A stretch of DNA of 42,266 nucleotides, from IMG/VR virus record IMGVR_UViG_3300020152_000012, positions 1-42,266 of that record. One strand, given 5' to 3'. This document shows, in pieces, positions 1-42,266 of this stretch. Source of the DNA: a virus. Taxonomy: Duplodnaviria; Caudoviricetes. The number at the start of each line of letters is the position of its first letter. Within the stretch, counting starts at the first letter, position 1. The notes under the pieces were generated by a model. The model was not told the DNA's origin and searched no databases. It saw nothing but the letters and a program-made list of their open reading frames with translations. Position numbers and translations under genes: made by a program.

Positions 1-127
1 CTGAACATGTCAATCTGGAAAATGCTCTTGACGGTCTTATTGATCTGCAGTATGTGCTTCTTGGCACTGTTCACCTACACGGCTTTGCACCTATCTGGAA
101 TACTGCCTGGAACAGAGTTCAAGCGGC
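1..127. repeat. Terminal direct repeat copy 1 (identical to 42140-42266); circular assembly overlap
   Basis: The first 127 nt match the last 127 nt and an ORF reads through the junction; 127 is a common assembler k-mer length. Confidence 0.95.
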
Positions 128-245
128 CAACATGTCAAAGGTTCGAGTTGAACGAGCTGAAGATTCCAAACGCGGCACAACCCATGATGTTCGCAAACCT
201 GAAGGTTGGGTTGCTCCACAGTTCAAGGACCTGCTTTTCTATTAA
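1..245 (+). CDS. 3' part of MazG-like NTP pyrophosphohydrolase (starts at 41782, crosses the junction)
   Basis: Joined translation has EE...D-x-x-x-D motifs (FLQEELNEY, ALDGLIDLQYV) and VQAANMSK...RKPEGWVAP, typical of the DR2231/PRA-PH-like family. Confidence 0.85.
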   Translation, partial: EHVNLENALDGLIDLQYVLLGTVHLHGFAPIWNTAWNRVQAANMSKVRVERAEDSKRGTTHDVRKPEGWVAPQFKDLLFY

Positions 246-258
246 AATCTAGGTTTAT

Positions 259-297
259 GGGACCCTCATCCACTCCCCGCGAAGAGGGTCCCTTTTT
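259..297 (+). terminator. Putative intrinsic terminator or attenuator
   Basis: GGGACCCTC/GAGGGTCCC 9-bp stem, 16-nt loop, then TTTTT. Confidence 0.55.
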
Positions 298-307
298 AGG
301 GGGTATC

Positions 308-511
308 ATGGCAAGAAAACCAAAGAATCGAGCAGATGAAAAGTACGAAGTATCTGGGGTAGTTATTACCCAGACCGGTAAAGCGATTCTAGTAGAAACA
401 GATACTAAGCAAGAATGGATTCCGCTTTCGCAAGTACACCAGATAGACAAAGTAAACAAGAAGATATTCATTACACCGTTTATAGCCAAACGACTCGGCT
501 TATACATTTAG
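308..511 (+). CDS. Small hypothetical protein
   Basis: ATG 308 after AGGGGG RBS; TGKAILV...WIPLSQV pattern seen in small phage proteins. Confidence 0.7.
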   Translation: MARKPKNRADEKYEVSGVVITQTGKAILVETDTKQEWIPLSQVHQIDKVNKKIFITPFIAKRLGLYI

Positions 512-523
512 AAAGATATAATC

Positions 524-1507
524 ATGAATCCATCCGGCATCATCATTCTAGATGGTCCTGACGGTACTGGTAAGACCACACTGGCACAGTACTTCATCAA
601 TCGGTATCAGGCTCGATATTTGCACCTGACTTACCGATTCAAAAACAACATGTTTGAATACAATACAGCTGCCATTGAATTAGCTGCTAAATGGGCTAAT
701 GAAGGTTACCTGGTTATCATAGATAGACTATGGATGTCTAATTATGTCTACGATAAGGTATTTCGCAAGGGTCCTCATCAGGCATACCTAGGTCGCTTTA
801 TAGATCGACTAGTCTTAAGGTACTCTGGCATATACGTCATCTGTCTTCCCGAGAATTCCCGTGAATACCTGAATGACTATAATGACCTAAAGTCAACTAG
901 GATTGAAATGTATAGCCGGATGGACGAGATATACAATGAATATGCCTGGTGGTGGCAGAAAATACAGAAGGAAAAGTGGCCACATGCAATCCGATATGAC
1001 ATGTACAAAGAGGGTCGCGACATTCAACTGTTCGCTCAATCCCTCTTGGAACGTTTAGGAGAAGAACGTGAGAATGGATATATGCTTAACCCAATGGACA
1101 AGAACTTTAGTGGAAGCCTCGCACATGGCGAAGTCTTATTCATTGATGCCAAGGCTAATCGAAGAAAAGGTTTACCCTGGTACCCTCGACATAGTTATAC
1201 GGAAGCCAATATACATCTCGCAGCTGTTCTTGAATTGGCTGGAATCCCAGAATATAAGCTCATGTGGACCAACATCGAATCAGGTCTCTGGAAAGAACTC
1301 ACTAGCAAATATGAACTTCAACCAATTGCGTTGGGCCATGATGCGTATCGGGCTATGGTCTGGGATTCCGGCTCCTACCATTTCTATGGTAAACCTGATT
1401 GTCACATCACACCGGAAGAGGACCTTCGTGCACGTGGACAAACAACATTTATGCAGCGAATGATTCACCAGATAACCCAGTACACCAAACTTTTTATGGA
1501 GAAATAA
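524..1507 (+). CDS. dNMP kinase (P-loop) fused to a C-terminal uracil-DNA-glycosylase-like domain
   Basis: GPDGTGKTT Walker A and IIDR...SxxVY of thymidylate-kinase-like enzymes; C-terminus has VLFI...L(x)xAG...WTN...IALG spacing like the UDG fold. Confidence 0.75.
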   Translation: MNPSGIIILDGPDGTGKTTLAQYFINRYQARYLHLTYRFKNNMFEYNTAAIELAAKWANEGYLVIIDRLWMSNYVYDKVFRKGPHQAYLGRFIDRLVLRYSGIYVICLPENSREYLNDYNDLKSTRIEMYSRMDEIYNEYAWWWQKIQKEKWPHAIRYDMYKEGRDIQLFAQSLLERLGEERENGYMLNPMDKNFSGSLAHGEVLFIDAKANRRKGLPWYPRHSYTEANIHLAAVLELAGIPEYKLMWTNIESGLWKELTSKYELQPIALGHDAYRAMVWDSGSYHFYGKPDCHITPEEDLRARGQTTFMQRMIHQITQYTKLFMEK

Positions 1508-1508
1508 C

Positions 1509-2330
1509 ATGTCTCAAGATGTATACATTCCTGGAGCAACCCAAGCTTGGTTGACTATGCTGAAAGAGGTTTATATTTTCGGTCAGCAAGTTACCGTTCG
1601 AAATCTGGACATTGTAGAAGTTCTCCATAGAAGTTGTAAGATTGATATGAAGAATCCAATCATCAGTGTTAAAGATCGGAAACTAGGCTTAGGCTTTCTT
1701 ATGGCTGAAGCTGCTTGGATCATTTCTGGTAGAAATGATGTAGCAAGTATTCGACCATATTCAAAGAGAATTGCTGAATTCTCAGATGACGGGTACTTTT
1801 TCCGAGGAGCTTACGGTCCTCAAATTGTGCAGCAGCTTTCGTATATACTGGAGAACCTGCAAAATGACTTATATAGCCGTCAAGCAGTTATTAGTATCTG
1901 GAAACCAAGTCCTCCAAAATCTAAGGACATTCCTTGCACTATTACAGTGCAGTTTATGGTGCGCGCTGGATTACTGCATACCTTTGTTAATATGCGGTCT
2001 TCTGATTGCTGGCTTGGAGTACCTTATGACTGGTTCAATTTCTCTATGCTTTCCCGTTGGGTCTTGCTCGCTTTGAAGCAAGCAGGAGTTGAACATCTAG
2101 ATTTAGGCTTCCTGCACTTTAATGCAGCTAGTCAGCATATTTATAAGAATAATTTTATGGATGTTTCCAGCATAATTCACCAAGAAAGTCCAGATTGGGA
2201 TACTAGAACCGATAGTCTAATGCCTTTTATTGAAAAAGCAAAAACTCCTCAGGATTTGATTTTAACCCTTTGGGAATTGGCTTACAGTCAAATTGCTACT
2301 GGAGAAAAGGAGAATTCTTCATCATGGTAA
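1509..2330 (+). CDS. Thymidylate synthase superfamily pyrimidine C5 (hydroxy)methyltransferase, dCMP-type signature
   Basis: GAYGPQI, SRQAVISIW, KDIPCT (catalytic Cys), MRSSD...GVPYD, SQHIY motifs. Confidence 0.85.
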   Translation: MSQDVYIPGATQAWLTMLKEVYIFGQQVTVRNLDIVEVLHRSCKIDMKNPIISVKDRKLGLGFLMAEAAWIISGRNDVASIRPYSKRIAEFSDDGYFFRGAYGPQIVQQLSYILENLQNDLYSRQAVISIWKPSPPKSKDIPCTITVQFMVRAGLLHTFVNMRSSDCWLGVPYDWFNFSMLSRWVLLALKQAGVEHLDLGFLHFNAASQHIYKNNFMDVSSIIHQESPDWDTRTDSLMPFIEKAKTPQDLILTLWELAYSQIATGEKENSSSW

Positions 2331-2848
2331 GACCTACTCGAGAGTATACCTTTATTAAGATGGCAGAACTCCTTGCAGCCCGCACTACCTGCATTCGCCG
2401 AGGAGTTGGCTGTGTTTTAACCGATATGTATGGCAAAGTTCTGTCTACAGGTTATAATGGGGTAGCTAGTGGAATGCCGCACTGTAATGAATCCCAAATC
2501 AAAGTATTAAAACACGGAGAATGGGAACATTATCCAAATGCTTGTGAAGGAGCAGATTCTCCTAGCGGAACCAATCTTCACCAATGTTTAGCTATACATG
2601 CAGAACAGAATGCTTTACTACAGTGCCCAGATGTACGAGATATTTGTTATGCATATGTGACATGTAGTCCTTGTATGCATTGCATGAAATTGTTAATGAA
2701 TACTGGTTGCCGCATTATTTATTACTTAGAAGAATATGATGCCGCTGCTTTAAATTTATGGAATAATAGGGGACCAGGTTATGGAACATTCAAGCTTAAT
2801 CTTAGAAACGACGGAACCTTTATTGCTGAAGGACGAATGGGAACCTAA
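2324..2848 (+). CDS. dCMP deaminase
   Basis: TCIRRGVGCV, TGYNG, HAEQNAL and SPCMHC zinc motifs; ATG 2324 after AAGGAG. Confidence 0.92.
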   Translation: MVRPTREYTFIKMAELLAARTTCIRRGVGCVLTDMYGKVLSTGYNGVASGMPHCNESQIKVLKHGEWEHYPNACEGADSPSGTNLHQCLAIHAEQNALLQCPDVRDICYAYVTCSPCMHCMKLLMNTGCRIIYYLEEYDAAALNLWNNRGPGYGTFKLNLRNDGTFIAEGRMGT

Positions 2849-4700
2849 ATACGATTTTCCAAACTTATCTAATATTAAATATATTGGATTAGATACTGAA
2901 ACATATGACCCAAACCTAGACTCTCTTGGACCAGGAGCCATGCGTAAAGATGGTTACCTAGTAGGGATCAGTATTTATTTTAATCTTGGAGATTACAGTT
3001 TTAAGAACTACTACCCTTTGCGTCACAAAGAGGGTGGGAATATGCCTCTCTCGAAAGTAGTCAAGTGGTTGCAGAAAGAGCTGGCTAATCCCAACTTGCA
3101 TGTTATTGGAGCCAATATAATCTATGACTTAGAATGGTTATGGACTGAAGGTATTAGGGTCGCTGGACCTGTTCACGATGTTGCTATTAGGGATGCGCTC
3201 ATTGACGAGAATCAACGGAACTATGACCTTGATTCTATCGCTATACGTTGTGGACTCGAGGGGAAAGACGAAACCCTTTTAATCCAGGAATGTAAGCGTC
3301 GTGGATGGAATAAAGAAGATCAGATTAAGGGAAATCTACACCAGCTGCATTCTAGATATGTAGGCCCATATGCGGAGGCGGATGCCGTGATGGCCTACTT
3401 GTCTTATTTTATACAGCAACCATTTATTGATAGGTATGAGTTAAACCGAGTAGATAAATTAGAATCTCGGCTTACAAAGACCTTATTCAAGATGTGGGAA
3501 CGAGGTATTCCGGTCGATTTAGACCAAGCAGAAAAAAGTTCAAAAGAACTCAGGATTCTGTATGATAAGGAACTTGATAAAATTCGTGAACAAGCCGGAT
3601 TCTTTGTTGATGTCTGGTCTGGCAAACAATTAGGAGCTGCATATGATTCACTGGGACTTGGATATATTAAAACCGAAAAAGGAAACCCTTCCTTTAAAGC
3701 CGGATGGCTTGAAGTTCAAGATGACGTTTTCTCACAATCAGTGCTACGTGCTCGCCAATTCGATCGGTCAGGTAGTGTTTTTATTGACAGCAAAATCATT
3801 AAAGCATCAGTCAACGGCCGCATCCATCCGAATTTTAAACAGACTAAGACAGAAGACGGAGGAGGAACCAAATCAGGTCGTCTCTCATCATCTAATCCAA
3901 ACCTCCAGCAAGTTCCAGCGCGCAATGAGGAGCTTTCACGGATTATCCGTTCGATTTTCAAATCCGACACAGGCACATATGGGGTTTTTGACTATAGCCA
4001 GCAAGAACCTCGGGTGGGTGTGCATTTCGCTTACCTTAGAGGATTCCTTGGAGCTGCTGAAGCCGTCCGTAAGTACGTTGAAAACCCCAGAACAGATTAT
4101 CACCAGCTCGTTGCCGATATGTGTGAAAACGTTACTGGAGTTACCATTGGACGTAAAGCTGCAAAGACAATTAATCTCGGTCTTGCTTACGGTATGGGGG
4201 GAGCCAAGTTATGCCGTAGCCTCGGATTATCGACAGAATGGGTGGAAATTAATGGTACCATGGTGGAAGTTGCTGGCCCTGAAGGTAAGAAGCTCCTTGA
4301 TACATACAACAAAGCTGTACCGTTCGTAAAGCTACTATCTAAGGACGCCATGAACTTGGCTAAACGTCGAGGCTATGTTAAAACCATCTTGGGACGCAGG
4401 TGCAACTTTCCAAGAGGTTTAGGAACTCACAAAGCTGCGAATCGTATTATTCAAGGTACATCTGCGGATATGATCAAGCAAGCGATCATTAATTTAGATG
4501 ATGCCGGTTATTTGCCTTATAACACGGTTCACGACGAAGTGAATAATCCGATCAATTCTTTAGACGACTGTCGTAATATACGTGATATAATGCTTCATGC
4601 AATCGAGTTAGAAGTCCCACTTCTAGTCGATGTAGAGATTGGCGATTCTTGGGGAACTTGTAAAGAAGTTAACCTGGATATTGTCATTAGTAGGGGGTAG
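2781..4700 (+). CDS. polA: Family A DNA polymerase with 3'-5' exonuclease
   Basis: LDTET exo I, SGRLSSSNPNLQQVP, DYSQQEPR motif A, KTINLGLAYGMG motif B, VHDE motif C; start codon uncertain. Confidence 0.95.
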   Translation: MEHSSLILETTEPLLLKDEWEPKYDFPNLSNIKYIGLDTETYDPNLDSLGPGAMRKDGYLVGISIYFNLGDYSFKNYYPLRHKEGGNMPLSKVVKWLQKELANPNLHVIGANIIYDLEWLWTEGIRVAGPVHDVAIRDALIDENQRNYDLDSIAIRCGLEGKDETLLIQECKRRGWNKEDQIKGNLHQLHSRYVGPYAEADAVMAYLSYFIQQPFIDRYELNRVDKLESRLTKTLFKMWERGIPVDLDQAEKSSKELRILYDKELDKIREQAGFFVDVWSGKQLGAAYDSLGLGYIKTEKGNPSFKAGWLEVQDDVFSQSVLRARQFDRSGSVFIDSKIIKASVNGRIHPNFKQTKTEDGGGTKSGRLSSSNPNLQQVPARNEELSRIIRSIFKSDTGTYGVFDYSQQEPRVGVHFAYLRGFLGAAEAVRKYVENPRTDYHQLVADMCENVTGVTIGRKAAKTINLGLAYGMGGAKLCRSLGLSTEWVEINGTMVEVAGPEGKKLLDTYNKAVPFVKLLSKDAMNLAKRRGYVKTILGRRCNFPRGLGTHKAANRIIQGTSADMIKQAIINLDDAGYLPYNTVHDEVNNPINSLDDCRNIRDIMLHAIELEVPLLVDVEIGDSWGTCKEVNLDIVISRG

Positions 4701-4733
4701 TACTTTTAGAAAATCTTTTAAGGAGTAATAAAA

Positions 4734-5366
4734 ATGAAGAAGTCTCTTTTGGTAGTAGCAATTATATCTTTTGCAATGGCAAGTTTTCATGCTTCAGCAG
4801 GAAACAACAGCAACAACTCTGATACGTACAACAACTACGGGGATACAAATACCACGAACCGAGGCGGCGAAGGTGGTGATGCCAATTCCCTGGGTATCGG
4901 TATCGGTGTTGGTGGATCAGCTAACGCCACTGGTGGTGACGCAACCGCTATTGGCCTTGGCGGTCAAGGTGGTGATGCTGCCGCAATTGGTATTGGTGGT
5001 CAAGGTGGTAAGAGTGACGCCGATGCGAGTGCAAAGGCCGGTGCAAATGCAGGTAGTTCGAGTGGTGGTAACTCGCTTACTGTGAATGAAGGCGATTACG
5101 AAGCTCGAGCTATTCCAGTTGGCAGTTCTATCGCTGCTGGTGCAAATGGCACTTCGAAGTGTCTGAAACATTCCAGTGTTTCCGGCAATCTGTTTTTTGT
5201 TAGTGGAGCTAAAGCTTCCCATGAGCCAGATTACATGTGCTGGGCACAGGAACTGGGCGCTCCTGAAGTTGCAGTACAAATGGCTTGTAATGATAGCGGT
5301 TCATTCCGTAAAGCTTACAACCAAATCGCACGTCGTAATGGCACTGAAGAGTGTTTGAGCGAGTAA
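4734..5366 (+). CDS. Secreted Gly-rich protein with signal peptide and Cys-containing C-terminus
   Basis: MKKSLLVVAIISFAMASFHASA signal peptide, GGxGGDA repeats, four Cys, strong AAGGAG RBS. Confidence 0.75.
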   Translation: MKKSLLVVAIISFAMASFHASAGNNSNNSDTYNNYGDTNTTNRGGEGGDANSLGIGIGVGGSANATGGDATAIGLGGQGGDAAAIGIGGQGGKSDADASAKAGANAGSSSGGNSLTVNEGDYEARAIPVGSSIAAGANGTSKCLKHSSVSGNLFFVSGAKASHEPDYMCWAQELGAPEVAVQMACNDSGSFRKAYNQIARRNGTEECLSE

Positions 5367-5369
5367 GAA

Positions 5370-5544
5370 CCCTGTGCAGGGAGTTAGATAAACTCGGTCG
5401 GGGGCTCCTAGCCGAATAAGTATCTAGCCTGAGAACCAGCCTTGTAGAAAGCCCAGAATTTTGGTGAGCTGGTTCTTGGAGTAGGTATTAGTTTGGGGTG
5501 AAAGTCCCCAACAAAGATGAAGTTAACCGAGGGCTAGTACCTAC
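5370..5544 (+). ncRNA. Putative structured intergenic RNA (four adjacent stem-loops)
   Basis: Stems 5370-81, 5383-5428, 5429-5479 and 5481-5544, several with G-U pairs that favour the + strand. Confidence 0.55.
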
Positions 5545-5567
5545 CCTTAAATAGAAAGGAAGAAAGC

Positions 5568-5891
5568 ATGTGGGTATTTACGCAATACGGATTTATCTCT
5601 ATAGTGGTGGACAAGAAGAATGATAACAACGTACTTATCCGAGCCCGAAATAAAACCACATTGCCAAGACTATTCGCAAAGAATGGTTGTAAACTTTCTG
5701 TTCAAGAACACACTCCCAATTCAGATTATCAGTATCGAGTTTCCGTTCCTAGAACTGCGCTTGGAATCCTCTTGTACCGAGAAGTCTCAAAGCTGGACTA
5801 TACCAACTTCAAGGAACATATCCAAAATAGGGATTACAAGAGGTTGTTAATGGAGATTTGGGTAGTGGTCAAATTATGGTATGAGGGGTAG
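5568..5891 (+). CDS. Hypothetical phage protein
   Basis: MWVFTxxGFISIV...IRAR...DYQYR...YTNFK pattern; AAAGGA RBS. Confidence 0.75.
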   Translation: MWVFTQYGFISIVVDKKNDNNVLIRARNKTTLPRLFAKNGCKLSVQEHTPNSDYQYRVSVPRTALGILLYREVSKLDYTNFKEHIQNRDYKRLLMEIWVVVKLWYEG

Positions 5892-5981
5892 ATGTATCCA
5901 TTAGAAAAGATAACCTGCTATTTTATTATAGCTGGAGTGATTTTAGCCATTGTTAGGTTTATCCTGGAACATATATTATGA
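5892..5981 (+). CDS. 29-aa single-TM peptide (not in ORF track)
   Basis: MYPLEKITCYFIIAGVILAIVRFILEHIL; GAGGGG RBS; ATGA overlap with the next gene. Confidence 0.55.
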   Translation: MYPLEKITCYFIIAGVILAIVRFILEHIL

Positions 5982-6343
5982 AAGAGAAAACACATGTCTA
6001 CGAACCGCTTAGAAAAAATCTCCCTCATATTCACTGGCAAAGAATTGAAAACGTTGCCGGTACTGGAGTTGCAGATATTAATGGTTGCTTTAGGGGTATT
6101 GAGTTCTGGATTGAGTCGAAAATCAGTAAAGGAAGCCATATTGAAATCCGTCCAGATCAAATTGCCTGGCTCACCAAGCGATATGAAAAAGGTGGAAGAG
6201 TATTTGTGGTTTATAGACAGGAGGATACAATCGGAGTTCTCATCCCTGATGGAAGAGGGTCTTTTAGAAATATCTTCCAAACTGGAAAACCCTTTAAATA
6301 CAAAGAGTTAGAAAATATTTTCCTGTACCACCCTATGAAATAA
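5978..6343 (+). CDS. VRR-NUC/Holliday-junction-resolvase-like PD-(D/E)xK nuclease
   Basis: RIEN...GVADI...WIESK...RPDQIAW. Confidence 0.8.
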   Translation: MKEKTHVYEPLRKNLPHIHWQRIENVAGTGVADINGCFRGIEFWIESKISKGSHIEIRPDQIAWLTKRYEKGGRVFVVYRQEDTIGVLIPDGRGSFRNIFQTGKPFKYKELENIFLYHPMK

Positions 6344-6344
6344 G

Positions 6345-6353
6345 TGTTATAAT
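6345..6353 (+). promoter_or_regulatory. Extended -10 sigma70-type promoter
   Basis: TGTTATAAT immediately before an AAGGA RBS. Confidence 0.55.
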
Positions 6354-6365
6354 AAGGACATACAA

Positions 6366-6698
6366 ATGACAGTCTACGTTGTACAAGAAGTACCAAAATT
6401 CAATATTTCGGGGGCACTCAAATATGGCAATCTCACAGTTATACTTCCGCCAGGAAATATGTCCTTCTCAACTGACGCCACCTACCGAAAAGCTGCCATC
6501 GGTCTCAAAGACTTCCGTAAAGGAGACCATCTACTACTCATTGGGGACCCTATTGCTATGGGCATTTGTTTCAATATTGCTTTGGCTCTTAGCGGGGGAA
6601 ACCTTACCTTATTGAAGTGGGACAGACAAACCACTTCATATATCGAAGTAAACGTTAACATACCACGTGCAATAGGAGAAAGAAATGAAAACATCTAA
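6366..6698 (+). CDS. Hypothetical phage protein
   Basis: VYVVQE...YG...DHLLLIGDP...LKWDR; RBS present. Confidence 0.75.
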   Translation: MTVYVVQEVPKFNISGALKYGNLTVILPPGNMSFSTDATYRKAAIGLKDFRKGDHLLLIGDPIAMGICFNIALALSGGNLTLLKWDRQTTSYIEVNVNIPRAIGERNENI

Positions 6699-7029
6699 AA
6701 TACCATTCGAAAAGCTTTCACAAATTGAAAAGGATTCTGAAGGCTCTATATCATTTGAAACCATTGACGGTCGAGTAACTCGTATTGTTTTTCCAGGACC
6801 TACTCACCCTATTATTATAGCTATTGATAGCTATTCAGTAGCAGTTTGCCAGCCTGCTATTAAAGAAGTCTTTGTTTTCAGATACATAGCAGATGTTCGA
6901 GGAGAAAAGATTCTTATCGAAAAAGAATTTGATTCAGAACATGAACGTGAAAGATATATTTCACTGAATTATTCAGATGTTCCTGAAGATGAATATTCTC
7001 TGTTTTCTGCAACCGTGCTTCAAGATTAG
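6685..7029 (+). CDS. Hypothetical protein
   Basis: AGGAG RBS; fills the operon gap. Confidence 0.65.
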   Translation: MKTSKIPFEKLSQIEKDSEGSISFETIDGRVTRIVFPGPTHPIIIAIDSYSVAVCQPAIKEVFVFRYIADVRGEKILIEKEFDSEHERERYISLNYSDVPEDEYSLFSATVLQD

Positions 7030-7038
7030 GAGAAAGAA

Positions 7039-7581
7039 ATGATTAATTTTGAGCAGGACGCAGCTGCTAATTTAACCGTCACTGAAGCTGATTTATCTGA
7101 GCTAGCTAACCTAGCAGAAGACCAGTTAAATCTGGAATGGGAAATATCTGAAGTAGAAGAACGCCTTGAAGACCTCAAGAAGCGCCATCATAAAATCTCA
7201 GAAGAGACTATCCCTACTAAGATGATTTCTTGTGGCATGCAGGAATTTAAACTTACTAATGGCCGTAAAATTACGGTTCAGAAGTATTATTCTGCTTCTT
7301 TGTCTGAAGAAAATAAACCTGCGGCTCTTGCTTGGTTAGAAGAACGTGGCCATTCAGATATTGTCAAACATAACATCACAGTACCTATCGGCCGTGGTGA
7401 AGCTGATCTTGCAAATACGCTTAAACAAGTTCTTCAACAAATGCAAGTTACCTACGAAGACAAGGAATCGATTCACCCACAAACCTTGAAAGCATTTGTC
7501 AAGGAGCAGGTGGAAACGGGAACAGACCTTCCGTTAGATTTATTCAAGGTCTACATCGGCAATCGTGCCAAAATCAAATAG
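7039..7581 (+). CDS. Replication-module protein with N-terminal coiled coil
   Basis: WLEERGHSDIVK and IHPQTLKAFVKE motifs; sits before the SSB-like gene as in related phage layouts. Confidence 0.75.
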   Translation: MINFEQDAAANLTVTEADLSELANLAEDQLNLEWEISEVEERLEDLKKRHHKISEETIPTKMISCGMQEFKLTNGRKITVQKYYSASLSEENKPAALAWLEERGHSDIVKHNITVPIGRGEADLANTLKQVLQQMQVTYEDKESIHPQTLKAFVKEQVETGTDLPLDLFKVYIGNRAKIK

Positions 7582-7592
7582 GAGTAGAAATC

Positions 7593-8375
7593 ATGGCAAC
7601 AAAAGATAAAGAGAAAGCGGTCCCGGCTACACAGGGCAATCAGCTGCCAGCAACTATCGACCTGCAAGGTGATTCCAATATCGGTCGTGAAACTTTGTCT
7701 GCACAAGACATGGCGATGCCGTTTGTGTCTGTACTACAGGCACTCAGTCCACAAGTCAAGAAAGGTGCAAACCGAATTGAAGATGCTGAAGAAGGTGATT
7801 TCTTCAATACAGTATCCCAAGAAGTTTGGTCTGGTGAAGATGGCATCCTTGTGATTCCATGTGCCTTTAACCGACTGTACGTCGAATGGGCAGATCGTGA
7901 TTCTGGTGGCGGTTATCAAGGTAACCATACTGATGAATCAATTCTCCATCAATGCAGCCGTAATGACCGCGGTCAAGATGTACTGCCAAATGGCAACATC
8001 ATTGTTCTGACGAATTACCACTACTGCCTGCTTATTGATCAAGATGAAAACCTCTTGGAACGTGTTGTGATTCCATTCAGCAGCACTCAACTCAAGAAGT
8101 CCCGTCGTTGGAATAGCATGATGGGCTCTATCATGATTCCTGGTGCCAATGGCAACTTCAATCCTCCGATGTTCAGCCACAAGTATCTGCTGCAAACTGA
8201 AGAAGAAAGTAACAACAAGGGTCAATGGTATGGCGTTAAGATTACCAATCAAGGTATGATTAAGAATGCCAATACCTATGCTCTTGCTAAGCAGTTTGCA
8301 ATTGATGTAAGTAAGGGCCTGGTCAAGGTTGTTCCACCTGAAGCTCAGCCGGATGATACTGAAAATCCGTATTAA
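7593..8375 (+). CDS. Putative ssDNA-binding protein
   Basis: LQALSPQV, YVEW, STQLKKSRRWNS, NNKGQWYG; acidic C-terminal tail ending PY. Confidence 0.65.
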   Translation: MATKDKEKAVPATQGNQLPATIDLQGDSNIGRETLSAQDMAMPFVSVLQALSPQVKKGANRIEDAEEGDFFNTVSQEVWSGEDGILVIPCAFNRLYVEWADRDSGGGYQGNHTDESILHQCSRNDRGQDVLPNGNIIVLTNYHYCLLIDQDENLLERVVIPFSSTQLKKSRRWNSMMGSIMIPGANGNFNPPMFSHKYLLQTEEESNNKGQWYGVKITNQGMIKNANTYALAKQFAIDVSKGLVKVVPPEAQPDDTENPY

Positions 8376-8382
8376 GTAATAT

Positions 8383-8406
8383 GGGCCCCCGTAACTGGGG
8401 GCCTTT
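8383..8406 (+). terminator. Hairpin or terminator after the SSB-like gene
   Basis: GGGCCCCC gtaact GGGGGCCT followed by TT. Confidence 0.55.
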
Positions 8407-8433
8407 GCTGTGTAATTCAGGCGGGGGAATGTA

Positions 8434-9957
8434 ATGAGAGAATTGGCGCAAGCCTTGTCAATGTTATATGCTGGATATGACCAAGCATATGGAACCTTCA
8501 AAATAACGGGTTCTAGAGACCGGGATAATAAACAAAAAGGTATCGCTAAGGTTATTAAGGCCGAAGTAAACCTCCAGTTGTGGATTAACCACATCATGGG
8601 AGAAGCATCTCTTGGCATTGTACCTATCCGCGTAGATAATACCTGTGTATTTGGAGCTATTGACATTGATGTGTACCCTATTAATATAGGCGAAGTCATG
8701 CAGAAAGTTAGTGAGCAAAACTTTCCATTAGTTCCCACAACAACTAAATCTGGTGGATTGCATCTCTGGCTATTCACTACCGAACCTGTATCCGCTGAAG
8801 TCATGCAGCGGAAGCTTAGAGAAATGGCCGCTGTCTTAGGATTCGGCGGCAGTGAAATATTTCCTAAACAAACTGAAGTTCTTACAGATCGAGGAGATGT
8901 CGGCTCCTGGATTAACATGCCTTATTTTGACCATGAGAAAACTACTCGTCATGGGGTATACATCGATGGGGCAGTTCAAACCCTTGAAGAATATATCGAG
9001 TTTGCAAACGAAAATAAGGTAACACCTGACCAATTAGACCGTCTTGTCACACATCAAGATGCTCCTAAAAGCGACCTTCATCAAGGCCCACCATGCCTTC
9101 AGTTACTTGCATCTCAAGGATTCCCCGCAGGTACCCGTAATATAGGATTATACAATCTGGGCGTATATGCTAAGAAAAGTAATCCTGATATGTGGGAAAA
9201 AATCATTGAGCAATTTAATGTAAAATACATGGACCCGCCACTAGGCTCTAGTGAAATCAAAGAGTTAGTTAAAAGTCTTAAGAAAAAGGATTATCAGTAC
9301 CAGTGCAAAGTTCAACCTCTATATGGACACTGTAATTCGGTTACATGTCGTAGTCGTAAGTACGGAGTAGGCAATCATCAAGGTATGCCTATCATCACTA
9401 GCCTGACCAAATACAATACACAACCACCTGTTTGGTTCGTGGATGTTGAAGGCGGAGGCCGAGTAGAATTAGCCACTGAAGATTTACAGATGCAATCTCG
9501 TTTCCAGAAGAGATGTATGGATGCTTTGAATGCGATGCCGCCAGTAATGAAGCAAGACGTCTGGCAGGGAATGATTCAAGCCCTCTTGGAAAACGTAGAA
9601 GTGATTGATGCTCCTAGGGATGCCTCTCCAAGAGGGCTGCTTATTGAATATCTGGAACGGTTCTGTACTCAACGTGCTCAAGCTAAGATGAAGGAAGAAG
9701 TTATCCTAGGTAAACCATTCACTGAAGGTGGTTTCCATTATATTCGGATGAGTGACTTCTTGGCGTACCTTGAACGCAACAAGTTCCGTGAGTTTAAACA
9801 AACGCAAATTGCTAATATACTTAAAAATGATTTAGGGGCTAACCATTCCTTTTTTAATGTTAAAGGAAAAGGCGTTAACTGCTGGGCTATCCCTGAATTT
9901 GCAAGCGGGTCTTTAGACCTTGATGTTCCATCAGAAATAAAACCTCCACCATATTAG
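8434..9957 (+). CDS. AEP-type primase/replication protein with PriCT-like domain
   Basis: GAIDIDVY (DxD), SGGLHLWLF (SxxxH), PPC...GTRNIGL, Cys/His cluster. Confidence 0.75.
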   Translation: MRELAQALSMLYAGYDQAYGTFKITGSRDRDNKQKGIAKVIKAEVNLQLWINHIMGEASLGIVPIRVDNTCVFGAIDIDVYPINIGEVMQKVSEQNFPLVPTTTKSGGLHLWLFTTEPVSAEVMQRKLREMAAVLGFGGSEIFPKQTEVLTDRGDVGSWINMPYFDHEKTTRHGVYIDGAVQTLEEYIEFANENKVTPDQLDRLVTHQDAPKSDLHQGPPCLQLLASQGFPAGTRNIGLYNLGVYAKKSNPDMWEKIIEQFNVKYMDPPLGSSEIKELVKSLKKKDYQYQCKVQPLYGHCNSVTCRSRKYGVGNHQGMPIITSLTKYNTQPPVWFVDVEGGGRVELATEDLQMQSRFQKRCMDALNAMPPVMKQDVWQGMIQALLENVEVIDAPRDASPRGLLIEYLERFCTQRAQAKMKEEVILGKPFTEGGFHYIRMSDFLAYLERNKFREFKQTQIANILKNDLGANHSFFNVKGKGVNCWAIPEFASGSLDLDVPSEIKPPPY

Positions 9958-9968
9958 AAAGTATTATC

Positions 9969-11402
9969 ATGCAGAATATCTTATTAGGGCCTCCAGGGAC
10001 CGGGAAAACAACTACCCTTCTTTCTTTAGTTGATGAACAATTCCAAAAAGGCATTGAGCCAAATCGGATTGGATTCTTTTCTTTCACAACTAAAGCGGCT
10101 AATGAAGCCGTTGAACGAGCTTGTACTAAATTCAAGCTTAAGCCAACAGATCTTCCATACTTTAAGACGGTTCACTCGCTAGCTTTTAACTGGTTAGGTA
10201 TGTCTACTCAAGGAGTGCTTAACCGAAAGCATTACCGCCAAATATTTGATTTACTTGGTATTGAATATACCGGTAAAGCAATTGATGAGGATGATACTAA
10301 TTCAGGTTCCGGAGCTACTCTTGGAGATAAGATTCTGTTTATTCAGAATCTATCCAAAGCTAAAATGCGCCCTCTTAAAGATGAGTGGGAAGAATCTGAC
10401 TTTAATGAAGAAGTCTTGTGGGATGAGTTGGAACGTTTCCAAAGAACTCTAGACGATTATAAAGCAGCTCATGGTCTTATAGACTTCAATGATATGCTAG
10501 AAATGTTCATTGAGCATCCTGGCCATAAGCCTATATTTGACGCAATCTTTGTGGATGAAGCTCAAGACTTATCTAAGCTTCAATGGTCAGCTCTCGATAA
10601 GATTCTTCCGACCTGTCCTACAGTTTATATTGCTGGTGATGATGACCAAGCAATTTTTAGATGGGCAGGAGCCGACGTAGACCACTTCATCAGTCTTGAA
10701 GGTAACGCCCGAGTCTTGAATAAGTCTTATCGGCTACGTAAAAATGTTCACTCTATCTGCCACGGTATTATCTCTCAAGTAGATAATCGTCGACAGAAAG
10801 AATTTAATCCAAGAGAGGATGGCGGTTATGTCGAGTACATTAGTGATTGTAGTGATATTGATATGTCTAGCGGCACTTGGCTTTTATTGGCTAGGAATTC
10901 TTACTTGCTACGAGCTTATGAAGATATTTGCCTTAGCTCTGGTTATTCATATTCTGGCCGCAATTCTCCTTTAGAGTCAGATGAACTAAAGGCTATTAGA
11001 GCCTACGAGAATTGGCGTAAAGGAAATATGCCCTCAGATTCTGAGCGTAAACTTATTCTGAAGTTTTCTCGTACATTACCAGATAAGCCTTCAATCATCT
11101 GGCATGAGCAGCTAACCAAGATGGATGTAAAGTTACGTGAATACTTTATTGCGGCTCTTCGTCGAGGTGAATCTCTGACTAAGGTTCCACGTATTAGAAT
11201 ATCCACTATACATGGAGCTAAGGGTGCTGAAGCTGATAATGTAGTTGTGATGTCGGATATATCTAATAGGTGTTATCAGGCCTTACAGCTTAACCCAGAT
11301 GATGAACATCGAGTCGCTTATGTGGCAGCTTCAAGAGCACGTGAGAATTTATATGTCATTATGCCTAGAACTAGTAATTTTTATGATTATTCTATGCTTT
11401 AG
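9969..11402 (+). CDS. UvrD/Rep-like SF1 helicase
   Basis: GPPGTGKTT, VDEAQDL, GDDDQAIFRW, TIHGAKGAEAD, YVAASRAR. Confidence 0.93.
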   Translation: MQNILLGPPGTGKTTTLLSLVDEQFQKGIEPNRIGFFSFTTKAANEAVERACTKFKLKPTDLPYFKTVHSLAFNWLGMSTQGVLNRKHYRQIFDLLGIEYTGKAIDEDDTNSGSGATLGDKILFIQNLSKAKMRPLKDEWEESDFNEEVLWDELERFQRTLDDYKAAHGLIDFNDMLEMFIEHPGHKPIFDAIFVDEAQDLSKLQWSALDKILPTCPTVYIAGDDDQAIFRWAGADVDHFISLEGNARVLNKSYRLRKNVHSICHGIISQVDNRRQKEFNPREDGGYVEYISDCSDIDMSSGTWLLLARNSYLLRAYEDICLSSGYSYSGRNSPLESDELKAIRAYENWRKGNMPSDSERKLILKFSRTLPDKPSIIWHEQLTKMDVKLREYFIAALRRGESLTKVPRIRISTIHGAKGAEADNVVVMSDISNRCYQALQLNPDDEHRVAYVAASRARENLYVIMPRTSNFYDYSML

Positions 11403-11441
11403 GCGCTCGGATATTCTCGGATAATACACTAGGACATAAGA

Positions 11442-12908
11442 ATGCATACGTCAAATATCATCGAAAATACATACAAAACACCTGGAAAAGCCCATCAATT
11501 GAAGGCTTTGGAACTAGGTGCATACGCTCCTTATTTCGCCTATCTTATGGAAATGGGCACAGGTAAGTCTTGGGTATATATCAATAATATTGCTTGGCTA
11601 TATCGAGCTAAGGAAATTGGGGCTGCTATCTATTTGGCCCCTAAAGGAGCTTACCGCGACTTTTGTGATATTCAAATACAAGCTCACATGCCTGAAGATA
11701 TTCCATATGAACTTCTTATCTGGCAAAGTCCTCTCCCAAAGGACTGGGATGAACGGGTTAAACGAGCATATAAATCGGATAAACTAGTAATCCTCTGTAT
11801 GAATGTAGAATCTCTGGCTTATGATTCAGGTCAAGAGTTTCTTTGGCGATTCATTGAAAAGGTTCCTGGCCAGATTATGATGGGCATAGATGAATCTACT
11901 TGCATCAAGAATCATAAAACTAAACGCGGTGCTTTCCTTATTAAGATGGGGAAATACGTCAAGTATCGTCGTATCATGTCTGGAAGCCCTATTACTAGAA
12001 GCCCTCTAGATATGTTTGGCCAGGCCATGTTCTTAAGTTCTAAGGCTTTGGGCTTTACCAGTTATTATGCTTTTAGAGCTCGTTACGCCGTTATGCGGGA
12101 ACAGAAATTAACTGGTGGTAGAACAATCCCAATCGTTACTGGATACCAGCGTCTTGATGAGTTGAAAGATGTGGTTAAACGATTTTCCTTTCGTGTGCTC
12201 AAAAAGGACTGTCTGGATTTACCACCTAAGATATATCAGTATCGAGATGTGGAACTTACTAAGGAACAGATTGCAGCCTATAAACAGCTGGCTAAAGAAG
12301 GTGTTGCATACTTGGGAGAGGAACATGGTACAGTAACAGCTGTCGGAACTCTAGCCCTCTTGACTCGGCTGCAACAGGTTACCTGTGGATTTATTGGCCT
12401 GGAAGATGGCTCAGTTCTGGACCTGCCTTCCAAGAGGTTAGATACTCTTATGGAAACGGTAGAGCAGGTCTCAGGTAAAGCTATTATCTGGTCCCACTTT
12501 ACGCACAATATTCGTCAGATTATTGATGCCCTTAGAAAGGAATACGGCGATGAATCGGTGGTACATTATTATGGCGCTACAACTGATGACGAACGCGCGC
12601 TTGCAAAAAACAGATTCCAAAACGATCCAAAGTGTAGATTCTTCGTGGGTAATCCCGCTACTGGTAGATATAGCCTTACTCTTACTAAAGCTACTACTGT
12701 TATATATTTCAGTAATAGTTATGACTTAGAGTTTAGGAATCAATCAGAAGACCGTGCACATCGTATCGGTCAAGATGAATCGGTAGTCTACATAGATTTG
12801 GTTTCTAGGAAGACTACCGACGAGTTGATTTACAAGAGTTTAAAAATGAAGATAGATATTGCTTCAAGTATTACTGGTGACGATTTAAAAGAATGGCTAG
12901 TTCTCTGA
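11442..12908 (+). CDS. SNF2-family SF2 helicase
   Basis: MEMGTGKS, IDES, SGSP, QSEDRAHRIGQ. Confidence 0.92.
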   Translation: MHTSNIIENTYKTPGKAHQLKALELGAYAPYFAYLMEMGTGKSWVYINNIAWLYRAKEIGAAIYLAPKGAYRDFCDIQIQAHMPEDIPYELLIWQSPLPKDWDERVKRAYKSDKLVILCMNVESLAYDSGQEFLWRFIEKVPGQIMMGIDESTCIKNHKTKRGAFLIKMGKYVKYRRIMSGSPITRSPLDMFGQAMFLSSKALGFTSYYAFRARYAVMREQKLTGGRTIPIVTGYQRLDELKDVVKRFSFRVLKKDCLDLPPKIYQYRDVELTKEQIAAYKQLAKEGVAYLGEEHGTVTAVGTLALLTRLQQVTCGFIGLEDGSVLDLPSKRLDTLMETVEQVSGKAIIWSHFTHNIRQIIDALRKEYGDESVVHYYGATTDDERALAKNRFQNDPKCRFFVGNPATGRYSLTLTKATTVIYFSNSYDLEFRNQSEDRAHRIGQDESVVYIDLVSRKTTDELIYKSLKMKIDIASSITGDDLKEWLVL

Positions 12909-12934
12909 GAAATCTCAGAACGGTTTTCGTTACT

Positions 12935-13540
12935 CTAACTAGCTCTTTCTTGTCCATCTTGAGTTATTGGTATATTCCAAAATTTGTATATGTGTCGTTG
13001 GATAAATCCAATCCAGTAACAGATTTGACTTGTTGAGATATATCCACCATGACCAGTCCCAGGTTTTCCTTCAATATTAAGGACCCTGGGATTCGGTCCA
13101 GTATAACCATCTTTACCTAAACATCCAAACTTATGTAGCGGTAGCATATTTCCCATATATAAAGCCCGGTCATCTCGGCTATGTATATTATATATGATAC
13201 CAAATCCTTCATCTGTAAGAGCTGTATCGCATTCAGCAGCAGCTCCGAAGAAGAATACTTGGGAGTATTGAGCTCCCATTTTCATAGCTTCAATAACTAG
13301 TAAACAACCAAAGCTATGTGCAATAACGACATCTCCTGGCCTAGACTGGTTATATAGTGCCTTTGCTCTCCGAGAAATAGCGAATGAGCTATAGCCAAGA
13401 AGTGCAGTCATTAAAGGGTATTTGACATCATAAACATCAAACTCATAACTAAGGCCCCCTAGTACCTTATCAGTGAAAGAATCCTCTGACCACGAAAAAT
13501 TAAGGATTCCATTTACCCCAATAATTCGTGGCTTGTTCAT
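12935..13540 (-). CDS. Alpha/beta-hydrolase (lipase/esterase-like) in the lysis cassette
   Basis: IAHSFG nucleophile elbow, HSRDD, GHGGY; ATG 13540 overlaps the endolysin stop (ATGA). Confidence 0.75.
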   Translation of the reverse strand: MNKPRIIGVNGILNFSWSEDSFTDKVLGGLSYEFDVYDVKYPLMTALLGYSSFAISRRAKALYNQSRPGDVVIAHSFGCLLVIEAMKMGAQYSQVFFFGAAAECDTALTDEGFGIIYNIHSRDDRALYMGNMLPLHKFGCLGKDGYTGPNPRVLNIEGKPGTGHGGYISTSQICYWIGFIQRHIYKFWNIPITQDGQERAS

Positions 13541-13974
13541 GGGTATTCTTTCCATGGTAGCTGGAAGTGTGGACCATCCCAACCCCACAAATCGTAGCCC
13601 CATTCAATCTTGACTCCGAGTTCTTTTGCAGCCGCCTTCATAGCATCAGCAATCGGCTTATAATGAGCCATTACCCAGGATACATCTAAATCACCATCAC
13701 CATCCAGATCGGTAAGAGCCCACAAATCAACGGCACAAGAAAGTCTGCATCGGTTGCTCTCTGGAATATGCCTTGAACGAAGGGTTTTACTGGCTCCAGT
13801 ACGAACATACTTCTTTTGAGTTTCAAGAGTACGAACTCCTTCACCCACTTTGAAATCGACTGTAGTAAGCTTGATAGCTAGTTGGACTACACGAACTAAG
13901 TCAGGGTGTACACCATTCAGTCGTTTAGTCGAGCCCGTACTTAGCCGAAAGCCGCTAGTTTCTTTTGTGGTCAT
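13537..13974 (-). CDS. Endolysin, M15-family L-Ala-D-Glu peptidase
   Basis: GVHPDL, EGVRTLETQ, SRH...AVDL, WG...DGPHFQL. Confidence 0.9.
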   Translation of the reverse strand: MTTKETSGFRLSTGSTKRLNGVHPDLVRVVQLAIKLTTVDFKVGEGVRTLETQKKYVRTGASKTLRSRHIPESNRCRLSCAVDLWALTDLDGDGDLDVSWVMAHYKPIADAMKAAAKELGVKIEWGYDLWGWDGPHFQLPWKEYP

Positions 13975-14251
13975 TTTTGAGTTCCCCCAAGATTTCAGAT
14001 AACATTAAATTTGTAAAAGACTGCTGAGCTTCTAACTTAGCAATCTTCTCAGGAATATGCTTATAGTTATCTGATTGTGCAGCCTTGAATTCTTCCAGGT
14101 TTTTTAACCTGTTTTCAGTATTCGTTGTAAACGTGGCGATGTACCAAACCAAGAGGGCCGTTTGTCCCAGCATAGCAATAATAACCGCAACTGGAATGTG
14201 CTTATCTATAGTCCATCTTGAATGTCGTACTTGTCGTTCTATAGGCTCCAT
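13955..14251 (-). CDS. Putative holin (single TM plus coiled coil)
   Basis: One hydrophobic segment; overlaps the endolysin start. Confidence 0.55.
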   Translation of the reverse strand: MEPIERQVRHSRWTIDKHIPVAVIIAMLGQTALLVWYIATFTTNTENRLKNLEEFKAAQSDNYKHIPEKIAKLEAQQSFTNLMLSEILGELKNDHKRN

Positions 14252-14272
14252 TCCAGCCCCCTCCCCTACTTA

Positions 14273-14683
14273 TTATGTAGCAGAATATACAAGGACATCG
14301 AGTTGTCCACGTCCTGCATCTATATCGAGACCTTGTGCACTCCAACCGATCAACTTGACCCAGGCATCGGCGATATATTGATCTGCTGTCCACACGCCCA
14401 CTCTGGTTTCCGTGTAATGGTGCATGTTGGGCGTTACATTAATCGAACCATGCGGACCGATATATTCCAGCATGTTTTCCGAGCCACCTACCTGCCCGTC
14501 AATCCCTAGCTGACATGCAACATGCACATTTGAGGATGACTCGCTGGACACCTGAAACTGGCCCGACACCTGAATGATGTCGCCAATATTGACTTCACCG
14601 ATATTGACCGCAAGCACCTTGCTTTTGCGATAGCCGTCTAAGATATTTGTTCTTAAAAGTTCTTTTGACTGATAGTGCTGCAT
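14273..14683 (-). CDS. Hypothetical beta-rich protein, possibly tail-fibre associated
   Basis: Abuts the tail fibre stop; alternating beta-strand pattern. Confidence 0.6.
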   Translation of the reverse strand: MQHYQSKELLRTNILDGYRKSKVLAVNIGEVNIGDIIQVSGQFQVSSESSSNVHVACQLGIDGQVGGSENMLEYIGPHGSINVTPNMHHYTETRVGVWTADQYIADAWVKLIGWSAQGLDIDAGRGQLDVLVYSAT

Positions 14684-16288
14684 CTATGCGTACTCCTCGA
14701 TGATTAAAATTCCCGCCCTGCCCGCAGCTCCAGCAGCTGAAGAAGAAGCACGGTACCCGCCAGCTCCGCCAGCTCCGTAACCTACAGACGGCAGAGATGT
14801 ATTGTTACTATCTGGTGTCCCGGTAAATCCCAGTGGGCAATTGCCACCTAAACCATTATTGATGGATACGGAGCCTCCACCTCCTCTTCCTCCATTTGCA
14901 CCACTAATGGCCACAATAGTCATGAAACCACCAGAAGCAGAAGTTGATCCTCCAGAGGCTGGAGTTACACCTCCACCGGCATTGCCGCCTGATCCTCCAT
15001 TTGCCGCCAGCGTATTTGTTCCATCGCTCCAGGAGGTATTTCCTCCACTACCCCCACTAGCACCAGCAGTACCTGCAGCCCCCGCAGAGCCAACAGTAAT
15101 AGTAGAAGAAACAACTGCGTCAAGGTTAAGTAAGGCTTTTATGTAGCCCCCAGCAGCACCACCACCACCCACAGTATCATTTGAGGTAGATGAATGACCA
15201 CCTCCGCCACCGCCCCCTAAGGCTGTTATGATTACGCGACGTGTTCCAGCTGTAGGTGTATAATTGCCAGAAGCAGTAAATATCTGAATATTTAACAGTA
15301 GCCCGAAAGTCTCCCCTGTGGAGAGCATCGCTCGGGTAATAGAGTTATCTGCAGGAACGCCTAGTGCGGCACCAACCCAAGCGGTCCCGTTGTATACCTT
15401 GAAGATTTTGGATATGGTATTCCAATAAACAGCACCTTCAATAAGGGCATTACCATCGTTATCTAACGTAGGGTCTGCAGCTTTACTCCCAAGAAACCTG
15501 TCATCGAATTGGTCGAAGAGAGTTTCGACATTAGCTTCACTTGCTGCAGTGTTAGCTTCACTTGTTGCTGCGTTAGTTTCAGAAGTAGCAGCTGCCGTTT
15601 CACTTGCTGCCGCATTAGCCTCGGAAGTTGCTGCATTAGTCGCAGATGTAGCTGCCGCAGTTTCACTGGCCGCTGCGTTGGTTTCGGAAGTTGCTGCAGC
15701 CGTTTCGCTTGCGGCTGCATTAGTCGCAGATGTAGCCGCATTAGTTGCAGATGTAGCCGCCGCAGATGCACTATTAGAGGCATTAGTCGCAGAGGTGGCA
15801 GCTGCAGTTTCACTATCTTCAGCAGCGTCAGCAGCATCTTCAGCAGCAGCTACTGCAGCGCTAATAGAGGTCAATAATTCATCTGGAGTAGTTGAATCGT
15901 TAGCATCTACTTTTACAGAGCGGTCAATAGCTTCTTGTTGCTCTTGACAGATGCGAGTAAGCTTATCTAAAGCTTCTTCATGGGATTCCGCTGGAAAATC
16001 ATCGCCTTCGATATAATCAGTTTCTTGAGTATGTGGCGTTTGGCGAATAAGCAATACATTAGCGGTACCTGCTGCTGGAGCTGTGCCAAATGTTATACTG
16101 CCTCCAAGACTTTCACCAACGCCTGTAATCGTATAGTCAGTATTCAACTCTTGAAGCTCAAGAACACCAGCTATTTCTAGATAAACTTTAAGTTCAGCTG
16201 CGTCACTGATATAGAAATCGTATGCAAAGGTGACTACTCCGCCAGTGCCGTTGTAAATCTTTTTGGTCGTGCTATTAGAGATAGTCAT
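14684..16288 (-). CDS. Tail fibre
   Basis: T7 gp17-like N-terminal anchor (FAYDFYI...DYTITG...EEALDKLT), Ala/Ser/Thr coiled coil, DPTLDNDGNAL motif, Gly-rich C-terminus. Confidence 0.88.
   Translation of the reverse strand: MTISNSTTKKIYNGTGGVVTFAYDFYISDAAELKVYLEIAGVLELQELNTDYTITGVGESLGGSITFGTAPAAGTANVLLIRQTPHTQETDYIEGDDFPAESHEEALDKLTRICQEQQEAIDRSVKVDANDSTTPDELLTSISAAVAAAEDAADAAEDSETAAATSATNASNSASAAATSATNAATSATNAAASETAAATSETNAAASETAAATSATNAATSEANAAASETAAATSETNAATSEANTAASEANVETLFDQFDDRFLGSKAADPTLDNDGNALIEGAVYWNTISKIFKVYNGTAWVGAALGVPADNSITRAMLSTGETFGLLLNIQIFTASGNYTPTAGTRRVIITALGGGGGGGHSSTSNDTVGGGGAAGGYIKALLNLDAVVSSTITVGSAGAAGTAGASGGSGGNTSWSDGTNTLAANGGSGGNAGGGVTPASGGSTSASGGFMTIVAISGANGGRGGGGSVSINNGLGGNCPLGFTGTPDSNNTSLPSVGYGAGGAGGYRASSSAAGAAGRAGILIIEEYA
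15530..15860 (-). repeat. Imperfect 21-nt tandem repeats encoding heptads (AAATSET/NAAASET/NAATSAT)
   Basis: Recurring gcattagtcgcagatgtagc and gtttcact units. Confidence 0.8.
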
Positions 16289-18834
16289 CTTACGCCCTCA
16301 AGCATTTGATCGCCCCCACCATAAGGAATTACATCCGAAGGAGGAACATAAAACTCTTGGTTATTTTCTCTCATTATACTTTGTTCTAATCTCCGAAGAT
16401 ACCCTGGATTGATACTTTCCTGTAACTGATAAATAAATAAGTAGTCCAAAGCCGCTCTTGTGTAGAACAGATTTACAAAGGGAGTGTTATTGATTATAAG
16501 TTTCATAACCTTGGCAGCGGAGTCCTCTCCTTTTTGCAAGGCCGTTTTTAATCGGAACAGTTCTTCCATAGTAGAAGCAGTAGGTCCTAACGCAGTAGCT
16601 AGGAAACTATTACCGTGGCGAGAATATTCTCCCAGGATAAAGTCTCCATAGATACCCAAACCGCCACCTTGGAGCATAGCTGCTTTCCATGTATCAGGAC
16701 TATTTGGGTCTCGTGGTTCTCTACCTTTAAGAGTATCTTTAGCTGCCATGGCAACGTAACCAAAGAGGGTTGACATGACCATAAGATGTGCTAGCCCTAA
16801 CATGTCGCCTTTGCCTTTGAATAAAGCTTCTGTTAGGTTATCTGCTCCAGAGCCGTATAGTGTACGACCAAGGCCTTTACGTATAACCGTAACTGGGAAA
16901 GACTTGAATTGGGCGATATATCTAGTTGCTTCACCTAGCACCGTTCCTACTTGAGTGCCTTGATTAAACAAAGCTTTTTCATAAGCTCCTGGATGTGGGA
17001 CAGCTATGTCAGCAGAATCAACTAAGAATGACTGAAGAGAGGTCTCTATGTCATTTCGCTTGACTTCTAGGGCTCGGATAACCGCGGAGTCACTCATACC
17101 CTGAGGTAGGTCTAGGGCTGATTTGACCCGATTTATATCAATTTCGGCTATCTTATCAGGGGTAATATACTTATTACCACTCTCAGCCGCATATGCTGTT
17201 TCGCGAATAATGTCCCATTCTTTTTCAGTGATGTTATACTGGCGAAGATTCTTTTGTAAGTCAGGCCGAAGCTTATCAAAAGATAAAGAAGCATTTTCAG
17301 CCAAGTCATTTGAAATCATGAGGCCAACACCTGTTTTATGGGAGTCAGTCCACCAAGACATCAAATTAAGTTTGAAGAATCTCTGCTGTACTTTAGCCAT
17401 AGTACCAGGCAAAGTATCTTCAGTAGAAAATCTAGAAGCAATATCAGATATGATTCCATCGACGCCTACTCCTATGAGGCGAGCAATTTCTTTCTGCTCT
17501 TTGCTACCCCGTCCACGAATCAAGTTTTGAAAACTGTTGGCATAGCTTTCTAAAAGACCATGTCCTTGGTACCGTAATAAAGCTGCTTGAAAAGGAATAT
17601 CCGTTATAGATGAAATAACTGCTCCACCTAGCTTAGATAGGTTATTAATCATTCTCCAGCCATGACCAATACGAGCAGCTGTAATGTTGTTTCCTGGAAT
17701 CTTAGTTTTCCCAGTTAATTCAGCCATGATGTTATTAATCATAGAGGAATTCAAGGATTTAAGCTTCTTAGGGTCATCGGCAAATTGGTGACGTAGCTTT
17801 TCTTGGATTTTAGCCATCATGATTTCAGGGTTAGTTCCAAGCCCTTCCATTAAGGAAATATTGCGGGCGCCCATTTCGAAACCTAGGAAGACAGCTTCTC
17901 GAAGTTCTCGACTTCCGAATTGTTGGTTGTAGCTATGCCAATGCTCTGCGGATTTAAAGTGCAGTACCCGCTCTTTACTAAGCTTTTTGGCCAGGTTGGC
18001 AGGTCCCTTAAATCCAGAAAGGTCAACGTCTCCGGCGCCTGATTGATCGGCTTTGGCTTTAATATGCATCCCAGTAGATAGACCACCGTAGGCTTCTTTA
18101 AGGAACTCGTCAATATCAGCACCTTTGAACGTTTTATCCACATCAAGCAAGGGTAATATCGCGCTTCTCCAAGCATCATAGCCAGCTTTCCTTAAGGCAA
18201 CAGTATTATGAGTCTGTTTTACAATATAGCCTGGAGCTAACCTAATAAAGGCTCCAGCTTTATTTTGCCTATCAATCAAGTCATTTTGAAACTTATTGAT
18301 AACAGCTGCAATCTTTTGGGCCTCCAGATTTTTGGTAATACCAATCTGCCCGTGAGGAAGTTCCCACAGTTCTCTAGCAATATCTAGGTCCATCTTACCA
18401 GATGCAAAGTGTTCAAGGAGCCCGTCAGCTTCTAAGTCGTGAATCATCTGTCCTAGATACTTAGTAGTTAGAGCTCTGCCACGGGCATCTACGGAATCAC
18501 GAATACCTGGTATGTCTTTAAGTCCTCCAGCCAAGTACGCTTTCAGAGCCTCTCCTGGATCAGTAAAGTTGCTTACATGGCCCATAATTCGTTTTTCAAC
18601 TTGAGCATTAATCAGGGCGTTTCTCTTTTCCAAGAGGGCTGATTCTTTTAGAGCTCGAGCAGTACTGTACATGAGGTCTTGCATTTTCTCATCAAGACTT
18701 GCAAGAGTATTAGAATCTTGAGAAGCAGCTAATTCATCGATTTCCTCAAGCAATTTTTCAGCCGCATCCTCATCTAAATAGTCTTTAGAAGCTTCTTTGA
18801 TAAGGGCAATACACTGTTTGTATGAATTCTTCAT
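16285..18834 (-). CDS. Internal virion (ejection) protein
   Basis: Position before the fibre; QFKSFP and QGGGLGIYGDF motifs familiar from BPP-1-like large structural proteins. Confidence 0.75.
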   Translation of the reverse strand: MKNSYKQCIALIKEASKDYLDEDAAEKLLEEIDELAASQDSNTLASLDEKMQDLMYSTARALKESALLEKRNALINAQVEKRIMGHVSNFTDPGEALKAYLAGGLKDIPGIRDSVDARGRALTTKYLGQMIHDLEADGLLEHFASGKMDLDIARELWELPHGQIGITKNLEAQKIAAVINKFQNDLIDRQNKAGAFIRLAPGYIVKQTHNTVALRKAGYDAWRSAILPLLDVDKTFKGADIDEFLKEAYGGLSTGMHIKAKADQSGAGDVDLSGFKGPANLAKKLSKERVLHFKSAEHWHSYNQQFGSRELREAVFLGFEMGARNISLMEGLGTNPEIMMAKIQEKLRHQFADDPKKLKSLNSSMINNIMAELTGKTKIPGNNITAARIGHGWRMINNLSKLGGAVISSITDIPFQAALLRYQGHGLLESYANSFQNLIRGRGSKEQKEIARLIGVGVDGIISDIASRFSTEDTLPGTMAKVQQRFFKLNLMSWWTDSHKTGVGLMISNDLAENASLSFDKLRPDLQKNLRQYNITEKEWDIIRETAYAAESGNKYITPDKIAEIDINRVKSALDLPQGMSDSAVIRALEVKRNDIETSLQSFLVDSADIAVPHPGAYEKALFNQGTQVGTVLGEATRYIAQFKSFPVTVIRKGLGRTLYGSGADNLTEALFKGKGDMLGLAHLMVMSTLFGYVAMAAKDTLKGREPRDPNSPDTWKAAMLQGGGLGIYGDFILGEYSRHGNSFLATALGPTASTMEELFRLKTALQKGEDSAAKVMKLIINNTPFVNLFYTRAALDYLFIYQLQESINPGYLRRLEQSIMRENNQEFYVPPSDVIPYGGGDQMLEGVR

Positions 18835-21479
18835 TAAGCACCTTTCCAGCAGGTAAACGCTTGCTCTAAGCCTTTAACCCAGTTATCCACGTCTTTAGCC
18901 AATTTACTGGTTGACTCATTGATGGCTTTAAGTTCAGATTCGCTTAAAATCATTTTAACGCTAGCTTCTAAATCAGCGATACTTTTAACAAGTTCAGCAT
19001 TAGGTTCCAAGTCGCCTACATTGCCTAAATCTTCTACTAGCGAATTAAATGTTACGGCTTCAACTGGAAGCAGTATTTCTGGGTCAGCGGCGGAGCTTGG
19101 CTGATTAAAGTATTTAGTAGCACCAGCTTTAATTTCTTCAAGATTTAAAGGCCGTACTTCAGGAGCAGGCTTTTCTCCCAGCAACCGAATATGCACTTCC
19201 TTGTAAGCATGCCCTTTAAGAGATGTTCTATCTACAGGTACAGAAATAACTTCATACTGTTGTCCTCGCCCGATAGTGAATTCATATTCACCGGCTTCAG
19301 GAGCTGAGTATGAACTTTCCATACTGGTTCTATACACATTTGAGGCATCAGGCCAGAAACCTGGAGTACCTTCAGGAGCATGAACAACTACATGCAAATT
19401 ATTATATATGTTTTCATCTACATGAAAGGGACTTCTGCTTTCAAATAAGGAAGTAGACATAAAGGCAGGTTCAAACTGTTGATTAAACATATTTGAAGGC
19501 ATCCAGCGATGCAAAATGGCTGGGGCCTCTAATTTGCCTAACTCTGAAGCCTTATCAAGTAATTCGATTTCCTTTTTAAGAGCTGATAGTTGAACATCAT
19601 CTCCAACAAACTTATCTGTTCTTAGATAGTTGTTAATTGGTCCAAAAGAAGTAGTTTGATATATAGAAACAGCGTCTAAGATATCGAAATGCTTTTTGTG
19701 CAGCAATTCATAAAATTTGATAGCCGCATTTTTCAGTGTTTCAAATGCAGACTGGGATTTACCAAAAATCAATTTACCAGTATTCTTATGGACTTTAGCG
19801 GCTGCTTCTGGGAATTTATTTCTCAAGGTAGTCAACCGGCCAGCTAATACACCTAGCAGCTCTGCTTCTTCTTCAACTGGAAGATTTGCCGCTAGCACTT
19901 GGTCTACAATCTTACCAAAGTCTGTAGATAAGATTTTTTCAGCCGCTTTATTCAGATCATTTGGAGAGGCAATTTGCCAGAATGCAGTGGCAGCTTCTGG
20001 ATTGATAGTATCATCAACCATAGTCTGTAACTCTTCTAAATCGGCAGTAAAGTCAGCCTTTCTAGCTCCTCGAGCTCTATAAAGTAATGCCCCACCTTGA
20101 TCGATTTTCTTGTATTCACCATCAACCTTAATGATATTTCCTAGAGCAAAAGCATCTCGATTTCCAAGGAACATATCAAATAATTGATTTGCTACAATCG
20201 CTCTAATCTGAGCTTTTTCAGAATCCGGGGTTGCATTATCATAGAAAGTTTTTACTAAATCAAAGCCACTAACTTGCTCTGCATTTTCGTAGAGAGTAGT
20301 TCCTACTCCAAGTTTTCCATTTACTCGAACAAGGTCTGCAGACAGTACGAATTCATCGCCTAAAATACGATACAGATTATTGGCCAAAACTTCTGAACGA
20401 GCTTGACTTTCAGATATTGGTTTAACATACATTGGGCCATATTCATGATTAACTATTATGGCTTCATTTGAGCCCCCTAGATTCGCAGGTGAAATATCCC
20501 CGTCCAAATCAATAATATCCATAGTAGAGGCTCTGGTAGGCAAAGCAGGAGCAATGACTGGATTACCAGGATTCAGGAGTCTACCTTCTTGTGTTCCAAG
20601 AGGGTAGGATTCTATATAGTTATAGGCTTCAGGTCCGCTATAGTTTCCTGTAGATTGGATGGATTCGATTTCATCTCGCAGGATTTCATTACGAATAAAG
20701 TTTTCATCTGTGCGTAGAATTGGGTCTACTTCGACGACCTTTCCTTCCAGCATTTGATTAATAGCCGTAGTAGCCGCTCTTTGATGAGTGTTTTTAGTCT
20801 TGCCATAAAGAAACTTTGCACCATCGAAAACACCTCCGAAAGTTACATGAGCCCCCGCTCCGAACACAGCCCCAAAAGCCAAGTTCCGCATAACGTCTGC
20901 AGTATCATGGTCTTCCATACCATAGTAATCCCCAGCCAAATATATTGGTTCGATGGCTAGTTGCCCGACAGTACCTTCAATAGCACCTACACCAGCACGT
21001 CGAACAAAAGGATTACTTGTAGCTAAACTAGTAATTAATTTTGAAGCTCCAGGTATTTTAGTGACAGGTATGAACGATGCCGCCAAGTTAATTGGGTCAA
21101 ACATCTGCTCAGTAAACTGGCCTAGATAACTTACAGCTACTTGACCTGTAGAAGCTCTAGATAGGCGATCTTCAAATTGAAGCCGTTTCATAGTTCTGTC
21201 TCGAACTACTTCAGCAGCTTCAGGTGTGATTTCCCGGTCAAAATTTAAAAAGTTTGGGATGCCATACTGTGAATTAGCTTCTTCAGGAGTTAATTTAGCT
21301 CCTGGCTTATTATACTTGTTTAAGTCAGTTAAGAAGTTTACGGGAGCATCTAGTGAGCCTAGTTGCAAGCCTGCATCAAAAGCAGAGCCAGTAGATGGGT
21401 TGAGCTGAGAATACCCTTGTTCTTTTAAGAGTGGGTTCTCAGCATCTCCTTCAGGCAGGAAAATATCTGTAATAGCCAT
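18834..21479 (-). CDS. Internal virion protein with HipA/PI3K-like kinase and ADP-ribosyltransferase domains
   Basis: DPINL and NLAFGAVFGAG hydrophobic region; YVK, SEVLA, GNRD...GN, IDQG kinase motifs; INNYLR, HR, STS, EYE ART motifs. Confidence 0.75.
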   Translation of the reverse strand: MAITDIFLPEGDAENPLLKEQGYSQLNPSTGSAFDAGLQLGSLDAPVNFLTDLNKYNKPGAKLTPEEANSQYGIPNFLNFDREITPEAAEVVRDRTMKRLQFEDRLSRASTGQVAVSYLGQFTEQMFDPINLAASFIPVTKIPGASKLITSLATSNPFVRRAGVGAIEGTVGQLAIEPIYLAGDYYGMEDHDTADVMRNLAFGAVFGAGAHVTFGGVFDGAKFLYGKTKNTHQRAATTAINQMLEGKVVEVDPILRTDENFIRNEILRDEIESIQSTGNYSGPEAYNYIESYPLGTQEGRLLNPGNPVIAPALPTRASTMDIIDLDGDISPANLGGSNEAIIVNHEYGPMYVKPISESQARSEVLANNLYRILGDEFVLSADLVRVNGKLGVGTTLYENAEQVSGFDLVKTFYDNATPDSEKAQIRAIVANQLFDMFLGNRDAFALGNIIKVDGEYKKIDQGGALLYRARGARKADFTADLEELQTMVDDTINPEAATAFWQIASPNDLNKAAEKILSTDFGKIVDQVLAANLPVEEEAELLGVLAGRLTTLRNKFPEAAAKVHKNTGKLIFGKSQSAFETLKNAAIKFYELLHKKHFDILDAVSIYQTTSFGPINNYLRTDKFVGDDVQLSALKKEIELLDKASELGKLEAPAILHRWMPSNMFNQQFEPAFMSTSLFESRSPFHVDENIYNNLHVVVHAPEGTPGFWPDASNVYRTSMESSYSAPEAGEYEFTIGRGQQYEVISVPVDRTSLKGHAYKEVHIRLLGEKPAPEVRPLNLEEIKAGATKYFNQPSSAADPEILLPVEAVTFNSLVEDLGNVGDLEPNAELVKSIADLEASVKMILSESELKAINESTSKLAKDVDNWVKGLEQAFTCWKGA

Positions 21480-23779
21480 TACTGTTGTCCAGGATAGACG
21501 TTCAGTTCAGTCGGTAGATAACCTTGCCGACCAACGTTTACTGGGTCTGTTAAATCTACATAACCTCGTTCGATACGCTTGCTATCCTTACTTAGGACAG
21601 GGACAGCAGAATAGGCTCCTACATCAATAACTAGGTAAGCTCCACTTGAGTTACCGTTAGTTACCCAGTAGCCACTATCTTTAACGAATTGCAAAAGTTC
21701 TTTTTGCTTTATTTCAGTAGGCAACGGCAAATGAGCTCCGTAATCGGCTTTAATATCATCTAGCCTCAAACTACGTTTGACCGATTCAAGGCGGCTATTA
21801 ATTGCATTTGGATTCAATTGCTTACCGTTTAATACTTTTGGAATAGCTTGCGTATCTGTAATGTGGAACCGTTGAGTAATTAACTTATCAACTGTTTTTC
21901 CAATAAACTCACCTATGTCAGTAGACTCATCTACAGATTTTTGTTGCAAGGCTAACTTGTAAATTGTTTGATTCAGACTGTTGATAAAGCCTGTCCGTTC
22001 TCCATTTGGAGCTCCTAAAGCTAGAGCACGTCCATAGGTAGCAGTAGCCGAAGCAATATTTTCCTTGATACCTGTAAGTTGAGCTCCAGGTAGTCCAACT
22101 TTATCTTCATATGTTTTAACATTAGTCTGAAGAGTAGCCGTAATTTTATTTGATAGATCAGAACCATCTGCCCACAGTAATACACCAAATTCTTGAGGCA
22201 AGCCTGCTCGAATCAGCTCATTCATTACCTTAGGGAAGTATTCTTGCCCATAAGTTTCTTTAAGAGCTTCCAAGTTCTGACGAGTACGTTCCAGGTTTCC
22301 TTGTGGATTTAAATCATCTGGACGCATAAGTTCTTGAGCCATTATCTTGGCTTGCTTGCTTCCGAGGATTTCAATTTGTTTTTCAGGAATACCTTGTGAA
22401 CGTTGATAAGCTACCTTCAAAGTGGTTTCACTTATAGGGTCAAGTTTACCTGTAGCTGGGTCTTGTTTTAAATGAAGAGGCTTACCATCTTCGATGTCTC
22501 TACGCAATGACTGCATCATAGCTCGTTCAACTTCTGCATTTGGAGAAGCCGAAACAGTTTGATACCAGGCAGATGCAGCATCTCCAGGAGCAGATACTAA
22601 AGCTTGCTTTTGCTGAGCAATAGCTTCTGTAACAGCTCCGTAAATCTGAGCTTGTCGAGCAGAACCAGAACCAGATGTTGGCTTTAAAGTAGGCAGGATA
22701 TTCTTTTCAAAGCCAGCTGGGTCTAATGCGATTTGCTTTAAATAGTGTGAAGTATCTGCAGCTAATTCGGCCTTTTCACGAACTCCTGCAATCCAGGATT
22801 TAGGCTTACCAGCAGCTTCAAATTCAGCATAGACTTCTTCTGGAGGACGTTTTGCATTTAGGCCTGCGTCAGTGATAATATCTTTAGCCATAGAATCCAG
22901 ACGATACTCAAGGTCTGTATTCTTTACTTTAGATAAACTTATCGCTTTATCCCGAGCCTCCATTAAGTCCTTGGGGTTAATTGATAGCCCTAAAGACTTG
23001 ACCTTTCTTTCATAATAACCAGAATCAATATCTTTAACGATTTGTTCTGCTGGATACCCACCTAGCTTCGCCTCATTGAGGTCTCGTTGTAAAGGCAACA
23101 TGGCATAGGCCGGACCTACTTTTTCAAGTATTTCCTGCTTATTTCGTTCGCCAATATTAGAAGCAGATAAGACAGCATCTTTTCGGTTGTTCCAGACAAA
23201 GTCAAGAAGTTCAGGCTTCTTTACAAGAAGGTTGATGTCTTCCTGAGCACCGGAAATATTCGATTCTAGTGCATAGCGATAGGATTCTTTGGCTTGAACT
23301 CCAATGGCTTCAACATAGGTTCTTTCACTAACTGGAAAAGCCCCGGCCTTAAAGAAATCAGCAGCTTGAGAATTAGGAGCTTCTTCAAGCATAGCATTCA
23401 TTTCTTCTTCTGAAAAGCCTTTTACTCGGTCGACGTACGTGGATTTATCTTCGTACAATCCACCTGGAGGCATACTTTCTTGTTCACTAACTTCACGTTC
23501 TACCAGGCGAGTTTGATAACGAGTAAGAGCCGTTGTAGCCCATTGTTTATCCTGATCATGCTGGAGCTTTTCAGCTCTGGCACGTCGGTCTTCTTCAATA
23601 GCTTTATTGCGCTCATTTATATGATTAAGTGTCAGAGCTGTTCTGGTAACAGTTTCACCTAATCCGGTAATAGCATTTCCTACCTGCTCTGATTGGTTTC
23701 CAGGCAAACGAGGAACATATGCAGACCCTGGTTGAGTACTAGGGCTTCCTTGAGCTATGTACTGAGTAATTTTAGCCAT
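21479..23779 (-). CDS. Internal virion protein
   Basis: MAKITQY start, helical composition, position in the ejection cluster. Confidence 0.65.
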   Translation of the reverse strand: MAKITQYIAQGSPSTQPGSAYVPRLPGNQSEQVGNAITGLGETVTRTALTLNHINERNKAIEEDRRARAEKLQHDQDKQWATTALTRYQTRLVEREVSEQESMPPGGLYEDKSTYVDRVKGFSEEEMNAMLEEAPNSQAADFFKAGAFPVSERTYVEAIGVQAKESYRYALESNISGAQEDINLLVKKPELLDFVWNNRKDAVLSASNIGERNKQEILEKVGPAYAMLPLQRDLNEAKLGGYPAEQIVKDIDSGYYERKVKSLGLSINPKDLMEARDKAISLSKVKNTDLEYRLDSMAKDIITDAGLNAKRPPEEVYAEFEAAGKPKSWIAGVREKAELAADTSHYLKQIALDPAGFEKNILPTLKPTSGSGSARQAQIYGAVTEAIAQQKQALVSAPGDAASAWYQTVSASPNAEVERAMMQSLRRDIEDGKPLHLKQDPATGKLDPISETTLKVAYQRSQGIPEKQIEILGSKQAKIMAQELMRPDDLNPQGNLERTRQNLEALKETYGQEYFPKVMNELIRAGLPQEFGVLLWADGSDLSNKITATLQTNVKTYEDKVGLPGAQLTGIKENIASATATYGRALALGAPNGERTGFINSLNQTIYKLALQQKSVDESTDIGEFIGKTVDKLITQRFHITDTQAIPKVLNGKQLNPNAINSRLESVKRSLRLDDIKADYGAHLPLPTEIKQKELLQFVKDSGYWVTNGNSSGAYLVIDVGAYSAVPVLSKDSKRIERGYVDLTDPVNVGRQGYLPTELNVYPGQQ

Positions 23780-24342
23780 TATAGTGGAGACCTATATCCA
23801 GAAAAATCGATTGGAATGCTTGTACCGCTAGAGCTAGATAATCCAGCTCCTGGGAATTTTCCACCAGCCATTCCATATGAGGCTGCACCACCAATCAAAG
23901 AAGTTAAAGCTCCGATACGACCGGCTTTCTTTGTGTTCTTAGCTGCTTGACGTAGTTGTGAAGCTTGTACTTTGTAGATAGCTGATTGAGACCGATAATT
24001 ATTAGCGGCCAAATCACCCTTATTCCGGATCATCAAAGCATCGAGTTCACCTTGGATAATGGAATCATCTTGGACGAAAAGAGAACTACCTGTTTGAGTA
24101 ATACCAGATTTAGCTCGTTGAGTATTAGCGGTTCCGATAGTGCGGCGAAGACGGTCACGCTGCATGCTTTCTTCAAGCGCTGCTGCGTCTAATTCTCGTT
24201 GTGCGTTTTCATCAGCTATTTGAGAATTATACATAGCCATCTTAGCATCGCTCTTATATTGGTCAGCAGCCGCATTGGCACTGCTAATTTGGCCAATAGC
24301 GGATATACCTGCTCCAATTAATGCAAAAGCTGCAAATGACAT
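23779..24342 (-). CDS. Internal virion protein (T7 gp14-like)
   Basis: Hydrophobic Gly/Ala N-terminus, AKSGI...GSS motif, coiled coil. Confidence 0.75.
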   Translation of the reverse strand: MSFAAFALIGAGISAIGQISSANAAADQYKSDAKMAMYNSQIADENAQRELDAAALEESMQRDRLRRTIGTANTQRAKSGITQTGSSLFVQDDSIIQGELDALMIRNKGDLAANNYRSQSAIYKVQASQLRQAAKNTKKAGRIGALTSLIGGAASYGMAGGKFPGAGLSSSSGTSIPIDFSGYRSPL

Positions 24343-24343
24343 T

Positions 24344-24790
24344 TTAATCCCCCACTATTGAGTAACGGAGATATGTTTCTCCATTTACTCCGTATTTTAA
24401 CATAGCTCCTTCGAATTTGAAACCGAAATATTTAACAAATTCGATGTTTGTTTGTAAGTCTGCTCGTATATCTGCTTGCACTCGTTGAAAACCGATAGAA
24501 TTAACTAACTGGGCTTTTAACTGCTTCATTAACCGAATAGAGCTTTTCTTATATAACTGAATCAGGGGGCTTATTAAAAGCCAAGCTTCATAAACTTTTC
24601 CCCATAGCTGATTCAATCCTATAATGAAAACAACTTGGTCGTCATCATCAACAGCCGTCATGCAGAGCGATTTATCTGCAGTCATAATCATCAGTTCCTT
24701 AGGACTAATGTTGGCTATTTCCTTCAAGTTGTCCATTTCGACAACCATGATTTCATCAAGATGCTTTACTTCATATGGAACTAATCTCAT
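24344..24790 (-). CDS. GNAT-fold protein (T7 gp13-like position)
   Basis: EAWLL...RVQA...FGFKFEG pattern downstream of the nozzle gene. Confidence 0.65.
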   Translation of the reverse strand: MRLVPYEVKHLDEIMVVEMDNLKEIANISPKELMIMTADKSLCMTAVDDDDQVVFIIGLNQLWGKVYEAWLLISPLIQLYKKSSIRLMKQLKAQLVNSIGFQRVQADIRADLQTNIEFVKYFGFKFEGAMLKYGVNGETYLRYSIVGD

Positions 24791-26820
24791 CCGTGTACTA
24801 CCATTTCTGGCATAAGAGCCAATATTGTAACAGGTGTAGGAGTATCACTAATAATTTCAATTTGCCCGTTACGGTCATAATCTCCATTAAAGGCTACTAC
24901 CTTATCTCCAGTAAATAGAGGAGGTGAAGTTCCCATAGGATTAGACGTAGTTCTAAATGGAATTTCTTCCAACATACCTAGTGCTGGACCAAATTTAACT
25001 CCTAATGTATTTAGGAATCTGATGCCTAACCTATGAACGCGCTTAATTTTAGCCTGGGCAGTTCCTTCATTTCCACCCACTTCATACCGAACAGTTCTTA
25101 CTCGAGCCGTGTATGGTAAACCCACAATAGCATATTCTGTATTTCGTTGAAGAGTGATTTCTCCGTTTTCATCTACTGTCCTACGAGGATGCACACAGCC
25201 ATCTGCCCAAATAGTCACTTCTTTACCGATTAAGTGGTCTAAACCGGTAATTGTATCCACTGGAGGACCATCATAAATAAGACCAGAATCCACATAAAAA
25301 GCTGTATTTTTGTCGTCAGCATCATTAGGAGAAAACTCCTCTGTAAATTTTTCAATATATTGAACGGTGTTTCCATTTACAGTACGTTCCACAACTAACC
25401 ATACTTCATCATAAGATTCGGTAGGAGAAGGAATCGTTGCCACAGATCTGACTAAGCCACCATCTGCAATTGTTTGACGAGCCCAAGAAATGATTTCTTG
25501 TTCTCTATTGTAAGTAAGTGAAATAAGCTTTCCGTCTTCAGTACAAATCCAGATTACAGAATTAGGTTCTTGTTGATAAGCCATCTCACGGATATTCCCC
25601 TTAGTAAGATGCTCAGACAAGATAGTTAAATCGATTGCTTGGAAAGAATCCGTACCAAAGTCATAAGAATACTCTCTAAGCTTGCGTTTGGATTTCTGTA
25701 CAAATAAGACGGCTGAATCTACTCGTATTGGAAGAACTTTAGCTCCACCACGTACGGTGGCAGCAAAGGCCCTTACATTTGAAGGAGTTAATGCCTCATT
25801 ATTGGAACCACCAGATAGCGAGAACTCAGCTGATGCTGTGCCAGCAAGTAATGCTTTAGCAGACTCAAGGAACCGAATATCATTTACTTGACCAGAAGCC
25901 AATCCATAAACTACGGCATTATCATCGGCCACAGTAGAAGCCACTTCAGTTGGAGAATGCGTGTAATAATCTCCAGACATGCTTCCCCAAATAGTTTGCG
26001 GCTGGTTGTCATTACCCCCAAAGAAAAGACGATCTTCATAAAATGTAATCGTTCTAGGCCAACCTAAGACACTACTCCAAGCTCCTAATAACCAGTTAGC
26101 TGAAGTTGTGGTTGCTCCAAAAGCTGAATATACAGTGGCAACTACCACAGTAGAACTTGTTCTAGAAGTAATTTTAGCCCAACCCCACGTGGAACTGTGC
26201 CTAATACGAATCCAGCGGCCTACATCTGTTGTTTGAAAGCCCGTTCCGTTATTAATACCTGTAGTAGCAGAAGCGGTAATGTTTACACTTCCAGTCATAC
26301 CAGACGGAGTTAATGTTGTCGACGTTATATTGATGTCAAGATATGGGCCATCAATATTATCATAATCAGTGAGGGTCCAGCTGGTCAAGGAGGTTCGAGA
26401 CAATAGTTTGGGATTATGGCCCGGGCAGACTAAGAACAATACATCTGCTGATTGGGTAAACTGAATATCCCATAGCTCATCTTCAGTATACGGACTTACT
26501 AACTCGTAAGCTACTCCAGGACTGGATTCGACAATACCCTCAGAGATATGGAAACGAATATACTCATCTCCAAATTCTATAATATATGCTTGAACAGATG
26601 AGAAGACAAATCGGATAAGACGTGTAGTCTTACTGGAATCCTTTACCTCATTCATGAACCTAGTTCCAGGGGTTTTAGTTATGCCCCCATGAGGAAGAGG
26701 TAAAAAACGGTCGAGAACTTCACAACCGTTATTATATTTAGGGTAGTCTACACGCCCTAGTAATTTCGGTGAAAGTTCTCCAGCGCTAAAGTTAGCTTGA
26801 ATTGGAGAAACTGAAGCCAT
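24787..26820 (-). CDS. Tail tubular protein B (nozzle, T7 gp12-like)
   Basis: NFSAGELSPKLLGRVD, QSADVL, FYEDRLFFGG, YVDSG, GLDHLIG. Confidence 0.9.
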   Translation of the reverse strand: MASVSPIQANFSAGELSPKLLGRVDYPKYNNGCEVLDRFLPLPHGGITKTPGTRFMNEVKDSSKTTRLIRFVFSSVQAYIIEFGDEYIRFHISEGIVESSPGVAYELVSPYTEDELWDIQFTQSADVLFLVCPGHNPKLLSRTSLTSWTLTDYDNIDGPYLDINITSTTLTPSGMTGSVNITASATTGINNGTGFQTTDVGRWIRIRHSSTWGWAKITSRTSSTVVVATVYSAFGATTTSANWLLGAWSSVLGWPRTITFYEDRLFFGGNDNQPQTIWGSMSGDYYTHSPTEVASTVADDNAVVYGLASGQVNDIRFLESAKALLAGTASAEFSLSGGSNNEALTPSNVRAFAATVRGGAKVLPIRVDSAVLFVQKSKRKLREYSYDFGTDSFQAIDLTILSEHLTKGNIREMAYQQEPNSVIWICTEDGKLISLTYNREQEIISWARQTIADGGLVRSVATIPSPTESYDEVWLVVERTVNGNTVQYIEKFTEEFSPNDADDKNTAFYVDSGLIYDGPPVDTITGLDHLIGKEVTIWADGCVHPRRTVDENGEITLQRNTEYAIVGLPYTARVRTVRYEVGGNEGTAQAKIKRVHRLGIRFLNTLGVKFGPALGMLEEIPFRTTSNPMGTSPPLFTGDKVVAFNGDYDRNGQIEIISDTPTPVTILALMPEMVVHG

Positions 26821-27407
26821 TATCTATTAGACCTGTTTCTTGTTGGATTACTTAAACGAGAAGCAATCCATACATCGTTATCATATTCTTCAGCTGATTT
26901 TTCTCTAGAGTCAACGCCCTTAGCTTTCCGAATCAGCTCTTCATATAAAGCCCACATATCATCTCGAAGTTGTTTACTTTCAAGAATTGGGAAAGCCAAT
27001 ATAGCTGCAAGACGTGCTTCCATGGCTGCAGATAGGCTTGCGTCATACTTGGAAACATCTTCAAGCCTATAGATATATGTTAGATTTATTTCATTTTGGT
27101 TGATGTGAATTGTGTGTCCAACACGCTTAAATTTTGGATCACCTTCAATCGACACGATGCGGATACAATCGGAAGGAAGTTGAATAGCATATGTATATCC
27201 AAAGGCTGGTCCCGTAGCCAATGGACCCAGAGTCACAAGCTTTTCAGCACAATTCCAGGTAAAATCGCGGAGAACAGCATCTCGAACTGAAGGCCAAACT
27301 TGCTTGGCAGTGATAGCCGTTTTGGTGGCATCGTCAAGAGAAATGATAAAACTTGCTCCGATTAGGGCGCAAGCGTTATTTACAAGTTCAACTGTTGAGA
27401 CGGCCAT
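26820..27407 (-). CDS. Tail tubular protein A (adaptor, T7 gp11-like)
   Basis: LVNNAC...WNCA...YAIQLPSDCIRI. Confidence 0.85.
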   Translation of the reverse strand: MAVSTVELVNNACALIGASFIISLDDATKTAITAKQVWPSVRDAVLRDFTWNCAEKLVTLGPLATGPAFGYTYAIQLPSDCIRIVSIEGDPKFKRVGHTIHINQNEINLTYIYRLEDVSKYDASLSAAMEARLAAILAFPILESKQLRDDMWALYEELIRKAKGVDSREKSAEEYDNDVWIASRLSNPTRNRSNR

Positions 27408-27410
27408 GTG

Positions 27411-27437
27411 AAAAAAGGGAGGAGTTTCCCCCTCCCA
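27411..27437 (-). terminator. Intrinsic terminator after the capsid and decoration genes
   Basis: - strand GGGAGGGG aaa CTCCTCCC TTTTTT. Confidence 0.8.
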
Positions 27438-27442
27438 ATTCC

Positions 27443-27946
27443 TTAGTCAACTACGTATTCAACCCAACCAGACAGCGATTCTGCCGTACCAGCGCCACCG
27501 GTTAAGGTGCCAGTAAGCGTCCAGCCGCCTGCGGAATCAACTACTACATCAACAAGGAGGTCCTTGTCTGTGGTTGCATTGACATCAGCATCAACCACAA
27601 AAGCATCAGGATCAGCAGCTATCGCTACTCGAGAATCCCGATCGGTATATGCACCATAACCCAGGTCCAGAACAGTGGAAGCAGCGAAAGCTGAATTTTG
27701 TACACATGCTCGCAGAACTCGAACTTTACCTGCAGGCATCTTAAGAAGATTCAGCGTATCACCATCAGCAGAGGTCAGAGCCGTGTAGTTAAAGTGACCG
27801 ATGCGAACTCGGCCCATCGACTGGGTCGGGTCCAAGGGGGTTGCGGTCACGCCCGTTTGAAGAGCATATTCGTCAGATGCATGAGTGGCATGAAACATAA
27901 ACTGGCCAATCAGCACATGGAACAGCGCCTTAGTGTATTTCTTCAT
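27443..27946 (-). CDS. Putative capsid decoration/cement protein
   Basis: Follows the capsid gene; AGGAG RBS; beta-rich, ends YVVD. Confidence 0.7.
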   Translation of the reverse strand: MKKYTKALFHVLIGQFMFHATHASDEYALQTGVTATPLDPTQSMGRVRIGHFNYTALTSADGDTLNLLKMPAGKVRVLRACVQNSAFAASTVLDLGYGAYTDRDSRVAIAADPDAFVVDADVNATTDKDLLVDVVVDSAGGWTLTGTLTGGAGTAESLSGWVEYVVD

Positions 27947-28008
27947 GATTTAACTCCTAAAAATTTGAAGAGGTTTTGAGGAAGCCAGATTGCTCTGGCC
28001 TCACTCGA

Positions 28009-28965
28009 TTACAGTACCGATTGGTCGGACTTGATTTCAACCACGCCGACTTCTTCCATACGGGTTGCGCCGATACCCATGCTGGCGTATACCTGAGTAG
28101 AATTACGCTTGTCACGGCGAGGACCGATGTCTACTTGCAGCTCTTGTGCAACAGCCAAGAGCAGGTGCGGACGAGCCCAGCAAATCAGACGGCGGTAACC
28201 ACTGGTATCAGTCAGCAGACGTTGAGTCCGGATGAACTTGAATCCCATGAAGGTATCAATCTTACCTTCAACCAGGGCCTTGACCGTGTTATAGTCAGAG
28301 TTGGTTACTTCGGTAGTACGCAGCAGAGATTGAACTTCATGTGCCGTTACAGCGATGAAACGTGGCTCATCAGGGTCAACTTCACCTTCATCCAGGATCG
28401 TTTTGGCACGACGCAGTTTGCCGATGGTCAGAGCAGAAGCTGCTGCAGAACCGGATTCTACATAGTTGTGTGCGATTTGATTGCCGGCTGGGAAAGCCAC
28501 AGTCGTTTGACCGGTCTTACCAGAGTAGGCGGTATCAAAAGCTGATTGGATGATAACGTCGTCCATCTTACGGCCGAATGCAAATGCAGCATTCATGGAG
28601 TATGGACCAGTTGGGTCAGCCAACATTTTCAGACGATCTTGACGGTCAATCAAATCTGCCCAGTCAAAATCACGCAGACCGACACGACGACGGTCATGAG
28701 GAGTTTGAACCAGCGGCGTATCTTGATGTCGGCCAGTAATTTCTTGCGCTTCAGTTGCACCGATACGGTCGTAGAAATCAAACTCAGCATTTTGAGTTTC
28801 AACACGAACTGCACCGCGCAGACGAGAACCCTTTTGTTGGGTCAGCAGAGTGATATTGCTATGGAACTGATTTACCAGCGCCGTATCAATATCGGTAGAG
28901 TAAAACTTGAACAGCTCACCAGTAAAGCAAGCCACAAGCAGCTTGAACATCCAAGTCAGTGACAT
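28009..28965 (-). CDS. Major capsid protein
   Basis: QQKGSRLR, DWADLID, SDYNTVKALVEG, FMGFKFI, GATRMEE. Confidence 0.9.
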   Translation of the reverse strand: MSLTWMFKLLVACFTGELFKFYSTDIDTALVNQFHSNITLLTQQKGSRLRGAVRVETQNAEFDFYDRIGATEAQEITGRHQDTPLVQTPHDRRRVGLRDFDWADLIDRQDRLKMLADPTGPYSMNAAFAFGRKMDDVIIQSAFDTAYSGKTGQTTVAFPAGNQIAHNYVESGSAAASALTIGKLRRAKTILDEGEVDPDEPRFIAVTAHEVQSLLRTTEVTNSDYNTVKALVEGKIDTFMGFKFIRTQRLLTDTSGYRRLICWARPHLLLAVAQELQVDIGPRRDKRNSTQVYASMGIGATRMEEVGVVEIKSDQSVL

Positions 28966-29002
28966 GATAGTCTCCCGAAAAATAAAATAAAGAGTATTTG
29001 TC

Positions 29003-29096
29003 GAAAGAGCTACCCGGAAACCGGACCCTTCTAGCTTTTACCTGCTTGCGGTTGCTTACTTTTCAAGCTGTCAACCGGACTCGTTAGAGCTACCCG
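29003..29096 (-). ncRNA. Structured 5' leader of the capsid mRNA with two copies of one internal-loop module
   Basis: GG-GUAG-CUC paired with GRG-U-CC at 29075-29096 and 29003-29031. Confidence 0.6.
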
Positions 29097-29109
29097 ATGT
29101 ATAAGTAGC

Positions 29110-29138
29110 ATTGTATTCCTAATAAGTCCGGTTGTAAA
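29110..29138 (-). promoter_or_regulatory. Sigma70-like capsid promoter
   Basis: TTTACA (29138-33), 17-bp spacer, TACAAT (29115-10). Confidence 0.65.
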
Positions 29139-29145
29139 CGGGGAG

Positions 29146-30018
29146 TTAAGTCTTTACTTTGCCTGGGCTTGCAATCTTATAAAGATTCGTCATTCGTTCA
29201 ACAGCTGCCTTATGGCCGGCATGATCTTTGGTCATGTAAGCAGTCATGAATTCAGAATCCGTATTTAGACGCGCGATTTCTGCTTTCGCAGTATTAGCAT
29301 CAGGAGTAAAACCAGCATTGTTTGCACCTTCACTAAAGGCTTTGTCTTCTTGCAGAAGTTTACCAACCTTAGCCATTATTTTGACAAACGTTGGATGAGA
29401 ACCCAAACCAGTTTCATTAAAGAAAGCTGCATCATCTTGGTCGACAAACATTTTAGAAGCACGTTCAACAACCAGTTGAGTTTCTTCCCATTTGTCACCG
29501 AAAATTTCTTCACACTTTCCTTCGTACTCGTCGAGAGTTTCATCCAGGTTCTTAGCACCAGTACCAGTTTCAACTTCACGTTGTACGTAGTCATTCAACA
29601 GACCTTCAGCCTGCTTAGCAGTTAAACCGTGCTTATGGAACGTAGTCTTGGCCCAGTCAGTTAGCTTAGGGTCAAGTTGACGATCTTTAAACTGGTCAGC
29701 AAGCTTAAACTCGTACTGATCTGGTTTTTCAGGACGACCCAACTTATTATAGATGGGGTCCCAAGATTCGCCTTCCTTCGGAAGTTGAATCGCGTTACCA
29801 AGCATGCTTTGCAGATTGACGTGGGACTTTACCAAGCCACCAAGGTCAGTGTAATCTTTCAAAGCAGCATGGTCTTTGAATTCTTCTGGAAGTGAATCCC
29901 GGAAAGAAGGAGTACCACCTGCTGGAGGAGTTACATTACCGCCACCACCGCCAGCTCCACCATCTCCACCTTCACCTTCACGATACATACGCCCCATTAA
30001 CCGGTTATATTTCCACAT
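29146..30018 (-). CDS. Capsid scaffolding protein
   Basis: Between portal and capsid; YNKLGRPE, GLGSHP, HAGHKAAV motifs. Confidence 0.8.
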   Translation of the reverse strand: MWKYNRLMGRMYREGEGGDGGAGGGGGNVTPPAGGTPSFRDSLPEEFKDHAALKDYTDLGGLVKSHVNLQSMLGNAIQLPKEGESWDPIYNKLGRPEKPDQYEFKLADQFKDRQLDPKLTDWAKTTFHKHGLTAKQAEGLLNDYVQREVETGTGAKNLDETLDEYEGKCEEIFGDKWEETQLVVERASKMFVDQDDAAFFNETGLGSHPTFVKIMAKVGKLLQEDKAFSEGANNAGFTPDANTAKAEIARLNTDSEFMTAYMTKDHAGHKAAVERMTNLYKIASPGKVKT

Positions 30019-30274
30019 TTTGTGTCTCCTGCATTAAGTTATCTAGCTTTTGATAATCGATGTGCAGCTGTCTCATGATACTGAGAACAAGTCTGCGTTG
30101 CCCTTCGTGCATGGCAGTTGCCTGTGGGTCACCACGCACTAGAGTTGGGGTGAAGACAAAATTGGTTCGTGCCAAGTGGGCTAAAACCAACTGTCCATCT
30201 GGAGAATCGAATACCCGTTTATAGGCATCGTTTAACCGATATTTATCCTGCATTAATTGTATTAAGTTCTTCAT
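30005..30274 (-). CDS. Bbp19-like conserved protein
   Basis: YKRVFDSPDGQLVLAHL...EGQRRLVL. Confidence 0.75.
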   Translation of the reverse strand: MKNLIQLMQDKYRLNDAYKRVFDSPDGQLVLAHLARTNFVFTPTLVRGDPQATAMHEGQRRLVLSIMRQLHIDYQKLDNLMQETQNVEI

Positions 30275-30286
30275 TCTAGGTGGTCC

Positions 30287-31906
30287 TTACGACATTTGTT
30301 TTACTTTTGCCATTGATTCCATAGCTTTACCACCAGCAGCAGCGGTATTTGCCATAGAATCAGCAGCAGCCAATTCCTCCATTTGGGCCTGTTTAGCAGC
30401 TCTTGCATCCCGAAGTTTCTTGACATCTTTATCAGTACGCAGAAGTTGAACAGGCATTTCCATTTGCTCGGCAGTATATTCAGCCATTTTATCGAAGTCA
30501 AACTTATCAAACATTTCTGGAGCAACTTCAGCGAATGGCGTAAGTACTTCAACCGTTCTAGTAATGCCCGTCAGCTGGCTCATCTTAAGAGCACGAGTAA
30601 TCGGAGACTCATACTCTATAATATACTCCTTATCGACGAGCTGTGCTGGTACTGGAGGAAGAAGTCCCATCCGACCAGCGATTGCAATTGACCGGTCGAT
30701 AATCCGACCTAGGCCTTCAACTTGAAGACGAGAAACCATCGGGCTCATAGCGCGCATGTTTTCTTCATCTCGCTTAGCAGCCTCAAACCGAGTCATCTCT
30801 TTATCTTCTTTTTGAAGACGCATCGAATCCAGATAGAATGACCGTAAGATTTGTTGACGGCGTTGTTCCATCATTTCGATACCGATGCCAATATCACCAC
30901 CGGTCTGGATAGGTTCGATACGGTCTTCTCGACCAGCTTCATAATAGTTAATACCACCCGGAGTAGTCTTAACTGGAAGCAGGAAGCCTTCATCTGGCAT
31001 CATTAAAGGAGGGTCAACTATCTTTTGGGCAGACTTGAGAACAGTCTTGCTCATCTCGTTAATCATACGAATATCATGCAGAGCCGTCATTGCAGGGCTA
31101 CGGCCATACAGTTCGCCAGTTACCTTAGACCAACGAGGTGTGGAGAACGGAAACTCATAAAATCGACCCTTGCGAAGTTGCCGCTTTTCTTCTACCAGAA
31201 CATAGATAGATTCGAATTCGAAACCTAGTCCGCGGTCAAGCTTATCCTTAGTAGGACGAACCGTATGAATGAGTTCCATTTCTGTTTCTGGATTCTTCTC
31301 GAAAAGCTTTTGAATCTTTTCTCCAGCAGTATCAGGAAACTTCTCCATGATCTTACGCACAGACCAGCGGAAGCGTCTATATAGAGTATCAACAATGCCG
31401 TCAGCATTTTCTACTAGACAGCATTCCGACAAGTGGAAAGTATGGAACCGGATAGGAAAACGTCGATTCATCCGTTCTTCAATGTACATGATTGACGTAC
31501 CAAGACAGCCAATATCTAGATACATCTCATGGGATTGAGGAACAAAATTGGTTTGCGGCTGATAAATCATTCGGTAAATAGTATCAGCTACCGATTCAAG
31601 CCAGTACCGAACTTCATCATCTTCCATCAAGTCGTCATCATCAACTCGAAGTTTCATCCATCGAGAAGTGGCTGGAGTAATGAAACCATGTAAGCCAGCA
31701 GCTAATTGTTCATTAGCCCATACAGCTGTAGTATCGAATATCTTGCTATCGATAGTATCGCCGGCTACGATGTTCTGACTGAAGGAAGCTCGACGTGGCA
31801 GAACTAATTCTGAGACGCTTTGCCACATATTATTCCAGTTGGAACGAGCTGACCGGCAAGCATCGTCCCGCTGGATAATCTCAAGTGCGATTTTATCTTC
31901 AGCCAT
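30287..31906 (-). CDS. Portal (head-tail connector, T7 gp8-like)
   Basis: FDTTA, PRW...GELYGRSPAM, VDPPL. Confidence 0.93.
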   Translation of the reverse strand: MAEDKIALEIIQRDDACRSARSNWNNMWQSVSELVLPRRASFSQNIVAGDTIDSKIFDTTAVWANEQLAAGLHGFITPATSRWMKLRVDDDDLMEDDEVRYWLESVADTIYRMIYQPQTNFVPQSHEMYLDIGCLGTSIMYIEERMNRRFPIRFHTFHLSECCLVENADGIVDTLYRRFRWSVRKIMEKFPDTAGEKIQKLFEKNPETEMELIHTVRPTKDKLDRGLGFEFESIYVLVEEKRQLRKGRFYEFPFSTPRWSKVTGELYGRSPAMTALHDIRMINEMSKTVLKSAQKIVDPPLMMPDEGFLLPVKTTPGGINYYEAGREDRIEPIQTGGDIGIGIEMMEQRRQQILRSFYLDSMRLQKEDKEMTRFEAAKRDEENMRAMSPMVSRLQVEGLGRIIDRSIAIAGRMGLLPPVPAQLVDKEYIIEYESPITRALKMSQLTGITRTVEVLTPFAEVAPEMFDKFDFDKMAEYTAEQMEMPVQLLRTDKDVKKLRDARAAKQAQMEELAAADSMANTAAAGGKAMESMAKVKQMS

Positions 31907-31907
31907 G

Positions 31908-32669
31908 TTATACTCCTCCTAAGAGGCTTCTCCGATTGGACGGAGCAGCTCCTGCAATTACGGTTGTACCGAAGCCTCTTTTACCAGCATTCTTTTTCGC
32001 CTTAACGAGAGGGTCTACTTGCATGTTATCCCCTGAACCGATAATCCCTTGGTTGCCGTAATACTTGTCTATCTTTTCGGCTTTACGAGCATCATTTACG
32101 GCTTTAGCCAGATTACCAATTTCGTCGTAAGCTGTTTTGGTAGCTCCCAGCTGACGATATGAACCATTAATCTGTCCGTAGTTCTGCTCGACCATTCGGT
32201 AATCCATAGTCTCTTTTGAGTAAGCTGCCATGGAAGCAATACTTCCAGTATTACTACCCATACCTCTAAGAATACGGTCGGCACGGGCTTCCGGAGAATT
32301 ATCTTGGGCCAAAGCACCAAGGTTATTATTAATTGCAGAATTACGCTGGCCACCGAAAGCCATAGTATTACGAGCATCTTCAGCTTGAAGCTTTTGAATG
32401 ACAGAGCTTCTGATACCTGATTGCTTTGTTTGGATAACATCTTTAAGGCTTTCACCTTTCATCTGTCTTCCAAGCTGTTGAACTCGAGTATTGTACGCCT
32501 TAACCGCTTCATTATACTTAGCCGGCTTCGTAGCCACTCCATCTACATCCATGGATTCAATTTCTTTAAGCTCACCAGTATCTTGAACACTTTTAAGATA
32601 TTGCATGTAAGCAGCGGTTTCAGCCTTCTTAGCTTCACGCTTTGCAGCACTTTTACCAGATGAGAACAT
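31908..32669 (-). CDS. Hypothetical virion-associated protein
   Basis: Upstream of portal; ends RRSLLGGV. Confidence 0.65.
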   Translation of the reverse strand: MFSSGKSAAKREAKKAETAAYMQYLKSVQDTGELKEIESMDVDGVATKPAKYNEAVKAYNTRVQQLGRQMKGESLKDVIQTKQSGIRSSVIQKLQAEDARNTMAFGGQRNSAINNNLGALAQDNSPEARADRILRGMGSNTGSIASMAAYSKETMDYRMVEQNYGQINGSYRQLGATKTAYDEIGNLAKAVNDARKAEKIDKYYGNQGIIGSGDNMQVDPLVKAKKNAGKRGFGTTVIAGAAPSNRRSLLGGV

Positions 32670-32671
32670 GA

Positions 32672-32917
32672 TTAGCTACTCCTTCCAAGTAAGGATTTCC
32701 GACCGACAGGAGTACCTTCTAAAGAATCGTTGGTCGTAAGAACGGTTGAACGGCCTCCGTTGCTAGCAGCTCTTTGTTGGCGTTTCTTAAGTTCTTCATT
32801 TGCAGACTTTGCCGCCGCGTCCTTGTCTGGAGTAACCGTGGCTACTCGATTCTGGGGTACTACTTGCGAGACGCTTGCTGATTTGCCTCCGCCAAACATA
32901 CTAGATAAAAAGCTCAT
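32672..32917 (-). CDS. Small virion-associated protein
   Basis: MFGGGK start, GRSTVLT, ends RKSLLGRSS. Confidence 0.7.
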   Translation of the reverse strand: MSFLSSMFGGGKSASVSQVVPQNRVATVTPDKDAAAKSANEELKKRQQRAASNGGRSTVLTTNDSLEGTPVGRKSLLGRSS

Positions 32918-32920
32918 GAT

Positions 32921-34219
32921 TCAGCCTCCAAGAGGGTTATATTCAAGGCCAGTTGTACGGGCCAGAAATGATTGTTTCTTTTTCTTCGTATTTAGGCCTA
33001 GAGCCAGCATACGAGTCATATCGGCCGGATGCGATGTCCAGTCATGAACTGGCTTATCGCCAAAGCAACGGCGCTTATCATCCCATTCTTTCTTGTATTG
33101 CCTGAGAGCTTCATACCAACGACCCGTCTTGGCTTCATCCCACCAAGTACGCGGTAATAGATTTCTTACTGCCTCGATGCCATCTTCAACACTGATTTTT
33201 GGCACAACAGTAAACTTAAGTCCGAGGGACTGAGCGACTTCGTAGCGACTCTTGCCAGAAGTAAATTCACGTACCATGATGTCGTGCGGTCCGAAATGTT
33301 TTCCATACAGATACGGCTTATCTCTTAATACCTTAATATAGTGAAGCATACCTTCACCGCTATTTTCATAATAATCTATCATGCGGATTTCATCATTGTA
33401 AACTTGAACAAATCCGATAGCTACAGAATCCGCAACACCAATATCCCAAGCGGTATGTACTTCAAGCATTGGGTCATATGGAACCTTTACAAATCGTTTC
33501 TCAGCAAGCAGATAACTCATCTGTTGAGAGTAGTACGCGCCCACAAGGCCAGCATCAAATGAGCAGTAAAATTCTTGCTGAATCATTTCTTCAGGCATCC
33601 CTGCCTTGCGTTCTTCTTCAATTATTTCCGGCGAGAGAACCCCAGTATCTTCGACTGAGAGTAGCTCGCAATGCCAGGCAGGATTACTCTTCGCCATATT
33701 ATATAGTTCGTAGCCGTGATTGCGACCACGTGGTGTATATATAAAGATCGCCCAACCACCATTCTCAGCCAGGATCGGTCGGATGAAATCCCACGCTCTG
33801 GGATCTTGTAGCGAGTATTCTGAAAAGACACATCCTCTTGGGTTTGCTCCAACGAGTCTATCAACATTATCCGTCCCCACTACCTGCCAAATAGATCCGT
33901 TAGTAAGCTCAATCTTCATCTCCGTCGAATTGATAGACGAGATGAGTTCCTTGGGCCAAGCGTCCAGGAACGGCCGACCCTCTTTAGTACGACCATCCCA
34001 TACGATTTTCCGGCCTTGGTTGTATGTTGGTAGAAGATGCCAGTAGAGACCTGGTTGTTGGACCGCTTGGACAACTGTAAAGTTGAGACTAGTTGCATCC
34101 TTGCCTGCACGCCTGTGCCATATAGCGACTGCACGTTTACCCCCACGCTCCAAGAAGTTCCAAGTGGGCAGCTGATAATGACGCGGCTCCCAATCTACTG
34201 GAACAGTAATCTCACCCAT
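32921..34219 (-). CDS. terL: Terminase large subunit
   Basis: WHRRAGKD, FSEY, YTPRGRNH, QEFYCSF, WDIG, HDWTSHPAD. Confidence 0.93.
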   Translation of the reverse strand: MGEITVPVDWEPRHYQLPTWNFLERGGKRAVAIWHRRAGKDATSLNFTVVQAVQQPGLYWHLLPTYNQGRKIVWDGRTKEGRPFLDAWPKELISSINSTEMKIELTNGSIWQVVGTDNVDRLVGANPRGCVFSEYSLQDPRAWDFIRPILAENGGWAIFIYTPRGRNHGYELYNMAKSNPAWHCELLSVEDTGVLSPEIIEEERKAGMPEEMIQQEFYCSFDAGLVGAYYSQQMSYLLAEKRFVKVPYDPMLEVHTAWDIGVADSVAIGFVQVYNDEIRMIDYYENSGEGMLHYIKVLRDKPYLYGKHFGPHDIMVREFTSGKSRYEVAQSLGLKFTVVPKISVEDGIEAVRNLLPRTWWDEAKTGRWYEALRQYKKEWDDKRRCFGDKPVHDWTSHPADMTRMLALGLNTKKKKQSFLARTTGLEYNPLGG

Positions 34220-34737
34220 TATTCTTTCTCCGGCGTAACATCAATTACTTCATCTTTAGCGAAGGTACGGACTTTTGCGAATCCACCATATGCTTCAACT
34301 TGAGCAGCAGCTTTAATGTGCGGGTTTGATATTTGAGCTTCTTTAACCTTCTCTTTGATCGGGATTCCATCTACTGTAGCCTGCGTGTAGTCGCGTGGGG
34401 GCCCTTCAATTTCATGCACATGTTGACCGTTAGCAATGACTGCTTTTTCCCCATGCCGTACAATTTTAATAACCGTCTTCGATTTCTTAGCTTGGTCAAC
34501 AGCGACAGCTTTGAGTTTCGGCGCAACATATTCAGCAAGCTCCTTCAGGACTTTAAATCGCTGATCTGGGTCAAGCGGCAGATACTTAACTTCATGTGTT
34601 TCCGGGTCTGCGTATGGATGTCCGTTTAAAGCCATCTTAATCATTTCCCGGATAGGGTCAAGTCCTTCCTCCTCAAAGAGAGCAAGGATGTCAGCATTTA
34701 ATGCAGCGCTATTCTGGCCTGTGACTATTTTCGGCAT
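34219..34737 (-). CDS. Putative terminase small subunit (start uncertain, could extend to 34824)
   Basis: Upstream of terL; DPIREM...KELAEYVAPKLKAV motif. Confidence 0.65.
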   Translation of the reverse strand: MPKIVTGQNSAALNADILALFEEEGLDPIREMIKMALNGHPYADPETHEVKYLPLDPDQRFKVLKELAEYVAPKLKAVAVDQAKKSKTVIKIVRHGEKAVIANGQHVHEIEGPPRDYTQATVDGIPIKEKVKEAQISNPHIKAAAQVEAYGGFAKVRTFAKDEVIDVTPEKE

Positions 34738-35020
34738 GTTGGGCCATATGCTTTTCGTAAAGATTCTTGCGGTATTCTTTATGCTCCTTGGACTGCTTTT
34801 TACGAGCATCTTCAAGAAGAACACCTTCAGGGGTTGTAAAAGCCAGATTTAGTGGCCAACCTTTAGTGATACGTGTACGCAAGGTTTTTTGAGAAACTTT
34901 ACATTGACGAGAGAGACTCCATTCACGGAGGCTGCGTGTTTGGCCTCTATACGTGATGACAACTCCAGAGGGATCGTAGCGTTCGCCTTGTTCTTTCTTT
35001 CGAGGTAATCTTGCAGACAT
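34709..35020 (-). CDS. Small DNA-binding protein resembling the C-terminal domain of phage HNH endonucleases
   Basis: ITYRGQTRSLREWS...TLRTRITKGW...AFTTP; no HNH motif. Confidence 0.6.
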   Translation of the reverse strand: MSARLPRKKEQGERYDPSGVVITYRGQTRSLREWSLSRQCKVSQKTLRTRITKGWPLNLAFTTPEGVLLEDARKKQSKEHKEYRKNLYEKHMAQHAENSHRPE

Positions 35021-35058
35021 TCTTGGTTCCCTGATAATTAACAAAGAGGATAAAGGCC

Positions 35059-35087
35059 ATTATATATAGGTTACAAGAGGGTGTATA
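35059..35087 (-). promoter_or_regulatory. Candidate promoter of the packaging/late operon
   Basis: - strand TATACA, 17-bp spacer, TATAAT. Confidence 0.5.
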
Positions 35088-35440
35088 CGGAATAATTATA
35101 ATTTGCTCATCCGTTTATATAAAAAGGTAGAGTTATTGACGGTATTGGATATTATTGGGATGAATAAATAAACGTTTATATTTATATTCAATAACATAGG
35201 ATTATATTATTGACGGTATTAGACTTTTTATCAAAAAATAATTTTTTTTATTTTATTTTATAATTCCTTATATAATACCGTCAATAGCCATTTACATAAG
35301 TGTTTGATTTTATTATATATACCCTAAGTACACAGCCCAATAATAGGCTAATACCGTCAATAACTTCGGGACAAATTTAAGCAAGATATCGTAATTATTC
35401 GATAAATCGTTATAGGTGGGTTTTTACACCCTCTTGTAAC
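35070..35440. repeat. Nested inverted-repeat region with four TATTGACGGTATT boxes (candidate origin)
   Basis: Boxes at 35134 and 35208 (forward), 35274 and 35350 (reverse); outer 16-bp IR at 35070-85/35425-40; AT-rich centre. Confidence 0.8.
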
Positions 35441-35779
35441 TGTTGTTGTTGGGTCCATATTTTAAAATCGACACCCGTGAATATCCGAGTCTTATTCCCC
35501 GAATCGCTTTCAAAAAGTAATAGGACCAGTACGATCGCTCCCTTGCACTCGAATCGTGATTCGGGCCCCCCGGGCCCTCATCCTCGTGCATTTAACGTAG
35601 GGCCCCTAGCTTTGATTAGAGGCCGCATGCGATGTAAGGATGCGGCAGCTGGTGTGAGGAGCCGGGATAGAGGACAGAGGATCGGCAAACTTACTCGCAA
35701 ATACAGATGTAGTGGGAACCGTCACTCCGTCCTTCAATCCAATAGCAATATCAGAAATCCGTTATCACTCGCCAGATCA

Positions 35780-35873
35780 TGATTAAAAAGTAATCACATG
35801 TCAACACCCCACATCATGAGTCAGTTGTCAACTATCCTTGTTTACATCTGATTAAATATTAATCACTTGTCAA
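35780..35873. promoter_or_regulatory. Two direct repeats of palindromic TGATTA-N5-TAATCA followed by TGTCAA
   Basis: 35780-35804 and 35849-35873. Confidence 0.6.
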
Positions 35874-35971
35874 TAATACATACTCATGCGTATTCATTAA
35901 TCAACAGATGCATATTGATAAAAACAATTAATCAATTATTTGCTTGGATTATGCGCGTTGCCCTCTATCCA

Positions 35972-36003
35972 TGATATAATAGACTCACGTACAATATTGT
36001 ACG
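35972..36003 (+). promoter_or_regulatory. Early extended -10 promoter with downstream palindrome
   Basis: TGATATAAT at 35972-80; CGTACAATATTGTACG at 35988-36003. Confidence 0.65.
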
Positions 36004-36024
36004 CAACAGAAAGGAGAATTAATA

Positions 36025-36420
36025 ATGGCTAAGAACAAGGCACAAGCAGCTCAAGCAGCTGAACCAGTAATCACTGAGAAGCTGGTCAAGAATGTACTGA
36101 ACATCAAGACTCTCTTGGCATCCGCTGGCATCGAAATAACGGATGAGCAAGCAGAAGCACTGTCCAGTAAGATTGTCGTGAAGAAAGTTGGTCGCGCCAA
36201 AGCAACCTACAAGAAAGGCGAGGTTGTCTTGAAACCAGAAGACAAAGCAGCCAATCAAGTACGCGTCGCATTGGACGTGCTCGAAGATGGGATGACCATC
36301 GATCAATGGGCAGAAGCATGCAGCCTGGATACACGCTTCGTGACCAAGCAAGACCCAGCCAAAGTTCTGATGTACTATCAGAAGCAACTCATCGACCAAG
36401 GCTTGCTGGTTAAGGCTTAA
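36025..36420 (+). CDS. Basic early protein, T[RK]Q...YY family (putative winged helix)
   Basis: AAAGGAG RBS; FVTKQDPAKVLMYYQKQL. Confidence 0.8.
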   Translation: MAKNKAQAAQAAEPVITEKLVKNVLNIKTLLASAGIEITDEQAEALSSKIVVKKVGRAKATYKKGEVVLKPEDKAANQVRVALDVLEDGMTIDQWAEACSLDTRFVTKQDPAKVLMYYQKQLIDQGLLVKA

Positions 36421-36469
36421 TGACCAGACTGGAGCCCTCTTGTAACAGAGGGTTCTGGCCTGTTCATTG
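36418..36469 (+). other. Long imperfect hairpin (about 23 bp), possible RNase III or stability element
   Basis: taatgaccagactggagccctct / agagggttctggcctgttcattg. Confidence 0.55.
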
Positions 36470-36501
36470 GCAGGAAGCACATCACATGCGAAAGGGGTAA
36501 C

Positions 36502-36663
36502 ATGACTATCATTGAATACTTGGAACAGAATACACGCTTTCACCCAATAGATATTTTAGGTCCTGAGGACTGTGCTCTATGCGAACTAGAAGATTGTGAC
36601 GATCTATTCCATATTTGTATGGAAGACGGTTTTGCACGTATTGAAGTATTTGATGAAGGTTAA
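36502..36663 (+). CDS. 53-aa acidic Cys-rich peptide (not in ORF track)
   Basis: AAAGGGG RBS; MTIIEYLEQ...CALCELEDCDDLFHIC. Confidence 0.6.
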   Translation: MTIIEYLEQNTRFHPIDILGPEDCALCELEDCDDLFHICMEDGFARIEVFDEG

Positions 36664-36681
36664 CCAACAGGAGAATAACTG

Positions 36682-36861
36682 ATGTACACATGGTTCATTG
36701 TAGAGATAGATTCAAACAGGGTAATAGCTGGTCCATATACGAATCAGGTTTGGGCCGAATATGCAGCTAGAACTGAATACAACAGTCATGTACTCAATCC
36801 GCATTTAGTAGTTAAGTATGGGCGTATTAAAAACGGTTTATTTGTTAAATATGGAGAATAA
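36682..36861 (+). CDS. 59-aa hypothetical protein (not in ORF track)
   Basis: AGGAG RBS; MYTWFIVEIDSNRVIAGPY. Confidence 0.65.
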   Translation: MYTWFIVEIDSNRVIAGPYTNQVWAEYAARTEYNSHVLNPHLVVKYGRIKNGLFVKYGE

Positions 36862-37131
36862 ATGATGCATACAACCAGAGATTACAGTTCACTCGAAGGA
36901 CAAGCCAAGCTCAATGCCGCCATTAAGGACATCAGGTTCTATCTGAGTGACAAGAAGTTCAACGAGCTTACCAAGATGTTTAAGAACGAGCCACGTATGT
37001 CACTGAGCAAGTTTAAGTTTTATCTATCCATGATAGGCATTGAAGGTTATCCAGCGATAGCTTGGGCAGATTACCTTGGTCCTGAACACGTCATTATGGA
37101 TGATGAAACCGAGGAAGAAGATAATGGTTAA
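36862..37131 (+). CDS. Hypothetical early protein
   Basis: GGAG RBS; operon packing. Confidence 0.7.
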   Translation: MMHTTRDYSSLEGQAKLNAAIKDIRFYLSDKKFNELTKMFKNEPRMSLSKFKFYLSMIGIEGYPAIAWADYLGPEHVIMDDETEEEDNG

Positions 37132-37342
37132 GAACTCCCAACAAGTTAAAATCCTTGTACGGACACCCACCACTGTACAATATCTTGAGGACCCGGAGAC
37201 GGGTCTCTCGACGCCTGATCCGCAGGAGGCGTGTGTCTTGACTAACGCACAAGCGGATACGTATATCTTCTTTGCTAAGGAAGAGTTCGCTAGGAATGGT
37301 GCTCAACTCATCAAGATTATATGGAACAAAGCGTCAGGTTAA
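37124..37342 (+). CDS. Hypothetical early protein
   Basis: ATG 37124 after GAGGAAG; overlaps the previous stop. Confidence 0.6.
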   Translation: MVKNSQQVKILVRTPTTVQYLEDPETGLSTPDPQEACVLTNAQADTYIFFAKEEFARNGAQLIKIIWNKASG

Positions 37343-37409
37343 ATAATTAACACTCGGACGTATTTATGTAATATAATATTCATGTCGTAATAACTTCGGG
37401 GGTAATATC

Positions 37410-38075
37410 ATGGGCAAGTATGCTCCAAAGCTGTATAAGGATAGAATCAATCGCAGCGTAGCACTCGAGAAACAAGAACACAAAGACGTCGTAATACGGC
37501 ACGTATTAACCTGTGTCGGGGGTAAGTGGTCCAAGTACGAGAATCTCCTAAAAGCTAAAACTATCTTGTTGCCTGAGCACCACAACATGATATATGTTAA
37601 TGCAGAAGATCTGCAACGGTGTCCAAAACAGTATTACTCCAGTGTAATGAAAGACTTCGGTCTAGATACAATGGAAGAGTTATGGGACCACCTGTGGAAC
37701 GTATCACACGATCCATATAATACGGTCCAGCGGTTTCAGGAACAGGACGCCAATCCCAGCCTGCAACCAGTCAAGAAACGTAACCGTCGTAAACTTGCTT
37801 ACAAGTTCTTCTTTGACGATACGGATGAACGTCAAATGGCTATCTATTATGGCCTTCCTCCACAAGCCAGAGCCATTATCGATATTGTGGATAATGAGTC
37901 CAAACGCATCTTGGCAGATAATCCAGGTAAGGCGGTCATCTTCGAAGAAGTCGAGCTCATGGAACTGATTGAACGCGAGAAAGATCAGCTGGATACTCGG
38001 CAATCGAGCTGGCGCATCTTCCAATACTACCGCGGCAAGCTGATACAATATAGCTTCTTGAGGTATGCACGATGA
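37410..38075 (+). CDS. Early protein with C-terminal T[RK]Q...YY domain
   Basis: LDTRQSSWRIFQYYRGKL; upstream TATAAT. Confidence 0.75.
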   Translation: MGKYAPKLYKDRINRSVALEKQEHKDVVIRHVLTCVGGKWSKYENLLKAKTILLPEHHNMIYVNAEDLQRCPKQYYSSVMKDFGLDTMEELWDHLWNVSHDPYNTVQRFQEQDANPSLQPVKKRNRRKLAYKFFFDDTDERQMAIYYGLPPQARAIIDIVDNESKRILADNPGKAVIFEEVELMELIEREKDQLDTRQSSWRIFQYYRGKLIQYSFLRYAR

Positions 38076-38161
38076 TTAGAACATTCGTAATCTTCGTAGC
38101 AAGCTGCGTTTTCGCCATTGCTATCATCCTGCATTATGCTCCAGTCATTGATACTCTATAG
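38072..38161 (+). CDS. 29-aa membrane peptide (not in ORF track)
   Basis: MIRTFVIFVASCVFAIAIILHYAPVIDTL; GAGGT RBS; ATGA overlap. Confidence 0.55.
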   Translation: MIRTFVIFVASCVFAIAIILHYAPVIDTL

Positions 38162-38169
38162 GAGTTAAC

Positions 38170-39165
38170 ATGTCAAATACTAATCAGGTAGTGCCAGTAG
38201 AGCCGACAGAGGAAATGTTGAAAGCAGCAGAAGCGAACGAACGCAATCACGCTGGCTGGCGACCCTATGACTCGATTTACAAAGCCATGTTAGCAGCCGC
38301 CCCACAGCAGCCCACTCCAGAAGGTTATATTTCTCATGACGCTTACCGTGGAGCTATGGAACGAGTTTATCTTGCTGAGAAGAGACTGAAAACAGCGGAA
38401 ACCGAATTGGCAGAACTGCGCCAAACACAGCAGCAGGATATGGAGTGTGGCATGCCAATAGCTCTAGAAATGCCAAGGGGGCTGAACAACCACACTAAGA
38501 AACTCGTGGTGCTCTTTGCTCAAGCGCTGGCGAATAAGCTGTACAAGGCCGAACTGAAATATGGCTACTCTGCAGGCTGGCTAAATGATGACTGGATGGA
38601 TGAATGCCGCCAGAAGTTGATGGAACATATCCACAAGGGAGACCCGCGGGACGTTGCAGCCTACTGCGCATTTCTCTGGTATCATAATGAATTAACTACG
38701 CCAGTACAGCAGCAGGGTGAGCCGGTGGTAGAGTTGGAGTGGATAACCATACTCAAGAAAGAGCTATTTTTAGCTAAGCACACTCGCAGCTTTACCTTTG
38801 GTCGTAATGAAGTAATTGAGTTGCTAGGTGCCTCTCCCCTCACCGCTGACGCCAGCTTTAATCAAGGGGTGGAATTGGCAGCTAAGAAAGTAGAGGATTT
38901 TGGCTGCGAGGAATGGAAGACACTTCACGCAAAGATACTTGCCCACAAGCGCCCCACCGATTCTCGCGCTGCGGAGAGTAACGACGAGAGCTTGGTGACG
39001 ATGACGCGGGATGAGCTTAATAACGCACTTGGGCTGTTGAAGGCTGCACAATGCCCATGCTGTGAAGATAAAGCTGGGGCCTACTACGACAACATGGGGA
39101 ATGTTCATCAATGCCAATGGTGCTACGAGGTTGGCGAACTCTCCCGCGCACTGGAGGGAAAGTGA
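38170..39165 (+). CDS. Mosaic Eaa/Ea22-like accessory protein
   Basis: VPVEPTEEML...YKAMLAAAP and KYGY...KGDPRDVAAYCAFLWYH modules seen in lambdoid phages. Confidence 0.7.
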   Translation: MSNTNQVVPVEPTEEMLKAAEANERNHAGWRPYDSIYKAMLAAAPQQPTPEGYISHDAYRGAMERVYLAEKRLKTAETELAELRQTQQQDMECGMPIALEMPRGLNNHTKKLVVLFAQALANKLYKAELKYGYSAGWLNDDWMDECRQKLMEHIHKGDPRDVAAYCAFLWYHNELTTPVQQQGEPVVELEWITILKKELFLAKHTRSFTFGRNEVIELLGASPLTADASFNQGVELAAKKVEDFGCEEWKTLHAKILAHKRPTDSRAAESNDESLVTMTRDELNNALGLLKAAQCPCCEDKAGAYYDNMGNVHQCQWCYEVGELSRALEGK

Positions 39166-39281
39166 GCACACGCTTCAATAAGAGTGATTATAAAGTATTG
39201 GCTATTGTAATACTACTACCCACTGTAGTTTCATTCGCCATGTACTGGATTTTTACCTTTCTTATTTGGATAGGATTATGA
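39162..39281 (+). CDS. 39-aa membrane peptide (not in ORF track)
   Basis: GGAGG RBS, GTGA overlap, hydrophobic segment. Confidence 0.55.
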   Translation: MSTRFNKSDYKVLAIVILLPTVVSFAMYWIFTFLIWIGL

Positions 39282-39445
39282 GCCCACAACAAAGAGAACA
39301 AGCCATTTTCGAATTTCAACAACGGCAGGAGGCAGAGCGTGTTTCAAGAGTGTTGCAATATTTTCAAGATAATAACTTAGTACGGGGAAAGAACAATGGA
39401 AGTAGGGAAGCCGTCGAAAGTAGTGCTGGGCAGCACGCCTCCTGA
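39278..39445 (+). CDS. 55-aa hypothetical protein (not in ORF track)
   Basis: ATGA overlap; MSPQQREQAIFEFQQRQ. Confidence 0.45.
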   Translation: MSPQQREQAIFEFQQRQEAERVSRVLQYFQDNNLVRGKNNGSREAVESSAGQHAS

Positions 39446-39614
39446 AGTCTGGTTAGTAACTGGAAACCACTTCGTCCTTATAGCCCTCTTGTCACAGACG
39501 GCTCGGATTATTACGGAGGCAGAGATGGGCGAACGCATTGACCATGCATACGCTCAAGGGCTTACAGTCGTATTTATATTTGACCCATTAGTAACTAGTG
39601 GAATATTACATTAA
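39396..39614 (+). CDS. Hypothetical protein
   Basis: GGGG RBS; operon packing. Confidence 0.55.
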   Translation: MEVGKPSKVVLGSTPPEVWLVTGNHFVLIALLSQTARIITEAEMGERIDHAYAQGLTVVFIFDPLVTSGILH

Positions 39615-39623
39615 GGAGAAATC

Positions 39624-39836
39624 ATGACTGATAGACCAGTTTCAAATAGGCAGAGCATTATTGATGCAATAAGTGCTGAAATACGTGAACAAACGTATAA
39701 GTTAAAAGATTATACGAACGGCTATAATAATCATTTAGGCCCTGAAACAGTCGATCTAGAAATAGCTTCGGCTAAGAAAGCGATTGAAGAACTTCGCCGT
39801 ATACGTAATGAGCTTGAAGATTTATTTGGACAATAA
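39624..39836 (+). CDS. Hypothetical coiled-coil protein
   Basis: TAAGGAGAAATCATG start context. Confidence 0.7.
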   Translation: MTDRPVSNRQSIIDAISAEIREQTYKLKDYTNGYNNHLGPETVDLEIASAKKAIEELRRIRNELEDLFGQ

Positions 39837-39845
39837 GGAGAAATC

Positions 39846-40148
39846 ATGTCAGACAATGTTATCACGCTTGTTCCACCAACCCAGAAGGAGAAAGCTATGT
39901 CAACCGGTTCAGAAGTAGGTCAGCCTCTTCCACCAGAAGAGTTTGCCAAAGTATTGGAGAGGTATCCTCCATTTACTTTGCATCGACCTACCCGTCCTCC
40001 ACAAGTATTCGCACGCGGGCATCGGATAGAAACTAATGATGACGGCTTGCTAGTCATCTTAGAAGTAGGTAATCCCCCTACTCGTGAAACAGATACCTTG
40101 AAGTTTGTTATCAGAGAATGGGATGAGTTAGAGTACGAAACGACATAG
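39846..40148 (+). CDS. Hypothetical protein
   Basis: TAAGGAGAAATCATG start context. Confidence 0.7.
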   Translation: MSDNVITLVPPTQKEKAMSTGSEVGQPLPPEEFAKVLERYPPFTLHRPTRPPQVFARGHRIETNDDGLLVILEVGNPPTRETDTLKFVIREWDELEYETT

Positions 40149-40158
40149 TGCGAAAAAG

Positions 40159-40198
40159 TATCATAGAGTGTGCACATAGACTCATTCTATGATATAAT
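40159..40198 (+). promoter_or_regulatory. Extended -10 promoter overlapped by a 12-bp inverted repeat
   Basis: TATCATAGAGTG-N12-CATTCTATGATA; TGATATAAT at 40190-98. Confidence 0.65.
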
Positions 40199-40244
40199 GG
40201 TCACTCGTACCAATTAAGTAGTACCTTTTTATCAACGTTAAAGA

Positions 40245-40643
40245 ATGGAGAATATCATGGCTAAGGTAAAGACCGAAACCACCGAAAATGCAGCAGCATC
40301 AGCAGTGAAGCCTGCCAAGGAAAAGAAGGCAGCTAAGCCAAAGACCCGCAAGGTTACTTCCTACCTGTTCCGCAAGGAACCACCTGAAGGCGTCAAAATC
40401 GCCCCTCAACTCGCGATTATCATCGGCCATATCAAGGCTGCTGGCAACAAGGGTATCTCCCTGGAAGATCTGGCTACGGCTTGCAAGAATGACGAGAAGT
40501 TCCAAACTCGTCAACCTGAAGCTCGTGTTATCACCTACTACACTCCTCTCCTGAAGGAACATGACATCGTCACTGTTTCCAAGGAAGAAGTTGAAGTGGC
40601 TGCTGACGCTAAGGCCGAAGAAAAGCAAGCAGAACCTGCTTAA
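40245..40643 (+). CDS. Basic Lys/Ala-rich protein, T[RK]Q...YY family (probable start 40257)
   Basis: FQTRQPEARVITYYTPLL; GGAG RBS before the second ATG. Confidence 0.8.
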   Translation: MENIMAKVKTETTENAAASAVKPAKEKKAAKPKTRKVTSYLFRKEPPEGVKIAPQLAIIIGHIKAAGNKGISLEDLATACKNDEKFQTRQPEARVITYYTPLLKEHDIVTVSKEEVEVAADAKAEEKQAEPA

Positions 40644-40710
40644 GCTCCCTGATGAGCTGGTGAGATTCCAGCGAAATATGGGTGGACTTCGGTCCCCCAT
40701 ATAGGAGTTT
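40642..40710 (+). ncRNA. Hammerhead ribozyme, type I
   Basis: Stem I AAGCUCC/GGAGUUU, CUGAUGA core, stem II GCUGG/CCAGC, GAAA, stem III UAUGGG/CCCAUA capped by GGAC-UUCG-GUCC, AUA cleavage triplet. Confidence 0.9.
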
Positions 40711-40795
40711 CCCCTGACTCCCCCGCCCCGCCAAGCGTCAACTTGGCAGTGCTCCCCCTGTGCATGGGCGGGTTTGAATTCTAGAAAGGACATTT

Positions 40796-40924
40796 ATGCA
40801 AGATAAAATGCCAAAACATAAATATATCTGGTTCTGTCCTTCCTACCTTAAAACCATCCCCTACGTTGTGAATCTTATCTGCAACAATTGGGCCCATTTC
40901 CAAAGGAATCCAAGTGGCAAATAA
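40796..40924 (+). CDS. 42-aa peptide (not in ORF track)
   Basis: AAAGGA RBS; MQDKMPKHKYIWFCPSY; overlaps the methyltransferase start. Confidence 0.5.
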   Translation: MQDKMPKHKYIWFCPSYLKTIPYVVNLICNNWAHFQRNPSGK

Positions 40925-41789
40925 ACGAGGCAAAGCAATTGATAATACCCATCTCTCCATTGACCAAGCTGAAGCACGCGGCTTTCTGCATCGTGATTAT
41001 ATTGCTCATTGCTTGCGTTGGTCTCATGTATGTCGTGAGCTTAGTCGTGGCCAGCTGTATAAAACTGCTGACATACTTGATATTGGCTGTGGCAAGGAAG
41101 TCCCTTTAGCCAAGCTGATGTACTCGTCCCGGCTTATCCCAGAAACTGGGTCCTATACCGGTATTGACGTTAACTCTCTTGAAGTGCCGGCCATGTTCCA
41201 TACAGGCAAGTTTGACATAGAGCTTATCGAACGGTCAGATGTCTGTGAATATGATTTCGGCGCATCCACCTTCCGTGTTATCACTTGCTTTGAGGTAATG
41301 GAACATGTCGAACCAGACCACACCTTCAGAATGCTCAAAACTATCAACCGCTTGCTCGAGGACGGGGGACGAGCCTATCTCAGTACTCCGTGTTACGATT
41401 TCGAAACAGGCGCAGCTGCAAATCACGTCAATGAAATGTCGTATGCCGCCTTTGGTTCCCTCATCGAATCCGCAGGTTTGGCGGTCCATAAAACGTATGG
41501 AACGTTTGCTTCTATCAAAGACTACCAGCATCTCTTGAATCCTACGCAAAGAGAGATGTTCGATAAATTGCGGGAGTACTATGACACGAATTACCTTGCC
41601 ACTATATTCGCGCCCTTATTCCCTGCGAATGCGCGTAACGCCTTATGGGTCGTAGGTAAGCAATCTGATGAATTCACCTACACTCCTAAATTTCTAGCTC
41701 CATATGAGTTAGACGACAACAAACACAGTAGTTCAGATGTGTGGATGGAGTTTATTGAAACCTTTATTCGGGAGGAAGCAAATGCGTAA
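40914..41789 (+). CDS. Class I SAM-dependent methyltransferase
   Basis: ILDIGCG motif I, YTGID, CFEVMEHV, LSTP; no DPPY/NPPY or PC DNA-MTase motif. Confidence 0.85.
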   Translation: MANKRGKAIDNTHLSIDQAEARGFLHRDYIAHCLRWSHVCRELSRGQLYKTADILDIGCGKEVPLAKLMYSSRLIPETGSYTGIDVNSLEVPAMFHTGKFDIELIERSDVCEYDFGASTFRVITCFEVMEHVEPDHTFRMLKTINRLLEDGGRAYLSTPCYDFETGAAANHVNEMSYAAFGSLIESAGLAVHKTYGTFASIKDYQHLLNPTQREMFDKLREYYDTNYLATIFAPLFPANARNALWVVGKQSDEFTYTPKFLAPYELDDNKHSSSDVWMEFIETFIREEANA

Positions 41790-42266
41790 CAACAGTACAT
41801 ACCTGTCAACAGGTGATGATTTAGAAATTCATGGAACTGAAACTGGCCGCATTTCAGGTAAAAATTTGTTAGAAGATATACAGCCAGGTAATGTTCAAGT
41901 TTTTGATGTTCCAAGCTTCATTGAAACCAGAACACATCTTCAAGATGTGATTAACTTCCATGAACATTTCGGCCTGGACAAGGAAGTAGCTGAGAAGCCT
42001 AATTTCCTGCCAGCTGACCTGGACGAAGTACGTGCCAACTTTTTGCAAGAAGAGCTGAATGAGTATTGCGCATCCATCGGTCTTCGTCTTGAATATGACG
42101 GCATCACACAAACAATAAAATGGGTTTTCAGTGGGGATTCTGAACATGTCAATCTGGAAAATGCTCTTGACGGTCTTATTGATCTGCAGTATGTGCTTCT
42201 TGGCACTGTTCACCTACACGGCTTTGCACCTATCTGGAATACTGCCTGGAACAGAGTTCAAGCGGC
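41782..42266 (+). CDS. 5' part of MazG-like NTP pyrophosphohydrolase (continues to 245)
   Basis: GGAGG RBS, ATG 41782, open frame to the contig end: DVINFHEHFG...FLQEELNEY...DGLIDLQYV. Confidence 0.85.
   Translation, partial: MRNNSTYLSTGDDLEIHGTETGRISGKNLLEDIQPGNVQVFDVPSFIETRTHLQDVINFHEHFGLDKEVAEKPNFLPADLDEVRANFLQEELNEYCASIGLRLEYDGITQTIKWVFSGDSEHVNLENALDGLIDLQYVLLGTVHLHGFAPIWNTAWNRVQA
42140..42266. repeat. Terminal direct repeat copy 2
   Basis: Identical to 1-127. Confidence 0.95.

Follow-up and report, generated by a model that had tools for sequence, protein, structure and literature searches.

A type I hammerhead ribozyme sequence overlapping a stop codon upstream of a phage methyltransferase gene

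Introduction

The questions raised by this locus are whether a hammerhead-like sequence lying between a small early gene and the nucleotide-modification genes of a phage is a genuine ribozyme and, if it is, what its cut would do to the transcript that carries it. Hammerheads that flank genes in phages and prophages were described by Perreault et al. in 2011 (PMC3088659), who proposed that they process long transcripts into gene-sized pieces; the gene-flanking prophage hammerheads of that paper cleave in vitro, and in one arrangement they also cleave in E. coli. Type II hammerheads near phage-like genes are reported to cut in vivo (PMC8782182), and two reviews treat the role of hammerheads in phages as open (PMC6155905, PMC6765202). 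Gene-flanking phage hammerheads have therefore been known, and known to be active, since 2011 (PMC3088659), and as a ribozyme the one described here is ordinary; the useful additions are a corrected stem I, a conserved adenine that would dock with loop II, and a competing hairpin.

The DNA analysed (hereafter the window) is a whole phage record of 42,266 bases with direct terminal repeats. It has an early region of small genes and a block that runs from a methyltransferase over the ends of the window to DNA polymerase A; structural genes form a block on the opposite strand. The order of the core genes is shared with the annotated phage MW202510. No tRNA genes were found in the window.

An intact hammerhead sequence at 40642-40710

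A descriptor search for hammerheads of types I-III gave one match in the 42-kb window, at 40642-40710, with stems of 7, 5 and 7 pairs. On the forward strand this stretch is an intact type I hammerhead sequence, each core element, stem and loop of which lies where the initial annotation had placed it:

40643, forward strand: conserved unpaired A, at -6 from C3 and the last base of a stop codon; putative partner of loop II
40644-40648, forward strand: 5' strand of stem I, five pairs supported by the family; 40642-43 could give two further pairs
40649-40655, forward strand: catalytic core C3-U4-G5-A6-U7-G8-A9 (CUGAUGA), the consensus core as given in PMC3088659
40656-40672, forward strand: stem II and its loop, GCUGG (40656-60) pairing with CCAGC (40668-72) around the 7-nt, T-loop-like loop UGAGAUU
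40673-40676, forward strand: core G12-A13-A14-A15.1 (GAAA)
40676-40702, forward strand: stem III, with 7 bp, a bulged U40683, 4 bp and a C(UUCG)G cap; U15.2-A16.2 replaces C-G
40703-40704, forward strand: predicted cleavage site, after A17 of the AUA triplet
40704-40708, forward strand: 3' strand of stem I, extending to 40710 if the 7-bp form is counted

The stretch contains the defining hammerhead core (C3 U4 G5 A6 N7 G8 A9, G12 A13 A14 A15.1, U16.1 and H17), and the core-adjacent pairs 10.1-11.1 (G40656-C40672), 1.1-2.1 (G40704-C40648) and 15.1-16.1 (A40676-U40702) are all present. Stems II and III are closed by loops and stem I is open, which is the type I permutation. The first pair of stem III, A40676-U40702, is followed by six more and leaves A40703 as N17, the base after which cleavage had been predicted from the start; type I hammerhead numbering supports that prediction. 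Stem I as first drawn (AAGCUCC at 40642-48 with GGAGUUU at 40704-10) does begin, as had been pointed out, within the TAA stop codon (40641-43) of the ORF at 40245-40643. The GAAAU/AUA combination had been read as a compensatory replacement, and rightly, U15.2-A16.2 being a true compensatory change that occurs in 5/44 homologues from the family described below. To call the AUA triplet unusual was an overstatement, as it recurs in 3/44 homologues and occurs naturally in the ELVd (+) hammerhead; of the four triplets compared in that hammerhead it cleaved most slowly (Carbonell et al. 2006; PMC1636495).

Dinucleotide shuffling gave a descriptor match of any kind in 14 of 400 shuffles and reached 19 pairs in none (0/400), and the isolated segment 40640-40712 folds as a hammerhead (z -3.80). 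We also built a covariance model, R1, from nine other sequences, the window not being among them; 11 of the 15 pairs in its alignment change on both sides among the nine sequences, and sliding controls are 31–44% paired. R1 gave the window ribozyme 57.4 bits and the next best match in the window 16 bits. That second match, at 17122-68 on the minus strand, lies within a structural gene and lacks G8; we rejected it as chance, and by descriptor and R1 alike the ribozyme is single-copy in this genome.

A search with the Rfam hammerhead models, suggested earlier as a check, found nothing in the window at gathering score. RF00163 (Hammerhead_1) had no match in the window up to an E-value of 10, and the best score came from RF00008 (Hammerhead_3; 17.7 bits, E 0.43, gathering cut-off 48.5), in whose match the stem III of the model is unpaired and its layout, a closed stem I and an open stem III, is absent. 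These Rfam results are what a chance arrangement or an assembly artefact would have in its favour; against either stand the shuffles, the score under an independently built model, and a DNA contig, possibly from the source sample, that covers 38845-42266 without differences. The shuffles and the R1 score already refute such a reading, the probability of which we consider negligible, and 40642-40710 is, judged by its sequence, a real, well-formed hammerhead.

A widespread subfamily with a UGARAUU loop

Core conservation and covariation in homologues had also been named as a check, and both are present, the latter in all stems. Pattern scans that fixed CCUGAUGAG, the loop UGARAUU and CGAAA hit 7 and 14 viral stretches, at least 120 metagenome stretches and 32 genome stretches. 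They gave, with the window's contig excluded, at least 131 distinct matches, of which at least 86 were type I, at least 7 were type III and at least 38 were rejected by the descriptor, some of the rejected ones looking like type I with a tiny stem III and others like chance. Nine further type I copies were found in the loci of the pattern matches listed. Excluded from the counts were L146, the window's own contig, and L253, which is identical to the window over 3029/3029 bases and whose binning with a bacterial genome we did not use as host evidence. Family counts refer to 44 representatives of less than 75% identity, drawn from the 86 listed copies with a 17-nt stem-loop II. By these scans the subfamily, characterised by its UGARAUU loop on a stem II of 5 bp, is widespread.

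To be accepted by the descriptor a match needed two pairs in stem I and three in each of stems II and III, and loop II was set by the search pattern; these parts are therefore no independent evidence, and selection bias is absent from the outer pairs only. All five pairs of stem II are kept, with compensatory changes, in 44/44 homologues. Stem I pairs 1–5 are kept in 44, 44, 42, 35 and 31 of the 44, and pairs 6–10 in 15, 17, 21, 11 and 16 of them, which is chance level. Stem I in the subfamily is probably 4–5 bp long, not 7. The inner 4–5 bp of the 7-bp stem drawn in the initial annotation stand, its outer two pairs are by the family counts probably not functional, and we rejected the 7-bp form on the pair counts in these dereplicated homologues.

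Outside this shortened stem, position -6 from C3 is an A in 40/44 homologues, mostly unpaired, and in 28/31 representatives that have no stop codon over it, against a background of 28%. A T-loop consists of a U-A closing pair across a five-base loop, with two extruded bases and a purine inserted from elsewhere, and the sequence of loop II would fit this pattern (U40661...A40665, U40666, U40667). The RF00008 consensus likewise has UGAaAu in loop II together with an 'a' in loop 1 that aligns with A40643. We take both to be a single module, in which an adenine would dock with a T-loop-like loop II; here it would be used without loop 1. Loop II was fixed by the search pattern, and the -6 A and loop II show no covariation; nine pattern-free copies keep UG at the start of loop II and an A near the loop end. 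The family analysis leads to a precise structural prediction, namely that an unpaired A six bases before the core acts with the UGARAUU loop, and R1 finds copies that the Rfam cut-offs miss here.

Genes on both sides of the ribozyme

The genes and the promoter-like site next to the ribozyme are as follows:

40171-40198, forward strand: sigma-70-type promoter-like site, TGCACA-16-TATAAT with an extended TG, 10/12 consensus
40245-40643, forward strand: upstream gene of 132 aa, or 128 aa from the ATG at 40257, which matches the starts of orthologues; TAA at 40641-43
40914-41789, forward strand: class I SAM-dependent methyltransferase (PF13489, E 1.9e-14), with 80 related loci at 46–64% identity
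41782-42266, forward strand: MazG/PRA-PH-like nucleotide pyrophosphohydrolase, running off the window end

The block continues from the window start with thymidylate kinase-like, thymidylate synthase and DNA polymerase A genes. Our promoter scan found 20 sites where 14.7 were expected, so that the scan alone is weak; the promoter proposed near 40190 is nevertheless credible, based on its 10/12 consensus with an extended TG and on a -10-like box found 52–69 nt before the orthologous start in 8/9 relatives.

For the upstream protein a winged-helix fold with disordered Lys/Ala/Glu-rich tails is predicted (mean pLDDT 73.9). Structure comparison returned winged-helix domains with Z up to 7.5 (PerR: Z 7.0, rmsd 2.4, 69 aligned), and as Z stayed under 8 we assigned the fold only. 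Neither Pfam nor PHROG has a family that matches the protein, Foldseek found nothing at E 0.001, and a single-protein search of viral contigs confirmed 0/47 candidates; an alignment search identified 13 loci. The product of this gene is predicted to be a DNA-binding winged-helix protein. Two RNA-library contigs from two studies match the gene without mismatch (40273-40645 and 40276-40474), at depths of 3.8 and 2.9, with no information on ends, strand or level and with DNA carry-over possible; they reach the upstream gene only, and the missing cover of the ribozyme body and the methyltransferase is uninformative.

The early genes at 36025-36420, 37410-38075 and 40245-40643 have a common C-terminal motif (T-R/K-Q...YYQ/R) and cross-match in relatives; they appear to be a paralogous winged-helix family across the phage group, with no Pfam or PHROG match. 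Between them, the 331-aa ORF at 38170-39165 is pieced together from short segments (38188-39140), which it shares both with other DNA-run contigs and with several unknown PHROGs, in what looks like a shuffled region.

Absence from the closest relatives

A blastn search with 40150-40950 against 50,697 phage records gave no match, a loose core pattern was found in 0/81 methyltransferase-linked loci, and R1 identified no copy in 86 loci and none in complete close genomes (0/5; positive control 5/5). R1 hits in five further records were limited to a type II hammerhead (G007) and a match of 10 bits (G009), and the descriptor gave one weak type II match in relatives, inside L008. Rfam at gathering score returned nothing in 11 related loci, and hence no other ribozyme class was seen at the orthologous spot in these loci. 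Conservation of position in related phages, another check named in the initial annotation, was accordingly not found: the ribozyme is absent from the closest syntenic relatives. Instead, by script, 7/9 syntenic relatives show a hairpin resembling a terminator in the interval from the orthologous stop to the methyltransferase, and the remaining two have hairpins with T-rich tails in their folds.

Type II hammerheads do occur in the same early region of more distant relatives, where G010 has four and G007 one. Absent from close relatives and present in distant or unrelated records, hammerheads seem to be gained and lost at gene boundaries within this phage group, and from sequence comparison the ribozyme at this locus looks like a lineage-specific gain.

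The type II copies are at 2982-5103 on the minus strand in L279 (G010) and at 7762 in L278 (G007), and the two examined in L262 lie directly after stop codons. Before the methyltransferase, L004 and L009/L010 have the same hairpin with a purine-rich, Shine-Dalgarno-like loop in the former and a pyrimidine-rich loop in the latter, as if inverted. In the unrelated record G011 (L087/L088, 24031-27252, minus strand) there are six type I copies of the subfamily, each between small genes, with a near-identical spacer and a Shine-Dalgarno sequence ~42 nt past the cut, resembling a cassette array of ribozyme-plus-RBS units.

The region downstream of the cut

Three further elements, all missed in the initial annotation, lie between the predicted cut and the methyltransferase:

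40704-40721, forward strand: 6-bp hairpin (40704-09/40716-21) in competition with stem I; on the 3' product it would form a cap at the 5' end
40722-40780, forward strand: three-way junction with a closing stem of 7 G-C-type bp (7-bp G-C stem), leading into a short U-rich tail; resembles a terminator, probably a leaky one
40796-40924, forward strand: 42-codon ORF with a Shine-Dalgarno-like AGAAAGGA at 40783-90 and an 11-nt overlap with the methyltransferase start; may not be a gene

In context the pairing 40704-09/40716-21 has a probability of ~0.99 and takes the 3' strand of stem I, leaving stem I with a probability of ~0.001; a hairpin as strong was found in 2/300 shuffles. Once the 3' end is extended by ten bases or more, the hammerhead drops out of the predicted fold. 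It is favoured only when the RNA ends near 40708-12, and in longer contexts it lies 4.3–4.6 kcal/mol above the ensemble in a nearest-neighbour model. As a family trait the hairpin of the 3' product is not significant (12/42, Wilcoxon p 0.12). A stem I probability below 0.2 in context was also obtained for 31/42 family members, and a value this low in so many members suggests that the nearest-neighbour model may lack a tertiary contact.

These folds bear on a rival reading in which the ribozyme is a passenger, neutral or only weakly active: a module recently acquired at a gene boundary, held mostly in the uncut state by the 40704-21 hairpin, cleaving slowly because of its AUA triplet, and of little consequence for the phage. 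Its absence from the 81 methyltransferase-linked loci and from all five complete close genomes fits such an origin, as do the low stem I probability in context and the slow triplet. Against it stand the intact core, stems, loop II and -6 A and the compensated change at 15.2-16.2, and most family members (31/42) share so low a predicted probability for stem I; we regard it as unlikely.

Beyond the hairpin, 40704-82 folds with a z of -3.88, 40757-72 is terminator-like in one scan and fails a stricter script, and the 42-codon ORF has neither a homologue among our searches nor a PHROG match. The 3' product had been thought to encode the methyltransferase directly; this does not hold, as 210 nt containing a structured element, a terminator-like hairpin and the 42-codon ORF lie between. 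A cut at 40704 combined with termination near 40775-80 would instead release a structured RNA of ~75 nt, the C-rich loops of which could act in trans, e.g., on Shine-Dalgarno sequences. The fold of 40704-82 and its terminator-like end are consistent with such a small RNA, and the 3' regions of relatives are also structured here and often C-rich. However, no homologue of it was found, the one of two pattern matches that was examined lies in an unrelated AT-rich context, and CTCC is not clearly enriched, with 14 observed and 8.7 expected across 13 loci and 3 against 1.0 expected in the window (p 0.07). With its weak U-tract, its failure in the stricter terminator script and no Rfam match, a small RNA made in this way appears very doubtful.

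The stop codon and the ribosome

Stop distances were counted in 39 representatives with at least 250 nt upstream, using a cut-off of 60 codons for long ORFs. In 17/39 a long ORF stops at most 12 nt before C3, compared with 4 and 4 in frame-shifted controls and with 96 of 2,480 random positions. The other stops fall on the core's own UGA (7/39), at 14–15 nt (2) or at 27 nt or more (12), and 1/39 has no long-ORF stop within 200 nt. An ORF ending on the core UGA was discarded as a trait, the 7/39 being no excess over frame-shifted controls. Among these sequences stop overlap is common in the subfamily and is not a requirement, and the controls do not separate tight packing from regulation. Most simply, the overlap is tight packing together with reuse of the stop's A; coupling to the ribosome is possible and, at present, unsupported.

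Such coupling would make the ribozyme a translation-gated switch, in which translation of the upstream gene sets the fraction that is cut. A terminating ribosome covers about a dozen bases 3' of the stop; one terminating on the TAA would cover A40643 and the 5' strand of stem I as 40704-21 emerges, and the hairpin would then lock the uncut form. In a variant built on T-loop docking, the terminating ribosome would remove the tertiary contact as well as stem I, and the hairpin would lock a one-shot switch in its uncut state. That the stop codon supplies the -6 A, that in-frame stops within 12 nt of C3 exceed both controls, and that the hammerhead is favoured only with 3' ends near 40708-12 all agree with gating. 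However, in 13/39 members no long ORF stops within 26 nt of the ribozyme, the distances are spread rather than fixed, the -6 A is kept without a stop (28/31), the competing hairpin is not family-wide, and in a dense genome every intergenic element lies close to a stop. We consider the gated switch distinctly improbable, and its docking variant equally so. If true, translation of a DNA-binding protein would decide whether its message stays joined to the nucleotide-modification operon, and this would be a natural hammerhead under ribosome-termination control, in a type I subfamily undetected by Rfam. In the literature searched, coverage of which is incomplete, we found neither a T-loop/adenine contact nor stop-codon gating in phage hammerheads. 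Ribosome coupling can now be put to the test through the corrected stem I, the conserved -6 adenine and the competing hairpin.

A probable processing site at a gene boundary

Our best reading of this locus is a gene-boundary processing site behind the winged-helix gene. It starts from what we observed, the core, the three stems, the family covariation, the position and the absence from the closest relatives, and it holds that the ribozyme probably cuts co-transcriptionally after A40703 and parts the winged-helix message from the rest, with hairpin-protected ends on both sides. Loop II, as a T-loop, would bind A40643 and so provide the contact between stem I and stem II needed for fast cleavage, which would occur in the short interval after 40710 is transcribed. 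The upstream product would be an mRNA for one gene, with two hairpins and a 2',3'-cyclic phosphate at its 3' end; the downstream product would start with a 5'-OH and fold anew as the 40704-21 hairpin, which would be an obstacle to re-ligation and to decay that depends on the 5' end. The methyltransferase operon would then be carried only by read-through past the terminator-like element at 40722-80, and by this scheme of cut and termination the ribozyme would replace the plain terminator that relatives use here. Engineered ribozyme insulators of the RiboJ kind and the RNase III sites of T7 early mRNA, in which a cut plus a hairpin makes a defined, protected end, serve as working analogies.

In favour of processing we counted the descriptor and shuffle results, the 57.4 bits under R1, the subfamily covariation, the promoter box and the terminator-like hairpins in relatives, the six copies in G011, the type II copies in G010 and G007, the exact RNA contigs over the upstream gene and the published cleavage of prophage hammerheads (PMC3088659). 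Counted against it were the 4.3–4.6 kcal/mol by which the hammerhead lies above the ensemble, the slow AUA triplet, the 3' hairpin not being a family trait, the low depth of the RNA contigs, and the absence of the ribozyme at this position from relatives, which gives no site-specific sign of selection. The locus offers a clean test case, with one ribozyme, its own promoter-like site, a known downstream operon, and close relatives that mostly have a plain terminator here.

With the hammerheads of Perreault et al. it shares a consensus core and an intergenic, co-oriented place in a phage operon, and the related phages here hold one to six copies; it differs in being single-copy and bracketing no gene, whereas the arrangements tested there were tandem (PMC3088659). 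Type III hammerheads of RF00008 have apparently the same module of loop II and adenine, but there the A lies in a closed loop 1, and here stem I is open and the A would come from the single-stranded 5' flank, that is, from the stop codon. The Schistosoma-type hammerheads of RF00163 have the same permutation, with stems II and III closed and stem I open; unlike them, this ribozyme has no extended stem I with an internal bulge, family pairing being at chance beyond 5 bp. The ELVd (+) hammerhead is similar in its natural AUA and in the importance of co-transcriptional folding, natural hammerheads appearing to be selected for co-transcriptional action (PMC1636495); it differs in being a viroid replication ribozyme and not a phage intergenic one.

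Among the other copies seen in our scans, those rejected by the descriptor in L125, L137, L148, L156, L127 and L150 have a minimal stem III, with a tandem pair in L156, and they resemble short-stem hammerheads thought to act as dimers. A large branch (L104, L106, L111, L112, L123 and ~20 similar) has a U-rich loop III, lies 4–5 nt after the stop of an ORF of 150–170 codons, and was found in many metagenome contigs as well as in archaeal genome bins.
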